From Longimicrobiales bacterium (GTDB lineage Bacteria; Gemmatimonadota; Gemmatimonadetes; Longimicrobiales; Gaopeijiaceae): a DNA stretch of 64,000 nt. The translations under genes and the position numbers were made by a program. The DNA lies in assembly GCA_965198065.1 (NCBI GenBank), contig CBDAON010000004.1:1-64000 (forward strand), read 5' to 3'. The number at the start of each line of letters is the position of its first letter. The stretch's first letter is position 1. The notes beneath the pieces are model-generated. The model did no database searches. It was not told where the DNA came from and saw nothing but the letters and a program-made list of their open reading frames with translations. This document shows positions 1 to 64,000 of the stretch, in pieces.

Positions 1-537
1 GCCAGCCTCGCGACCCTCGGAGGGAGCGACGTAGACAGCGCTGATTCTCGAACCGGCATCAAAGTTCGGGCATCGGCTATCCTGCCACTTACGACCAGCC
101 TTGGTTTGCAGCTTGGGGCTGCCTATGCAGCAAAGGGCGCGACCGAGCAGGAAGATGGTGTGGATTTGGCGTTTGATCTCGACTACCTGGAGATACCCCT
201 GCTTCTGAGGCTCAGCCCTGCCGTCGCGGGCACCCTATCGCCGCACTTCACCATCGGCCCGACACTCTCCTTTCGGGTGGCCTGCAACGTGAGCGGAAAG
301 GCAGAGGGCTTTGAGATTTCAGTTGACTGCGATGATGCAGAATTTGCGGACTTGAGCTTGAAGACGATTGACTTTGGGGCAGTGGCCGGTGCCGGTCTAG
401 ACATCGCAACGCCGGGTTCCCTGTCCGTGTCGTTGGATGTCCTCTACAACTTTGGTCTGGCGTCCATCTCCGAGTCGGACGATGTGAAGAATCGCGCGTT
501 CTCGATCCTAGCGGGCATCACGTTCCCCATAGGATAG
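1..537 (+). CDS. Outer-membrane beta-barrel protein (PorT/OmpA-like barrel), 5' end outside window
   Basis: Frame is open from base 1. Amphipathic strands, LDYLEIPLLL motif and C-terminal ...AGITFPIG are typical of this porin family. Confidence 0.75.
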   Translation, partial: ASLATLGGSDVDSADSRTGIKVRASAILPLTTSLGLQLGAAYAAKGATEQEDGVDLAFDLDYLEIPLLLRLSPAVAGTLSPHFTIGPTLSFRVACNVSGKAEGFEISVDCDDAEFADLSLKTIDFGAVAGAGLDIATPGSLSVSLDVLYNFGLASISESDDVKNRAFSILAGITFPIG

Positions 538-1260
538 CAACCGAGTTCGAAACACAACCACGCCGTGTCGAACGGGCGAGCTGACGGTCGAGCTTACGAA
601 TGAGGCGCGACTAGGGCCACGACGATTGAGATGAGCCACTTCCGTCCCGTTTTCATTGAGCACTCCCCATTTGGCATTTGGGGCCTTGACACCCGGGACG
701 TGGTAGTGCCGGGCCGTTTGTCGCCATGACCCGTTCTCCCGTCCGCATAACCCCCTTAACTGCCTCTTATGACTGCATAACTTGCGAGCCACTGAGCGCG
801 TGTCAATATCGGAAACGGCTACTTATGGTAGTCGGTAAGTAACCGTTAACACCATCAAATTGTTGGACTTCGGTGGCTCCCTAACTCCGCTCCCCACGAG
901 CGCGGGCCACCGCTATCCGGCGGCACCAACACACACGGCAGGAGAATGCAGGGATGCGGTGGACCCCGGCGTTGACAACACGAGTGTGTGGAGTGTCTAT
1001 GGTAGGTTTGCTCGATGGCTGGCCGAGGGCTGATCGCCCGTGGCACGGCCTGGCAAACCGCACGACTCGCCCAGGTGCGCTTCCGATGAGAAGCCGACCC
1101 CTCACGCCACCACTGGGATGTGCAAGACACATCAGGGGTTGATGCACATATGGCCCCAGTCGTGATGTGCAGAAGCAGGGCTCGCTATCCTATTGGGGCT
1201 GCGGCAGTTGCGCGCGGCGGCGCCCGCCCGGAGACCGCGAACGGGACAGCGCGCGGGTTA

Positions 1261-1354
1261 AGGGGAGCGACCCCCGGATTCGATGCCTCGATCGGCATCG
1301 CGGAGGGTTGGCATGTGCACACCCATGCCACCCTCCGCCGGGGGTCGCTCCCCT
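1261..1354. other. Predicted three-way-junction structured element
   Basis: Perfect 17-bp inverted repeat (AGGGGAGCGACCCCCGG 1261-1277 / CCGGGGGTCGCTCCCCT 1338-1354) encloses two adjacent hairpins (CGATGCC/GGCATCG and CGGAGGGtTGGCATG/CATGCCACCCTCCG). Confidence 0.6.
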
Positions 1355-1509
1355 CCAGCAATCCCTAGCGGGAAGGCCATCAAGCGCCGCTGCGAGCGCG
1401 GCGTATCAACGAATCCGGCCGCCGGTCGCGGCTTTTCACCAGCTAGGTGGCTCGGCAAGTCGTCCCAGTGAGGTCGGCGTCGGCGCTCGACCAAGCCCGA
1501 AACTGCCCC

Positions 1510-1620
1510 GAGGTGGTTGAGGTTGCCGCCGATGCGCGCGACCTGCCGGCCGCGCTCGCACGCAAAGCGGCCGCCGGGGCAGTCCAGGTCCGCGTGCGCG
1601 CCATGGCCTGCCGGAGCGCG
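1510..1620 (-). pseudogene. mobC: MobC-family relaxosome accessory protein remnant (frameshifted, truncated)
   Basis: LRQAMARTRTWTAPAAA in one frame, then RQVARIGGNLNHL in another, matching the MobC motif RIGNNLNQ. Adjacent to the oriT-like sequence. Confidence 0.65.
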
Positions 1621-1627
1621 GGCGTCC

Positions 1628-1728
1628 AGGGGATCGAAGGGGGCGGAGCCACCCTCGCCAGCCCCTGCCGGGGACCCGCGAAGCGTGGCCACAAAGGGTA
1701 GGCTGGCTTAGGCACCGCTTAGGCACCG
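1628..1728 (+). promoter_or_regulatory. Putative ColE1/MOB-HEN-type origin of transfer (oriT)
   Basis: GGGATCGAAGGGGGCGGAGCCACCCTCG block followed by CTGGCTTA at 1703-1710 (ColE1 nic is CTGG^CTTA). The mobC remnant lies on the opposite strand upstream, as in ColE1. Confidence 0.55.
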
Positions 1729-1804
1729 TAAGGTGTTCTCAGCCAGCTCTGCGGACGCCTCCGAAACGCCTCTCCGGGCACCGCCCGGAGCAGCGGGCCA
1801 AGGT

Positions 1805-3041
1805 CTATCTCTCGCCCGCGAGATAGGCCGCCCAATCGTCCATCAGCCGGCGCCTGCGCTCGAAGAGGTCCGAACGCGCATAGGCCGCTTCCACCTTGTT
1901 GCGAACCGCATGGGCCAACGCGGCCTCGGCGACCTCACGCGGTGCGTTGGAACACTCGCCGCACCAGTCCCTGAAGCTCGAACGAAAGCCGTGCGGCACA
2001 GCCGCGATACCCAGGTCTCGAAGTAGCGTGGAGAGTCTGCTGCCGGGAAATGCGCGGCCCTCCGACGACGGGGAAAACCAGACCGCTGCTGCCGCCGAGC
2101 GTCCGCGCCTCCTCGAGGATCTCCATGGCGCGCCCGGACAGCGGCACCCTGTGCGGGCGATGGGCTTTCGTGCGTTCGGCGGGAACCGTCCACTCCCGAG
2201 CCTCCAGGTCGATTTCATCCCACTGTGCCAAGCGAACCTCTCCCGAGCGGGCCGCCGTCAACACCAGGAACTCGAAGGCGAGTTTCGTGGCCGGGTAAGC
2301 GTGCGACTTCCGCACCATCTCCATCGCGCCCGCGACCTTCGAGTGAGGCAACGCGCGCATGTGCCGGATTACGGCTTGCTGTCGGCCAAGCGCTTGACCG
2401 AGCACATCGCTGGCGGGGTTGTCCGGCCGAAGCCCCATCGCCACCGCCCACTTCATCACCGCCCCGATGCGCTGGCGCACCCGCCGGGCCGTCACCTGCT
2501 TGTCGTGCCAGATCGGTGTCAGAACCGCCAGAACGTCGGCTGTCGTTATCTCGCCGACCGGTCGATTGCCCAGCTGTGGGAATGCATAGACGCGCAGGCT
2601 CGAGACCCAGTCCTGCGCATGCCTGGGGCTGCGCCAGCCCGGCCGAAGCTGTTCCAGAACACGGGCGGCCGCCTCGGCGAACGTGGGCATGTCCCGGACC
2701 TTGTATCGCTCGGTACGCGGATCGCCGCCCGAGCGCGCGATCTTGCGGTTCATGAATGCCTTCTCGCGCGCCTCGGCCAGCGATACCAGCTGGTAGCCCC
2801 CGAGCCCCAGCGTGCGGTTTCGACCCTGGATCCGCAGACGCTGCTCCCATCGGCGCGCGCCGGATCGGTCCACGCGCAGATAGAGGCCGTTCCCATCGCA
2901 GTAGTATCCGGGCTTGGCGCTGCGCACGAAGGCCGCGCTGAGTGCGTTGTGCGGCCGCCTGCCTCGGTGTTTGGGCAAATCCAATTCGGGAGTCCCCGTA
3001 TAAAGTATCGTATGTTGTATACGGGAACATAGTGGACACAC
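1805..3041 (-). pseudogene. P4-type tyrosine integrase with one frameshift near 2070
   Basis: Arm-binding domain (DGNGLYLRV...LGLGGY..VSLAEARE) and catalytic LTAARSGEV are in frame 1935..3041. HGFRSSFRDW, LAH and AAY are in frame 1805..2218. One extra base in the GGGG run at 2070-2073 separates them. Confidence 0.85.
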
Positions 3042-3088
3042 AGCGACACTGCAACCGGGAGTATCCTACATAACTCACTGTGGTAACT

Positions 3089-3763
3089 CTAGTTATATGA
3101 TATTACTAGACATGTATGGATCGTATTGGAATCTATGTGTAGCAGACGGTTGATCAGCTCGGAGAGGAGACGGGAAGCTTCGGCGGGCTCGAGCATCTCG
3201 ATCGGCGTGTGCTCCTCCACGAGCGCCCGGCCCGCGTCCACCGTCGAGCGAAAGCGGGCAGCGGCGGCCTCGATCTCGGACCGCAGGTAGGTGGGCGCGC
3301 CCCCTCGGCGGCGCTTCCACCACTGCCTGAGCCGGGAGGCGCTACCCGATGTGGGCCCGTCTGCCACCGTCCGGAGACGGGGATCGTGCGACCAGACCAG
3401 GTAGGCCCCGAGCTGCTGCACCCGCCCGGCCAGAAACGCACTCCGCTTACGCTGCGAGACCGCTACGATGCCGGAACCCTCGTCGTCCGCGGCCTCGGGC
3501 GAGGCCGGGCGCCGGAGTAGATAGAAGTAGAGGCGCGTGTCGGCGTCCAACCCCGAAAGCAGACGCTGCCAGCGGCCCAGCACGCGGTCGATCTGCTCGG
3601 GCGAACGCCCATCGACCACCGCAGGCTCCAGCCGTCCGGCCGCGATCAACTCGCCGGACCGGGTCAGGCACGTGCGGCCGTCCTCGAGCCAACCCCAGTA
3701 GGGCAGCTCCTCGGCCAGCGAGCCGGCCGCCTCGTGGTCTCTGAGCTCAGCGGCGATCCTCAC
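3089..3763 (-). pseudogene. virB4: VirB4/TrbE conjugative ATPase, N-terminal part only (truncated near 3150)
   Basis: GTG start overlaps the virB3 stop. LAEELPYWGW...TCLTRSGELI N-terminus. Coding character stops at ELINR and runs into AT-rich integrase-end sequence; no Walker motifs. Confidence 0.75.
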
Positions 3764-4062
3764 CGCCCGCTCCGGATCACGAGATGCCACGGCTCTTCGG
3801 CCCACTTGCCCGGGTCGAAACGCGACGGGTAGCGCGTCCCGGCGCGGAGCACGCCAAGCATGTCCGGGTCCTTGCGGCCGGCCAGCCATCCGGCCCCAAA
3901 GCCGACCGCGAACACCACGCCGCCCGTCACGAGCGAAGCCGTCGCGTTCCACATCGCGAGCCCGAGCGTGGCGACGAGGAGAAACCCCCTACGCTCCACG
4001 CCCAGGATCGTCAGCGGACGGTTCAGCGCCGCATAGCCGGCCCAGCGCCTCAGACCCCTCAT
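3760..4062 (-). CDS. virB3: VirB3/TrbD type IV secretion protein
   Basis: ALNRPLTILGVER motif, two hydrophobic segments and KDPDM; lies between the pilin and virB4. Confidence 0.85.
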   Translation of the reverse strand: MRGLRRWAGYAALNRPLTILGVERRGFLLVATLGLAMWNATASLVTGGVVFAVGFGAGWLAGRKDPDMLGVLRAGTRYPSRFDPGKWAEEPWHLVIRSGR

Positions 4063-4355
4063 CAGAACAGCCAGGCCAGGAAGTTGGCCGCGCCCATCGC
4101 CATCCCGAGACCGAAGATGATCCCGGCTAGCGTACGCTTGCTCCCACCCTCGCCGAACGCGAACATCAGCCCGCCCACCACGATCGCGATCAGCGAGAGC
4201 CCCCGAGCGATCGGACCCGTGAACTGCGCCTGTAGCTCGTTCACCGCCTCCACCCACGGGCTCGTCCCCTGCGCCCACAGCACCCCGGGGGACAGCAACC
4301 ACAGCGCTACCGTGGCCCAGGCCGCCGCTCGTACCGTCCTAATGAAAGGTTGCAT
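4062..4355 (-). CDS. virB2: VirB2/TrbC pilin
   Basis: Signal peptide, then SPW...FTGPIARGLSLIAIVVGGLMFAFGEGG, typical of TrbC/VirB2. Confidence 0.88.
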   Translation of the reverse strand: MQPFIRTVRAAAWATVALWLLSPGVLWAQGTSPWVEAVNELQAQFTGPIARGLSLIAIVVGGLMFAFGEGGSKRTLAGIIFGLGMAMGAANFLAWLF

Positions 4356-4390
4356 CGTCTGCTCCTTGGTCTCTCGCTGGGATGCGCCGA

Positions 4391-4882
4391 TCACTCGGCT
4401 TTGCCGCGGCTCAACGCGATCTGCTTGCGGATCCACTCATCCACCTCCTCCTCGATCCAGCCGACAGCGCGCGCGCCTAGCTGGACGGGTCTGGGGAAGG
4501 ACCCCTCGGCCAGCCGCACGTAGATCGTGCTCCGCCCGAGCCCCGTGCGAGCTTGCACGGCCGGGAGCCGCACGATGCGGATCGGCACCTCCATTTCCTG
4601 CACCATGGTTCTCGTCATCTCTCTGCCTCTCCGTTCTCTCTGGGATGAATCCCGGAGCCGGTCGCTCCGGGAGGAAACAGGGTCCACACCGGCCTCGTCG
4701 AAGCCTTCCATGAACGCCAGGAGCTGATCGACCGTCGCGAGCGTCGGGGAGCGGCCATGGCGTAGCTGACGCACCAGGTTCGGATCGCCAACCGCCTGGC
4801 GGCCAAGCGTCGCCGGCGCCACTCCCGTGCGCTCGAGGAACGCATCCACTCGCGCCATGAAATGCTCCGTCAACGTCTCCAT
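4391..4882 (-). CDS. Cro-like HTH fused to AlpA-family regulator/excisionase
   Basis: C-terminal IVRLPAVQARTGLGRSTIY...FPRPVQLGARAVGW is AlpA. N-terminal FLERTGVAPATLGRQAVGDPNLV..LR.GRSP is a Cro-like HTH. Confidence 0.8.
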   Translation of the reverse strand: METLTEHFMARVDAFLERTGVAPATLGRQAVGDPNLVRQLRHGRSPTLATVDQLLAFMEGFDEAGVDPVSSRSDRLRDSSQRERRGREMTRTMVQEMEVPIRIVRLPAVQARTGLGRSTIYVRLAEGSFPRPVQLGARAVGWIEEEVDEWIRKQIALSRGKAE

Positions 4883-5170
4883 GCGGGGGACGGTGAAGGC
4901 ACTTGCGCAACTACGTCAATCCGTAGGATTTAACCGACGTTCTTAGTGGATCTATTGGAATTGAAGTGGAACAGCGGCCTCTCCGACCGCTCCGCCAGCG
5001 GGGCGTCGAGCGGGTCGGGGAGCCGCTGGAACGTGGGGAGCATGGGCCCGGATCAGGCCTAGCTTATGATTGACTAGAACCTGTTCAACCAATCGGCACG
5101 CACCTGATCCTGCCTGACCCCGACGGGAAGCCCAGGCGGGCGATTCTGTGCCATGGAAAGCCAGCCACCG

Positions 5171-5260
5171 GTCATCCGCCAGGAATTGCGGGTTCCGTCG
5201 GAGGACTTGCGAATGATCTAGTGGATGGGGATACAATGGAGCCGATCCTCTTGAGCGGTG
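5171..5260 (+). pseudogene. Remnant of S24-peptidase (CI/LexA-like) repressor
   Basis: VIRQELRVPSEDLRMI, then a stop/frameshift, then VDGDTMEPILLSG, resembling the S24 motif V.GDSMEP.L..GD. Divergent from the cro/alpA gene. Confidence 0.5.
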
Positions 5261-5555
5261 CCCGGGTACCGGGTGCTGCCCGCTTGAAACCCGCGCGGAG
5301 GCAACCTTCCGTCACGCGCCTTGAACCGGTGTCAGTATCACGGGGCCACTCCACCGGCCCCGTTGTGCGCTGCAAGCGCCGTCAGAGTCTGACCGTACTC
5401 GCTCCGGCAGATGGCCGTCGTTTTCTACGGTGTCGTGCGCAGCACCGCCACAAGCCCTCAAGGCCGGGCCTCTCTCAGTCGGCGTCGTGTCTCTTCCGGA
5501 CTGATGGCGTTATGATGATCTAGAACTCCACTCGGCTGGCGGACAGATTCGAGCG

Positions 5556-6002
5556 ATGGACACCTGTACCACGGAACAGCGTCGGCGCATCATGCAGGCG
5601 GTCAAGAGCAGGGATACCGCGCCCGAAATGATCGTCCGTCGGCTCTTGCACAGCATGGGCTACAGGTACCGGCTCCATCGGAAGGACCTGCCGGGGAGGC
5701 CCGATGTCGCCCTTCTGTCGCGGCGCAAGGCCATCTTCGTTCACGGGTGCTTCTGGCACGGCCACCGCTGCCCCAAAGGGCGTCTGCCGAAAACACGCTT
5801 AGACTATTGGGAGCCGAAGCTTGCCGAAAACAGGACACGGGATAGAAAGAAAGAGGACCAGTTGCGTTCACTGGGGTGGAGTGTGCTGGTGATATGGGAA
5901 TGTCAGACCGCTGACCTCAAAGCCCTGTCCCTACGACTACGAAGTTTTCTGGGTAACGGGGAAACACGATGTGCAACCCCGAGCCGTGAAATATTAACGT
6001 GA
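5556..6002 (+). CDS. vsr: Very short patch repair endonuclease
   Basis: RRRIMQAVKSRDTAPE, LPGRPD, FVHGCFWHGH and GWSVLVIWEC motifs. Confidence 0.95.
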   Translation: MDTCTTEQRRRIMQAVKSRDTAPEMIVRRLLHSMGYRYRLHRKDLPGRPDVALLSRRKAIFVHGCFWHGHRCPKGRLPKTRLDYWEPKLAENRTRDRKKEDQLRSLGWSVLVIWECQTADLKALSLRLRSFLGNGETRCATPSREILT

Positions 6003-6361
6003 CTACGCCGTCCTCTGGGTCCCTATCTAGATCGGAGGTCAAGGCACTGGAGGCTGAGTACCATCAACGTTGTACGGTCCTCACCGACCGGTTGTGCGAT
6101 CTCCTGGGGGCGCCACGCTCTATCTTTCTGAGAATGATCTCCGAACACGGTGCGGTAGAGGCGACAAAGCGGATCGTTCATAGTGACAAGCCGTCCACCA
6201 CATTTGCAGACCTCTATATGCGAGGTCGGGGTGCGCGGTACCTGCACTTGACCGTCGAGGCTGTCATCATAACAGAGCGAAAGTGGGACCCACTCTTCAC
6301 TGATGCAGACCGTAACGCCGCCGAGACACGGCTGCATCAACATGGGTGGTCGCACACCTGA
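5999..6361 (+). CDS. Hypothetical 120-aa protein, coupled to vsr
   Basis: GTGA overlap with the vsr stop. The FLRMISEHGAVEATKR...LTVEA...LFT pattern resembles a domain I recall near or fused to restriction proteins (not verified). Confidence 0.65.
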   Translation: MTTPSSGSLSRSEVKALEAEYHQRCTVLTDRLCDLLGAPRSIFLRMISEHGAVEATKRIVHSDKPSTTFADLYMRGRGARYLHLTVEAVIITERKWDPLFTDADRNAAETRLHQHGWSHT

Positions 6362-6589
6362 GGCAGAGCCGAAGCGATCACCAGCACGCATCACATGATC
6401 ATGTCAATCTTAAGTTTCTCCAGTCCTAGCCGAGCGACACAACCGTCTACATGGCAGACCGATGCCTACCCTAGAAGCCATTCCGCACGTGTAACACCAT
6501 TGGTATAGGCCAGCAGTGTTTTCAAACTTCCCTCGATTTCGTGGTCTCTCTAGTGACTCCACCCTTTCAGAAGTGAACCGCGACACAAT

Positions 6590-8845
6590 ATGCTTAGCAC
6601 GAATTTCGTTGTAGATGCCGCAGTCCTCCAAGAGTTAGGAGAGCGCTTGATCGGTCGGCCCGACATCGCACTTGGAGAACTCGCCAAGAATTCTTTCGAT
6701 GCTGACGCTACGATTTGTAGGATTGAATTTACTGATGACCACATCGTGATTTCAGACAACGGCACAGGAATGTCTCGCCACATGTTTTTGACACACTGGA
6801 TGAGACTCTTCACTACTCACAAAATTGACCAGGCCATATCTCCCAAACTAGGACGCCCTTTGACCGGCTCTAAAGGTATTGGTCGCCTATCCGCTCAATT
6901 CCTTTCCCACGAAATGACTCTCGAAAGTACCTCCGAGGACAACCCCGATGAGTCGCTATACGCGATGGTAGATTGGCGTCATGCACGACGAACTGCGGAC
7001 CTAGATACCGTACAAGTCCTGTGGGAAGTCAAATCCACAACGTGCACCTATCCCGGAAATAGTCGGTCAGGAACCCGTATCACACTAAATCTGCTGAAAT
7101 CCACTTGGGATACCGAAGATATACGAGACCTTGGGAACAATCTGTGGTTGCTTCGTTCCCCTTTTAAGCGACTACAATACAAGTCGCCAATCACCGCTAC
7201 TAATCAGTTCGAGATAGAATTAAATGCTCCAACTATATCTGGTGCAAAGGCAGCGTTTGATGAGACTATTGACAACGTCCTCGCAAATTGGCAGGCGCGG
7301 ATTGAAGGGACACTGGAACATGGACGCTCCGGACACTCTGCTACTATTCACTTAGAGTTTCGACCTGATTATCCATCAGGATCTGAGAAATCCAGAAAAT
7401 TCAAGGAAAGAGTGGTGTTCCCGGTAGCAACATCCGACAAACCTCTACATCCACTGGTGGATACAGTCAGGTTCCAGATTCTCGTCTATCAAGCGAAAGG
7501 CAGGCAGCCGCATAGTATCTCAGTAGGTGACCTGCGGAGTTATCTTGTCAATTTTGGCAACGTTTCCGTGTACGACGCCGGTTTCAGGCTTCCATACTAT
7601 GGCTCCGGTGGGGACAAATCGGGACAAGACTGGCTCGGAGTAACGGCGGATCAAGGACGTCGGCTCAGCACATCGCCTCTTCTCCCGGAACGTCTCCAGT
7701 CGGGCGGCAGGTACATGCTGGATCTACCCTCCCCTAGGCGGCTCATAGGTGCAGTAGAAATCGATACGAATCATGAGAGGACGGCTGCTGTCCGCAGCGG
7801 TGACGACACGCAACCACGGCTTGAAATCCAGCCCGGGCGGGATCGTTTGAAAGCGAATGAAGCGTTTGCACAGCTCCGCGACCTTGTTCGCTACTCGCTC
7901 GACTTCTATGCGAGCCGTTTTCGAATGCTTGCACTCACCGCCGCCGAGGCGACAACGAAGGACACAAATGCCACGACAGAGATCGGCAGGGCAATTCAGG
8001 CCCTTGAACGGAGTAAAGACGAGATTCCACAGCCTGTTGTCCGAGAAATACGCCGTCACCTTAATCGGGCCCGGACGACCAGCCGTGCCACCAAGGATGC
8101 GGCCGATAGCCGGGCTGTACTGTTGGCGCCCCTGGCGGCGGCTGGAATGGCAGCGATTGCCCTCAGGCACGAGCTGATCCGCGAGAATCGCTCTTTGGGA
8201 CGAGTAATCAGTAGGATTCTGCAGGTCGCTGAGGAAAAGTCTCTCCCAGAACTTCGGGATAGTGCGCATAATCTAGCGGAATATCAGCGACGTGTGGATG
8301 CCTTGGATGAATTGTTCGCACCGCTTCTATACAACGAAGACAGGGAGGCAACGGATCGTCTCAAAGTTCGTGCCGTAGTCGAACAGTCGCTCCGAGGGAT
8401 GAAGCCGCTGATGCCTGGAGTGCGTTTCAACGATACGGTCACTATCCCAGAAGATCTTCTTTTCCCTAGAGGATCACTCGCGGAATGGAACGCAATTCTA
8501 CAGAACGTGTTGGCAAACGCATGGAACGCGATGTTGGATAGTGACAAAGCTCATATGTCCTTCGTGGGAGCTGGAGATAAACGTGGCAACAGATGGCTTC
8601 GCATTAGCGATACTGGACAAGGACTCGACCTCCCAATTGAGGACACGCACAAGCTATTCGATCCATTTGAGCGTAGAATCAACATCGGTGCAGACAAACA
8701 GTCGATTGCCATTGGAGGACAAGGTTTGGGTTTGGCGATAGTTAGAATGATCGCTCACCGTCGTGCCACACGCGCTGGCTTTGTACGCCCGCAGGCCGGA
8801 TACTCAACTACATTCGAGTTGTCGTGGCGAGGAGGACGCCGATGA
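6590..8845 (+). CDS. GHKL (MORC/HSP90-like) ATPase fused to a histidine kinase module
   Basis: N-terminal ELAKNSFDADA, ISDNGTGM, GSKGIGRLS, GTRITL. C-terminal H-box ALRHEL, N-box QNVLANAWNA, G1 ISDTGQG, F-box LFDPFE, G2 GQGLGLAIV. Confidence 0.9.
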   Translation: MLSTNFVVDAAVLQELGERLIGRPDIALGELAKNSFDADATICRIEFTDDHIVISDNGTGMSRHMFLTHWMRLFTTHKIDQAISPKLGRPLTGSKGIGRLSAQFLSHEMTLESTSEDNPDESLYAMVDWRHARRTADLDTVQVLWEVKSTTCTYPGNSRSGTRITLNLLKSTWDTEDIRDLGNNLWLLRSPFKRLQYKSPITATNQFEIELNAPTISGAKAAFDETIDNVLANWQARIEGTLEHGRSGHSATIHLEFRPDYPSGSEKSRKFKERVVFPVATSDKPLHPLVDTVRFQILVYQAKGRQPHSISVGDLRSYLVNFGNVSVYDAGFRLPYYGSGGDKSGQDWLGVTADQGRRLSTSPLLPERLQSGGRYMLDLPSPRRLIGAVEIDTNHERTAAVRSGDDTQPRLEIQPGRDRLKANEAFAQLRDLVRYSLDFYASRFRMLALTAAEATTKDTNATTEIGRAIQALERSKDEIPQPVVREIRRHLNRARTTSRATKDAADSRAVLLAPLAAAGMAAIALRHELIRENRSLGRVISRILQVAEEKSLPELRDSAHNLAEYQRRVDALDELFAPLLYNEDREATDRLKVRAVVEQSLRGMKPLMPGVRFNDTVTIPEDLLFPRGSLAEWNAILQNVLANAWNAMLDSDKAHMSFVGAGDKRGNRWLRISDTGQGLDLPIEDTHKLFDPFERRINIGADKQSIAIGGQGLGLAIVRMIAHRRATRAGFVRPQAGYSTTFELSWRGGRR

Positions 8846-10128
8846 AGATCCTGGTATGCGATGACTTCGAGAGCCGTTGTGAAGACTCCGCCGAAGAAGT
8901 ACGCAACGCTAGTGGTTGTATGGCAGACGTCTTGGCTGCTGACAATTTGACGACCACGCTCGAACAATTTTTTGACGGAGTCGGAAAATACTTAGATAGT
9001 ATGGAGACCGCTGATGGATTGGCCATCAAGTCGGCGTTCGATGGGTATGATATTATTGTAATTGATAACAACCTGACGCAGCTGAACATCAAGGGTACGA
9101 GGATGACGGCTGAGTCAATCATCGGTTACATCCGTGCCTTCAGTCGTGCCGCGTATGTTGTATCGCTCAACAAGAATCCTGATATTGATTTCGATCTTCG
9201 GTATCTAGCGGGTGACTACTTCACGCGGGCGGACTTAGCGGTAAACTCCAAACATCTAGATATTCCGGCACTGTGGCGAGGCCAACTCAACAACAGCACG
9301 AGCAAGTTTGCACCGTGGTACTGGAGGCCACTGTTGGAGGCGCCAGAGAAGCGTCGTATGCAGATCGCCATGGTCGCCTCCAAGTTCGACACTCCGGTGC
9401 TACAAGCTCTAGGTTTCTCTGAGGAGAATACAGCTGCCTTGTCGCCCCTTGCTAGAGAATCGTTGGCGCCGAGCGCACCATTAGCCGAAAGTGGAAGCGA
9501 GTCAACAGAGATTGAGGCGATTACGTTTCTGGATGTGTTTTTGGGAAGAGATCGCTCACTACCTGCGCTACATGATCGTGAAGTACTCGCAAGCACAGCA
9601 CGCACTGGACAAGCTGATGCGCGTCAGATTATTTCCCGTGTCGTCGCCTCAGATATCGAGCATTGGTTACGGTGTGACGTGTTGGCGCCCCAAGACACGC
9701 TGGTAGACGTGCCTCATTTGCTAATGCGGGTACCAGTTATTCTTGGAACGGAAGCGGTGGCAATAGCAGCGTGGAACAGAGCTGTCCGAGGCGACAGCCA
9801 ACCATACGGGCTTGCCACGGACGCATACCGTGCTCATATCGCTTCGTTCAAGTTCGACCATGATCGGTGGGGATTGCCGCCGTGCTTCTGGTGGCGTGGT
9901 ATTCAAAATGATGATGAGCTCGACAAAAAATTTCGAGAGGCAAGACGGGGCGATTGGATTGACGCAGTATTTTGCGAAGATACTTCGCGGTTTATTCTTC
10001 GTACAGGAGAAACTAATGGACCGACGGAATTTGTTACCCAATTGGAGGGACCTTGGGAGAGACGTTACATACAACAGGTAGATGAATTCAAGTACGCGCC
10101 GAAGACCCGCCTAGCATTGTCTTTGTAA
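8842..10128 (+). CDS. Receiver-domain protein with long uncharacterised C-terminal region
   Basis: ATGA overlap with the kinase stop. MKILVCDD and YDIIVIDNNL give the acidic pocket and a candidate phospho-acceptor Asp. No HTH output domain seen. Confidence 0.75.
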   Translation: MKILVCDDFESRCEDSAEEVRNASGCMADVLAADNLTTTLEQFFDGVGKYLDSMETADGLAIKSAFDGYDIIVIDNNLTQLNIKGTRMTAESIIGYIRAFSRAAYVVSLNKNPDIDFDLRYLAGDYFTRADLAVNSKHLDIPALWRGQLNNSTSKFAPWYWRPLLEAPEKRRMQIAMVASKFDTPVLQALGFSEENTAALSPLARESLAPSAPLAESGSESTEIEAITFLDVFLGRDRSLPALHDREVLASTARTGQADARQIISRVVASDIEHWLRCDVLAPQDTLVDVPHLLMRVPVILGTEAVAIAAWNRAVRGDSQPYGLATDAYRAHIASFKFDHDRWGLPPCFWWRGIQNDDELDKKFREARRGDWIDAVFCEDTSRFILRTGETNGPTEFVTQLEGPWERRYIQQVDEFKYAPKTRLALSL

Positions 10129-10147
10129 GAACAGGAGGCGAATCTAA

Positions 10148-10819
10148 TTGGAGAAGCTTATAACACTGATGGTTTTGTATTCCCGGCACGGAATCACGGA
10201 CTGGAGATCTACGTCGGATTCTCTTCGTACAGAAGTTCGTAGAGCTTTGGGGAACGCTGGTGTCGTTCGGAATGAAGCGGAAGCTGTACAGACCATCAAT
10301 AGATACTGGAATCAGGATAAAGTGCAGTGCCACAAATTCATACCGATGCCGAGACGTCCGGACAAAGAAGGCACATGTTGGTTTTTTCTCCCAATTCGCC
10401 AGCGAACTAACGGCGGTGCGGATTTAATCAGCTTTGAAGTATTCGTGTTAATTGAGGAAGAACATCGTTTAGCATTTAGATTTGAACCGGCAGACCGCGA
10501 TTCCACACATGACTACGGGCATGTACAGCTTACGAAATCACTTAGAAAAAAGACACTTGATGCACAAATTGTATCATGGCTTCCCGACAGTTACCCAGCG
10601 TTTCCGATAGGCACTTCGGACCCCCTAGACATCTTTTTGGCAATGGCAGTGTCCGTCCATGGCAATACGGGAGGCTTCGTACATCTTCTGCAAAGAATGC
10701 TCCAGATGGCAAATCGATCGAATGAGTACAGATTCTACGAGGAAAGGCTTCAAGAGGTACTGTTCAGATTCGCACCTGAAGAAGGAAGCGCCGATAACAG
10801 CGAACGTAGTCGCCTCTGA
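10148..10819 (+). CDS. Hypothetical protein (223 aa), last gene of kinase operon
   Basis: TTG start after CAGGAGG RBS; continuous ORF with FRFE...H.Y.H.Q motif. Confidence 0.7.
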   Translation: MEKLITLMVLYSRHGITDWRSTSDSLRTEVRRALGNAGVVRNEAEAVQTINRYWNQDKVQCHKFIPMPRRPDKEGTCWFFLPIRQRTNGGADLISFEVFVLIEEEHRLAFRFEPADRDSTHDYGHVQLTKSLRKKTLDAQIVSWLPDSYPAFPIGTSDPLDIFLAMAVSVHGNTGGFVHLLQRMLQMANRSNEYRFYEERLQEVLFRFAPEEGSADNSERSRL

Positions 10820-12164
10820 TGGTTGGGGCGATACCGTGCAACGCGGCGGCGAGCTTGCCATCCTTTAGTTTCACGTAAATGTCATCGATGTTATCATCCG
10901 GTGCAAAGATTGCATATACCGCGTGTGAGGGCACAGCACCTGATCGGTCAATTGCTGCGCGCGGCACCTTGGCCAATTCAGGTACTAGAATCTTTGGCCG
11001 TTGCCAGAGTAACGGGTGGATCCTGTCGATTGGGCGAAACCACGGAGCCCCATTCACTACAATCGTACGTGTCGCCAACTGCTTTCGGAAACGCAACAAT
11101 CTGGACTTCAGGAGAGGGAACTTCTCGATGTCTATCAGATTGCCGTCTGTGTCATGCATAGCGAGGACTCGACGACCTCGCCAGGCGACGGATCCGTCGG
11201 AGATCTCGGAAGCCGCTATCCACGGTAGCAGCAGTGGGTCGGTGACGTCGTGTTCGTCTGGCTCCAAGACATAGGCTCGAGTACAGCCCAAGGCCGGACC
11301 AACCTTGACCACGTATCCCAGGTCCGCTAGGGACTTCTTGCGATCGTTCGTTGACGTTCTAGTGTGTCTCTTCGGTTTGTTTCGTACGGAAGCGGTTAAG
11401 ATCATGGGATACGAACTGACGTTCTGTAGGAAAGCCTCATTCGCGGTGATACGACGCTCAGAGTGGACATCCAGCACCGGTAACCATTTTCTGCGGAAAC
11501 CTTCTGCGAATTGCATGAACCTCCACCGATCTGAGCAAAGGAAGCTGAAGTGGCCATTCTTTTGCAAAGCAGACAGGGATCGATCAAAGAACGGCAAGAA
11601 TAAATCTCCGCGAGCAATGTTCGTAGGAAGCACTTTCTCATACTGTTTCCTGAGTGCTAGGGGCACTTTCGACCATCGGACGTATGGCGGATTGCCGACG
11701 ATATGGGTAAAACCGCATGAGGGAAGTTTGGACAGAAGGAAATCCTCATTGAGAACCCATGAGCGGGTGCATGCTCGTATAGTATTGTGATGAAGCCCGT
11801 GGTCACGTAGTAGACGGGCCAATCGTTGTTGTGCTAGCTTTGCTTCTGTGGAGTGCAACTCGAAGGCCAGAATTCGCTTGACCAGTGTTCGGGCACTGGG
11901 AGTCACGTGATGCCTCTTGAAGGATCCGATGAGTCGCCCCACCGCTTCAACGAGAAAGGACCCATCGCCCGCTGCAGGTTCCAAGAGACGTGCATGAGAA
12001 AGGTCGTTTTCGGAAACCCATCCTACATCGTCCAGAATTGTGTTTACGATTTCGGGCCTAGTATAGACGCCACAGCGGCGATGTAGCGCATCAATGTCAC
12101 TCAGGACAGCTTTGGAGGTGTTCCCAAGGCTCGTGTTTGTGGAATGGGATTCGACTTTCTTCAT
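10764..12164 (-). CDS. N6-adenine DNA methyltransferase, gamma class (TaqI/Eco57I/PaeR7I-like)
   Basis: VYTRPEIV, motif I LLEPAAGDGSF, motif IV IVGNPPYVR and a TaqI-C-like tail. Start could be 12185. Confidence 0.9.
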   Translation of the reverse strand: MKKVESHSTNTSLGNTSKAVLSDIDALHRRCGVYTRPEIVNTILDDVGWVSENDLSHARLLEPAAGDGSFLVEAVGRLIGSFKRHHVTPSARTLVKRILAFELHSTEAKLAQQRLARLLRDHGLHHNTIRACTRSWVLNEDFLLSKLPSCGFTHIVGNPPYVRWSKVPLALRKQYEKVLPTNIARGDLFLPFFDRSLSALQKNGHFSFLCSDRWRFMQFAEGFRRKWLPVLDVHSERRITANEAFLQNVSSYPMILTASVRNKPKRHTRTSTNDRKKSLADLGYVVKVGPALGCTRAYVLEPDEHDVTDPLLLPWIAASEISDGSVAWRGRRVLAMHDTDGNLIDIEKFPLLKSRLLRFRKQLATRTIVVNGAPWFRPIDRIHPLLWQRPKILVPELAKVPRAAIDRSGAVPSHAVYAIFAPDDNIDDIYVKLKDGKLAAALHGIAPTIRGDYVRCYRRFLLQVRI

Positions 12165-12251
12165 CTGGACGCCAAGGCCATACATCTAAACGAAGACAAG
12201 CGAAACAATGAAGAAACGGGCACGTCTAGCCTCAACATTGTGAGCAGTGCG

Positions 12252-13379
12252 ATGTCAGTAACTGGACTTTTTGCTGGAATCGGAGGCTTCGAAGTGGCTT
12301 TTCGACAGATTGGAATCGAGTCCAACTTACTCGTAGAAATAGATTGTGATGCACGAGCCGTACTTAAGAAAAGGTTTCCAGACGTAGCCCTAGAGGCGAA
12401 TGTACTAGACCTAGAAGAGCTTCCCAAGGACACGACGATCCTAACCTGTGGATTTCCTTGCCAGAATCTCAGCATGGCGGGAGATAAGTCTGGTATTGAA
12501 GGGAAGAAATCGGGCACTGTACGAAAGATGTTCGAGTTCATCGGAAAGGCAGATGTGCCCACGGTCGTCATCGAAAACGTATGCTTCATGCTCCAGTTAG
12601 ATGTTGGTAGAGCGATGCGGTGGCTGGCAGATCAATTCGAAGATCTGGGTTACGATTGGGCATATAGAGTCTTGGATACGAGGGGATTCGGACTACCACA
12701 GCGCCGTCGGCGTGTTTACCTCGTGGCAAGTCGAGCGTCGGATCCACGAGCCGTATTGTTCGCTGATGAGCGGCCGGTGGAGAAGAAAGAGAAGCCAGAT
12801 TTGTCAAAGCCATTAGGATTCTATTGGACAGAGGGGCGGTCTGGATTGGGCCTAACGATTGACGCAGTCCCGCCTCTCAAAGTCGGATCGGGGCTTGGAA
12901 TACCATCCGCACCGGCAGTCCTGTTCGAGGACGGAGAAGTCTTGATGCCCAGTATTGAAGCCTGCGAACAACTGCAAGGGTTCGACGCTAGGTGGACTTC
13001 CGTCTCGAAGAAGGGAACGGTGAAACGAGGAGCGCGGTGGAGCATGGTCGGCAACGCTGTCTCAGTTCCGGTAGCCGAGTGGGTAGCGAAACGGATCCTC
13101 AAGCCAGGCGATGGCCATCATTTCGAAGAATTCCCATTGACTGGGGACCATCGGTGGCCAGCTGCCGCGTGGGGTGTTGGAAGGAGGCGAGTCGGCGTCG
13201 TTGCGAGCGACAAGCCGGTGTCCTCTCCAGCACGTTCGATTAGGGAGTTCCGCGACTCGAGCTGGAGCCGGCTGTCTCATCGGGCTCTAGGGGGTTTCAT
13301 TCGACGCGCTGAAGAAGGAAGACTGCGAATGCCAAAAGGGTTTCTCGAAACCCTGCGTCGTGCACCCCGTAGAGTCTAA
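12252..13379 (+). CDS. C5-cytosine DNA methyltransferase
   Basis: GLFAGIGG, GFPCQ, IENV, QRRRRVY, LQGF and GNAV motifs. The ORF is open from 12144. Confidence 0.93.
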   Translation: MSVTGLFAGIGGFEVAFRQIGIESNLLVEIDCDARAVLKKRFPDVALEANVLDLEELPKDTTILTCGFPCQNLSMAGDKSGIEGKKSGTVRKMFEFIGKADVPTVVIENVCFMLQLDVGRAMRWLADQFEDLGYDWAYRVLDTRGFGLPQRRRRVYLVASRASDPRAVLFADERPVEKKEKPDLSKPLGFYWTEGRSGLGLTIDAVPPLKVGSGLGIPSAPAVLFEDGEVLMPSIEACEQLQGFDARWTSVSKKGTVKRGARWSMVGNAVSVPVAEWVAKRILKPGDGHHFEEFPLTGDHRWPAAAWGVGRRRVGVVASDKPVSSPARSIREFRDSSWSRLSHRALGGFIRRAEEGRLRMPKGFLETLRRAPRRV

Positions 13380-13487
13380 GGATTCCATGGTGACCTATTC
13401 ACAGCGTCCTACGACCCAGTGTCAGCGCCAAGGCCGTGCTCGGAAGTACGTTTCTTCTGGAGCAGCTAGACACCGCTAGGGCTGATG

Positions 13488-13742
13488 TTACTGGACAGGG
13501 TGGCGTCGTCGCCGTTTGCGGTCAAACCTGCTCCGTGCCTCGACCTTCACCTTATCGAGGGCCTTCTTTAGCCGCTCGACTTCGCATTCTAACTCGGCAT
13601 ACGACATGCACTGGTGACTGATGGGAAACTCAAATTCAGGCGCTGGATCTCGTGCCATGATGCGAGCTACCTGGGACCCGATGAAAAGGCCTTCGCCTGG
13701 CTGCACTTCGGAATAGTCTAGTCTGATTTGATAGGCAGTCAT
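13488..13742 (-). CDS. Small hypothetical protein
   Basis: 84-aa ORF with ATG after an A-rich leader and a helical, basic C-terminus; no recognisable motif. Confidence 0.5.
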   Translation of the reverse strand: MTAYQIRLDYSEVQPGEGLFIGSQVARIMARDPAPEFEFPISHQCMSYAELECEVERLKKALDKVKVEARSRFDRKRRRRHPVQ

Positions 13743-13946
13743 TTTTGCTTCTCAGCTCCGTTCAGCAATACACCTCAATATGCGGAAAATGCCATTCCAA
13801 TTGTAATCTACGTGGTTGGCCGAGCCAACAAGGGTAGGGAGCCGGTGTCGCCGAGGGCTCGCACGCCGTCTCACGAGATCTCTGCGGCAAGGCTTTCGAG
13901 TCACGATGATGAGCAGAGCACCGTGAACCATCAACGGGGCCTAGGC

Positions 13947-15215
13947 CTAGTTAGTGTATCGCTTCCGACTCCCACCGGCGAGGTACGCCGCCCAATCGTC
14001 CATGAGCCGACGGCGGCGCTCGAACAGGTCGGAGCGCATGTAGGCGGCCTCGACCGGGTTCCGGACTACATGGGCCAGGGCCGCCTCGACGACTTCGCGG
14101 GGGTGGTCCGTCTCTTCGGCGGCCCAGTCCCTGAACGACGACCTGAACCCATGCGGCACCGCCGTGATCCCGTGCTTCCTGAGCAGCCGGCCCATCTGCT
14201 CGCCGCCCATCTCTCTGCCGCGCTTGCCGACGAACACGATCGGACTCCTGCCGCCGCCCAGCTTCCGCGCCGCGTCGAGAATCTCCAGCGCGCGGCCGCA
14301 CAGCGGCACACGGTGCGCGCGCAGGCTCTTCATCCGGCTCGCGGGGACCGTCCAGACGCGCTCCTCCCGGTCGATCTCGCTCCATACCGCCCCGCGGACC
14401 TCGACGCCCCGCGCCGCCGTGAGCACCATGAACTCGAACGCCAGCGCGTCCACCTTGCCCGCCTTCGCCGCCCGGACCTTCTCGATGGCCGCCCCCACCT
14501 CGCGGTGAGGCAGGGCCTTCCGGTGTCTGACGACATGTTGCTGGGAGCCGAGCACCGGCAGGAGCCGGTCGCACGGGTTGTCCGTTCTCCAGTCCATGGC
14601 GATGGCCCATTCCAGCACGGCGCGGATGCGGTGGCGAACGATCCGGGCCGTCGGCGGGTTCGCGTGCCAGATGGGTGTGAGGATCTCGAGCACGTCGGCG
14701 CTCGTCATCTCGGAGACCGGCACCCTCCCGATCCTTGGGAAGACGTGAATCTCGAAGCTGCGATACCAGTTCCTCGGCACCGCCGCGTTGCGCCATCCGG
14801 CGCTCTTCTGCTCGATGACGCGCTTAGCGGCCTCGGCGAAGGTGGGAATGCCCGCCGAACGCCGCTTCTCGGCCAGCGGATCGCCGCCCGCGCGGGCAAG
14901 CTTGCGGTTGGCCAGCGCCTGCTCCCGCGCCTCGGCGAGCAAGACCAGTTGGGCGTTGCCGAGTCCGAGCTCGCGCTTGCGGCCCCGGATCACGAGCCGC
15001 TGAATCCAACTCCGGGTTCCGGTCTTCTGGACGTAAAGGTAGAGACCGTTGCCATCGCAGTGCCTGCCGGGCGGTGCCGAGCGCACGAAGGCGGTCGAGA
15101 GCCGTTTGTGGGGATGGCGGCCCTTGGGCTTGCCTAGGCGGCGCTTGACGGGAGATCGAATCACATTATCCATCCCCCAATCATAACTGGGATGGAACGG
15201 GATCGCAAAGGGCAC
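13947..15215 (-). CDS. P4-type tyrosine integrase (intact)
   Basis: DGNGLYL, LTAARGVEV, HGFRSSFRDW, LAH and EAAY in one frame; clear paralogue of the 1805-3041 integrase. Confidence 0.93.
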   Translation of the reverse strand: MPFAIPFHPSYDWGMDNVIRSPVKRRLGKPKGRHPHKRLSTAFVRSAPPGRHCDGNGLYLYVQKTGTRSWIQRLVIRGRKRELGLGNAQLVLLAEAREQALANRKLARAGGDPLAEKRRSAGIPTFAEAAKRVIEQKSAGWRNAAVPRNWYRSFEIHVFPRIGRVPVSEMTSADVLEILTPIWHANPPTARIVRHRIRAVLEWAIAMDWRTDNPCDRLLPVLGSQQHVVRHRKALPHREVGAAIEKVRAAKAGKVDALAFEFMVLTAARGVEVRGAVWSEIDREERVWTVPASRMKSLRAHRVPLCGRALEILDAARKLGGGRSPIVFVGKRGREMGGEQMGRLLRKHGITAVPHGFRSSFRDWAAEETDHPREVVEAALAHVVRNPVEAAYMRSDLFERRRRLMDDWAAYLAGGSRKRYTN

Positions 15216-15579
15216 TGCTGGCAGAACGAGACAAGAAAGAAACTACGTAACCTGTTGTAAATACTGGATGTTATGCACCTACCCGGAACTCCTTGGACGG
15301 TATCGGATTCAAGTTGTGTGTTTTACGGCAACAAATCGTCTAGGTTCAACCAGGCTGCACGATCTGCCGCACTTGCCGTGAAGCGATACCACATCCTGAC
15401 GTGTCTGACGGCGGGAACTTGGCATCGAAATGCGCTGCGGGCACTGCGCTTGCTCATCGCAGCCTCATGCCCTGATCGCGGCGCACTCGCGAGCCGGGGT
15501 TTGGCCAAGATCGTGGAGGCATCAGTGGATGCCTCGGGCAACCTGAACAGCTGCCTGCTACCAGACGTCAGCCTTGCTG

Positions 15580-15646
15580 TCAGCGACGTCCGTGACCAAC
15601 CCTGGGGCGAGTGTAGTTTCACCTTTCCTGATCCTGACGGGTGTTG
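15580..15646 (+). pseudogene. VOC/glyoxalase C-terminal remnant interrupted by IS3
   Basis: DVRDQPWGECSFTFPDPDG resembles the VOC motif DQPWG.R.F...DPDG and ends at the IS target site. Confidence 0.4.
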
Positions 15647-15659
15647 TGACGTGACACCC

Positions 15660-16505
15660 TTAGTTGATCCGTTTATTCCCTGACTCCATGTGGTGGTTGA
15701 GGGCGAAGTCCGCAGGTGGGAGATCGCCCAGGGCGCTGTGGGGTCGGACGCGATTGTAGTCCTGCCTCCAGCGTTCGATCGTGTGCCTCGCATCCCGTAG
15801 GGAGAGGAACCAGTGGAGGTTCAGGCACTCGTCCCTGAAGCTCCCGAGGAAGCTCTCGACGAAGCAGTTCTGAATCGGCTTGCCCGGCTGTATGTATTCT
15901 ATCTTGAGGTCCCGGGAGTAGGCCCAGGCGTCGAAGGCACGGCTCGTGAACTCGGAGCCGTTGTCGCAGATCACGCGCTCCGGCAAGCCGCGTTCCTCCC
16001 GAAGTCTCTCGAGCACCTCGATCACGCTCGCCGCAGGGATCGAGTGAGCGACGTGGAGTGCCAGGCACTCGCGGCTGAACTCGTCGATCACCGCGAGGCA
16101 CCGGAACACTCGGCCCGTACTCAGCGTGTCCATGATGAAGTCCACGCTCCACCGCTCGTTCGGATGGCCGAGTGGGTCACGCACCGGTCGTGGTACCTGG
16201 CTCCGTCGTCTCCGACCCTTTCGCCGCACCGCGAGCCCTTCCTCGCGGTAGAGCCGGTGGATCCGCTTCCGGTTCACCAGCCATCCCTCGCGGCGCAGAA
16301 GCACGTGGATGCGTCGGTAGCCCCAGCGAGGCCGCTCGCCCGCGAGCTCCCGGATCCTCGCACGTAACCCCTCCTGAGCTGGGCGCTCGCTTCGGTACCG
16401 GATCGTTGAACGCGGGAAGCCTGTCCAACGGACCACTCGACGCTCCGAGGCCTTCTCGGCGGCTTGCACCCTCCGGACGACCTGGCGCCGCTCCCCGGCC
16501 GTCAC
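15660..16505 (-). CDS. IS3 transposase OrfB (DDE integrase core)
   Basis: WGYRRI, WSVDF, DNGSEF, PGKPIQN..VES, RDECLN and RPHSALG motifs. Confidence 0.93.
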   Translation of the reverse strand: MTAGERRQVVRRVQAAEKASERRVVRWTGFPRSTIRYRSERPAQEGLRARIRELAGERPRWGYRRIHVLLRREGWLVNRKRIHRLYREEGLAVRRKGRRRRSQVPRPVRDPLGHPNERWSVDFIMDTLSTGRVFRCLAVIDEFSRECLALHVAHSIPAASVIEVLERLREERGLPERVICDNGSEFTSRAFDAWAYSRDLKIEYIQPGKPIQNCFVESFLGSFRDECLNLHWFLSLRDARHTIERWRQDYNRVRPHSALGDLPPADFALNHHMESGNKRIN

Positions 16506-16768
16506 AACTCGTTTCCCAGCAGGTCCTTCAGCACCTGAAGGTTCAGCGCCTGGTCGGCCACGATGCGCTTGAGCCGTCGGTTCTCGTCCTCAAGTGCCTT
16601 CAACCGCCTCGCGTCACTGACCTCAAGGCCCCCGTACTTCTTCTTCCACCGATAGAACGTGTCGTGGCTGATCCCGTGGCGTCGGCATACCTCTTTCGTC
16701 GCTCCGCCCGCCTCCGCCTCCCGTAGGATCCCGATGATCTGCTCTTCCGTGAACCTACTCTTCCTCAT
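16502..16768 (-). CDS. IS3 transposase OrfA
   Basis: MRKSRFTEEQII...FYRWKKKYGG...LEDENRRLK; slippery heptamer G-GGA-AAC (16511-16517) leads into the -1 orfB frame. Confidence 0.93.
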   Translation of the reverse strand: MRKSRFTEEQIIGILREAEAGGATKEVCRRHGISHDTFYRWKKKYGGLEVSDARRLKALEDENRRLKRIVADQALNLQVLKDLLGNEL

Positions 16769-16926
16769 GACTCCTCACTTACTCCGAGGAGTCAGAGAAT
16801 AGCTGGCTCAGCTTCCGGGTGTCACGTCAGTTGTCTATGGTCCTATTGCCGGGTCACCTAGCGTCACTCATAAGAGTGCCCGGTTCTCAGACGGACAGCC
16901 GCACCTCAACCTGGATCGTTTGCCGG

Positions 16927-17538
16927 ATGCTCCTGAAGCGGTCGACGCTGGACGGAATCGTAGAGGGATCCATCACACTTCAGTTCCGTCGCTGGAAGCG
17001 TCCGACGGTCAAAGCTGGCGGAACGCTGCTGACCGCCGTGGGCCTGTTGGTGATCGAAGAAGTCGAGCCCATCGAGCTGGATAGCATTATGTCATCCGAC
17101 GCCTTGGCAGCTGGCTTCAGTGATCTCCAATCCCTCTTGTCCGTGCTGGACAGTCGTGGATCCAACCAGGTGTACCGGATACGTCTCTCGTTGAAGGGCC
17201 CAGACCCACGAATCGAGCTCGGAGGCCGCCTGCCATCGGAGAGGGAAATGTCGGACATTCAATCTCGTCTTGATCGCCTAGACGCTCGATCACGGAGTGG
17301 AGCATGGACCGTCAGCACTCTGCGCGAGATTCATCGCCGACCGGCTGAGCGAGCCGCTGGCCTCGCCGCTGGCCTTAACACGGACAAGGCGTTGTTCAAG
17401 ATGAACGTGAGGAAGCTTAAGGCCCTTGGTCTAACAGAGAGCCTTGAGATCGGATACCGCCTATCACGGCGTGGCGAGGAAGTCCTTCGGAACCTCGAGC
17501 AAGTCGCAGACACAGGGCGTGATACGGCCTCGCAGTGA
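16927..17538 (+). CDS. ASCH/PUA-like domain protein with C-terminal winged-HTH-like region
   Basis: GSITLQFRRWKRPTVKAGG (ASCH-like GxKxxxxR), DALAAGF, and C-terminal FKMNVRKLKALGLTESLEIGYRLS. Confidence 0.65.
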   Translation: MLLKRSTLDGIVEGSITLQFRRWKRPTVKAGGTLLTAVGLLVIEEVEPIELDSIMSSDALAAGFSDLQSLLSVLDSRGSNQVYRIRLSLKGPDPRIELGGRLPSEREMSDIQSRLDRLDARSRSGAWTVSTLREIHRRPAERAAGLAAGLNTDKALFKMNVRKLKALGLTESLEIGYRLSRRGEEVLRNLEQVADTGRDTASQ

Positions 17539-17816
17539 CATGCGCGTGTGGGAGTCCCGGACTCCTGCCGCTGGCCATCCCGTCCCCACCCGACCTCACC
17601 ACCCCGGGGCCACCCCGACCCGAACGGGGGAGCGCCTCAGCGCGGCAGGGCGTTCGGCCCCTGAACGGTCTCGGGTGCCGGGTCCTCGGGGGCTCCCGAC
17701 CGCACGCCGGCCATCTCGGCAAGAAGGGGTAGGCTCGGGCTCTCGGCAATGATCGGGAGCAGGTTCTGGATGAAGCTTGCCCCGTCGGACGGAGTGATCG
17801 TGTCGTTCAAGAATCC

Positions 17817-18880
17817 CGGTGGAGGCGGGAGTACGGCGGGATGAAGGTGAGCCAGGCACGGCGCCTGAAGGAGCTCGAGCGCGAGAACGGGCGCCTGAAG
17901 CGAGCAGTGGCGGACTTGACACTGGACAAGCTGATCGTGGAGGAAGCGGCCAAGGGAAACTTCTGAGCCCCGAGGGCCGACGACGTTGTGTGGTGCGTGT
18001 ACGTCAGCAGCTCGGGGCGTCGGAGAGGAGAGCGTGCCGGGTGCTCGGGCAGCCACGCACGACCCAGCGCGGGGCGAGGAAAGTGGCGAGTGACGAGGGG
18101 GCGCTCCGAGGTGATATCGTGCGACTCGCGAGTCGATTCGGCCGCTACGGCTAGCGACGCGTCACGGACACGCTCCGCATCGAGGGCTGGGGGGTGAAGC
18201 ACAAGCGGGTGGAGCGGATCTGGAGGCAGGAGGGGCTGAAGGTCCCGGAGCGGCAGCCGAAGCGAGGTCGGCTGTGGCTCAACGACGGATCGTGCATCCG
18301 GCTGAGGCCGCTGTATCGGGGCCACGTCTGGTCGTACGACTTCGTGGCCTCGAGGACGCACGACGGGCGTGCGCTGAAGCTGCTGACAGTGCTGGACGAG
18401 CACACGAGGGAGTGCCTGGCGATCGTGGTGGCTCGCAAGATCCGCTCGCACGACGTGCTCGAGGTGCTGGACGATCTGTTCGTCCGACACGGGCCCTCCC
18501 GAGTATCTGAGGTCGGACAACGGACCGGAGTTCACCGCGAAGCCCGTGCGGCGGTGGTTGGGGCGCGTGGGCGTCGAGACGCTCTTTATCGAGCCGGGCA
18601 GCCCGTGGGAGAACGGCTACAACGAGAGCTTCAACGGCAAGCTCAGGGACGAGCTGTTGAACGGGGAGATCTTCTGCTCGTTGGCGGAGGCGGCCGTGCT
18701 GGTCGAGCAATGGAGGCGCGAGTACGATACCGTCCGACCCCACAGCGCCTGCGGCGGCTTTCCCCCGGCCCCTGAGGCGATTAAGCCGTCGCCCTGGTTC
18801 CTGAGGATGCCCGTCCTTCACCGCCCTCCACAGGTGCTGGGACTAACATAGGTTGTGGTACCGCTCTTCGGGGCAGGTCA
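17817..18880 (+). mobile_element. Decayed IS3-family element (left end deleted)
   Basis: orfA 3' half RWRREYGGMK...KGNF with G-GGA-AAC. orfB has an in-frame TAG at 18152 and a frameshift near 18495. IS3-like right end ...GGGGCAGGTCA. Confidence 0.85.
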
Positions 18881-19002
18881 GCAGGACGTCTGCTCGCTCA
18901 CCAGGGGAATCAGAGGGCCGGGAGACCGGGGCGCCCGCGCCCCCGATGGCTCAACCGTACCATCTAGTACGCGTCAGTACCACATTGCTACCATGGCGCT
19001 TA

Positions 19003-19059
19003 CGGACTCAAAATCCCCCGGGGGCAACCCCTTCTGGGTTCGAATCCCAGCCCCGGCAC
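19003..19059 (+). pseudogene. 3' fragment of tRNA-Leu(CAA), likely att-site scar
   Basis: Anticodon arm GGA-CTCAAAA-TCC, variable arm GGGG-GCAA-CCCC, T arm CTGGGTTCGAATCCCAG and acceptor 3' strand CCCCGGCAC. No D arm or 5' acceptor strand upstream. Confidence 0.8.
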
Positions 19060-19276
19060 TTAAGTAACCACAATGCTTTACGAGATTCGGTGAGGCGATT
19101 CGTATTCTTTGCCAGCGGATTCGGTCTCTTTTCGCCCCATGGTCCCCATCTGGGGCAGGAGCCGCCGCGTCTTTCACGTTCGTGACCGGCAACAACGACA
19201 TTGCTCGGTTAGCTCATGTCCGACGCCTTCTTCTCCTCCCCGATCCTGAACTCGCCGTACGGGTATCCGGCGCTAG

Positions 19277-19355
19277 GCGCGCGGGGATGCGCGGCAGGAC
19301 AGCGACGTGGACTTGCTGATCGTTATGGACGTGGAGGGCCCGAAGAGGCAGGCTC
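19277..19355 (+). pseudogene. Minimal nucleotidyltransferase (MNT antitoxin-like) fragment
   Basis: ARGDARQDSDVDLLIVMD matches GSxARG...DSDxDL; preceded by an in-frame TAG, no start codon. Confidence 0.6.
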
Positions 19356-19449
19356 AACGAAGTACGAAGTCGGGGGGATGTAAGGAGAGGGGGTTCTGGC
19401 GCGGCCGACCCGTGTCTCAGGGGATGGCGCCGGAGTAATCGCCCCGACG

Positions 19450-22386
19450 TCAGAACCTCAGCAACCGGGTCACCTTTAGCACGAGGCCGCGGTCGGAGAG
19501 CACGGGGAAGCGCTCGAAGTCGGACGTGTCGCGCTCCTCGGTGTAGACCAGGAAGATCTCGCTCCCGGGCGCGTACTCCCAGCGCAGGCGCGCGTTGGCG
19601 CTGAAGGAGTCGTTGCTCGAGTTGTACTGGACGAGCGCGCTCAGGAACATGCGTGGCGTGAAGGTAAAGTTCACGCGCGTGACGGCCAGTGTCGTGTTGT
19701 AGGTCTCGCTCGGCAGATCCACCCAGTTGTAGGAGACGCTCGGCTCGAGCGAGAGCTGCGGGATCACCACGATCCGCCCCCGGCTAATCCCGGCCGACGC
19801 CAGGTGTCCATCGTAGAACGTGCCGTACCGCGCCGAGACGTTTCCCGACAAGAAGCGCTGAGGCCCGAACGAGTACGAGGCCTGGGCCGAGCCGAACGGA
19901 TACCGACCCGCTGGGATCGTCGCGCCGGTGATCCGTTCGTCCTGGGTGAGGTTCTCGTAGGTGTCCGTGTAGCTCAAGTTGATCTGGTCGCTGTTCTCGA
20001 ACTCGATCCCGACGCTTGCCGAGATACCGCGACTCTCCACGTAACCCAGCCGGGCATTCTCCACGTAGTCGGCGCTTGCCTGGATCCTGACCTGCCGAAT
20101 GGCTTCGAGTGATGGTCTCGGGCTGCGCCGGAGCGAGACCTGGGCCTGCCTGAACCCGGAGCGACGCAGGAAGCCCACCTCGGGGTTGAAGTCGTCCTCC
20201 ACGAGCAAGTAGCTCGCCGAAAAGCCCTCCAGGTCCGCGTTGTAGTTGACGCGGGCCTGGTAGCTCTGACCCAACCGCTCCTGGAGGTCCGCGAGTCCGG
20301 GAGTCTCGGTGAGCGCATAGTAGCCGGCGATGTAGAGATCCTCGAAGAAGGCAAAGGAGGCGTCGGCTCCGTAGGTGTGGTTCCAGCCGTCCGAGGCGAG
20401 GGACCTCGACCTGCGCGTGAAGAGGGCCCCGATGTTGCTGCGGCCCAGGATGTCGGCGCGCAGGCGAACGGCCGTGAAATTCGTGAGCTCGGCCACGGTG
20501 GATTCGTTGCCCAGGGCGTCGACTTCCGTCACCTCATCGGTCTGGACGTTCAGCGCCCCGACGCCGATAGGACCGATCTTCCCCGTGAGCCTGCCCCCGC
20601 CGAGGATCGGCACTAGCTGGCCGCCCTGGAGACCGATCCGACGGCTGAAGAAGGCCGAAGGCGCTCCGCCACCGCCGCCACCGCGGCCCGGGCCGCCGCC
20701 ACCGGCGCGGCCACCACCGGCGCCGCCACCACCACCGCCCGCTCCACGCGCCGGGAAATCGAAGATCCCCCTGCTCTCCAGGAAGAACTCACGCTTCTCG
20801 GGAAAGACGAGGCTGTAGCGCGTCAGGTTGATCTGCTGCTCATCCACCTCGACCTGCGCGAAATCGGTGTTGTACGTGAAGTCTGCGGCCAGGTTCTGCG
20901 TAATGGCCCACTTCAGGTCGACCCCTCCGTCGCCGCCGAGCTCGTTCTCGACCTCGGGCGTCGCTGACCGATCCGTCGTCATGTGGCCGATGCCGTAAGG
21001 CTTCACGTCGATGCTGAGCCCGGCGGGGGGGGCTTCGATGCCCGCAAGCGTCGCGGCACGGGACAAGCGCATGATCGCGGCGCGTCCGCTTGATCCCGCC
21101 GCCGACCGGGGGACCGGCGTAAGGTGCGACCACTCGTTCTTACGCCGGATCGCCCGTCGCACCTGGAGGCCCCACACCTGTGACGTACCTGGGCTGTAGC
21201 GGAACGCCTTGAATGGGAACCTCATCTCCACCGTCCAGCCGCCGTCGAAGCGCCCGGTACGCACGTCCCACACCGGATTCCAATCGAAGTTCGGGCTCCC
21301 CTCGTTGGTGATCTGGGCGTCCACCATGGCGCCAAGCGGGTTCGTGTAGAAGAAGTACCCGTTGCGGCGATCGTAGAAGGTGTCGAAAACGACGCCGAAA
21401 TTGTCGTTGTTTCCGATCTGGTTCGAGTCGCGCCGCATTTCGTTGGCGGTCCACTGGCTCTCCGGGACCTCCTCGTGCACCCGAGCCGAGACGTAGACGT
21501 TGTCCTCGTCGAACATGATCCACGCTTCGGTCAGCTCCGTGGCGGGTGTTCCCTCGTCGGGGAGGGTCTGGATGAAGTCGCCGATGGGAGGCACCTCGGA
21601 ATACACGGGCTCGTCGAGCCGACCATCCACTTCGAGCGGCTCGTTCAGGCGGACCGCGCGGACCGTCGCGCTTCCGTCGTCGTCGCGCGTGATGACCTCA
21701 GGCGCCGCGGGCGCCGCGGGAACGCCGGGCGGCAGAGCCACAACGACGGGCTGATCTGCCGCGACTCCTGCCCTTGGGGGTGGCTCCGGGGCGGTGGGCA
21801 CCGCCGGCGGGGGCCCCGGGCTATCGGCCACCGCAGCTGGGGACCCCGGGGCATCGGCCACCACCGAGGGGGGCTCCGCGCGCGCAGCCATGGGCTGCCC
21901 CGAGCCATCCAAGAGTGTTACGGGGAGGCCCATTCGCCGAGGCGAGATATCGAGCTGGGCGATCCGCCAAGTGCCCTCGTCACGAGTCCTGAGCTCGGCG
22001 TAACGCCAGAGACCCAGGAGCGTGCCGCCATCCGGACCCGGTAGCGCTCCGGCGACCTCGACCACCGTCACGGCGGTGCCGCCGAGCACCTGGCTTATGA
22101 TCTCACCCGGAGTCCAAGCGAGCTTGCTGAGTCTCGCGCGCCATTCGTCCGGACCGAGCTCTACCGGGCTGCTGTTGTCTCCGTCATGCTGGATGAGGAC
22201 GCGGGCACTCGGCATGAAGTGCGAGAGATACGCGTCGATGTCGCCGGCGTTGAGCGCGACCAGGGCGCGCGCCACGGCATCCCTGACCTCGGCTTCGGCC
22301 TGCAGTTGGGCGGCGAGGGCCGGCGGGCGGGCGACCCACACGGAGATGCCGACGAGGACCCCTGTCAGCAGACGAGCCTGGATCAT
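19450..22386 (-). CDS. Secreted/outer-membrane protein: SnoaL/NTF2-like domain + Pro-rich linker + CBM9-like/DUF5916 barrel
   Basis: Signal peptide; ALNAGDIDAYLSHF...WRIAQ; VDGRLDEPVY; NTDFAQVEVD...FPEKREFFLE; FFSRRIG; C-terminal Phe. Confidence 0.8.
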   Translation of the reverse strand: MIQARLLTGVLVGISVWVARPPALAAQLQAEAEVRDAVARALVALNAGDIDAYLSHFMPSARVLIQHDGDNSSPVELGPDEWRARLSKLAWTPGEIISQVLGGTAVTVVEVAGALPGPDGGTLLGLWRYAELRTRDEGTWRIAQLDISPRRMGLPVTLLDGSGQPMAARAEPPSVVADAPGSPAAVADSPGPPPAVPTAPEPPPRAGVAADQPVVVALPPGVPAAPAAPEVITRDDDGSATVRAVRLNEPLEVDGRLDEPVYSEVPPIGDFIQTLPDEGTPATELTEAWIMFDEDNVYVSARVHEEVPESQWTANEMRRDSNQIGNNDNFGVVFDTFYDRRNGYFFYTNPLGAMVDAQITNEGSPNFDWNPVWDVRTGRFDGGWTVEMRFPFKAFRYSPGTSQVWGLQVRRAIRRKNEWSHLTPVPRSAAGSSGRAAIMRLSRAATLAGIEAPPAGLSIDVKPYGIGHMTTDRSATPEVENELGGDGGVDLKWAITQNLAADFTYNTDFAQVEVDEQQINLTRYSLVFPEKREFFLESRGIFDFPARGAGGGGGGAGGGRAGGGGPGRGGGGGGAPSAFFSRRIGLQGGQLVPILGGGRLTGKIGPIGVGALNVQTDEVTEVDALGNESTVAELTNFTAVRLRADILGRSNIGALFTRRSRSLASDGWNHTYGADASFAFFEDLYIAGYYALTETPGLADLQERLGQSYQARVNYNADLEGFSASYLLVEDDFNPEVGFLRRSGFRQAQVSLRRSPRPSLEAIRQVRIQASADYVENARLGYVESRGISASVGIEFENSDQINLSYTDTYENLTQDERITGATIPAGRYPFGSAQASYSFGPQRFLSGNVSARYGTFYDGHLASAGISRGRIVVIPQLSLEPSVSYNWVDLPSETYNTTLAVTRVNFTFTPRMFLSALVQYNSSNDSFSANARLRWEYAPGSEIFLVYTEERDTSDFERFPVLSDRGLVLKVTRLLRF

Positions 22387-22596
22387 ACGGCATTCTTGCG
22401 ACTGGAGCCCGATCTCGCCATCCCCGTCCCCGCCGCTGGCCCGGCCGGACGCCCCGGCCCCTTTATCGATTGCCCGTCCAAGAGGCCTGCGGTAGCAGTC
22501 GAGCCTGGACACGCAAGTCGGGTTGCTGTGGGCGGGCGCAGCTGACGACTCGAGCAGGGCGGCTCTTGCGTGGAGAAGACCCTATGGTAGGCTGCC

Positions 22597-23808
22597 TCAC
22601 TCGGGAGTCAGCTCTACCGTGACCTCGGCCGCATAGAGCATCGTGCGGTCCTCATCCCTCGCGGCCCACTTCCTCAACGTCTCCACGCGCTGCTGGACCA
22701 TGCCGTCGAACGCCACCTCACCGTTGGCGATCACCCGGATCGGACGACCCAGATCGAACACGTCGGGCGATATCAATAGCGTGAATTTCCGGACGCGATA
22801 AACGTCGACGGTCACGGTGTTGCCGGACCGGACGGCTCGTACCACGCCGCTGTTACCGTCAAAGGTGAGCCCGGCGAGACCCCCGCGATCTGGGTCTCCC
22901 GCGATCGGGCCTAGCTCGTCGATCACCACCCAGTGCGCCCGGTTGTAGCGGTCGGTGCGCTCCGTGGCCCAGAGGATGCGCTCGGGGTGAGGGTCTCGAG
23001 GATGAGCGGCGATGAAGCGCTCGATGTTCTCCGCCTCCTCGGGCCACCAACTGGTGCTGTGCCCGCCCGGCTTCGCGGTGAAGACGAAGTCCACGCCGGC
23101 CCGCTGGAACGCCGACAGGAAGGGCGTGATCACACGCACCGGGTAGAGCCGATCGGTCTCCCCATTGACGATGAACAGCGGTTTGTTCGTGAGGTTGGCC
23201 ACGTGCATCAGGCCGTCGGCCCCGACCCGTGGATTCAGCAGCACAGCCGGATGGCCGATGAACGGGAGAAACGCCGCCCAAGGGGTGGTGTCCCGGAAGC
23301 CAAAGAAGTACACGCCGGTGCCGCCGTCCGACCTTCCGAACGCGTAGACCCGGTTCTCCTCCACGTTGTACGTGCCCTTCAGGTCCGAGAGGATGCCTCG
23401 AAGGTTCTCGACCTGGCTCCACTCCCACCAGAGCGACTCGTTCCACGACTGCGGAAGCACCGCGATGCGATCGTAGCCCATCACGTCGTCGTAATTGCGC
23501 CACCACTCTCCCCCGCGCCCTCGATCTGGCCGGAACACGCCACCGTTGAGGTAAAAGGCCACCGGATAGCGACGTGACGGATCGTAGTCCGCGGGAACCA
23601 TCAACACATACCGGTGAGCGAGGCCGTTCTCGTTCGCCTGCGTCAGCTCCAGTCGGCCCGTCGGGACCTCCTGCGAGTAAGCGGGCCCGCGCTGCAGCCG
23701 CTCATACGTAGCGGCGAAGGACTCGTCCAGGGCCTGCGCGACCAGGGGCGAAGCCCCAGCTGCGCTCAGGCCGATCACGCCTATGACCGCCGCGCGAATC
23801 GAGGTCAT
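22597..23808 (-). CDS. Secreted alpha/beta hydrolase (esterase/peptidase-like)
   Basis: Signal peptide; VPADYDPSRRYP; nucleophile GRSDGG; NGETD; GGH. Confidence 0.8.
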   Translation of the reverse strand: MTSIRAAVIGVIGLSAAGASPLVAQALDESFAATYERLQRGPAYSQEVPTGRLELTQANENGLAHRYVLMVPADYDPSRRYPVAFYLNGGVFRPDRGRGGEWWRNYDDVMGYDRIAVLPQSWNESLWWEWSQVENLRGILSDLKGTYNVEENRVYAFGRSDGGTGVYFFGFRDTTPWAAFLPFIGHPAVLLNPRVGADGLMHVANLTNKPLFIVNGETDRLYPVRVITPFLSAFQRAGVDFVFTAKPGGHSTSWWPEEAENIERFIAAHPRDPHPERILWATERTDRYNRAHWVVIDELGPIAGDPDRGGLAGLTFDGNSGVVRAVRSGNTVTVDVYRVRKFTLLISPDVFDLGRPIRVIANGEVAFDGMVQQRVETLRKWAARDEDRTMLYAAEVTVELTPE

Positions 23809-24084
23809 GGCCAGGGCCCTCCAGGGCGTGTCGGGGGAGCACGGTAGACCGCACCAATGATAGGCGTCCCCTGGGGGATCCGCACGAAGGGCACGTCAGA
23901 GCGCCGGCCCGGCGTCGAGCGGGAGCGTTCTTGCGATCCGAAGACTACCGGTGCTCGGGGTTTGGGAAGTCGAAGCGACATCCGGCATCCCACTCCGAGC
24001 GCTGGTTCCCGTGCGCAGGTATCCCTCCGTGGTCGCGGAAGATGAGGGCCAGGTGGAGGAGGTGCCAGGTCATGAACGTGGCTC

Positions 24085-24196
24085 GTCACTGGTGGTGGCC
24101 AAGGGGTCGGCCACCATCACGGCGACGACTGACGGCGTGAGCGGCAACGCCTCCGTCACCGTCGTGGCCGAACTCCAGGAGGAGGTGGGGGAGTGA
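24085..24196 (+). pseudogene. Ig-like (Big_2) domain C-terminal remnant
   Basis: AKGSATITATTDGVSGNASVTVV; no upstream gene body. Confidence 0.5.
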
Positions 24197-24462
24197 GAGC
24201 TAGATGAGTGAGGAGTGGTGAAGTCCTGAGGACGAGGAAGAGGACGTATATGGAACTCGATCAGGACGGCTTTTGCCAGCCTGGCAGCGGCCCTGCTAAT
24301 GACTCTACTGTCCAGACTCTGACGACCTCCATGGGCCGTCGTCCAGTCTTACTCGCTCTCCGGTGGGTACCGGCTGCAGAGGGCATCGGCGTGTAGCTCT
24401 ATACTCCGGCTGCGGGCCGGCTCAGTACCGAATCCGAGCCTTCCCCCTTCCCAACACCGAGC

Positions 24463-25176
24463 TCAGTCGGCAGCTCCGCCGTCGCCATCGCCTCCTTCCT
24501 CCTCGCTTCCGAAACAGTAGAACAGGCCCGCCCCACCCGTGGCCACTAGCTGCTCCTGGCTGCAGCCCTGGCTGGGGTGTGCTGTGTTCCAAGGGGATCC
24601 TGGGTCCTGGAAGCTGAACCGGTCGTGGTGGCCCAACATGGCGCTTCCCTCGCCACTGCTCGTCCAGCCGTTGCAGGTACGATCCAGCCCAGGGGGAAAA
24701 GCGGTGCCGCCGAGCTGCGTCCCGGTGAGGATGTCATGCATGCTCGGCGAATCCCCCATGGCCCCGGAGTTCACCGGCTCGCCCTGCTCGGTCAAGGAGT
24801 GCTCGTAGCTGAGGGCCGAGTTGTTGTAGTGCAGGTCGTCCACGTTAGCCGCAATCCGGAGACCCGCAGCGTTGAACCACGGTCCCTCGCCAATTCGGTC
24901 CCTAGCGTTGACCGCCGGCTGGGCACCGTCCACCGAGCGGCGAACCGCCTGGATGCTCAGATAGGCCCGCCACGTCCTGTCCCCGGCCCCGACGCTCTGG
25001 GCAAGCGTCTGGCAGTGCGCGTCGGCCCCGTCAAGGCCACCCAGGTCTCCACCGTTGCCAAGGCCCACACTAGTGATGAAGAATCCAAGAGGCTCGTCCT
25101 GAGCGACCCCTTCGCCAGGAACGGCCACGGCGCAAAGGACCATCGCCGAAATTGTCACAAGCCACCTCGTGCTCAT
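24463..25176 (-). CDS. Secreted endostatin/collagen-NC10-like lectin-fold protein
   Basis: Signal peptide; FFITS..GNGGDLGGLDGADAHCQ.LA, WRAYLS, ARDRIG.GPW, C..WTS and FYCF. Confidence 0.75.
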   Translation of the reverse strand: MSTRWLVTISAMVLCAVAVPGEGVAQDEPLGFFITSVGLGNGGDLGGLDGADAHCQTLAQSVGAGDRTWRAYLSIQAVRRSVDGAQPAVNARDRIGEGPWFNAAGLRIAANVDDLHYNNSALSYEHSLTEQGEPVNSGAMGDSPSMHDILTGTQLGGTAFPPGLDRTCNGWTSSGEGSAMLGHHDRFSFQDPGSPWNTAHPSQGCSQEQLVATGGAGLFYCFGSEEEGGDGDGGAAD

Positions 25177-25366
25177 CTTCCTGATCTCCTCTCTGGAGGG
25201 CTGGGAGCGTGGGCTCCCTTGCGGGTTCGATTCGGCCCCGAGTGATTCCCGGAATCTATGGTTAGACTCGGGCTGCGAGCCAGGCAAGGAGGCGCGGGCT
25301 CGGTCATCGTCACCGTGGACGCCGGTGCAGGCGGGGAACAACAGGTGGATCGTTGCCAGCCGCCAG

Positions 25367-25465
25367 GGCGTTGTACGCCCCCACGACCACCATCGCCAGC
25401 ACCAGCCAACGGATGAAGGAGCCGACGCCCTCGTTGACCCGGTCGATCCAGGCGACGTGCCCGCC
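25367..25465 (-). pseudogene. TRAP transporter small permease (DctQ) N-terminal remnant
   Basis: WIDRVNEGVGSFIRWLVLAMVVVGAYNAL, then loss of similarity. Confidence 0.5.
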
Positions 25466-25717
25466 GCGGTAGTCCTTAGAATGTGACCGCGTGTTAGGGG
25501 AGGGGAGCATCCCGGTGGGTTCGGACATTCGCCTGAGGAGGGGGGCGGCGCGGGAAGGCAAGCTACCGCGGGCCTCTCGGAGGGGCAATCGAGGGAAAGG
25601 CCGGGGTGTGTGGGGCCGCGGGAGGCAAGCTCGGCGTCTTCGCGCTATCGTAAGAGCGCCGCCTCGCCGGTGTCCGCACCGGTCCAGGATCTCGAGCGGC
25701 AACCCAGGAGGTGCTGG

Positions 25718-26473
25718 ATGAGGAGTGCCAGACTCGCGTTGGGAGTCGCGGTCCTGCTGACCCCCGTGGCGGTGCTCGATGCTCAGCAAGCTGCGCCCCG
25801 GATCGTTGAAACCTCGTTCGCCCTCCCCGATGGCGGAGAGATGAACTACGGTGTCGCCCTTCCCGCGGGCTACGACGAGGGCCCGGACAGGCCTCGCCCG
25901 CTGGTCCTGGTGCTCCACCCGGGAGGCCGCGGCAGGTACTACGGCACCAGCTTCATGCGGCAGATGATCGAGCCCGGCCTCCGGAGTTGGGGCGCCATTT
26001 TCGTGGCCCCCGACGTGCCCGCCCGGAGCTGGGCGACGGCCGAGTCGAGCCGGGCGGTCATGGCCCTGCTGGAGCACGTCTTCTCCGAGCACGCCGTCGA
26101 TCGCCGCCGGATCGTCGTCACGGGCTACAGCATGGGTGGGCGCGGCACCTGGTACCTCGCCACCCGAAACGCCGACTTCTTCACCGGCGCTATTCCCATG
26201 GCCAGCTCTCCAGGGAACGACCCCCTCGACCGCCTCTCGTCTACGCCCGTCCATGCGATCCACAGCGTCGACGACGAAGTCGTGCCCTTCGAGCCCGCCT
26301 TCGAGGCCCTCCAGAGCCTCTACGCCATGGGCGGTACGGTGCGGCTCATCCGTCTCAGCGGCGTCGGCCACTACCAGATGGGCGCCTACATCGGGCCCCT
26401 GCAGCAGGCGGGGGAGTGGATGTGGGAGGAGTGGGAGCGGAGAGCGGCGGAGACGAGGCAGCCGGCGCCATAA
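25718..26473 (+). CDS. Secreted alpha/beta hydrolase (phospholipase/carboxylesterase-like)
   Basis: Signal peptide; PLVLVLH; GYSMGG; HSVDDEVVP; GVGH. Confidence 0.85.
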   Translation: MRSARLALGVAVLLTPVAVLDAQQAAPRIVETSFALPDGGEMNYGVALPAGYDEGPDRPRPLVLVLHPGGRGRYYGTSFMRQMIEPGLRSWGAIFVAPDVPARSWATAESSRAVMALLEHVFSEHAVDRRRIVVTGYSMGGRGTWYLATRNADFFTGAIPMASSPGNDPLDRLSSTPVHAIHSVDDEVVPFEPAFEALQSLYAMGGTVRLIRLSGVGHYQMGAYIGPLQQAGEWMWEEWERRAAETRQPAP

Positions 26474-26542
26474 ACCGTAGGGGCTTTTAGCCCCGTAGCG
26501 ATCGAAATCCCGCCAGTCCTCCGAGCTGCGGCGTCGCTCGTC

Positions 26543-27308
26543 CTAGTCGATGGCTTCGATGCTAAGCGTCGCGCGGTAGGTTCCCAGCTCGATCGCGGAG
26601 CCGGAGTGGGGCAGGGGATCGAGGCGAAGCAGACCGACGCGGTAACCCGCGTGCTCCGCGGCGTTCGGCTCGAGCGTGGTGTGGACCCTGAAGGCATGCG
26701 TGGGGCCCGTCCCCATCGTGAGCTCGATCGCGGCGGCCGCGTCACCTTCCCAGACGCAGACGACGTCCACCGGGCAGCGAGAGTCCTCTCGTTGTAGTCG
26801 CCGCTGAACCCGATGCGGGCGAACAGGAAGTGGTCGACCTGCCCGTTGGGCGGGACGAACGTGCCGACCGTCATGATCTTTATATGGCCGGCCGTCGTGT
26901 CGAACCAGAAATAGTTGGTGTCGGCTGCCTCTGAGAACACGAAGCGCAGGGCTTCGGCTATCGTAGCCTCGGCACCGAGGAACTGCACCGCGTAGGTGTT
27001 GACGCTCCGTGAGCCGTTGAGCGCCGTGGTGGCGCTGACCTGCTTGAGGTTGCGGTCGACGCCGTTGCTGATGATCTCGTAGAACTCCTGACCGCCCAGA
27101 GAGACCGAGTAGTTCGCTCCGTCACTCCGACGAACGCGATGCTGAACACGCCGTCCACGAGGATCTCTCCCCCGCCAGGGACGACGACTTCAAGCCGAGG
27201 GACCCCCACGGTGCGAAGGGAGCCTTCCGGGCCGGCGGGGTCACTGTTACAGGCCACGAGCATCCCCACCAGCATCGCGGCGGTACCAAGGCTCGAGTAG
27301 GCCTTCAA
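26543..27308 (-). pseudogene. Lipoprotein gene disrupted by a 331-bp insertion
   Basis: Lipobox LVAC. SIAFVGVTE (ends 27117) rejoins DSRCPVDVVCVWEGDA (starts 26785) in frame when 26786-27116 is removed, giving a 144-aa ORF. Confidence 0.75.
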
Positions 27309-27456
27309 GGATGGTCTCCGGGTAAGGGACGTAACGACTTGTGCTACAAGAGAACGATCGGGGTCGCATGGCCGTGACGGGGGTCGTAGTGCGGCGCCGC
27401 TCGGCCCCGCTCAGCATCCCGGGGCGCGAGCACGCCGATTCGCCCGCCCCGGGGGA

Positions 27457-28182
27457 TCAGCTCGCGAGCAGCAAGTCCCCCCGCTCGAGGCCGAGGAGCC
27501 GCTCCTTGTACTCGACGCCCCCGCCGTAGCCACCTAGTGACCCGTCCGTGCGGACCACCCGGTGACACGGGACGACGATGGCGACCGGGTTTCGTCCAAG
27601 GGCGCTCCCGACGGCCCTGGCGGCCCCGGGTTTGGCGATGCGTCGGGCGAGCTCGGCGTATGGGATTACCTCACCGAAGGGGATGGCTCGAGCGGCGTCC
27701 AGCACCTGACGATCGAAGTGGCTGAGGCCACTCAGGTCGATGGCCACATCGAACCGAGATCGAATTCCGGCGAAGTACTCCCCGAGCTCGCGCTCCACGT
27801 CGGCGAGCCTCCGAGCGTCTCTCACGATCGGGATCTCCGGGGAGCTCCTTTCCATCTCCTCCACAAAGGTGTCGGCGTCCTGCGGGGTCCAGGAACCGGG
27901 ATCGTCCCCCTCCTGCCGCCATGAGACGCGGGCCAGGCCGCGGTCGGTCGCGGCCACGAACATGTCCCCGAACGGAGTCGGGAACCGGTGCCAACGCACG
28001 ACGTGGGTCGCGCAGCACTCGGACAGGGCCGACCGAAGCGTGACGAGCTCGGCGGCCCGAGCGGAACAGGGCTCGCAGTCTCCCAGGTGCTCTGCCATCG
28101 TGAGCTCCTCGTCTAGAGGCAGGTCCCCACTCACGAACGCCACGAGACTGTCCGTGGAAAAGGTGCAGGGTTCCGAGATCAT
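27457..28182 (-). CDS. ogt: Methylated-DNA-protein-cysteine methyltransferase with N-terminal zf-HC2 (anti-sigma-like) zinc finger
   Basis: HLGDCEPC (HxxxCxxC) at the N-terminus; TPFG, IPFGE..Y, ARAVG and active site PCHRV. Confidence 0.88.
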   Translation of the reverse strand: MISEPCTFSTDSLVAFVSGDLPLDEELTMAEHLGDCEPCSARAAELVTLRSALSECCATHVVRWHRFPTPFGDMFVAATDRGLARVSWRQEGDDPGSWTPQDADTFVEEMERSSPEIPIVRDARRLADVERELGEYFAGIRSRFDVAIDLSGLSHFDRQVLDAARAIPFGEVIPYAELARRIAKPGAARAVGSALGRNPVAIVVPCHRVVRTDGSLGGYGGGVEYKERLLGLERGDLLLAS

Positions 28183-28288
28183 GATCCGTGTTCCTCCTCC
28201 CACAGGTGTCTCGTCAACCCCGGCCTCCGCTGGAAGCGCGACGTGGAAGCCCGGCTCTCGGGCCGAAGGAAGCTCCGCCGGAAGTAAG

Positions 28289-29239
28289 CTACGCCGATGG
28301 CAGCGCGTCCACGATCTGGGCCATGCGCTGCCGGGTCGCCTGATCCGGCAGCGTCCCGAGCCCTGCCCCCAGGTTGTCAACCAGGTGCTCCGGATCAGAG
28401 GTTCCCGGGATGATCACGGTCATGTCCGGATGACTGAGCAGGTACTTGAGGAAGAACTGCGCCCACGTGGCAGCCCCGATTTCGGCGGCGAGCTCCGGGA
28501 CGGGCCGGCCCGCCACCCGGTTGAAGAGTCGGGCCCGGCCGAAGGGGAGGGCCGATATCGTCGCGACGCCGCGATCCCGTGCAATAGGGAAGAGAGTCTC
28601 CTCGACCTCCCGATTGTCGATCGCGTAGTCGAGCTGAACGAAATCGAGCTCCTCGCTTCGGAGGATGCGCGCGACCTCGTCGTAACTGTTGTCGCTGGTG
28701 GTCGTGATTCCCACGTACTTGACTCGGCCTTCCTGCCTCAGCTCGCGAAGCAGTGGAAGCTGGGTCTGCCAGTCCCCGAGGTTGTGGACCTGGTTGAGGA
28801 AAATCTGCCCCGGGGCCAGACGCTCGGCCGATCTGTTCATCTGGACCAACCCCGCCGCCCGCCCGCGGGCGCCACTGATCTTAGTGGCCCAGAGGATCTG
28901 TTCGGAGTTCCCGATCTCACGAGCGAGGTCACCAAGCACCTGCTCCGACGTCCCGTAGCACGGGCAGGTGTCGATGAACCGCCCTCCGTGCTCCGTGAAC
29001 AGGCGAACCACCTCGCGGATCGCGGTCCGCTCGGCGGGCGTCCTAGCGGCCTGCATGAAGGTGTTGGCGGTGCCGAGACCGACCGCCGGGATGCGCTCCC
29101 CCGTCTTCGGGATCGCCTTCACGAGTTGCCCCTGAGCTGCCGGACGGACGGCCGCTTCGATCACGCTCCGACCGCAGAGGAGCGATGCTCCGGCAGCCGC
29201 GGCGCCCAACTTGATCGCATCGCGTCGTGTGTATCGCAT
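28289..29239 (-). CDS. Tat-exported aldo/keto reductase
   Basis: TRRDAIK twin-arginine signal; IPAVGLGT, IDTCPCYG, ATK, VHNL and IPGT. Confidence 0.9.
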   Translation of the reverse strand: MRYTRRDAIKLGAAAAGASLLCGRSVIEAAVRPAAQGQLVKAIPKTGERIPAVGLGTANTFMQAARTPAERTAIREVVRLFTEHGGRFIDTCPCYGTSEQVLGDLAREIGNSEQILWATKISGARGRAAGLVQMNRSAERLAPGQIFLNQVHNLGDWQTQLPLLRELRQEGRVKYVGITTTSDNSYDEVARILRSEELDFVQLDYAIDNREVEETLFPIARDRGVATISALPFGRARLFNRVAGRPVPELAAEIGAATWAQFFLKYLLSHPDMTVIIPGTSDPEHLVDNLGAGLGTLPDQATRQRMAQIVDALPSA

Positions 29240-29512
29240 GGAGTTTCCTGGCAATGGGGAGACCCGGTCGGGCGGGGAGAGGCGCTTCATTTCGAAGGTG
29301 ACCCCGGAGTACTGTAGAGCGTTGAGCGTCGCGCGTCGACCGTGCAGCGTCGAGCCACAGTCGTTGCCGCTCCTCACTGTCCCGGTCCTCCAACGGCGGA
29401 CTATACTTCCGGAGCCCCTTCGGTGGCCCGCAGCACCACCCCCGAGTAAACGAATGGTGATTATCTACTTGACACAAGGTACGAACGCTTGTAAGTTTAG
29501 GTGCATGGACAT

Positions 29513-29659
29513 TCAATCGCCTTTGTTTTCAACGGGTTTCATGATCTTCTCCACCTCTTTCATAACCCGTTTTCCGAACAGTTTGTCCATGACCTCGCGG
29601 TCGGGGCGTTCGGTGATGTCCTTCGGCAACTTCCGTTTCTTCTTGGGTTTCTGAGCCAT
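29513..29659 (-). CDS. Small basic protein divergent from the IS1595 transposase
   Basis: 48-aa Lys-rich ORF whose ATG overlaps the transposase ATG in a CATG palindrome. Confidence 0.45.
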   Translation of the reverse strand: MAQKPKKKRKLPKDITERPDREVMDKLFGKRVMKEVEKIMKPVENKGD

Positions 29660-30563
29660 GACTGCTGGTATCAACCTCGTGAGTCTGATTGATCGTTTCT
29701 CTGACGACGACAAATGCCGTGAGTATCTAGAAGACCTGCGGTGGAGCGACGAAGTAGCATGCCCTCGGTGTGGCGATACCTCCGTGTCCGAGATCCAAGA
29801 CCGGCATCAGTGGGATTGTAATTCATGCCGCTACCAATTCAGTGTGACGGCGGGAACGATCATGCACCGTTCGCACCTTCCGCTCCGTAAGTGGTTCTTG
29901 GCCATCTACCTCATGTGCGAGTCGAAGAAGGGCATCAGCGCGAACCAGTTGAAGCGCACCCTCGGAATCGCCTACAAGACGGCCTGGCACCTCTGCCACC
30001 GCATCCGTGAAGCGATGGGCAACGATCCGTTCACCGGCCCCACGCTTTTCGGGATCATCGAAGTGGACGAGACGTGGGTTGGCGGAGTCCAGAGAGGCAA
30101 GGGCCGGGGGCCGTACAGCACCACCAACAAGGCCATTGTCGTCGGAGCGGTCCAGCGCGACGGGCAGGTCAAGCTTGAGCACATCCCTGACACCAAGCGG
30201 GTTACTCTGGACGACTTCGTTCGGCGCTCCGTTACCGATGAAGCCTTGGCCATCTACACGGACGAGTTTCCCGCCTACCGTGGCCTCGGTGAGCGCATGG
30301 GCATCGCGCATGACACCGTGCAGCACAACCTCGACGAATGGGTTGTAGGTGACGTTCACACCAACAGCGTAGAAGGCGTCTGGAGCCTGTTCAAGCGCTC
30401 CATCATGGGATCGTTCCACAAAATCAGCAGGAAGCATCTGGACCGTTACCTCGAAGAACTCGAATGGAGACACAACAACCGGAACAACCCGCACATCTTC
30501 CGCGATACGCTGCGGCGGATCGTGGACACGGATGCACTCACGTATGACGCGCTCACGGCGTAG
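29658..30563 (+). CDS. IS1595-family (ISXO2-like) transposase
   Basis: Zn ribbon CPRC..CNSC, EVDET, IYTDE, HTNSVEG.WS.FKR and YL.E..WR.N.R. Confidence 0.95.
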   Translation: MTAGINLVSLIDRFSDDDKCREYLEDLRWSDEVACPRCGDTSVSEIQDRHQWDCNSCRYQFSVTAGTIMHRSHLPLRKWFLAIYLMCESKKGISANQLKRTLGIAYKTAWHLCHRIREAMGNDPFTGPTLFGIIEVDETWVGGVQRGKGRGPYSTTNKAIVVGAVQRDGQVKLEHIPDTKRVTLDDFVRRSVTDEALAIYTDEFPAYRGLGERMGIAHDTVQHNLDEWVVGDVHTNSVEGVWSLFKRSIMGSFHKISRKHLDRYLEELEWRHNNRNNPHIFRDTLRRIVDTDALTYDALTA

Positions 30564-30569
30564 GACGCA

Positions 30570-30938
30570 TCACTGTTCTCCGGCATTTTCGGACCCTGGG
30601 TTCCTGATGTCATTTAGAACCGTCTTCCTGTGGCCCCAAGCCTTTGCGCCCCAAGCGCAAAAGATAGCAGACGTGACGAATGCTAGTACCATCGGGAAGA
30701 TGCCCGCCGTGAAAGCGTTCACCTGCCACTCAACTAAGAACGTGATCCCCACACTCAGTAGGAAGCTGGCAGCGGAAAATCCAAATAGCACGTCCGTCTC
30801 GCATTTTGTAAGGCTTGTAAGCTCCGCATCTGAGACGAGATGAGATTTCATAATCCTATCTGCCGTTTCGTTGTGGAGAATTGCGCCACGTTCGCCAGCA
30901 CTAATGACGACGCCGGAAGAATCTTGGATGTCAGGCAT
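30570..30938 (-). CDS. Two-transmembrane-helix passenger protein
   Basis: Hydrophobic segments LFGFSAASFLLSVGITFLV and IFPMVLAFVTSAIFCAW; start overlaps the upstream passenger stop. Confidence 0.65.
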   Translation of the reverse strand: MPDIQDSSGVVISAGERGAILHNETADRIMKSHLVSDAELTSLTKCETDVLFGFSAASFLLSVGITFLVEWQVNAFTAGIFPMVLAFVTSAIFCAWGAKAWGHRKTVLNDIRNPGSENAGEQ

Positions 30939-31269
30939 CGTCTGAATCCTCCGCTTTTGGTTCGACGCCCATGACTATGGCGTTGAAGAAGAGCGTATGG
31001 GCGCAGTTCATACAGAGCAGCACGACAAACGGATAGGCGGGGCCACCTAAAGGGTGTGGCGCAGGTAATCTCCCCTTGAGGTCTCCAATGAGCCATGCTT
31101 CGTGTGAACACACAGGGCAGGGTAGGTCTTCCCCGGCTCGCTCTTGGAGCCAGGCCATTACAGTCTCGGTTTCTTGGTCGGTGAGCTTTCCAGGCTCTTC
31201 CTTTTCGAGCAGTCCCTTTAGCTTCTTTGGTTTCTTCTCGGGACCACCCTTCAGCTTCCTTTGCGCCAT
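30931..31269 (-). CDS. Zinc-ribbon passenger protein
   Basis: CPVC ... CMNC pair with a Lys-rich N-terminus. Confidence 0.7.
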   Translation of the reverse strand: MAQRKLKGGPEKKPKKLKGLLEKEEPGKLTDQETETVMAWLQERAGEDLPCPVCSHEAWLIGDLKGRLPAPHPLGGPAYPFVVLLCMNCAHTLFFNAIVMGVEPKAEDSDDA

Positions 31270-31384
31270 ATCCGCACCCTACAATGAGGCTAAGCACGAG
31301 GCGGGAATCGCCCGCGTAGCTAAGCATAGTAGGGCCTCGGCAACCTTGCGGCAAGTAGACAATCACCAAACGAATGGAGGCACT

Positions 31385-32495
31385 GTGGCCGAGGTCCGGG
31401 TCGGAACCAAGAAGGGAGCATTCGTCCTCCGCTCTGACGGTGCGCGGGCGGAAGTGGACGATCGTCGGGCCGGAGTTCCCCGGGTGGGAGGTCATGCACG
31501 TGAAGGGCTCGCCCGTCTCACCCGACCGCATTTATGCCTCGATCTGGACGGACTGGCATGGGCAGGTCGTTCAGCGCTCCGACGATGGCGGACGGACGTG
31601 GGACGCGGTTGGAAACGAGTTCGAGTATATGGGGGAAGCGGGTACGCACCAGTGGTACGACGGGACCCCGCACCCGTGGGAGTTCAAGCGCGTGTGGCAC
31701 TTCGAGCCCTCGCCGGAGGACCGGGACACTGTCTTCGCGGGGGTGGAGGACGCGGCCATCTTCCGCTCCACCGACGGGGGAGGCTCCTGGAGCGAGCTCT
31801 CCGGGCTCCGAAACCACTCGACCGGAAAGGATTGGGCGCCCGGGGCCGGCGGCATGTGTCTCCACACGATCCTGATCGACCCGGCGGATCCGATCCGCAT
31901 GTTCGTCGCTATCTCCGCCGCGGGAACGTTCCGAACCACGGACGGCGGGGCATCGTGGGAGGTCGCCACGAAGGGGCTCCACTCGCGCAACATCCCCAAT
32001 CCGGAGGCGCCGGTCGGGCACTGCGTGCACAACATTGCCATGCACCCGAGCCGCCCGAATACCCTGTTCATGCAAAAGCACTGGGACGTCTGCCGCTCCG
32101 ACGACGCCGGGGCGAACTGGCGAAAGGTGAGCGGGAACCTCCCCACGGACTTCGGCTTTCCGATCGGGGTCCACCCGCACGAGCCGGAGACGATCTACGT
32201 GGTTCCGATTGTCAGCGATGCTCACCATTTCCCGCCGAACGGCCGGCTCCGTGTGTACCGGAGCCGGACCGGGGGGGAGGAGTGGGAGCCGCTCTCGAAG
32301 GGGCTTCCCCAGCGGAACTGCTACGTGAACGTCCTCCGTGACGCGATGTCCGTGGATCGGATGTCAGACGCGGGAATTTACTTCGGCACCACGGGGGGGC
32401 AGGTCTTCGCCTCGGCCGACGGCGGCGACTCGTGGAAGGCGCTCGCGAAGCACCTTCCGGCAGTCTATTCGGTCGAGGTCCAGACGATCCAGTGA
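31385..32495 (+). CDS. BNR/Asp-box beta-propeller (sialidase-like) protein with an apparent +1 frameshift near 31446
   Basis: GGAGG-GTG start gives [16 protein letters not shown]. An extra G in GCGCGGGCGG shifts to the main frame, which has repeated S/T-x-D-G-G-x-S/T-W boxes. Confidence 0.8.
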
Positions 32496-32806
32496 GCAGG
32501 ATTCGGGTCGAGCTCCCCGCTCACCTGCGGAGCCTGGCTCGGGTCGGTGGGGATGTGACCGTGGAGGCCGGGGCGTTGCCGACGATCGAGAGCGTCCTGG
32601 CCGGGCTCGAAGCGGCCTATCCGGTCTTAAAGGGCACGATCCGGGACCACGGGCGCGGAGATCGCCGCGCGTTCATGCGGTACTTCGCCTGCGGCCACGA
32701 TCTCTCGCACGAGCCCCCCGACACGCGCCTCCCCGACGCCGTGGTGTCGGGCGAAGAGGCTTTCACGGTGATCGGAGCCATCGCCGGAGGCCGGCGGCAG
32801 GCGTAA
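32492..32806 (+). CDS. MoaD/ThiS-family ubiquitin-like protein with residues after the GG motif
   Basis: GTGA coupling; [13 protein letters not shown]...[10 protein letters not shown]...[11 protein letters not shown]. Confidence 0.85.
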
Positions 32807-32818
32807 GAGGCCGGCGCG

Positions 32819-33160
32819 TCAACCGTCAACGGGTCCCGATCCGGGAGGCGGGGCCATCCCCACGAAGAGGACGAGCCGCTCGGGCCCCGCGTTCACGACC
32901 CCGTGACGCGCGCCCGCCGGCGCCCAGACGATAGCGCCCGGCTTCGCCTCGAACCCCGTGTCCCCGACCGAGAATCGCCCCCGCCCCTCTTGAACGATGT
33001 AGAACTTGTCCTGGTCGTCGTGCGTGTGCTCTTCCTGAGCCTGGCCGGGCTCCAGGCAGTTCACCCCGACGAGGAGGCGCTGGCCCCGGAAGACGGTGCT
33101 CTTGAAGTGTCTTCCGTCGCGGGCTCCCACGTGGGCCCGGTAGTCCGCGAAGTAGTCCAT
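32819..33160 (-). CDS. Cupin domain protein
   Basis: HTH..QDK and APAGARHGV cupin motifs. Confidence 0.85.
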   Translation of the reverse strand: MDYFADYRAHVGARDGRHFKSTVFRGQRLLVGVNCLEPGQAQEEHTHDDQDKFYIVQEGRGRFSVGDTGFEAKPGAIVWAPAGARHGVVNAGPERLVLFVGMAPPPGSGPVDG

Positions 33161-33406
33161 GTGCTTCCTCGGTCGGCAGGTGAGGGGTCAGGAGTGCGGG
33201 GCGGCGTCAAATCTAGCCGGTTACACTAGGTTGGCGACCGCTCGGGGTCGCTGGCAGTGGGTGACTCACTACGGGAGGTGCCGCCCGCGGGTTGATCGCC
33301 GAGGGGGACGCGCTAGCTTCCCACCTTTCCCGGCGCGCAGGACGATGTGGCGGGTCGCTGAAGCCCCGGCGCACGCCCACCCGGCGCTTGGCCGGAGCCC
33401 CGTCCC

Positions 33407-34333
33407 GTGATACGAATCACGTTCCTCGGTACTTCCGCCTCGCGGCCGACCGTGGGTCGGAACGTGAGCGCGCTGGCGCTCCAGCGGGAGGGGGAGGTGT
33501 TCCTCCTCGACTGCGGGGAGGGCACGCAGCGCCAGATGATGCGCTTCGGCACGGGGTTTTCGGTCGAGCACATCTTCATCTCCCACCTCCACGCCGATCA
33601 CTTCCTGGGGGTGATCGGCCTCATTCGGACGATGGCCCTCCAGGGACGAACGGAGCCTCTCGTCCTCTACGCCCCCCTGGGCTCAAGGGATACCCTGGGG
33701 GAAGTCGTAAGGCTCGGGGGAGGAAAGCGGACACACTTCCCGATCGAGATCCGTGAGATGGAACCTGGTGATCGGCTGTCGGGGGTGGGGTACGACGTCG
33801 AGGCTCTCGTCGTGCGTCACGGAACGCCGGCCCTCGGCTTCGCCTTGCGCGAGCATCCACGTCCCGGGCGATTCGACGTGGAGAAGGCCCGCGCCCTCGG
33901 GGTCCCCGAGGGGCCGCTCTTCGGGAGGCTGCACGGAGGAGAAGCGATCGAAGTGAACGGCCGTAGCATCGAACCGGCTCAGGTCGTCGGACCGCCCCGC
34001 GCAGGGCGGCTCGTGGTCTACAGCGGGGACACCGCGCCCGCCCCCGAGGTGGTCGAGGCCGCGGCCGGGGCGGACATGTTGATCCACGACGCCACCTTCT
34101 CGGAAGAGGAGGTGGCGCGGGCGCGCGAGACGTTCCACAGCACGGCTAAGGGAGCGGCTGAGGTCGCGCGGGACGCGGGAGTCCACCGCCTCTACCTCAC
34201 GCACCTCTCGGCGCGCTACTCCGCGAACCCGCAGCCGCTCGAGCGCGAGGCCCGCGAGGTGTTCCCCGTGACCGAAGTGGCGTACGACGGGCTCGCTGTC
34301 GAGATCGGGTTCGAGTCGGACGGCGATTCGTGA
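33407..34333 (+). CDS. rnz: Ribonuclease Z
   Basis: FLGT, DCGEGTQ, SHLHADH, exosite GVPEGP, SGDT, HST and THLSARY. Confidence 0.95.
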   Translation: MIRITFLGTSASRPTVGRNVSALALQREGEVFLLDCGEGTQRQMMRFGTGFSVEHIFISHLHADHFLGVIGLIRTMALQGRTEPLVLYAPLGSRDTLGEVVRLGGGKRTHFPIEIREMEPGDRLSGVGYDVEALVVRHGTPALGFALREHPRPGRFDVEKARALGVPEGPLFGRLHGGEAIEVNGRSIEPAQVVGPPRAGRLVVYSGDTAPAPEVVEAAAGADMLIHDATFSEEEVARARETFHSTAKGAAEVARDAGVHRLYLTHLSARYSANPQPLEREAREVFPVTEVAYDGLAVEIGFESDGDS

Positions 34334-34385
34334 ACGCCGTCGCGCTGAGCGCCGTCAGGTGGGGTGCCCCGAAGGAGTGAGTGGT

Positions 34386-35222
34386 GTGAATACGGTCACG
34401 GTCGTGGGGCTCGGGCTCATGGGAGGCTCGCTCTGTCGGGCCCTCAAGGCCGAGGAACGCCCGCCGACGGTCCTCGGGGTGGATCCGGACGTGACCCGGG
34501 GTGCGCAAGCGGTGGAAGCGGGAGTTGTGGACGGGTTTTCGCCGGACGGAAGGGACGCGGTGGCCCGCGCGGACGTCGTCGTCTACGCAACCCCCCTCGG
34601 CGCGACCCTCGCCCTTCTCCGTGAGCAGGCGGCTTCCTGGAGCAGGGAAGCGCTCATCACGGACTTGGTGTCGCTCAAGGCGCCTCTACTGCGGGCCGCG
34701 GGCGCAGGCGGCTTCGCGGACCGATACGTGGGCGCCCACCCGATTTGCGGGGGGGAGGCTTCAGGGTTCGAGCACTCGCGGGAGGGGCTCTTCCGGGGCG
34801 CGAGGATCTGGCTGTGCGCGGGCAACGGAGTCACCGACGAAGGCAGGGAGCGAGGCCGGTCGTTCTGGGCGGGGGTCGGGGGCGACCCGGAGTGGATCGA
34901 GGCGCGTGCGCACGACGAGATGATGGCGTGGGTATCCCACCTCCCCCAGCTCGTGTCGAACGCCCTGGCCGGTGCGCTGGATTCCGCGGGGATCGACCCG
35001 TCCCGGCTGGGACCCGGGGGTCGGGACATGACGCGGCTCGCCGGCTCGAGCCCCAACCTGTGGAAGGATCTCCTGGAGGCCTCCGCTCCCGTGACCGGGG
35101 TCGGCCTCACATCCGTCGCCAAGGCCCTGAACGTGCTCGCTGACCTCCTGGCCAGAAGGGACGTCGATCGGATCGCAGAGTTCATGGAGCGCACCCGCCA
35201 GTGGCGAGAGGGAGGAGCGTGA
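34386..35222 (+). CDS. tyrA: Prephenate/arogenate dehydrogenase
   Basis: GLGLMGGS, TDLVSLK, HPICG, HD...A.VSHLPQL and RDMTRLA. Confidence 0.9.
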   Translation: MNTVTVVGLGLMGGSLCRALKAEERPPTVLGVDPDVTRGAQAVEAGVVDGFSPDGRDAVARADVVVYATPLGATLALLREQAASWSREALITDLVSLKAPLLRAAGAGGFADRYVGAHPICGGEASGFEHSREGLFRGARIWLCAGNGVTDEGRERGRSFWAGVGGDPEWIEARAHDEMMAWVSHLPQLVSNALAGALDSAGIDPSRLGPGGRDMTRLAGSSPNLWKDLLEASAPVTGVGLTSVAKALNVLADLLARRDVDRIAEFMERTRQWREGGA

Positions 35223-36568
35223 TCACGGTTCCGGGCGACAAGTCAATCAGCCATCGAGCCCTCCTTCTGGGCGCGGTCGCGTCGGGCGAGAGCCGTATCC
35301 GCGGAGTCCTCTCCGGGGAGGACTGCCAGAGTACGGCCTCCGTGCTCCGGAGGCTGGGCGCGCCCGTCCCGACCGTTCCCGGAGACGGATCGGAGATGCG
35401 GCTTCCCGGAGTTGGGCTTAGCGGGCTCCTCGCTCCCGACACCGAGCTCGATTGCGGGAACTCCGGGACGACCGCGCGGCTCCTCCTGGGCCTTCTTTCC
35501 GGGCTCCCGATCGAAGCCACGATCGTGGGGGACCCCTCACTAAGCTCCAGGCCGATGCGACGGGTGACCGAGCCGCTCGCCAGGGTTGGAGCGCGCTTCC
35601 AGGAACTGGGTGGGGAGGGGCAGCTCCCCCTCCGGGTGACGGGCGGAGCGCTCCGCCCCATCGTGCACGTGTCGCCTGCGGCGACCGCCCAGGTGAAGAG
35701 CGCTCTGCTCCTCGCGGGGGTGACGGGCGGAGTCGCTGTCCAGGTGACCGAGCCCAGCCCCTCCCGCGATCACACGGAGCGAATGCTCCGAAGGATGGGC
35801 GTCCGGGTGGACTCGGGGCCGGGGCCGGAGGGATGGACTGTCCGGCTCGTCGAGGCGCCCGAGAGCCTCCGCTCCCTGGACCTCCAGGTGCCGGGCGACT
35901 TCTCGTCCGCGGCCTTCCTCGTGGCGCTGGGCCTCCTGGGGGGCGCGGGGGACGGGCTCCGGATCGAGAACGTCGGTTTGAACCCCACCCGCATCGGGCT
36001 CCTGGACCTGCTCCGGGAGATGGGCGCCGACCTCGACGTCGAGAACCCGCGCGAGGCCACCGATCCGGCGGGAGAGCCCGCCGGTGATCTGGTCGTGCGG
36101 CGCTCGGAGCTCCGGGGCGCGTCCGTGGGCGGCGACATGATCCCGCGACTGATCGACGAGCTTCCCGTGCTGGCTGTGCTGGCAACCTGCGCGGAGGGCG
36201 TGACGGAGATCCGGGACGCCGCCGAGCTGAGAGTGAAGGAGTCGGACCGGATTCGCGCCATGGCCGCGAACCTGGGTCGGGTCGGCGCGCGGGTCGAGGA
36301 GCTCCCGGACGGTCTCCGGATCGAGGGCGGCGGTGGGCCCCTGGAGGGAAGGGTCCAGGCGTTAGGCGACCACCGAGTCGCCATGTCCTTCGGCATCTTG
36401 GGTGCGCTCCCCGGCCAGCGGGTCACAGTTGACGACTCGGCGGCGGCAGCGGTCAGCTTCCCCGGATTCTGGAAGCTCCTGGACGAGCTCCGGTCGAGTG
36501 GTGCGGATCCGGTGTGCTCTAACGGGGGCCCGTTTCCGACGAAAGCGCCGGGAGGGGCCCCGGCGTGA
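35219..36568 (+). CDS. aroA: EPSP synthase
   Basis: PGDKSISHR, CGNSGTT, RPM.RV, AQVKSA, ELRVKESDR and DHRVAM. Confidence 0.97.
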   Translation: MITVPGDKSISHRALLLGAVASGESRIRGVLSGEDCQSTASVLRRLGAPVPTVPGDGSEMRLPGVGLSGLLAPDTELDCGNSGTTARLLLGLLSGLPIEATIVGDPSLSSRPMRRVTEPLARVGARFQELGGEGQLPLRVTGGALRPIVHVSPAATAQVKSALLLAGVTGGVAVQVTEPSPSRDHTERMLRRMGVRVDSGPGPEGWTVRLVEAPESLRSLDLQVPGDFSSAAFLVALGLLGGAGDGLRIENVGLNPTRIGLLDLLREMGADLDVENPREATDPAGEPAGDLVVRRSELRGASVGGDMIPRLIDELPVLAVLATCAEGVTEIRDAAELRVKESDRIRAMAANLGRVGARVEELPDGLRIEGGGGPLEGRVQALGDHRVAMSFGILGALPGQRVTVDDSAAAAVSFPGFWKLLDELRSSGADPVCSNGGPFPTKAPGGAPA

Positions 36569-37287
36569 GCCTGGGCCGGGCGAGCGGCAGCCGACCCCCG
36601 GTCGTGACGATCGATGGGCCGGCGGGATCGGGGAAGTCCACGACCGCCGCCGCGGTAGCCGCGCGCCTGGGCTTGCGACACCTCGACTCTGGGGCTCTCT
36701 ATCGTGCCCTCACCGTGGCGTTCGTTCGACGTGGAGTCCCGGGGGAGCGGTGGCCCGAGATCGGGCCGGCCGCGGTCGCAGCCATCGACATCCGTCTCGA
36801 GCCCCGGCCCGGCGGCTTCGAGGTGCTGCTGGACGGGGCCACCCCCGGCCCGGAGCTTCGCGCGCTCGAGGTGACCGAGAAGGCCTCGCGACTCGCGAGG
36901 ATCCCGGCGGCACGTGCCCGGTTGCTCAGGCTCCAGCGGAGTGCTCCGGGGTTCGGGGGCGTGGTGGCGGAAGGCCGCGACATGGGCACGGTGGTCTTTC
37001 CAGAGGCGCCACTGAAAGTCTTCCTGACCGCCGACCTCGACACTAGGGCGGTCCGCAGGCTTCTCCAGGAGGGAAGGGAGGAGACGCCAGAGGCGATATC
37101 CAGAGCGGTCGCCCGGATCCGAGAACGCGACGCGAGGGATGAAGGCCGCGAGCTGGCCCCCCTCCGGACCCCCGCGGGGGCTCTCGTGATCGACACGACG
37201 AGCATCACGTTCGAAGGCCAGGTCGAGCGCATCACCAGGGATGCCTCTGAGGTCTTCGGGTTGACCGACGAATCCTCCACGGAATAG
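36565..37287 (+). CDS. cmk: Cytidylate kinase
   Basis: IDGPAGSGKST, DSGALYR and EGRDMGTVVFP. Confidence 0.96.
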   Translation: MSLGRASGSRPPVVTIDGPAGSGKSTTAAAVAARLGLRHLDSGALYRALTVAFVRRGVPGERWPEIGPAAVAAIDIRLEPRPGGFEVLLDGATPGPELRALEVTEKASRLARIPAARARLLRLQRSAPGFGGVVAEGRDMGTVVFPEAPLKVFLTADLDTRAVRRLLQEGREETPEAISRAVARIRERDARDEGRELAPLRTPAGALVIDTTSITFEGQVERITRDASEVFGLTDESSTE

Positions 37288-37445
37288 TTTCCGGGCTTGT
37301 AGCCGAGCGAGGTTCACGTCCCCCAGGACGACCCCGAGACCGCGGGCCCGGTACGCTTCCCCCGGGAAACGCCATGTCAGGGGCGTCCCTAGGCCCCCCG
37401 GCCGTCAGTCTCCGCGCCCCGGGGGAGAAGCGATCCCGATCCCCG

Positions 37446-39560
37446 ATGTCCAACCAGACCGCAGACCAGCCCGACCAATCCTCTCCTGTCGGCCTCTCTC
37501 CCGAGCTGTCGAGGGATCCGTACGGTGAGGAGCAGATGGATATCTCGCGCGACGACTTCGAGGCCATGCTCGATGAGTTCGGCGGGGAGATGCAGAATGC
37601 CCGGGAGGGCGAGATCGTGAAGGCGAAGGTCCTCTCCCTCACGGAAGGCTCCGTCATCTTGGAGTTCGGCTTCAAGAGCGAGGGATCCGTTCCCCTCGAC
37701 GAGTTCAAAGATCCTCAGGCGCTCTCGCCCGGAGACGAGGTCGAGGTGCTCCTCGAGAGCCTGGAGGACGATGACGGAGTCGTCGTCCTCTCCAAGCGTA
37801 AAGCGGACTTCCTCCGAGTGTGGGAGAAGATCAAGGAGGCTTACGAGAACGATCGCCCCGTGAAGGGCACGCTCGCCCGTAAGATCAAGGGCGGCGTGAC
37901 GGTGGACCTAATGGGGGTGGACGCCTTCCTGCCGGGCTCGCAGATCGCGCTTCGAAGAGTTCCACACATCGAGGATCTCCTCGGCGAGACGCACAGGTTC
38001 AAGATCATCAAGCTGAACAAGCGCAGGCGGAACATCGTGGTGTCCCGGCGCGTGATCTTGGAGGCGGAGCGCGAGAAGAAGCGGGAGAACCTGGTGAAGG
38101 AGCTTCTGGTGGGGCAGGTGCGCGAGGGGCTCGTGAAGAACATCACGGACTTCGGCGCCTTTATCGATCTGGGCGGGCTTGACGGGCTCCTCCACATCAC
38201 GGACATGTCGTGGGGTCGGGTGGGGCACCCGTCCGAGGTCGTTCAGATCGGGCAGGCGGTGGACGTGAAGCTCCTGGACATCGACTGGGACCGCGAGCGC
38301 ATCTCTCTCGGGCTCAAGCAACTCCTCCCCTACCCGTGGACGGACATCGACAAGAAGTATCCGGTGGGCTCGCGGGTCCGCGGGAAGGTCGTGTCCATCA
38401 CGAACTACGGGGCCTTCGTGGAGCTGGAGAAGGGCGTCGAGGGTCTCGTGCACATTTCCGAGATGTCCTGGACGCGGAACATCCGGCATCCGTCGAAGCT
38501 CGTCTCGATCGGGGACGAGATCGAGGCCGTGGTCCTCAAGGTGGACCCGAACGACGAGAAGATCTCGCTCGGGATGAAGCAGATCGAGGAAGATCCTTGG
38601 CTCTCCCTCCCCATGCGATACCCGACCGGGGAGATCCTCGCAGGCACGGTCAGGAACCTCACCTCGTTCGGTGCTTTCGTCGAGATCGAGCCTGGTATAG
38701 ACGGCCTCGTACACGTCTCGGACATGAGCTGGACGAAGCGGGTGGAGCATCCCTCGGAGGTGATCGAGGGGGCCGACGTCCAGGTCATGGTCCTGGACAT
38801 CGACTCGGAGCAGAAGCGGATCTCGCTCGGAATCAAGCAGCTCTCGGAGGACCCGTGGCCGGGAATCGCGGAGCGCTTCTCGCCAGGTGTCGAGTGGCAG
38901 GGGAAGGTCACGCGGCTGCAAGAGAAGGGCGTCGTAGTTGACCTCGGCGACGACATCGAGGGCTTCGTGCCCGCTTCTCACGCGGTGGTGGACGACGCCA
39001 GCCGCCTGGACGAGTATTACCGACCCGGGGAGCCGGTGGACCTTCGCGTGCTCGAGTCCGACGCGGCGAACCGGAGGATCGTCCTCGAGGTCACCTCGCA
39101 GCCGGAACATCAGCCGCGACCGGAAGGTGCGGAGGGTGCCCCCGAAGGGCAGGTAACGGCCGAAGAGACAACGGCGCCAGGTGAGGCGTCCACCGAAGCG
39201 CCGGGTGAAGTGCCCTCCGAAGCATCCGGTGAGGCGCCCACCGAAGCGTCAGGCGACGCATCCACCGAAGCGCCGGGTGAAGTGCCCTCCGAAGCATCGG
39301 GTGAGGCGCCCACCGAAGCGTCAGGCGAAGCATCCACCGAAGCCTCGGGCGAGGCGTCCACCGAAGCGCCGGGTGAAGTGCCTTCCGAAGCCTCGGGTGA
39401 GGTGCTCACCGAAGCGTCAGGCGAGCCGTCCACCGAAGCCTCGGGCGAGCCGTCCGCTGAAGCCTCGGGCGAGCGGTCCATCGAAAAGTCAGGCGAGCCG
39501 TCCACCGAAGCCTCCGCCGCGTCCCCTGAAGAGGGCGAGACCGCGTCGGACACGGGCTGA
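37446..39560 (+). CDS. rpsA: 30S ribosomal protein S1 with long acidic repeat tail
   Basis: Six S1 repeats (AFLPGSQ, DFGAFIDLGG.DGLLH, YGAFVE...EGLVH, FGAFVE...DGLVH). Start could be 37374. Confidence 0.96.
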   Translation: MSNQTADQPDQSSPVGLSPELSRDPYGEEQMDISRDDFEAMLDEFGGEMQNAREGEIVKAKVLSLTEGSVILEFGFKSEGSVPLDEFKDPQALSPGDEVEVLLESLEDDDGVVVLSKRKADFLRVWEKIKEAYENDRPVKGTLARKIKGGVTVDLMGVDAFLPGSQIALRRVPHIEDLLGETHRFKIIKLNKRRRNIVVSRRVILEAEREKKRENLVKELLVGQVREGLVKNITDFGAFIDLGGLDGLLHITDMSWGRVGHPSEVVQIGQAVDVKLLDIDWDRERISLGLKQLLPYPWTDIDKKYPVGSRVRGKVVSITNYGAFVELEKGVEGLVHISEMSWTRNIRHPSKLVSIGDEIEAVVLKVDPNDEKISLGMKQIEEDPWLSLPMRYPTGEILAGTVRNLTSFGAFVEIEPGIDGLVHVSDMSWTKRVEHPSEVIEGADVQVMVLDIDSEQKRISLGIKQLSEDPWPGIAERFSPGVEWQGKVTRLQEKGVVVDLGDDIEGFVPASHAVVDDASRLDEYYRPGEPVDLRVLESDAANRRIVLEVTSQPEHQPRPEGAEGAPEGQVTAEETTAPGEASTEAPGEVPSEASGEAPTEASGDASTEAPGEVPSEASGEAPTEASGEASTEASGEASTEAPGEVPSEASGEVLTEASGEPSTEASGEPSAEASGERSIEKSGEPSTEASAASPEEGETASDTG
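39175..39515 (+). repeat. Degenerate 24-bp tandem repeat (8-aa unit such as EASGEAST/EAPGEVPS) in the rpsA tail
   Basis: Recurring CCACCGAAGC...GG(T/C)GA every 24 nt, with a 72-nt higher-order repeat (TEAPGEVPSEASGEAPTEASG twice). Confidence 0.9.
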
Positions 39561-39587
39561 GGGTCGCGTCGGCGGAGACGTCAGGGC

Positions 39588-41465
39588 GTGCGACACACGG
39601 CAGGCTTTCAGCGGAGTTCAGTAGGACGCCTCTCGGTTCCCCTGTGCGGCTGTGCGATCGCGCTGGCCGGATGTGCGCTGGCGGGAGGTAGTGCGCCTGG
39701 CGGCGCGACAGACACGTCCCTTCCGGACGCGCCCCCGATCCGCATTGGGCTTCGGACCGAAGCCGAGGCGCGCGCGGCCGTAACGCTGTTGACGGAGGGG
39801 GAGGAGCTTCTTCGCGAGGGAAGCTTCGCCGAGGCGAGGGAGCGGGCCGAGGCGGTCGAGCGGGACTATCCGGAAGCGACCGGCTCGAGCCTCGCCCTCT
39901 GGCTCGGAGCGCGCGCGGCGGCCCGGCTGGACGACTGGCCGGGGTCCCGATCATTCGTCGAGCGTTATCTGGAGGTCGTGGGCCCGGTTGGTCCCTATTA
40001 CGCCGCCGCCGTCCTTCTGCACGCCGAGGCCCTGTGGGAGACGGGAAGCAGAGACGCGCTCGACGCGCTCCTCGCGGTCCCGTCCGACGCAGGGGAGGAC
40101 GTGCTCGCCACGGGCGACTCGCTGGCGATCGCGCTCGGGCGCGGCATGGAGACATCGGAGCTCAGCGAGCTCATCGCCGGACCTTCCGGACACCCGAGAT
40201 TCTTCCCTTCGTTCGTGGCCGAGATGGGGGTCCGGAGGTACCTGGCCGGGGCCGAGGCCGAGGGGAGGGCGCTGGCGGAGCGGGCGCTCGCTATGGCGCC
40301 CGGGCCCAGCGTCGCCGCCCGGGCCCGAAGCGTCGTCGAGGGCAGGGTGGAGGAAGAGCTCCCTGTGTCGGCCCGGTTGGGTGCCATCCTTACGGGCTCG
40401 GGAGCCCCCACGTTCGTCCAGCTCTCGCAGGCGATCCGGGAGGGCGTGGAGTTGGCCCTGGCTGAGGTTGCGGGAGCGAGTCCCCTCAGCCTCGCGTCCG
40501 ACGCGGGAGACCCGGCCCGCGTGGCCCTGGCCATCCAGGGTTTCGAGCGGACGGGAGCCGTCGGGGTCGTGGGCCCGCTGGTGGATCCCCTCCTCGAGGC
40601 GGCCGCGCGTTCGCGGACCGGCCTGCTTCCCATCGTGTCCCCCACGGCCGCAACCGTCCCGGACGGGCTCGAGGGCGTTTTTTCCCTCGGCGGCGTCGAC
40701 CCCGAGGCGGGACGGGCGCTCGCGGCCCTCGTCTCGGCGGAGGGCATGCGGGACGTCGTGGTTCTCCACCCCTCGTCGGTGGACATGTTCGAGGAGGCCG
40801 GGTGGTTCCGGCAGGCCCTCGGGGGCGCGGGCGGGCCGTACGTACGTACGTTGACCTACCCTGTAGGCACGACCGGATTCGGGCCTTACCTCGAGGAAGT
40901 GATCAGGCTCATCCCGACCGAGCTGGTCCCGGTTGAGGTGACCCCCGATTCGACTGAGCTGGTCCGGACGGTGATGGCTCCGGCGGGGCTCGTCGTGCTG
41001 CTCTCTCCGGGGACGGACGACGTCGAGCTCTTGGCACCGCAGATCTCTTTTTACGGTGTGCGCGAGATCCAGGGCCTCCAGCTGTTCGGCAGCGAGAGCT
41101 GGACGGAGTCGGCCGTCCTGGAAGCAATCCAGCCGAGGCATACGGACGGCGTGCTCGCCGTGACGAGCTGGCCCCAGGAGGGCGAGTTCGGGCCGGCATG
41201 GCCCCGGTTCGTGGCCGCGTACGAGGGGCACTTCCAGCAGACGCTTCGCTCACCGACGGCAGCCCTCGGGTACGATGCCGCCCGCCTGCTACTCACCGCC
41301 GCGCGACTGGGTGGAGGCGTTCCTTCCGGGACGTTGCGCGCCCTGAGGGAGATCCGCGACTTCGCCGGCGCGACGGGCGTGCTCTCTGTGGTGGACGACC
41401 GCATCGTGCGCCGGCATTACCCCGTTCGGATCGAGAGCCGGCGGCTCGTTCCCCTTTTGCCCTGA
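39588..41465 (+). CDS. Lipoprotein, LppC/LpoA-like (TPR + periplasmic-binding-protein fold)
   Basis: Lipobox LAGC, TPR-like helices, IREGVELA, VVGPL, ALGYDAARLL and GATG.L. Confidence 0.75.
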   Translation: MRHTAGFQRSSVGRLSVPLCGCAIALAGCALAGGSAPGGATDTSLPDAPPIRIGLRTEAEARAAVTLLTEGEELLREGSFAEARERAEAVERDYPEATGSSLALWLGARAAARLDDWPGSRSFVERYLEVVGPVGPYYAAAVLLHAEALWETGSRDALDALLAVPSDAGEDVLATGDSLAIALGRGMETSELSELIAGPSGHPRFFPSFVAEMGVRRYLAGAEAEGRALAERALAMAPGPSVAARARSVVEGRVEEELPVSARLGAILTGSGAPTFVQLSQAIREGVELALAEVAGASPLSLASDAGDPARVALAIQGFERTGAVGVVGPLVDPLLEAAARSRTGLLPIVSPTAATVPDGLEGVFSLGGVDPEAGRALAALVSAEGMRDVVVLHPSSVDMFEEAGWFRQALGGAGGPYVRTLTYPVGTTGFGPYLEEVIRLIPTELVPVEVTPDSTELVRTVMAPAGLVVLLSPGTDDVELLAPQISFYGVREIQGLQLFGSESWTESAVLEAIQPRHTDGVLAVTSWPQEGEFGPAWPRFVAAYEGHFQQTLRSPTAALGYDAARLLLTAARLGGGVPSGTLRALREIRDFAGATGVLSVVDDRIVRRHYPVRIESRRLVPLLP

Positions 41466-42754
41466 ACGGGTCGCCGACCCTCCCCGAATCCGTCCGGATC
41501 GACGGGATCACGTCCGAGGGGGCGGGTGCCGGACGCCTCGCCGACGGCCGGGTCGTGTTCGTCCACCGTTCCGCTCCGGGCGATCGGATTCGGCTGGCGC
41601 TCACGAAAGAGGCTGGGCGGTGGACTCGGGGCCGGCTCGTCGAGGTCGTGGCATCGGGACCCCACCGTCGAGCGGCCCCATGTCCTTACCATGATCGGTG
41701 CGGGGGGTGCACGCTCCAGCACGTCGAGTACTCGGCTCAGCTCGCGGTCAAGGGGAAGGTCGTGACGGACGCCCTCCGGAGGATCGGGGGGCTCGACGCC
41801 ATGCCGGAGCCCGAGCTCAGGGACTCCCCGTCCGAGTGGCGGTACAGGAACCGGGTGACCTTCACGCTCCGCCGGACGGGGGCGAGCGTGACGGCTGGCT
41901 TCCACGCCCTCGAGGACCCCGCTTCGGTCGTGGACGTGGACGAGCGATGCCTCCTGCCAGAGGGTCCGGTCGCCGAGGCGTGGGCCGCGCTCCGCCGGTC
42001 GTGGGGGCCGGAGGCCCGCCACCTGCCCTCGGGAGCGGAGCTTCACCTCACGCTCCGGGCCAACCATCGGGGAGACGTGCTCCTTCTCGTGCGGGGGGGC
42101 CGAGGGCGTGGAAATCCGGAGCTCCTACTCGAGCGCATCCCGCCCGTTCGGGCGATCTGGAAGGCGTTCGGTCGAAAGGGCGGACCTCCCCGTCTCCTGG
42201 CGGGGGCGGAGAGACTCGAGGAGGAGTGGTACGGTGAGCCCCTCGATCTCGTACCAGGGGCCTTCCTGCAGGGGAATCGCGAGGCCGCGAAGCGACTCCA
42301 CGACGCGGTCCTGGGCGAGCTCGGGGAAGTCCGCGGCAAGCGGCTCGTGGATGCGTACTGCGGGTTCGGGCTCTACGGACTCGTCTCCGCAAGGCGAGGC
42401 GCGAGCGCCGTGGGCATCGAATCGGACCCGGCCGGGCTCCAGATGGCCGGCGGCCTCGGGGCCGAGGGGTTCCGCATCCTGGCCGGCACCGTCCAGGAGC
42501 GCTTACCGGACGCGCTTCCCGCCGATCTCGTGGTCGTGAATCCGCCCCGCCGTGGGATTGCGTCAGGCGTCGCGGAGATGCTCGTGACCGGGGTCACGGA
42601 GCGGATCGTGTACGTGAGCTGCGACCCCGCCACTCTGGCCCGGGACGTCCGCCGTCTCCGGGGCGGCTTCGAAATCCGGCGTCTCCAGGTGTTCGACCTG
42701 TTCCCTCAGACGGTGCACGTCGAAGTCGTCCTGACCCTCGACCGCAGCCGGTGA
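41462..42754 (+). CDS. rlmD: 23S rRNA m5U methyltransferase (RlmD/TrmA family)
   Basis: TRAM domain, C..CGGC..QH, YRNR, DAYCGFG, NPPRRG, YVSCDPATLARD and DLFPQT.HVE. Start inferred at CTG overlapping the upstream TGA. Confidence 0.88.
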   Translation: MNGSPTLPESVRIDGITSEGAGAGRLADGRVVFVHRSAPGDRIRLALTKEAGRWTRGRLVEVVASGPHRRAAPCPYHDRCGGCTLQHVEYSAQLAVKGKVVTDALRRIGGLDAMPEPELRDSPSEWRYRNRVTFTLRRTGASVTAGFHALEDPASVVDVDERCLLPEGPVAEAWAALRRSWGPEARHLPSGAELHLTLRANHRGDVLLLVRGGRGRGNPELLLERIPPVRAIWKAFGRKGGPPRLLAGAERLEEEWYGEPLDLVPGAFLQGNREAAKRLHDAVLGELGEVRGKRLVDAYCGFGLYGLVSARRGASAVGIESDPAGLQMAGGLGAEGFRILAGTVQERLPDALPADLVVVNPPRRGIASGVAEMLVTGVTERIVYVSCDPATLARDVRRLRGGFEIRRLQVFDLFPQTVHVEVVLTLDRSR

Positions 42755-42811
42755 CCCGTTAGGTTTCAGCCACGGCCTGACGCAAACGTCGCCGCGAGCA
42801 CGGCAAACCGC

Positions 42812-43162
42812 ATGCCCACGTACGAGTACCGCTGCACCGCCGGTCACGACTTCGATCTCGTCCAGAAGATGTCGGCCGAGCCGCGCGCCAGCTGTCCCGA
42901 ATGCGGCAGTGAGGCACGGCGCCTCCTCTCGGCCGGGGCCGGCCTCCTCTTCAAGGGAGAGGGATTCTACATCACCGACTACCGATCCGATGCCTACCGG
43001 GAGGCTCAGAAGGCTGAGACGAAGGGCGGGGAAGGAGCAAAGCCGGAGGCGAGCAAGGGGAAGGACGCCGGATCCGACGGAGCGAAGCCCTCGAAGCCGA
43101 AGGCCGGCAGCGGAGCCTCCTCGAAGCCGGGGAAGCCGCCCGCTTCGGGCTCATCCCCCTGA
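42812..43162 (+). CDS. FmdB-family zinc-ribbon protein
   Basis: MPTYEYRC..GH.F...CPECG...FKGEGFYITDY. Confidence 0.92.
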   Translation: MPTYEYRCTAGHDFDLVQKMSAEPRASCPECGSEARRLLSAGAGLLFKGEGFYITDYRSDAYREAQKAETKGGEGAKPEASKGKDAGSDGAKPSKPKAGSGASSKPGKPPASGSSP

Positions 43163-43169
43163 GCGCGGG

Positions 43170-44882
43170 ATGACGCTGGAGCGCGTGCGCGGGCTCGTCG
43201 AAGCAGCCCTCTGCGAGCTCGGGGTCGAGAACGTCGAGGTGCGCCTCGAGCGTCCTCGCGACCCGACGCATGGAGATCTTGCGACCAACGTGGCGCTCTC
43301 CCTCGCGTCCAGGCTCGGTAAGCCTCCTCGTGTCATCGCGCAGACGATCGCCGAACGGATCCCCACCGGGTCGGGGGGCGTCGAGTCCGTCGAGGTCGCG
43401 GGACCAGGGTTCCTGAACTTCCGGATCTCGTCCGCCGCGGTCGGCAGCATCCTGGAGCAGATCCTGGCCGCAGACGAGCGCTGGGGCCGCCTCGAAGTCG
43501 GGCACGGCGAGCGGGTGAACGTGGAGTTCGTGTCCGCGAACCCAACCGGCCTCCTCCACATCGGGCACGGCAGGCAGGCCGCGCTCGGCGACGCCATCGC
43601 CTCGCTCCTGGAGTGGACGGGGTGGTCCGCGTACCGCGAGTTCTACTACAACGACGCGGGCCGCCAGATCGAGCGACTCTCGGAGAGCCTACTGGCGCGC
43701 TATCGCCAGCAGCTTGGGCAGGACGCGGACTTTCCCGAGGACGGCTATCACGGCGACATCGTCGTCGAGCTCGCGAAGGAGCTGATCGAGAAGGAGGGCG
43801 ACCGCTGGCTCAGTGCGGACGAGACGGAGGCACTCGAGCGGATGCGCCGCTACGGGATCTCCCGTCTCCGGGAGGAGCAGGACAGGGACCTCGCGGCCTT
43901 CGGGGTGCGCTTCGATCACTATTTCCTCGAGTCGTCCCTCTACGAGGACGGGCTGGTCGTGGCCACTGTCGAGCGGCTCCGCAAGACCGGCCTTGTCTTC
44001 GATCTCGACGGGGCGGTGTGGCTCCGCACGACCCGATTCGGGGACCAGAAGGACCGCGTGATGGTAAAGTCGGACGGGTCAGCCACGTACTTCCTTCCCG
44101 ACGTTGCCTACCACGTGACAAAGTGGGAGCGCGGCTTCCACCACGCCGTGAACATTCAGGGGGCCGACCATCACGGCACGGTGGCCCGCGTGAGGGCGGG
44201 GCTCCAGGCGCTCGAGCTTCCCGAAGGATACCCGGAGTACGTCCTGCACCAGATGGTCACGGTCGAAGAGGGGGGCCGGGAGGTCAAGTTCTCCAAGCGT
44301 GCCGGCGATTACGTGACCCTCCGGGAGCTCGTGCGGGAGGTCGGCGCGGACGTGACGCGCTACTTCTTCCTCATGCGAAAGCCCGACGGGCACTTGGTCT
44401 TCGATCTGGAGCAGGCCTTGGACCAATCAGACCGGAATCCTGTCTACAAGGTCAAGTACGCCCACGCCCGCATGTGCTCCATCTTCCGGAAGGTGGGGGT
44501 GGACCAGGCCGACGTGGGCCCGGGGTGGGGCGATCCCGCGCTCCTCGTCGAGGAAGGGGAGCGTGAGCTGATCCGCCAGCTCGGGGAGTTTGGGGAGCTT
44601 GTCCGGAAGGCGGCCGAGCTCAGGGCCCCACACCTGGTTTGCGAGTACCTCGACCGGACGGCAGGCGCCGTGAATTCGTGGTATCATGCCGGGAACCCGA
44701 CGAGAGACCCGAGGCTCGCCGTCCTCGTGGATGATCTGGAACTTCGGCGAGCGCGGCTGATGCTCACCCGCGGGGCTCGGGTCGTTCTCCGAAACGGGCT
44801 CCGCCTCCTGGGGCTGGACGCGCCCGAGGCGATGCGGCGGGAGGAGGAGGGAGGGTCTATCCAAGAGCAGGGAAGGGGGTAG
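43170..44882 (+). CDS. argS: Arginine-tRNA ligase
   Basis: HGDLATN, AGPGFLN, VEFVSANPTG.LHIGH, GADHHG, KFSKR and YAHAR. Confidence 0.97.
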   Translation: MTLERVRGLVEAALCELGVENVEVRLERPRDPTHGDLATNVALSLASRLGKPPRVIAQTIAERIPTGSGGVESVEVAGPGFLNFRISSAAVGSILEQILAADERWGRLEVGHGERVNVEFVSANPTGLLHIGHGRQAALGDAIASLLEWTGWSAYREFYYNDAGRQIERLSESLLARYRQQLGQDADFPEDGYHGDIVVELAKELIEKEGDRWLSADETEALERMRRYGISRLREEQDRDLAAFGVRFDHYFLESSLYEDGLVVATVERLRKTGLVFDLDGAVWLRTTRFGDQKDRVMVKSDGSATYFLPDVAYHVTKWERGFHHAVNIQGADHHGTVARVRAGLQALELPEGYPEYVLHQMVTVEEGGREVKFSKRAGDYVTLRELVREVGADVTRYFFLMRKPDGHLVFDLEQALDQSDRNPVYKVKYAHARMCSIFRKVGVDQADVGPGWGDPALLVEEGERELIRQLGEFGELVRKAAELRAPHLVCEYLDRTAGAVNSWYHAGNPTRDPRLAVLVDDLELRRARLMLTRGARVVLRNGLRLLGLDAPEAMRREEEGGSIQEQGRG

Positions 44883-44883
44883 C

Positions 44884-45813
44884 ATGTCCATCCTCGTCGT
44901 CGGAAGCGTGGCGCTCGACACGCTCGAGACGCCCTTCGGCCGCGAGACGGACATCGTGGGGGGATCCGCCGTCCACTTTTCGGCTTCGGCCTCGCTATTC
45001 GCTCCGGTTCAGCTCGTCGCGGTCGTGGGAGAGGACTATCCCCGATCTCGCCTCGACTTCCTGTCCGAGCGGAGTGTGGACCTCGCGGGGCTCGAGACCC
45101 GCTCAGGAGAGAGCTTTCGCTGGTCCGGGCGGTACGGCGACGACCTCTCGACCGCGCACACCCTCGAGACGCGGCTCGGGGTCTTCGCCAACTTCCACCC
45201 GCGAATCCCCGACACCTTCAAGTCTCCCGGCATCGTCTTCCTCGGGAACATCGATCCGGTCCTCCAGCTCGAGGTGCTGGACTCCGTCGGGGAGCCCGAG
45301 ATCGCCGCGTGCGACACAATGAACTTCTGGATCGAAGGCAAGCGACTGGAGCTGGTCCGGGTTCTCGAGCGGGTGGACGTCCTCTTCGTGAACGACGCCG
45401 AGATCCGGCAGCTGGCGGAGGAGCCGAACCTGTTGAGGGCCGCACGGTGGGTGCAGGAGCGGGGACCGGGGAGAGTGGTGGTCAAGAAGGGGGAGCACGG
45501 TGCGGTGCTCTTCGACGGGGACGAGATCTTCTTCGTTCCCAGCTATCCGCTGGAGCAGACGAGGGATCCTACGGGAGCGGGCGACAGCTTCGCGGGGGGG
45601 GTGCTCGGGTTCCTTCACTACGTCGGCGACGCCTCGCGCGCCTCGCTACGGCGGGCCGCCGTCTACGGGTCGGCCGTGGCCTCGTTCTGTGTCGAGGACT
45701 TCGGGGTCTCCCGGGTCGAGCGGCTGACGCCCGACGAGGTCGCCGACCGGGTCCGGGAGCTTCGCGACATGACCCACTTCGAGATCGTTCCGTCGCCGTC
45801 TGGGGTGTCGTGA
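44884..45813 (+). CDS. PfkB-family carbohydrate/nucleoside kinase
   Basis: VVGSVALD, GGSA, KKGEHGA and DPTGAGDSFAGG. Confidence 0.93.
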   Translation: MSILVVGSVALDTLETPFGRETDIVGGSAVHFSASASLFAPVQLVAVVGEDYPRSRLDFLSERSVDLAGLETRSGESFRWSGRYGDDLSTAHTLETRLGVFANFHPRIPDTFKSPGIVFLGNIDPVLQLEVLDSVGEPEIAACDTMNFWIEGKRLELVRVLERVDVLFVNDAEIRQLAEEPNLLRAARWVQERGPGRVVVKKGEHGAVLFDGDEIFFVPSYPLEQTRDPTGAGDSFAGGVLGFLHYVGDASRASLRRAAVYGSAVASFCVEDFGVSRVERLTPDEVADRVRELRDMTHFEIVPSPSGVS

Positions 45814-46844
45814 GCGGTCGGCGTGGGCTGGACTACCGGTCCGCGGGTGTGGATCTCGAGAAGGCCGACCGCGAGAAGGAGGGGTTCCGCGACCTACTCG
45901 AGTCCACCCGAGACGGGCGGACCCTGTCGGGGCTCGGGCTCTTCGGCGGGCTCTACCAGGTGCCTCCCGAGGTTGGCGATCCCGTGCTCGTCTCCTCCGC
46001 GGACGGGGTCGGATCGAAGCTCAAGGTGGCCTTCCTGTCCGGTGTCCACGATACGGTCGGTCGGGACATCGTGAATCACTGCGCGAACGACATCCTCGTC
46101 CAGGGCGCCGTCCCCCTGTTCTTTCTGGACTACCTCGCCGTCGGGGTGGTCGCGGAGGACGTCGTCCAGGCGGTCGTGCGAGGGGTCTCGGAGGGATGCC
46201 GGGAGAACTGCTGCGTCCTCCTCGGCGGCGAGACGGCGCAGATGCCCGACTTCTACGCGGCGGGCGAGTTCGATCTGGCGGGGTTCGTCGTCGGGATCGT
46301 CTCCCGCGATCGGATTCTCGACGGGAACGGGGTCCGCGCGGGGGACGTTCTCCTGGGCCTCCCTTCCTCCGGCCTCCATACGAACGGTTACACCCTCGCT
46401 CGAAAGATCCTCTTCGACGCCGGCGGGCTCCATGTGGACGACCCGTTTCCCGGGCTCGACGGCTCGGTGGGCGAGGTGCTCCTCCGGGTTCACCGGAGCT
46501 ATCTCCCGCTTCTCCGTGGAGAGCTGGAGCGTGGGTCGCTTCGGGCGCTGGCCCACGTTACGGGCGGGGGAATCCCGGGGAACCTCCCGCGCTCCCTTCC
46601 TGCCGGACTCGGGGCCGAGATTCGGCGGGACTCGTGGTCGGTGCCGCCGCTCTTCCGATCGCTCCAGGAGATGGGATCGGTGGAGGAAGAGGAGATGTTC
46701 CGCGTCTTCAACATGGGCGTGGGGATGGTGCTGGTCGTCTCTCCGGAAGACGCCGAATCGGTGTTCGGGCGACTCGAGACGTCGGGCGAGCGAGCTTGGG
46801 TCCTCGGGCACGTGGTGACGGAGCCCGGTGTCCGCTTCATCTGA
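45810..46844 (+). CDS. purM: AIR synthetase
   Basis: Y..AGVD, DGVGSK, GGETAQMP, SSGLHTNGY, HVTGGG and FNMG.G. Confidence 0.97.
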   Translation: MSGRRGLDYRSAGVDLEKADREKEGFRDLLESTRDGRTLSGLGLFGGLYQVPPEVGDPVLVSSADGVGSKLKVAFLSGVHDTVGRDIVNHCANDILVQGAVPLFFLDYLAVGVVAEDVVQAVVRGVSEGCRENCCVLLGGETAQMPDFYAAGEFDLAGFVVGIVSRDRILDGNGVRAGDVLLGLPSSGLHTNGYTLARKILFDAGGLHVDDPFPGLDGSVGEVLLRVHRSYLPLLRGELERGSLRALAHVTGGGIPGNLPRSLPAGLGAEIRRDSWSVPPLFRSLQEMGSVEEEEMFRVFNMGVGMVLVVSPEDAESVFGRLETSGERAWVLGHVVTEPGVRFI

Positions 46845-47901
46845 CCCTCCCGCGCCCACTACGGGGGCTCCCGCCATGGGGCCCGTGCGCGGTCGGCCGC
46901 TCACCGTATGCGGCCGGCCCCTAGCGGTGCTCGGGCTCGCGCTCGTCCTGCCCGGCGCGGCCCATGCGCAGGGGGACGTCGAGGCGCTCTACGCCGCGTG
47001 CTCCGAAGACGCGAGTGACACGGTGGCCGGTCGTTGCGCGGATGCGGCACTGACGATGGAGGCGCTCATGGGGGGTGTCGGCCTGCTCATGAGCGCCGGC
47101 AGCGCGCTTCCCGTGAGCCCGAGTACGGCGGGCCGGCGCTTCGCGACCCAGCCTCGGGTGGTCGTGGATGCGGGGCTCGCGTGGTCCACCGTGCGGCATC
47201 CGGACTTGTCGTCGCCCCTCGATGTGGACGGGCCTCCCGACCGCCGGAGCTTCCTTTACGGGGCCAAGCTCAGCGTGGTCGTCGGCGTCTTCGAAGGGTT
47301 CTCTCCGGTCCCGGGGGTCGGGGGCTTGCTGTCTCTGGACGGGATCGGGGGCGCCCAGCTCCTCCAGGTGGACGGGCTGGACGGGGCCACCGAGTCCGTG
47401 GGGTCGTGGGGCGGTGGCGTTCGCCTAGGCTTGTTCCGGGAGTCGTTCTCGCTTCCCGGCGTAACCCTTTCGGCGACGTACCACCGTGCGGGTGAGATGG
47501 AGTACGGGAACACGGGGGCCAACGGCGGAACCATCGGAATGCGGCTGCGGGCGCGCTCTCTCCGGGCCGTCGTCGGGAAGGACCTTCTAGCCGTCGGGAT
47601 TTCGGCCGGAGCCGGATGGGACGAGTACACGGCGTCTGCCCGGATCACGGCCCGGGGGTCCCTCGAGCTTCCGTCGGCCCCGCCCGAGCTCGAGGAGCGG
47701 TCCGCCGGCCCGGTGGACTCCGTCGTGAGGAAGCGTTACGTGTTCGGGGGGGCCAACCTGACCTGGCTCGTGGCCCAGCTCGCCGGCGAGGTCGCGTGGG
47801 TCTGGGAGGGCTCCTCGGCTCCCTCGATCGAGGGGAGCGGCCCGTACAGTCCCGGAGAGATGGAGCTTCTCGGTGCCGTCACGGTCCGAATCACCTATTG
47901 A
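46828..47901 (+). CDS. Hypothetical exported/outer-membrane beta-barrel protein
   Basis: Signal peptide (AAHA), amphipathic strands and terminal aromatic residue; start uncertain (46876 possible). Confidence 0.65.
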   Translation: MSASSDPPAPTTGAPAMGPVRGRPLTVCGRPLAVLGLALVLPGAAHAQGDVEALYAACSEDASDTVAGRCADAALTMEALMGGVGLLMSAGSALPVSPSTAGRRFATQPRVVVDAGLAWSTVRHPDLSSPLDVDGPPDRRSFLYGAKLSVVVGVFEGFSPVPGVGGLLSLDGIGGAQLLQVDGLDGATESVGSWGGGVRLGLFRESFSLPGVTLSATYHRAGEMEYGNTGANGGTIGMRLRARSLRAVVGKDLLAVGISAGAGWDEYTASARITARGSLELPSAPPELEERSAGPVDSVVRKRYVFGGANLTWLVAQLAGEVAWVWEGSSAPSIEGSGPYSPGEMELLGAVTVRITY

Positions 47902-47923
47902 AGGGGCGGGTGCGCTTGCCTCG

Positions 47924-49141
47924 ATGGTCACGTTGAGCCCGGCTCCGGTCGGCCCGACCGGGGACCCCGAAGGAGCCGCTTCCGTGCGCCTTACGGACCG
48001 AGAGCGGCAGCTCCTCGCTCGGGCCGTCGAGCTGGGCAGGCGAGGGTGGGGACGGGTCCACCCCAATCCTCGCGTGGGATGTGTCGTCGTCCGGGGCGAC
48101 GAGCTCGTGGGGGAGGGATGGCACGCTGAGTTCGGCGGCCCCCACGCCGAGGTCCTGGCCCTGGCCGAGGCGGGCGAGCGGGCCGAAGGGGCGGAGGTCT
48201 TCGTGAGCCTCGAGCCCTGCTGCCACGAAGGGAAGACGCCCCCGTGTACGCGGGCGCTCCTCGGCGCCGGCGTCACGCGTGTCGTGTACGGCGCCCCGGA
48301 TCCCGGGGAGGTGTCCGGGGGTGGGGCGCAGGCCCTTACCTCCGCCGGGATCGAGACCGTCGGCCCGGCGCTTGACAAGAGAGAGGCACGCTGGGAGAAC
48401 CCCTTCTTCTACCACGGCCGGAGCGACCGACCCTGGGTCGGGCTCAAGCTGGCCATGTCCCTGGACGCGAGGATCTCGGGCCGGGAAGGGGTGCGAACAC
48501 CGCTCACGTCCGAGGAGGCCAATGAGGAGGTGCATCGGCTTCGGGCAGGGTTCGGCGCCATTCTGGTCGGCACGCGGACGGCGCTGATCGACGACCCCCT
48601 CCTCACCGTGCGGGGCCCGGTCGTGCCCCGGGTACTGCCCCGAAGGATTTTCCTGGATGCCAAGGGAAGCATCGATCCCCGTGCCCGGGCCTTTTCGGCA
48701 CCCGGGGGGGAGGTCTGGGTCGTGACGACCGACGCGTCGTCACAGGTGTGGAGGGACGGGATCCGGGAACGCGGCGGCCATGTGCTGGTCGCTCCTCTCG
48801 AGGGGGACTCCCGGGTGAGTTTGGGCGCGGTTCTCGCCGGCCTCGCGGAGGAGGGGGTGGACTCCGTCCTGTGCGAGGGAGGGGGACGCTTGGGCACGGC
48901 GCTCCTGGCCGGTGGGCACGTGGACCGCCTGTATCTGCTCGTGACTCCCAGGATCCTTGGAGCTGAGGGCGTTCCGGCGTTCCCAGGACGCTTCCCGGAT
49001 GCCGCCGACGAGGCGTGGCGGTGGCGTCCGGGGGAGGCCCCTCGCCTGCTGGGTTCCGACGTGTGGATCGCGCTCGAACCCGAGCCAGCGTCCGAGTTCC
49101 CCGAGCCCGAGGCTGATATCAAGCCCTCGGGGGCCCTCTAG
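47924..49141 (+). CDS. ribD: Bifunctional riboflavin deaminase/reductase
   Basis: PNPRVGCV, HAE, LEPC.H.GKTPPC, DDPLLTVR and EGGG; start uncertain. Confidence 0.95.
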   Translation: MVTLSPAPVGPTGDPEGAASVRLTDRERQLLARAVELGRRGWGRVHPNPRVGCVVVRGDELVGEGWHAEFGGPHAEVLALAEAGERAEGAEVFVSLEPCCHEGKTPPCTRALLGAGVTRVVYGAPDPGEVSGGGAQALTSAGIETVGPALDKREARWENPFFYHGRSDRPWVGLKLAMSLDARISGREGVRTPLTSEEANEEVHRLRAGFGAILVGTRTALIDDPLLTVRGPVVPRVLPRRIFLDAKGSIDPRARAFSAPGGEVWVVTTDASSQVWRDGIRERGGHVLVAPLEGDSRVSLGAVLAGLAEEGVDSVLCEGGGRLGTALLAGGHVDRLYLLVTPRILGAEGVPAFPGRFPDAADEAWRWRPGEAPRLLGSDVWIALEPEPASEFPEPEADIKPSGAL

Positions 49142-49777
49142 ATGTTCAGCGGCATCGTCGAGGCCGTGGGCGAGGTGGTGCGATCCGAGGACGAGGACGG
49201 GTCGCGGCGCTTCCGAATCCGGGTCGCGGGGGACTTCCTTTCGGAGCTTGGGCCCGGCTCGTCGGTTTCGGTGGACGGGGCCTGTCTCACGCTCACCGAG
49301 GTGGCCGACCGGGAGTTCGTCGCCCAGGCGATCGGAACGACCCTCTCCCGTACGGTGGCGGCCCACTATCGGGAAGGGACGTACGTCAATCTCGAGAGGG
49401 CCCTCCGGATGGGCGGGAGAGTGGACGGGCATCTCGTTCAGGGTCATGTGGATGGAGTCGGTCATCTAATGCAGATTACGAATGACGGGAGCTTCCACTT
49501 GCTCGAGGTGGCCATCCCGTCGGAAGTTCACCGACTGACCGTGGACCATGGCTCGATCTGCCTGAATGGCGTCAGCCTCACAGTGAACCGGCTCCTCCCC
49601 GACCACCGGATCGAGGTCGGGATCGTCCCGCACACGTGGAGCCACACGAACCTGGGGAAGCTGACGGTGGGGGACCCGGTGAACGTGGAGGGGGACCTGA
49701 TCGGCAAGTACGTGGGTACGCTGGTCCGCTCTGGATCGGAAACGGGGGATGACGCCGGAGGAACGCATGGCGCCTGA
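49142..49777 (+). CDS. ribE: Riboflavin synthase (alpha chain)
   Basis: MFSGIVE, DGACLT, VNLERA, GHLVQGHVD and NGVSLTV. Confidence 0.96.
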   Translation: MFSGIVEAVGEVVRSEDEDGSRRFRIRVAGDFLSELGPGSSVSVDGACLTLTEVADREFVAQAIGTTLSRTVAAHYREGTYVNLERALRMGGRVDGHLVQGHVDGVGHLMQITNDGSFHLLEVAIPSEVHRLTVDHGSICLNGVSLTVNRLLPDHRIEVGIVPHTWSHTNLGKLTVGDPVNVEGDLIGKYVGTLVRSGSETGDDAGGTHGA

Positions 49778-50987
49778 AGGCGTGGAAGCACCGTTCGACC
49801 GCGTCGAGGATGCCATCGAGGACATCCGGAGCGGTGGGATGGTCATCGTGGCGGATGACGAAGACCGCGAGAACGAGGGGGACCTCGTCTGTGCGGCGGC
49901 CATGGTGACCGCCGACAATGTGAACTTCATGACGAAGTTCGGGAGGGGGCTCATTTGCGTCGCCCTCACCCGCGAGCGTGCCGACCAACTTGATCTGCCG
50001 CTCATGATCGAGCGAGGGACCGACCCGCACAACACGGCCTTCACCGTATCCGTCGATGCCCACCAGCGCTTCGGGGTGAGCACCGGCATCAGCTCGCAGG
50101 ATCGGGCCACCACCGTTCACGTCCTCGCAGACGATAAGTCGGGCCCCGGGGACCTCCGCCGACCCGGGCACATCTTTCCCCTCAGGGCGCAGCCGGGCGG
50201 GGTGCTCCGCCGGGTCGGGCAGACTGAAGCCTCGGTGGATCTCGCACGGCTCGCGGGTCTCCCTCCGGTCGGGGTGATTTGCGAGATCCTGAATGAGGAC
50301 GGGTCGATGGCCCGGCGCCCGCATCTGGAGGAGTTCGCTCGGGAGCATCGCCTCCGCTTCATTACGGTGGCCCAGCTCGTGGCGTACCGGCTCACGCGGG
50401 AGCGGCTCGTACGCCGGATCGCGAGCGTGAGCCTTCCCACGCACCGCGGGGACTTCCGTCTCATCGGGTACGAGAGCGTAATCGACGACCGCGAGCACGT
50501 CGCTCTGCTCAAGGGGGAGGTGGACGGGAAGGACGACGTCCTTGTCCGGATGCACTCAGAGTGCCTCACCGGCGACGTCTTCGGATCGCTCCGGTGTGAC
50601 TGCGGGGAGCAGCTCGATGCCGCGATGGAGCGGATCCAGGCGGAAGGCCTGGGGGCGATCGTCTACCTGCGCCAGGAAGGGCGAGGCATGGGACTCGGCA
50701 ACAAGCTCCGGGCCTACGAGCTCCAGGACGAGGGCCAGGACACCGTGGAAGCGAACCTCACCCTGGGGTTCAGACCGGATCTCAGGGATTACGGAATCGG
50801 GGCGCAGATCTTGATCGACGTGGGGCTCCGGAAGATCCGCCTCCTCACGAACAACCCGAAGAAGATCGTGGGGCTGGAGGGGTACGGGCTCGAGATCACC
50901 GGACGAGAGCCGATCCGCGTCGAGCCAGGCCGTCACAACGAGCAGTATCTCGAGACGAAGCGCAGAAAGCTGGGGCACCTCCCCTGA
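49749..50987 (+). CDS. ribBA: DHBP synthase / GTP cyclohydrolase II
   Basis: DDEDRENEGD, RPGHIFPL, VRMHSECLTGD, CDCGEQL, RQEGRG and LLTNNP. Confidence 0.97.
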   Translation: MTPEERMAPEGVEAPFDRVEDAIEDIRSGGMVIVADDEDRENEGDLVCAAAMVTADNVNFMTKFGRGLICVALTRERADQLDLPLMIERGTDPHNTAFTVSVDAHQRFGVSTGISSQDRATTVHVLADDKSGPGDLRRPGHIFPLRAQPGGVLRRVGQTEASVDLARLAGLPPVGVICEILNEDGSMARRPHLEEFAREHRLRFITVAQLVAYRLTRERLVRRIASVSLPTHRGDFRLIGYESVIDDREHVALLKGEVDGKDDVLVRMHSECLTGDVFGSLRCDCGEQLDAAMERIQAEGLGAIVYLRQEGRGMGLGNKLRAYELQDEGQDTVEANLTLGFRPDLRDYGIGAQILIDVGLRKIRLLTNNPKKIVGLEGYGLEITGREPIRVEPGRHNEQYLETKRRKLGHLP

Positions 50988-51454
50988 GGGAGATCACCGG
51001 CACCCGGGACGGAGAGGGACGGCGCTTCGCGGTCGTGGCGTCGCGCTTCAATTCAGTGGTGACGGACGAGCTGGTGGGCGGTGCGCTCGACGCGCTTCGC
51101 GAGCACGGTGTAGCCGACGCCGATGTCCAGGTGATTCGCGTTCCCGGAGCCTGGGAGCTTCCCGCTGCGTGCCAGCGCGTGGTCGAGCGCGGCGGATCGG
51201 ACGCAGTCGTCGCGCTCGGGTGCGTGATCCGGGGGGAGACGCCCCACTTCGAGTACGTGGCGGGAGAGGCCTCCAGAGGGCTCGGAGCCGTGGCCCGCTC
51301 CGCATCGGTCCCCGTGGTGTTTGGGGTGCTCACGACCGACACGCTGGAGCAGGCCATGCGGCGAGCAGGGAGCCGGGACGAGAACAAGGGATGGGAGGTG
51401 GCTCTCGCTGCCCTCGAAATGGCGGGTCTCTACCGCGAGTTGGACGGGAGGTGA
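50984..51454 (+). CDS. ribH: 6,7-dimethyl-8-ribityllumazine synthase
   Basis: SRFN, VPGAWELP, G.VIRGETPHFEYV and NKG. The conserved N-terminus extends to a CTG overlapping the ribBA stop. Confidence 0.95.
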   Translation: MREITGTRDGEGRRFAVVASRFNSVVTDELVGGALDALREHGVADADVQVIRVPGAWELPAACQRVVERGGSDAVVALGCVIRGETPHFEYVAGEASRGLGAVARSASVPVVFGVLTTDTLEQAMRRAGSRDENKGWEVALAALEMAGLYRELDGR

Positions 51455-51912
51455 CCTCCGTGAGCCCCGCCCCCGCCCTCACCTGGCAGGAGCGCATCCA
51501 GCGCACGCGCGCCCGCTCCTGGGTGCTCCACATTCTCTATCAGTGGGAGAGCACGGACCCGCATCGCCCCCTTGCCGAGGTGATGGAGGAGACCCTCAGA
51601 CGGCGGCGGGTGGCCGTGGACCGGGTGCCCCTCGTTCGGCGCCATGTGACTGCTCTCGCCGACCACCAGGCGGAGGTGGATCGCGCCCTTCTCGAGGCCA
51701 TGGAGAACTGGCGGCTCGATCGCCTCTCCCGTGTGGACCGCGCGATCCTTCGGCTGGCGGTCGCTGAGATGCTCTTCCTGGAGGACGTGCCGCCCAAGGT
51801 GGCGGTTCAGGAAGGCATCCGGCTCGCCGGCCAATACGGGGGCCACGACTCGCCCCGGTTCGTGAACGGGGTCCTGGACGCCGTCCTCCGGTCACTCGGA
51901 GACCGTTCCTGA
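51451..51912 (+). CDS. nusB: Transcription antitermination factor NusB
   Basis: RARS...LYQ, NWRLDRL..VDRAILR and FVNGVLD. Confidence 0.95.
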   Translation: MTSVSPAPALTWQERIQRTRARSWVLHILYQWESTDPHRPLAEVMEETLRRRRVAVDRVPLVRRHVTALADHQAEVDRALLEAMENWRLDRLSRVDRAILRLAVAEMLFLEDVPPKVAVQEGIRLAGQYGGHDSPRFVNGVLDAVLRSLGDRS

Positions 51913-53024
51913 AGCTGCTCGTCACGAACTGGCTGGACCGGGAGAACCCCCAGTCCGGCGGTGCCGAGACCCACCTCCACGAGTGCTTCGGCCGCCTGGT
52001 CCGCCACGGATGGGAGGTCACGCTCGTTACGTCGGGCTGGCCGGGCGCTGCGGCCCGCGCGACGGTGGACGGCCTCGACGTGCATCGGGTGGGCGGGCGC
52101 TACACCTACGTGACACGCGCGCCCGCCTACGTTAGGGCGGAGCTCCAGGAGTTGGCGTTCGACCTGCTCGTGGAGGATCTGAACAAGGTCCCCCTGTTCT
52201 CACCCGTGTGGTCGCGCTGGCCGGTGGTGCTCCTCGTCCATCACCTGTTCGGCGGAACCGCGTTTCACGAGGCCGCCCTTCCGCTCGCTTTGCCCACGTG
52301 GCTGCTCGAGCGTCCGATCCCGCTCGTCTACCGGGGCGTCCGGGTCGTGGCGGTCTCCGAGAGCACGAAGCGTGATCTAGCGCGGCGTGGGCTCCCCGCC
52401 GATCGGATTCGCGTGATCGAGAATGGGGTGGACGTGAACCGGTTCGTACCGCCTTCCGAGGGTAAGCGCTTTCCCGAGCCCACGCTCCTCTACCTGGGTC
52501 GGCTGAAGCGGTACAAGCGGGTCGATCTGATCCTCGAGGCGGTCGCGGAGCTCCGCCGTCTAGGCGAGGAGGTTCGACTCCTCGTGGCCGGTGAGGGCGA
52601 CCAGCGCGAGTGGCTCCAGCGCCGGGCGCGAAAGCTGGGCCTCGGCGAGGAGGATGCGCGGTTTTTGGGCTTCGTGCCCGAAGCGGAGAAGGTCGAGCTT
52701 CTCCAGAGGGCCTGGGTACACACCCTGACTTCGGTAAAGGAGGGATGGGGCGTCTCGATCCTCGAAGCGGCCGCCTGCGGGACTCCCAGCGTGGTTAGTG
52801 ACTCCCCCGGCCTCCGCGATGCGGTCCTTCACGAGCGCACCGGATTCCTGGTTCCGCACGGTGACGTCCGGGCCCTCGCAGACCGCCTGAAACACCTGCT
52901 CGACGACGCCCGCCTGCGCGCCGGAATGGGCGGAGCGGCTCGAGAATTCGCGGAAGCTCACACCTGGGAGAGGAGCGCGGAGCGACTCTCGCGAGCGCTA
53001 GGGGCCGCGGTGGCTTCGGGCTGA
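51909..53024 (+). CDS. GT4-family glycosyltransferase
   Basis: KLLVTNW.DRENPQSGGAE.H, YLGRLKRYK and EGWG...LEAAACGTP. Start inferred at CTG overlapping the nusB stop. Confidence 0.9.
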   Translation: MKLLVTNWLDRENPQSGGAETHLHECFGRLVRHGWEVTLVTSGWPGAAARATVDGLDVHRVGGRYTYVTRAPAYVRAELQELAFDLLVEDLNKVPLFSPVWSRWPVVLLVHHLFGGTAFHEAALPLALPTWLLERPIPLVYRGVRVVAVSESTKRDLARRGLPADRIRVIENGVDVNRFVPPSEGKRFPEPTLLYLGRLKRYKRVDLILEAVAELRRLGEEVRLLVAGEGDQREWLQRRARKLGLGEEDARFLGFVPEAEKVELLQRAWVHTLTSVKEGWGVSILEAAACGTPSVVSDSPGLRDAVLHERTGFLVPHGDVRALADRLKHLLDDARLRAGMGGAAREFAEAHTWERSAERLSRALGAAVASG

Positions 53025-53094
53025 ACCGGCAGGTACCTTATGTGGTTTCCGATCGGGGGCTCGTCGGCCCGTCGAGATCCTGAGGAGGGGAAGC

Positions 53095-53172
53095 GTGAGA
53101 GTCCAGGTGACCCAACATCACGGACCCGGGCTCAGGGACATCGTAGGAGAGACGGTCGGAGAGACGGAGTGA
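53095..53172 (+). pseudogene. 25-codon ORF, probable internally deleted hpf/raiA remnant
   Basis: Strong RBS GAGGAGGGG, then MRVQVT-QHHGPGLRDIVGETVGETE, directly upstream of hprK. Confidence 0.4.
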
Positions 53173-53179
53173 CGCGTAC

Positions 53180-54142
53180 GTGGCGCCAACCCTGCGCATA
53201 CAGGAGCTCGTAGAGGCACGGGGGGCGTCGCTGTCCCTCGAGCTCCTGACGCCGGGGGTCTCCCTCGAGCGGGACTGCTCCGACTCGGACGTGGCGAGCC
53301 CGGGCCTGGCCCTGGCCGGGTTCGTGGACCGGTTCCCCGACGGGCGCATGCAGGTGTTCGGGGAGACGGAGATGCTCTACCTGTCCACCCTGGCTCCCGA
53401 CGTCCAGGCCGAGCGGCTCGCGGCCTTTTTCTCGCGCCACGTTCCCGCTGCCTTCGTGACCAAGGGCATGGACGTGCCGCCCGCGCTCATCGAGGCGGCG
53501 AGCCGCAAGGGAGTCCCGCTCTTTCGGTCGGTGCTTTCGACCAGGGACTTCTTCCGACGCGTCAAGCCGTACTTAGAGGTGGTCCTGGCGCCGTCCACGG
53601 CGGTGCATGGATCGCTGGCTGACGTGTACGGCGCGGGGCTGCTCTTCATGGGGAAGAGCGGTATCGGAAAGAGCGAGTGCGTCCTGGATCTGATCGAGCG
53701 AGGGCATCGCCTGGTAGCGGACGATGTCGTGATGGTGTCCCGGCGGGGGAACGACGTGCTGATCGGGTGCGGGCACGATCTCCAGCGGCATCACATGGAG
53801 ATCCGGGGGATCGGGATCGTGGACGTTCGTGCCCTCTTCGGCATCCGCGCCATCCGGCAACAGAAGCGCATCGAGGTCGTGGTCCAGCTCGAGGAGTGGG
53901 ACGACACGCAGCCGTACGACCGGACCGGTCTGGACGTAGGGGAGACCGAGATCCTCGACGTCCCGATCCCGATGGTCACCATCCCGCTCAATCCAGGGAA
54001 GAACCTCACGGTCCTCTCCGAGGTCGTCGCCATGAACCACCTCCTCAAGTACGCGGGCGTGGACTCGGCGGCCGAGTTCGAGCGCCGGCTCACGGCGGAG
54101 ATGGCGCAGATCGACGAGTATCTCGAGGAAGACTATGAGTGA
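53180..54142 (+). CDS. hprK: HPr kinase/phosphorylase
   Basis: HG.L.DVYG.G, GKSGIGKSE, HRLVADD and MEIRGIGI. Confidence 0.97.
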   Translation: MAPTLRIQELVEARGASLSLELLTPGVSLERDCSDSDVASPGLALAGFVDRFPDGRMQVFGETEMLYLSTLAPDVQAERLAAFFSRHVPAAFVTKGMDVPPALIEAASRKGVPLFRSVLSTRDFFRRVKPYLEVVLAPSTAVHGSLADVYGAGLLFMGKSGIGKSECVLDLIERGHRLVADDVVMVSRRGNDVLIGCGHDLQRHHMEIRGIGIVDVRALFGIRAIRQQKRIEVVVQLEEWDDTQPYDRTGLDVGETEILDVPIPMVTIPLNPGKNLTVLSEVVAMNHLLKYAGVDSAAEFERRLTAEMAQIDEYLEEDYE

Positions 54143-54569
54143 GGCGACGCCCCGGGCGGTCCGGGGAATCGTCGTCACGCACGGGTCCCTGTGCTTCGGT
54201 ATGGTGGACGCGGTCCGGAGAATCGCCGGATCGTCTGCGGACGCCCTGATCCCGATCTCGAACGACGGAAAGGGTCCCGACGAGCTCCTCGGGTCGGTGT
54301 CCGAGCTCGCGGGCGACGGGCCGACCATCATCTTCACCGACTTGGAGACGGGAAGCTGCGCGCTCGCGGCCCAGTTCGCCTGCCGCGATCCGGCGGGGCG
54401 CCGGGTCGTCTTCGGCACGAACCTCGCCATGCTCCTCGACTTCGTGTTCCATCGACGCCTTCCTCTGGACGAGTTGGTCACGCGGTTGGTTGATCGCGGA
54501 AGGGCGGCCGTCCGCTCCTTCGAGCCCGGGGAGGGTCGGGTTGGGAATCGTTCTGCTGCGGGTGGATGA
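54135..54569 (+). CDS. PTS mannose/fructose-family IIA
   Basis: IVVTHG, FTDL..GS and GTNLAML. Confidence 0.9.
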   Translation: MSEATPRAVRGIVVTHGSLCFGMVDAVRRIAGSSADALIPISNDGKGPDELLGSVSELAGDGPTIIFTDLETGSCALAAQFACRDPAGRRVVFGTNLAMLLDFVFHRRLPLDELVTRLVDRGRAAVRSFEPGEGRVGNRSAAGG

Positions 54570-55023
54570 GCGGCTCATTCACGGCCAGGTCACCCTGGGG
54601 TGGGGGAGCCAGCTTCGCCCCTCCGCCTACTGGATCGTGGACGACGACCTGGCGGAGACGGAGTGGGAGCAGGAACTGTACCGCCTCGGCACGCCCGCGG
54701 ATGCGATCTCGGACTTCTTCAGCGTGCGGAGCGCTCGCGAGCACTTCTCCGACTGGAAGGCATCTCCGAGCCGCTCCGTCGTCCTGACCCGGGATCTCGA
54801 CCACATGCTTCGCCTCGCGCGGGGCAGGCTCCTGGCCGGCGAGTCGGTGAACCTGGGGGGGATCCATCACCGGCCGGGTCGCACGGAAGTCCTCCCGTAC
54901 CTTTTCCTGGACGACGACGACCGAGGCCGCATCCGTGCCGTCGAAGCCGAGGGCGTCGAAGTCTGGGCCCAGGACCTTCCAGGGGCGGGCGAGGTCCGGG
55001 GGTCGGCCCTCCTCCATGGTTGA
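54541..55023 (+). CDS. PTS mannose/sorbose-family IIB
   Basis: RVDERLIHGQV and VNLGG; TTG start inferred. Confidence 0.92.
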   Translation: MGIVLLRVDERLIHGQVTLGWGSQLRPSAYWIVDDDLAETEWEQELYRLGTPADAISDFFSVRSAREHFSDWKASPSRSVVLTRDLDHMLRLARGRLLAGESVNLGGIHHRPGRTEVLPYLFLDDDDRGRIRAVEAEGVEVWAQDLPGAGEVRGSALLHG

Positions 55024-55708
55024 GCCCGGCGGGGCACTTCTTCTTCTTCTCCTCCTGGCCGCGTGGGTGGCCCTGGACGGGACGAGCTTCGCGCAGATCA
55101 TGGTGTCGAGACCGCTGGTTGCGGGAACGCTGGCGGGATGGATCCTGGGCGACCCCGGTACCGGATTCCTCGTGGGCGGGCTCCTCGAGGCGGCGCACCT
55201 GGGAGCGGTTCCGATCGGCGCCGCGCGGCTCGCGGAGCCCGGGCCGGCGGCCATTCCCGCCGTCGCGGCGGCCGTGTGGCTGGGAGGCGCCGGCGGCATC
55301 GGCATCGGCGTGGCGCTGGGAGTCGTATGGAGCGTGCTGGGCGGGGCCTCGACGGTGGCGCAACGCCGGTTGAACGGCGCGATCGTGGGGGGGCTGGACG
55401 AGGGGGAGGGGAGCGCGGGTGCCCTGGTTCGACGGCACCTGGCCTGTGTGACTCTGGATGCGCTCCGCGGCGTGTTCCTGGTGGCGCTCGGTCTCACGGC
55501 CGCCCTCCTTCTCCCTCCGTCCCTCGCGCGGGTGTGGGCGGTGAGCGAACCCTCGACCGTGGCGTTCCTCGCCCTCCCCGGCGCTTTCGCGGGAGGCTCG
55601 CTCTTTCGCAGGTGGTCGGTCGCTTCCGGAGGGGTCCGGTGGGGGGCGTTCCTCTTCGCGGGCGGGCTCCTCGCGGGATGGCTCCTCGGCTCAGGGACGG
55701 CGGGATGA
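55016..55708 (+). CDS. PTS mannose-family IIC
   Basis: LD...Q.MVSRPLV.G...G...GDP and P.GA; multiple TM segments. Confidence 0.88.
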   Translation: MVEPGGALLLLLLLAAWVALDGTSFAQIMVSRPLVAGTLAGWILGDPGTGFLVGGLLEAAHLGAVPIGAARLAEPGPAAIPAVAAAVWLGGAGGIGIGVALGVVWSVLGGASTVAQRRLNGAIVGGLDEGEGSAGALVRRHLACVTLDALRGVFLVALGLTAALLLPPSLARVWAVSEPSTVAFLALPGAFAGGSLFRRWSVASGGVRWGAFLFAGGLLAGWLLGSGTAG

Positions 55709-56457
55709 AGAGCGTTGGCCTCAGGTGGCGGGTGGTTTTCCGCTCCCTCCTCATCCAGGGCTCTTGGAACTACCGGACGCTCCTCGGAGCCGGGCTCGGG
55801 TGGGCCCTGCTTCCGCTCCTTCCCAGGGGACCGGGGCACGAGTCCTCCGATCGAATTGCCCGGCTGGCGGCCCCGTTCAACTCGCATCCGTACCTGGCGG
55901 CCCTCGCCATCGGCGCTCTGGTCAAGGTAGAGTCGGAAGGTGCCGACGCAGACCGGGTTCGTCGGTTCAAGGACGCCTTGAGAGGACCGCTCGGGAGCCT
56001 GGGGGACGGGTTCGTCTGGGGTGTGTGGAGGCCGCTCTGCCTCGTCGGCGCCCTTTCGGCCGGCCAGCTCGGCGCCCCTCCCTTGGCGGTGGTTCTCGGC
56101 TTCGTCGTGGTGTACAACGCCGTAAACCTGGCGCTTCGCGTGTGGGGGGCCAGCGTGGGGCTCGAGCTGGGCTTCGGAGTGGGGGAAGGGATCCGTCGCC
56201 TCGATCTCCCGGCATGGACGGAACGCACCGCCAGGGCCGGGGTCCTCTTCCTCGGCGTCGCGTCCGGGATAATGCTGTCGGCCGGGCTCGATCTGACCTC
56301 TCCGCGGATGCTCCTCGCGGTGGGCGCTTCGACTTGTTTTGGGGCGGGGCTCCTCGCGGGAGAGTCGCGGCAGAGGTGGGGGCCCCTCCTCCTGCTCCTG
56401 ATCGCCTTGGTGGGGTTTGTCTGGGGGTCCGCGTCTCCGCTCCCGGCGGGGAGCTGA
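55705..56457 (+). CDS. PTS mannose-family IID
   Basis: RSLLIQGSWNY, FNSHPY and GPLGSLGD. Confidence 0.9.
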   Translation: MKSVGLRWRVVFRSLLIQGSWNYRTLLGAGLGWALLPLLPRGPGHESSDRIARLAAPFNSHPYLAALAIGALVKVESEGADADRVRRFKDALRGPLGSLGDGFVWGVWRPLCLVGALSAGQLGAPPLAVVLGFVVVYNAVNLALRVWGASVGLELGFGVGEGIRRLDLPAWTERTARAGVLFLGVASGIMLSAGLDLTSPRMLLAVGASTCFGAGLLAGESRQRWGPLLLLLIALVGFVWGSASPLPAGS

Positions 56458-56458
56458 C

Positions 56459-56743
56459 ATGAGCGAGACCTCCGTCGCGCAGCGGAAAGTGAAGATCAGG
56501 AACCGTCTGGGTCTCCACGCCCGGCCCGCGGCCGAGCTCGTCAAGCTCGCGGGCCGCTTCCAGTCTGAGATCAGCCTGTCCAAGGACGTGCTCACGGTGA
56601 ACGGGAAGAGCATCATGGGCGTGCTCATGCTGGCCGCGGAGCAGGGTAGCCATCTCGTCATCCGAGCCCAGGGCGCGGATGCCGTCCAGGCGGTGGACGC
56701 GCTGGCCGCCCTGGTCGAGCGCGGATTCAAGGGGGAGCCGTAG
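56459..56743 (+). CDS. ptsH: Phosphocarrier protein HPr
   Basis: GLHARPAA (His15) and NGKSIMGV (Ser46). Confidence 0.96.
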   Translation: MSETSVAQRKVKIRNRLGLHARPAAELVKLAGRFQSEISLSKDVLTVNGKSIMGVLMLAAEQGSHLVIRAQGADAVQAVDALAALVERGFKGEP

Positions 56744-56745
56744 CG

Positions 56746-58521
56746 GTGGGCCGCATCCACGAAGGGCTCCCCATCTCGGAGGGAATTGCCATCGGCCCCG
56801 TCCGGCGGGTCCGCTGGGGTGTGCCCGAGGTCCCCCATCTGACGGTGCCCGAAGAGCAGGTGGACCGGGAAGTGGAGCGCTTTCACGAGGCCCGAGCCTG
56901 GGCGCGCGACTGTCTGGACGCGATCCGGGAAGGGACTGCCCAGCGCCTCGGAAGCATGGAGGCCCGGATCTTCGAGCCCCAGCTCCTCATGCTGGACGAC
57001 CCCGACCTCGTGGACGGAACGCTCCGCTACATCCGGGAAAACCGACTGACGGCGCCCCGCGCCTTCGAGTGGAGAGTCCTGGAGCTCCAGGCGCTCTGGG
57101 TGCGGACGTCGAATCCGCTGGTGCTGGACCGGCTGAACGATCTGGAGGACCTTCTCGTCAGGGTCCTCCATCGCCTGCTCGATCTTCCCGAGCCTGACGA
57201 CATGGTCGGGGACGGATCCGGCGCCATCGTGGTCGCGAGGAACCTGACTCCGTCCCTCACGGTCCTGATGGATCCCTCCCAGGTCCTGGGGATTGCGACG
57301 GATCTCGGAACGAGAACCTCCCACTGGGCCATCCTTGCTCGCTCCGCCGGGATCCCGGCCGTGGGGGGGCTCGGGGACGTGTCTCAGCGCGTCCGCGTGG
57401 GCGAGCAGGCCATCGTGGACGGGCGGGTCGGTCGAGTGATCCTGGATCCGAGCGAGAGAGAGCGGGCGGTCTTCTCAGAGCGGAAGGGAAGGATCCGGGC
57501 CTGGGAGCAGGGACTGGCCGAGCTCGCCCAACTCGATCCGGTGACGCTCGACGGTCAGCCGGTCGCCCTTCGCGCGAACATCGACCTCCCGAACGAGGCC
57601 GCGCGCGCTCGTGACTACGGGGCCGAGGGCGTTGGTCTCTTCCGCACCGAGTTTCTCGTCGTGGGGCGGAGATCCATGCCGGAGGAGGAAGAGCAGTACG
57701 AGAGCTATCGACAGGTCGTGGACGTGTTCCCCCAGCAGGCGGTCTTCATCCGGACGTACGATCTGGGCGGAGACAAATTCCCCATGTTCTTGAGCATGCC
57801 GGCCGAGGAGAACCCGTTCCTCGGATGGCGGGGGATCCGGGTATGTCTGGACAAACTCGATCTCTTCCGCCCTCAGCTCAGAGCCATCCTTCGGGCCACG
57901 GCCCACGGGGACGTGCGCATCCTGCTCCCTCTGGTGAACGACGTGGACGAGGTCGCGCGAGTGCGTGAGCTCCTCGCGGAGGAGGAGGAGGCGCTCAAGC
58001 GTGCGGGCCATCCATTCTCGTCCGGATACAAGCTCGGCTGCCTGGTCGAAACCCCTGCCGCCGCGCTGGACGCGGTGGAGCTCGCACGACATTGTGACTT
58101 CTTCTCGGTCGGGACGAACGACCTCGTTCAGTACACGCTGGCGGTGGATCGCACGAATGCCAGACTCGCGAACCTGTACAATCCGTTCCACCCGTCCGTC
58201 GTACGGCTGCTGCACCAGGTTTCCCGGGTCGGCCGGGCGGCGGGGATCGAAGTGAGCGCCTGTGGAGAGATAGCGGCGAACCCGCTCGGGACCTTTCTGC
58301 TGTTGGGCCTGGACATTACCGCCCTGTCCGTGTCCTGGCCGTCACTCCCCGAGGTGAAGAAGGTGATCCGGAGCGTCCGGATCGAAGACGCGCGCGTGGC
58401 CGCGCGCAAGGCGCTCGCGGCGCCGACCTCGCGCGACGTGACGCGGGCCCTGGCGGAAGGGATCGGGTCGGCCGTGGATCTCGCCGCGTTTTCCGGCCGC
58501 TGGAGCCTCTCACTCACCTGA
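56746..58521 (+). CDS. ptsI: PTS enzyme I
   Basis: [40 protein letters not shown] and CGE. Confidence 0.96.
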
Positions 58522-58541
58522 ACCCTGGTTGCCCCACGCCC

Positions 58542-59774
58542 ATGGAGACCACTCGTTCGACCGAACCCAAGCCCGCCCTGCGAAAGGACAATGCTCTGAG
58601 CATCCGGCAGTTCTCGTCGGAGTCGGTGTGCGAGGGGCATCCAGACAAGGTGGCGGATCAGATATCGGACGCGGTGCTGGACTGCGTCCTCGCGTCGGAC
58701 GTGGAGGGGCGGGTGGCCTGTGAGACGCTCGTGACGACCGGCCTCGCGCTCGTGGCCGGGGAGATCACCACGAGCGCGCGTATCGATATTCCCGAGATCG
58801 TGCGGGAAACGATCGTTGGCATTGGGTATGACGATCCGGCGTACGGGATCGACGGAAAGACATGCGCTGTCCTCGTCGCGATCGATCGCCAGTCCGACGA
58901 CATCAAAATCGGGGTCGATACCGGAGGGGCCGGCGATCAGGGGATGATGTTCGGGTTCGCGACCGACGAGACCGAGGAGCTCTTGCCGGCTCCAATCGTC
59001 TTCGCCCACCGGCTCACCCGGGCCCTGTCCGACGCACGTCGAAGCGGGACGATCCCGTGGCTCCGCCCCGACGGGAAGTCCCAGGTCACGGTGGCGTACG
59101 AAGGCGATCGCCCGGTTCAGGTCACGGCCGTCGTCCTGAGCGCGCAGCACGAGCCCGACGTCTCGACAGCCGAGATCCGCGATGTCCTCCGGCGGGAAGT
59201 AATCCTGCCGTCGTTGCCCTCCGATCTGTTCGATGCCGAGAGCGCGGCCGTCCACGTGAATCCGACGGGGCGGTTCGTGACCGGGGGACCCCAGGGAGAC
59301 GTGGGGCTCACCGGGAGAAAGGTCATCGTGGACACGTACGGCGGAATGGGGCGTCACGGAGGCGGCGCGTTCTCGGGGAAGGACCCCACCAAGGTGGACC
59401 GCTCCGCCGCCTACGCCGCGCGGTGGGCCGCCAAGCACGTGGTGGCCGCGGAGTTAGCCCGGCGCTGCGAGATCCAGCTCGCGTACGCCATCGGGGTCGT
59501 GGAGCCCGTATCCATCCGCGTGGACACTCTCGGCACGGGCGTGGTTCCCGACGACAAAATCTCGCGCGCCCTCCGGTCCGTCTTCGAGTTTCGCCCCGCC
59601 GCCATCATCCGGGATCTCGGCCTCCGGAACCCCATCTTCAGTCCCACCGCAGCGTACGGGCACTTCGGGAGAGCCTCCGAGAGCCAGGTTCGAGACGGGC
59701 GGACGGTCTCTCTGTTCCCATGGGAAAGAACGGATCGGGTCTCCGACTTACTGTCCGCCGTCGAGGCGAGCTAG
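58542..59774 (+). CDS. metK: S-adenosylmethionine synthetase
   Basis: SESV.EGHPDK, GAGDQG, GLTGRK and [16 protein letters not shown]. Confidence 0.98.
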
Positions 59775-59928
59775 CGGCAGGTCGCTAGTGTTCCGAGTCA
59801 CTGGTTGGCCGGCGCTCGGGAACCCGCCATCCCACGGGGGGTTGGAATCGGGCGCGATGGGTTCGTCGAGGCGGGAGCCTCGACGAACACGGGGGGACGC
59901 CACGAGGGATGCCGGATGAGGAGGGAGC

Positions 59929-60465
59929 GTGCTGGTTGAGGTCAAGGTACAGAGCCTGGGACTCGACAGAGCTTCGAACACGCCGGTCCTCATCCTCAGG
60001 GAGCTCGAGGGTGATCGGGTCCTCCCGATCTGGATCGGTCCCGGTGAGGCCAGCGCCATCGCGATGCAGCTGGCCCAGATGAAGTTTTCTCGCCCGTTGA
60101 CCCACGACCTGATTGTGTCTGTCGTCTCGGGCATGGGGGGGGATCTGGATCGGGTGGTGATCACGAAAGTGGCCGACTCCACGTATTACGCGGAGCTCGT
60201 GATTCAACGGCCCGACGACACGATTAGCGTGGACGCTCGTCCGTCCGACTCGATCGCGGTGGCGCTCCGGACCGACGCCAGGATCTTCGCGGAAGACGAT
60301 CTCCTGGAGCTCGCGTCCATCGAGGTGACGGACGACGAGGTCCAACTTTCCACTGAGGGCGGGAGCCGCGCGAAAGGGGAGGGGGCGGCGTTCGCGGACG
60401 CCGATGAGCTGAAGGAGTACCTCCGTCGGCTGAATCCGGAGGACTTCGGCCGCTTCTCTCCCTGA
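59929..60465 (+). CDS. Bifunctional nuclease family (DUF151) protein
   Basis: LPIWIG..EA.AI, RPLTHDL and DARPSDSIA.A. Confidence 0.93.
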   Translation: MLVEVKVQSLGLDRASNTPVLILRELEGDRVLPIWIGPGEASAIAMQLAQMKFSRPLTHDLIVSVVSGMGGDLDRVVITKVADSTYYAELVIQRPDDTISVDARPSDSIAVALRTDARIFAEDDLLELASIEVTDDEVQLSTEGGSRAKGEGAAFADADELKEYLRRLNPEDFGRFSP

Positions 60466-60476
60466 CCGGAACACGT

Positions 60477-61637
60477 ATGCGCGCGAGCGAGTTCCGGAAA
60501 CCTCCCCCCCTGACCCGGCTCGCTCTCGCGGGCCTCTTCCTCATCCCGGTCGCCGCGGGCGCCCAGGAGACCGTACGGGCAGCCGTTTCGGGGCAACTTC
60601 TCGTCGCGGGTCTTCCAGCCGACTCGGGTACCGCAGTTCTCCATCGGATCACACCGGAGGACGATCAGGGCGAGCTGGCGTCGGTCGTGGTGGATCCCGA
60701 CGGCTTCTTCCTGCTCCAGCTCCCGAATCTTCCGGTGCCCGGGACGGACACGTTCCTCGTTACGACCCGATACGACGGGATTCTCTATTACGGGCCGCCG
60801 ATCCGGACGCCGGCGCAGCTGGACTCCCTCTACGTCGTTCAGGCGTTCCCGGCCGAGGCCGCCCCGGAGAGCGGGATCCGCTTTCCCATCGCGCTCCTGG
60901 AGATCACCGTCGAGGAGGGGCCGAGGGGGTGGCTGGTGACCGAGGCCTTCATCGTGAGAAACGACTCTGGGGTCACGTACGTCCCCAGCGGAGCCGGGGG
61001 CACTGTTTGGCAATACCCGCTTCCGGCCGGCGCTCTCGCTCCGCGCGTGGTCGAGCGGGGGCCCGCGGAGGGCCCCGTGGGGTTTGAAGACGGTCGGATC
61101 GTCGCCCGGAATCCGATCCTTCCGGGGCCCATGAACTACTTCATGGTCGAGTACGACGTCGAGAGCCTCGAGATCGACTTCGAGATGCCAGGCGAAGTGC
61201 AGGCGGCCCAGATCTTCGTCCGCGAGCCGGCCCCCTCGATCCTGGTGAACGGTATGGCCCCGATCGAGCCTGTGGAGGACGGAGGCACGTCGTACCTCCG
61301 ATGGGTCGCCCAGGGGATCAGGGACCAGATGGTCCAAGTGCGAATCGGGGAGGACACGGGTCCCGGCACCGGGGTCTGGTTCTCCATCACCCTGGCCCTC
61401 CTCCTGGTGGCGGGCGGAATCTGGGGTGTGGCGCAACAGGGAAGGCCGGCCCGTGGCGGTCCGGGGCCCGAGCTCGCCACGGCGGGTGGTACCGTGCCGA
61501 GGACGCGCAGGGATATTCTCCTCGAGGTCGCGCGACTGGACGAGGACTTCCACCGGACGGGGGAGCCCGGGGGAGCGGCGTGGAACCGATACTTAACCCG
61601 GAGAGCCGAGCTTCTGCGCGAGCTGTCTGGGCCCTAG
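60477..61637 (+). CDS. Hypothetical exported membrane-anchored protein
   Basis: Signal peptide, beta-rich periplasmic region, one C-terminal TM helix and RRDILLE.A.LD tail. Confidence 0.7.
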   Translation: MRASEFRKPPPLTRLALAGLFLIPVAAGAQETVRAAVSGQLLVAGLPADSGTAVLHRITPEDDQGELASVVVDPDGFFLLQLPNLPVPGTDTFLVTTRYDGILYYGPPIRTPAQLDSLYVVQAFPAEAAPESGIRFPIALLEITVEEGPRGWLVTEAFIVRNDSGVTYVPSGAGGTVWQYPLPAGALAPRVVERGPAEGPVGFEDGRIVARNPILPGPMNYFMVEYDVESLEIDFEMPGEVQAAQIFVREPAPSILVNGMAPIEPVEDGGTSYLRWVAQGIRDQMVQVRIGEDTGPGTGVWFSITLALLLVAGGIWGVAQQGRPARGGPGPELATAGGTVPRTRRDILLEVARLDEDFHRTGEPGGAAWNRYLTRRAELLRELSGP

Positions 61638-61640
61638 CCG

Positions 61641-62456
61641 ATGACGCTCGTCACCACGCGGGCGATCTTACTCCGTTCCCATCCGTACTCGGACTCATCC
61701 AGGATCCTGAGATTTCTCACCCGTGAGCGAGGTCTGATGGGCCTCGTGGGGAAGGGTGTACGGGCCCGAAGCTCGAAAGGGGAGGCCGGCCTGGATACGT
61801 TCGCCGAGGGCGTCCTGACCTTCTTCTTTCGCTCCGCCCGGGAGCTCCAGACGATGAGGGGGTTCGAGCGCACCAGCAACTCGCTCGAGCTCGGGCGGGA
61901 CCTTCCGCGCTTCCTGGGAGCCTCCCTCGTGGCCGAGCTCCTCCTCGCGCACGCCCTCGAGGAGGGCGATCCAGAGCTGTATGACTGGATCTCGGCCGTC
62001 CTGGCGCGCCTGGGAGACGCACCCGCGGCTGAGGTTCCGGGGTGGATCCTCGCCGGGGCCTGGCGTACCCTCGCCCACCTCGGATTCGCGCCCGGGCTCA
62101 CGAGTTGTGTGGGCTGCGGGCAAGCTCCAGCGTGGGGTGACGGTGATCTCTACCGTCTGGACGCGGCCTCCGGCGGAATCCGTTGTCCGGACTGCTCGGT
62201 CGGGCGAGAGCTCCCCCGGGTCGGGCCGCGGGCCCACGCCGACCTGCTGAGGCTCGTCCAGGGCGACCCGCCCCCGCTCCTTCCCGGCGTCCGGGGACAT
62301 CTTCGCTATCTGGAGGCTTTTTCCAGCCATCACCTGGCCCCCACACGCCGGTTTCGGTCCTTTGCGCTGCTCCGGCCCTTCGTTGGGACTTCCGAAGGGG
62401 CCGAGGCCGATCAGGGAAGGCAGGGGAAAAGGGGGGCCGATAGAGAGATGGCTTGA
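61641..62456 (+). CDS. recO: DNA repair protein RecO
   Basis: AILLR...YSDSSRI...T...G....KG.R, and C..C ... C..C zinc finger. Confidence 0.92.
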   Translation: MTLVTTRAILLRSHPYSDSSRILRFLTRERGLMGLVGKGVRARSSKGEAGLDTFAEGVLTFFFRSARELQTMRGFERTSNSLELGRDLPRFLGASLVAELLLAHALEEGDPELYDWISAVLARLGDAPAAEVPGWILAGAWRTLAHLGFAPGLTSCVGCGQAPAWGDGDLYRLDAASGGIRCPDCSVGRELPRVGPRAHADLLRLVQGDPPPLLPGVRGHLRYLEAFSSHHLAPTRRFRSFALLRPFVGTSEGAEADQGRQGKRGADREMA

Positions 62457-62573
62457 CCGCCCGATTGAAAGTCCATAGATAATGAAGGCAACTATTCGTG
62501 AAGTCATGTAGTCAAACTTCAAGGAGCACTATTCCTTTTTCTGGTACGATGAGAGGAGTGTGCGGAGGGTCGG

Positions 62574-63026
62574 ATGCGGCACGCGTTGCTGTTCGTGCTC
62601 GTCCTGATCTCCGCGCCGCTGTCGTCTGAGGGGCTTTACGCCCAGCAGGCGGGTGCGGCAGCCGGGGCGCCGGAGGCCTCGGAACTGGGGTTCCAGCTCG
62701 GGACCAATTACCCCAATCCGTTCAGTCCCGACACGAGAATCCCGTTCGAGCTCTTCGAGAGCCTCTTTGTGGGTGGGCGGTCGGCGAGTGTCACGGTCCG
62801 GGTATACGACATTCTCCGGCAGTATGTAGCGTCGCCCACCGCATTGGGCCATCCGGCAGGAGATGGGACACCTGTGATCGACCTGGAGTATACGGCTCCG
62901 GGGCGATACGAGGCGTATTGGGACGGGCGGAACCGTTCCGGCGCCTACGTGCCGTCGGGGGTCTACATCCTCGAGCTCAGTGTGAACGGGCAGTCCCAGA
63001 ACCGCCGGATTTTCGTAGGGAGCTGA
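62574..63026 (+). CDS. Secreted stand-alone FlgD-Ig/T9SS-CTD-like domain protein
   Basis: Signal peptide; NYPNPF; WDGRN.SG..V.SGVY. Confidence 0.8.
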   Translation: MRHALLFVLVLISAPLSSEGLYAQQAGAAAGAPEASELGFQLGTNYPNPFSPDTRIPFELFESLFVGGRSASVTVRVYDILRQYVASPTALGHPAGDGTPVIDLEYTAPGRYEAYWDGRNRSGAYVPSGVYILELSVNGQSQNRRIFVGS

Positions 63027-63128
63027 AGGCGCGGGCCCCACCCGCGAGCGTCGTTTTACACACCCCGACATACCGCAGGATCGACCTCCTGAGAGATCGA
63101 CGCCTCGCGTCCCAGAAGGGACAACAGG

Positions 63129-63581
63129 CTACCAGGCCCTTTCTTCCAGCAGCTCGAGGAATTCGCTCGGGTCGGACAGCCCGGAGAGGCGCTGGGGGAC
63201 CGCGGGATCCTTCGCGAACTGGGCGATCTTGCCGAGCACCGGCAGGTATTGATTCGAGATCTCCAGGGGGGGCGCGACGATCAGGAAGAAGTGTCGGACC
63301 GGCTGGCCGTCAATGGCATTGAATTCCATCCCGTCGATCTTTCGCCCGTAAGCGAGTCGGAGCTTGTTCACGACGAGCGATCGACAGTGCGGGATCGCGA
63401 TGCCCTTGCCGATTCCGGTAGAACCCAGGTTCTCCCGTCGGTTGAGCGTCTTGTAGAGGTTGGCCTCCGATTTCTCGTCCAGTCTAAGAAGGCCGATCAG
63501 CTCGCTCAGGGAGTCGTCCTTGAGCGTCGAGGCCATGTCGAGCTGGACTGTCGAGAGTGTGAAGAAATCCCTCAGCTTCAT
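63129..63581 (-). CDS. ptsN: PTS IIA, nitrogen-regulatory/fructose-mannitol family
   Basis: RENLGSTGIGKGIAIPHCR and F.AIDGQPV. Confidence 0.88.
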   Translation of the reverse strand: MKLRDFFTLSTVQLDMASTLKDDSLSELIGLLRLDEKSEANLYKTLNRRENLGSTGIGKGIAIPHCRSLVVNKLRLAYGRKIDGMEFNAIDGQPVRHFFLIVAPPLEISNQYLPVLGKIAQFAKDPAVPQRLSGLSDPSEFLELLEERAW

Positions 63582-63742
63582 TCGAGTCGCCTCCGGGGCG
63601 ATTTCCGTGACGGTGCGGGTGCTCGGGTTGCGAAGCGCCAACCTTACTGGAACGCGAGATCCATGTCAAAGCAGAAGCGCGCCCTGCAGGTCGGGGCGGG
63701 GCAGAGCTTCTCCGGCCTCACGTTGCGGGGTAGGTTCCTCTC

Positions 63743-64000
63743 ATGGCTTCGACGGTGCTGGACCTTCTGACCGGCTCGTACACGCCGCTCTATCTGGCCC
63801 CCCAGGCGGGGGTGAGCGAGTCCCCGTTCCGGCGCCTCTGTCGGCGTTTTGGGGCCGATGTCGTGGTCAGCGAGTTCGTGAGTGCGGACGGGATTTGCCG
63901 GGGGAACGAGCGCACCCTCGGATACCTTCGGTTCGAAGAGGAAGAGCGTCCCATCGGGGTCCAGATCTTCGGATCGGACCCTGCCATGATGGCGGACGCG
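63743..64000 (+). CDS. dusB: tRNA-dihydrouridine synthase, 3' end outside window
   Basis: LYLAPQAGVSESPFRRLC...SEFVS...RPIGVQIFGSDP (read directly; not in the ORF track). Confidence 0.9.
   Translation, partial: MASTVLDLLTGSYTPLYLAPQAGVSESPFRRLCRRFGADVVVSEFVSADGICRGNERTLGYLRFEEEERPIGVQIFGSDPAMMADA

Follow-up and report, generated by a model that had tools for sequence, protein, structure and literature searches.

HEF_HK kinases (PF19191) and Response_reg_2 receivers (PF19192) form pairs which adjoin C5 methylases and Vsr, as described by Bellieny-Rabelo et al. (2021, PMC8011034). Ambrosia (AbrR-A-B-C-D; van den Berg et al., 10.1101/2025.09.30.679545) is a validated anti-phage system; according to that report, mutation D60A in the receiver abolishes defence, phage gained no protection from methylation, and infection raised expression. 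Prokaryotic MORC and paraMORC proteins carry an N-terminal GHKL ATPase in methylase and Vsr neighbourhoods (Iyer et al. 2008, PMC2292703); receivers are not mentioned in the running text of that paper. PaeR7I methylates the adenine of CTCGAG (PMC3031569). At stake is what methylase-linked kinase-receiver cassettes sense and trigger.

One such cassette resides in the window, the whole 64,000-nucleotide stretch of Longimicrobiales DNA analysed. The earlier note had described it correctly: all seven ORFs were confirmed at 5556-13379, and the GC content is lower than that of the genome (52.7% vs 67.0%). Kinase, receiver, 223-aa, N6 and C5 methylase genes make the module; flanking genes are listed last.

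5556..6002, + strand: Vsr very-short-patch repair endonuclease (PF03852, 8e-33; TIGR00632 over cut-off)
5999..6361, + strand: 120-aa ORF, passenger outside the module (family search and locus comparison)
6590..8845, + strand: soluble GHKL-ATPase/histidine kinase, 751 aa (HATPase_c_3, HATPase_c, H-box)
8842..10128, + strand: receiver-domain protein, 428 aa from ATG (modelled receiver fold and conserved residues)
10148..10819, + strand: 223-aa protein, candidate effector (invariant residues, locus conservation)
10764..12185, - strand: N6-adenine methyltransferase, full-length relative of M.PaeR7I (Eco57I-type domain, alignment)
12144..13379, + strand: C5-cytosine methyltransferase (PF00145, 1.6e-41; PADLOC PDLC03324, 2e-111)
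13947..15215, - strand: intact tyrosine integrase, flank (domain search)
1805..4882, - strand: decayed conjugative flank, with frameshifted integrase, truncated virB4-like ORF, virB3, virB2 and AlpA

Conservation of the module and its relation to known systems

Related loci were collected from genomes (31) and metagenomes (51), 82 in all. The earlier note had held beforehand that its reading would fall if the gene set varied between genomes; the set is conserved as a unit, all five genes being present in 47/47 loci with sufficient flank. Taken singly, the kinase gene was found in 75/75 loci having upstream DNA, the 223-aa gene in 73/74 having downstream DNA, the N6 gene in 67/68 and the C5 gene in 55/55. 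Vsr marks 31 of the 47 well-flanked loci, in varying position and strand, and is fused to the C5 methylase in one (L083); beyond five genes and Vsr, no further gene is conserved in related loci. The 120-aa ORF, formerly counted as cargo, has no family match and no relative in the 82 loci, and is regarded as a passenger. No restriction enzyme or nuclease is conserved in the 82 modules or within 2.5 kb of them, in keeping with the earlier statement that a recognisable restriction enzyme is missing.

The module is a five-gene mobile unit, carried by integrative elements, plasmids, and one viral contig which contains all five genes. Most copies reside in Acidobacteriota, Alpha- and Gammaproteobacteria, and Gemmatimonadota; two actinobacterial plasmids host distant versions, in which the order kinase-receiver-223-aa is kept. 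The module is absent from 60/60 host relatives examined. In several cases the locus lies next to or within another methylase-helicase operon, and a DEAD helicase adjoins 12 loci. Pairwise identities correlate at 0.83–0.89 among kinase, receiver and N6 methylase (N6 at 0.83 and 0.84 with kinase and receiver, respectively), at 0.68–0.74 with the 223-aa protein, and only at 0.33–0.54 with the C5 methylase. The latter, together with Vsr, resembles a second mark and the repair enzyme that goes with it, tied less tightly to the rest.

Broken genes were counted in 76 non-redundant loci, excluding genes touching contig ends, scoring single-piece divergent copies (L024, L075, L077) as whole, and dropping the broken kinase of L079 as redundant. 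Breaks affect 3/110 methylases vs 14/200 genes of the kinase-receiver-223-aa trio, a difference which is not significant (p=0.12); the strong asymmetry seen with loose thresholds (15 vs 1) was reduced to these values. In two loci (L009, L099) the N6 gene is broken while the trio next to it looks whole.

The HEF_HK elements likewise feature a soluble kinase made by HATPase_c_3, H-box and HATPase_c, adjoined by a receiver with an unknown tail, and their neighbourhood is matched by the C5 methylase (55/55) and Vsr (31/47) of the module. PF19191 does not match the window kinase at its cut-off (24.1 bits), and 3 of 14 kinase relatives score 16.8–22.2 bits, as against 97–102 for two true members. 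PF19192 matches none of 48 module receivers at E<=1; when a receiver profile is compared with four true Response_reg_2 members, the alignment covers just 21 columns, those around the Asp (E 0.017). Module proteins are also shorter (kinases of 750 aa vs open frames of 991 and 1237 aa in the two true members, receivers of 430 aa vs 543–624 aa), and the module is set apart by an apparent Asn in place of the conserved Lys, by a constant third gene and by a constant N6 methylase of the PaeR7I type. Judged from these sequences, the module is a distant sister family of HEF_HK/Response_reg_2, rather than a member.

Ambrosia has in common with the module, in terms of domains and not of sequences, an N6 methylase, an HSP90-like ATPase/histidine kinase and a receiver. 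Its HNH nuclease AbrD and XRE regulator AbrR have no conserved counterpart inside the 82 modules or within 2.5 kb of them, and none in the window. Unlike Ambrosia, the module includes a C5 methylase, Vsr and a protein of unknown fold, and has a convergent and divergent gene layout. Pfam detected no wHTH on the module receivers. The N6 methylase is homologous over its full length to that of the PaeR7I restriction-modification system, but is ~50 residues shorter in mid-protein, and where the PaeR7I nuclease would lie, the module has the 223-aa gene, on the opposite strand. The paraMORC proteins have a similar N-terminal ATPase and a similar neighbourhood; the module differs by the C-terminal histidine kinase and a core devoid of helicase.

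The class is thus known already from the HEF_HK pairs (2021) and Ambrosia (2025), and the five-gene family is a variant, in which the full-length PaeR7I-type N6 enzyme and the CTCGAG depletion are new. The phosphorelay tied to DNA methylation that the earlier note had proposed finds partial support in the Ambrosia precedent and in the conservation of the unit; as a class it is not new (PMC8011034). A search of the literature, mostly outside subscription journals, retrieved no paper on exactly this family, which is compact, has a fixed gene content and provides two handles that the others lack, a predicted CTCGAG target and a motif-bearing candidate effector.

Features of the module proteins

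In the kinase, HATPase_c_3 spans residues 26–120 and HATPase_c residues 636–743. The GHKL motifs (E30/N34, D56-G58-G60, GxKGIGRL at 93–100) and the G1, F and G2 boxes are conserved in relatives, and the H-box H527-E528, which follows an unassigned middle part, is found in 64/64. There is no transmembrane segment, the highest 19-residue hydropathy (1.73) corresponding to the helix preceding the H-box. Domains, motifs and hydropathy agree with the protein described earlier, cytoplasmic and endowed with two ATP-binding folds and intact boxes. Residues 6–185 resemble the N-terminus of the BbrUII/HgiDII restriction enzymes, far below cut-off (1e-20).

Translational coupling of the receiver, also claimed earlier, is borne out by the ATG at 8842, which overlaps the kinase stop (ATGA); because of this overlap the protein probably measures 428 aa, not 434. 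Residues are numbered according to the 434-aa form from GTG 8824. Modelling gives the N-terminal ~185 residues a receiver fold (Z 9.9, rmsd 3.2, 121 residues aligned to NtrX). Among 70 relatives, D13 is conserved in 66, D14 in 68, D81 and S114 in all 70, K117 in 49. Position 141 falls, by the secondary structure of the model, where the fifth strand ends and the canonical Lys is expected; it is Asn in 67/70 and Lys in 2/70. The receiver thus appears to carry Asn for the canonical Lys, and may not be phosphorylated in the normal way. The C-terminal part (245 aa) features invariant R283, D295, H298 and C-E-D at 384–386, and is barely covered by modelling; 0/48 receiver proteins have a Pfam HTH match.

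The 223-aa gene starts at a TTG preceded, 9 nt upstream, by AGGAGG. Among representatives of 50% clusters, 652 proteins are related to its product at E<=0.001, and R111, E113, H121, H125, Q127 and P150, each conserved in 63/63, denote an invariant motif R-x-E/H-x-Y-x-H-x-Q. Neither this protein nor the receiver has a solved relative by sequence. The 223-aa protein matches no restriction-enzyme family, and Prok-E2_B only in 1 of 37 relatives (E 0.017). When its model (pLDDT 88.9) was searched with Foldseek, neither PDB nor the viral models gave a match, and a wide structure search had a best hit of Z 4.8 (rmsd 5.6); these results prove neither a new fold nor its absence. Since family and fold matches are lacking, nuclease activity is a guess from the motif; the protein may represent a new enzyme family. 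Ulp1-type proteases recur at Z 3.5–4.8, and were rejected because the family has no conserved Cys. DUF2290, known from the Helicase+DUF2290 defence system, shows a similar spacing (R-x-[DE], then H-x3-H) and is a language-model neighbour at 0.81–0.84, under 0.9, and a lead only; PF10053 matches none of the 223-aa relatives (0/37 and 0/31), and profile-profile comparison gave no significant match, the hhalign score of 14, obtained with a narrow 119-row alignment, lying inside the shuffled range (10.5–19.2).

Wherever its context was inspected, the 223-aa gene comes third in the kinase operon, including at a locus beside a real PaeR7I nuclease (L084); contexts were sampled mostly via the receiver, so that stand-alone copies could escape. 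The predicted complex of receiver and 223-aa protein scores 0.59 (best of 3 controls, 0.00), in a range where, although the mark is reached by 116/157 solved and 2/215 mismatched pairs, scores <=0.60 at the mark comprise only 18 solved pairs and both mismatches. Runs share at least 86% of contacts, with partner pLDDT of at least 83. The model lends weak support to binding of the 223-aa protein to the receiver.

Both methylases have intact catalytic motifs, as noted earlier (NPPY in 59/59 N6 relatives; PC, NV and RxR in 55/55 C5 relatives). The domain of the C5 enzyme passes the Pfam cut-off, and its conserved part begins at Met37 (12252). The established role of Vsr suggests a standing host 5mC. 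CCWGG is the most depleted 5-mer in modules (0.76; flanks 0.89), and is not attributed to the C5 enzyme. The Eco57I-type domain of the N6 enzyme passes the cut-off, and 27% identity to the PaeR7I methylase over 501 columns (E 7e-54), C-terminal half included, predicts CTCGAG or a similar target. No hexamer is more depleted in module DNA than CTCGAG (86 seen vs 179 expected, 0.48, in 56 non-redundant modules, whose kinship makes counts not independent), and codon shuffling gave 77 vs 145 expected. GTCGAC, ATCGAT and TTCGAA occur at 0.91–1.06 of expected; CTCGAG is missing from 13 of 46 modules, GTCGAC from 1. Flanks also show depletion (0.64), the paired module-flank test being borderline (24/36, p=0.065), and the host genome, at 0.93, shows no avoidance. 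No close relative of the module methylases was found in 50,697 phage records.

Proposed mechanism and alternatives

A defence role of some kind is likely. As main reading, to which a probability of roughly 0.4 is assigned, a methylation-gated phosphorelay would replace the restriction enzyme and release a new effector. Self DNA would carry the mark of the N6 methylase at CTCGAG-like sites; DNA lacking it would be sensed by the GHKL-kinase, whose His527 would hand phosphate on to receiver Asp81; once phosphorylated, the receiver would set free or switch on the 223-aa protein, a putative effector of nuclease-like type. From the gene set and its conservation, catalytic motifs, receiver fold, PaeR7I kinship and CTCGAG depletion we infer target site, DNA sensing, phosphotransfer, direct receiver-effector binding and effector chemistry. 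Sequence reading may be a task of the N6 enzyme itself, given its co-divergence with kinase and receiver. A stricter version is doubtful, in which the PaeR7I-derived methylase both writes and helps read CTCGAG, and absence of the mark triggers His-Asp phosphorylation, whereupon an effector of new fold and new active site is set loose by direct action of the atypical receiver. If true, self/non-self sensing would be post-translational and sequence-specific and would run through a two-component relay, whereas the model for Ambrosia is transcriptional.

Conservation as a unit, patchy spread, lack of a conserved nuclease, PaeR7I kinship, CTCGAG avoidance, co-divergence, the weak predicted receiver binding and the Ambrosia precedent favour the gated relay. 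Depletion in flanks, the borderline paired test, lack of host avoidance, the receiver Asn and methylase breaks that are not significantly rarer than those of the trio count against it, as does Ambrosia, where the logic is opposite and phage is not protected by the methylase. Broken N6 genes beside apparently whole trios (L009, L099) would be unexpected under lethal self-attack, unless the C5 enzyme covers or the breaks are sequencing errors. The same two loci would be harmless if the module worked as Ambrosia does, as a relay switched on by infection, in which methylases mark DNA, the effector attacks marked DNA and control is transcriptional. The shared core parts agree with this, given that in Ambrosia methylation was not protective and expression was induced by infection (10.1101/2025.09.30.679545), and CTCGAG avoidance also fits the shunning of a damaging mark; the account is nonetheless unlikely, as no XRE or HNH gene is conserved, HTH matches are lacking in 48 receivers, and the methylase genes occupy separate, opposed transcription units. 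The standing 5mC suggested by Vsr also disagrees with it.

Alternatively, the kinase could monitor the methylases or the methylation level, and phage inhibition (DNA mimics, SAM depletion) would fire a suicide effector. Co-divergence of N6 with kinase (0.83) and receiver (0.84) fits such guarding, as does nesting in methylase-helicase operons with a DEAD helicase at 12 loci; a broken N6 beside a whole trio should however kill, and guarding itself does not predict site avoidance in modules, which makes this explanation improbable. Site avoidance and invariant polar residues would be expected of a stand-alone type II restriction enzyme of new fold, with the kinase pair as loose regulator or hitch-hiker, and the 223-aa gene lies at the methylase 3' end like the PaeR7I nuclease, though on the opposite strand. 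This is very unlikely for a gene that comes third in the kinase operon wherever inspected, even beside a PaeR7I nuclease, whose product matches no restriction-enzyme family; the weak predicted receiver binding points the same way. Equally hard to credit is a selfish addiction or epigenetic-signalling module which stabilises its mobile element: carriage by integrative elements, plasmids and a viral contig and the frequent decay of copies are consistent with it, but the closest tested system is anti-phage and the neighbours are defence genes.

Flanks and source reads

The frameshifted integrase at 1805-3041 cuts off the truncated ORF, which we take to be virB4-like from position and resemblance, and which has no match in Pfam; an IS3-type transposase is also found among flanking genes. 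Of the integrase-bounded element proposed earlier, integrases on both flanks were confirmed, boundaries were not, as a search for att repeats found none. Intact cargo next to decayed conjugation genes was likewise observed; recent arrival would explain it as well as the selection read into it earlier. A promoter scan performed at chance (5 found vs 5.6 expected). Most read joints trace to other organisms or to the two integrases. In run X1, which may be the source sample, one contig spans 5736-14008 with 0 differences; a contig from a second study spans 5736-8941 with 32 differences.

The cargo and its flanks

The seven-ORF cargo described in the earlier note, with two ATP-binding folds, Vsr and two methylases, is present in the window, and related integrases lie on either side of it.

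1805-3041: left integrase, frameshifted, interrupting a virB4-like gene
Flanks of the cargo: virB2, virB3, a cut virB4-like frame, one frameshifted and one intact integrase
5556-13379: vsr, a 120-aa ORF, a 751-aa double-ATPase protein (the kinase), a receiver, a 223-aa protein, an N6 methylase (minus strand), a C5 methylase
13947-15215: right integrase, intact, same strand as the left one
15323-16768 and 17807-18851: remnants of IS3-type transposases, downstream of the right integrase

Family scans of the window proteins matched Vsr, HATPase_c_3 plus HATPase_c, Eco57I-type methylase and C5 methylase domains, and gave no match for the receiver, 223-aa and 120-aa proteins. The cargo measures 52.7% GC versus 67.0% for the genome, the lower value being as first noticed. 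An exact copy of 5736-14008 resides on one contig of a public run, and a variant of 5736-8941 in a second study.

The two integrases are 71-77% alike in stretches. In public runs, relatives of the integrase and of virB2/B3 are very abundant, the cargo rare. A second cassette of the same genome (G000:C4:869232-876632) includes a methylase-like frame, a GHKL ATPase, a C5 methylase and Vsr, and adjoins an integrase closely resembling the broken one of the window at 1935-3041.

Conservation of the module

The module (kinase, receiver, 223-aa protein, N6 and C5 methylases) is real and conserved. An alignment of 48 receiver relatives, used as query, retrieved loci from GTDB genomes (31) and metagenomes (51), 76 of which remain distinct at 95% nucleotide identity. 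The kinase lies upstream of the receiver in 75/75 loci with room, and the 223-aa gene downstream in 73/74; N6 and C5 methylases are present in 67/68 and 55/55 loci, respectively. Conservation of the set across genomes, which the earlier note had wanted checked, is borne out by all 47 long-flanked loci, which carry the five genes (Vsr in 31/47). The 120-aa ORF, counted there as cargo, drops out, having no relative among module loci. When all remaining ORFs around the loci were clustered, no other gene proved conserved; a DEAD helicase, seen in 12 loci, was the most frequent neighbour.

Kinase, receiver and 223-aa genes (the trio) are usually co-directional, N6 faces the trio, and C5 is back to back with N6; layouts are rearranged in L029, L053, L059 and L081. 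Carriers belong to Acidobacteriota, Pseudomonadota, Gemmatimonadota and Nitrospinota. On a 30-row kinase tree 3 changes of phylum are required, so the spread is lineage-clustered and patchy. The receiver is absent from 60/60 host relatives.

Pairwise identities, whose correlations are all inflated by shared descent, correlate at 0.83-0.89 among kinase, receiver and N6 methylase, at 0.68-0.74 between these and the 223-aa protein, and at 0.27-0.54 for C5 and Vsr; the difference points to a core of four genes and a C5/Vsr pair that can be exchanged. Gene breaks did not discriminate methylases from trio (p=0.12). In L009 and L099 the N6 gene is broken and the trio apparently whole.

In eight loci (L001, L002, L004, L009, L013, L016, L022, L070) genes for an Eco57I-like methylase and a DEAD helicase enclose the module, which apparently sits within another defence operon. 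A gene for a 980-aa N6/N4 methylase recurs nearby in nine loci (L012, L015, L017, L018, L029-L031, L063, L064).

Features of the proteins and the predicted target site

The kinase boxes (H/N/G1/F/G2), earlier read as intact, are conserved in relatives, as are the GHKL motifs, and His527-Glu528 is found in 64/64. The NCBIfam models nearest to the kinase N-terminus are the N-termini of BbrUII/HgiDII restriction enzymes, which favours a DNA-acting ATPase. The identification of the next protein as a receiver is upheld by a predicted receiver fold over residues 5-187. D13, D14, D81 and S114 (434-aa version) are conserved, and Asn141 appears to occupy the position of the canonical Lys. Invariant residues of its own also mark the tail, which matched no known family.

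The 223-aa protein has a confident structure model, which found no fold match in structure searches. As R111, E113, H121, H125 and Q127 are invariant, also in actinobacterial versions, they suggest a putative active site. Motif spacing is like that of DUF2290, but a profile-profile test gave no significant score. The predicted receiver-223-aa complex scored 0.59 (best control 0.00), a low level at which 18/157 solved pairs passed, with both passing mismatches (2/215); this lends weak support to binding.

The best plasmid matches of the N6 methylase are PaeR7I-type methylases (27% identity over full length to one such enzyme); PaeR7I, according to the accessible part of PMC3031569, methylates the adenine of CTCGAG. 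In 56 modules with receiver identity <70%, which are kin, CTCGAG is the lowest hexamer under a Markov null (86 seen, 179 expected) and second lowest under codon shuffling (77 versus 145). The ratio is low in each of six genes (0.46-0.60, receiver 0.40); the other three palindromes around TCGA score 0.91-1.06. Flanks give 0.64 for CTCGAG and 0.73-0.87 for the other three, the host genome 0.93 for CTCGAG. The paired module-flank test gave 24/36 (p=0.065). In the window, CTCGAG makes up 2/49 TCGA inside the module versus 71/456 outside. The avoidance is a good lead to the predicted N6 target, short of proof.

Proposed mechanism and related systems

The favoured, still tentative reading (probability about 0.4) is that N6 methylation would mark self, the GHKL-kinase would detect unmarked sites, the methylase perhaps acting as reader, phosphate would pass from His527 to Asp81, and the receiver would then release a bound effector, the 223-aa protein. 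Beyond gene content and motifs, we infer every step. As described in PMC8011034, soluble HATPase_c_3-HEF_HK-HATPase_c kinases pair with receivers near C5 methylases and Vsr; the module would work alike, but lies outside both Pfam families: HEF_HK gave only sub-threshold scores (3/14 module kinases), and Response_reg_2 matched no module receiver.

Ambrosia, in the accessible part of its report (10.1101/2025.09.30.679545), proves that such a kinase-receiver-methylase class can stop phage, and requires the receiver Asp. A similar logic, with marking induced and marked DNA attacked, is rather unlikely here; Ambrosia as there described has XRE, wHTH and HNH parts, none of which was found in the module. 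A guard system watching the methylases is given the same low odds. It is less probable still that the 223-aa protein is a new nuclease standing alone, and just as improbable that the module has no defence role. The partly accessible literature searched yielded no description of this five-gene family; what is new within an already known class is an unnamed candidate effector family and a testable predicted target site.

Distant versions reside on plasmids. That of Mycolicibacterium arabiense (L083) features N6, a C5-Vsr fusion (7089-8753) and the trio, with two unknown genes between fusion and kinase, and no annotated nuclease. In Ornithinimicrobium (L084:8222-17837) vsr, dcm and a broken trio adjoin a whole PaeR7I nuclease-methylase pair; such an arrangement could be a halfway stage in the recruitment of the N6 methylase. 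Members of the same C5 methylase family also occur, without the trio, on two Bosea plasmids (L087 and L091, 4700-9150), where a DUF488 gene and three unknown but conserved genes stand back to back with them; this group is another unexplained methylase-linked module.
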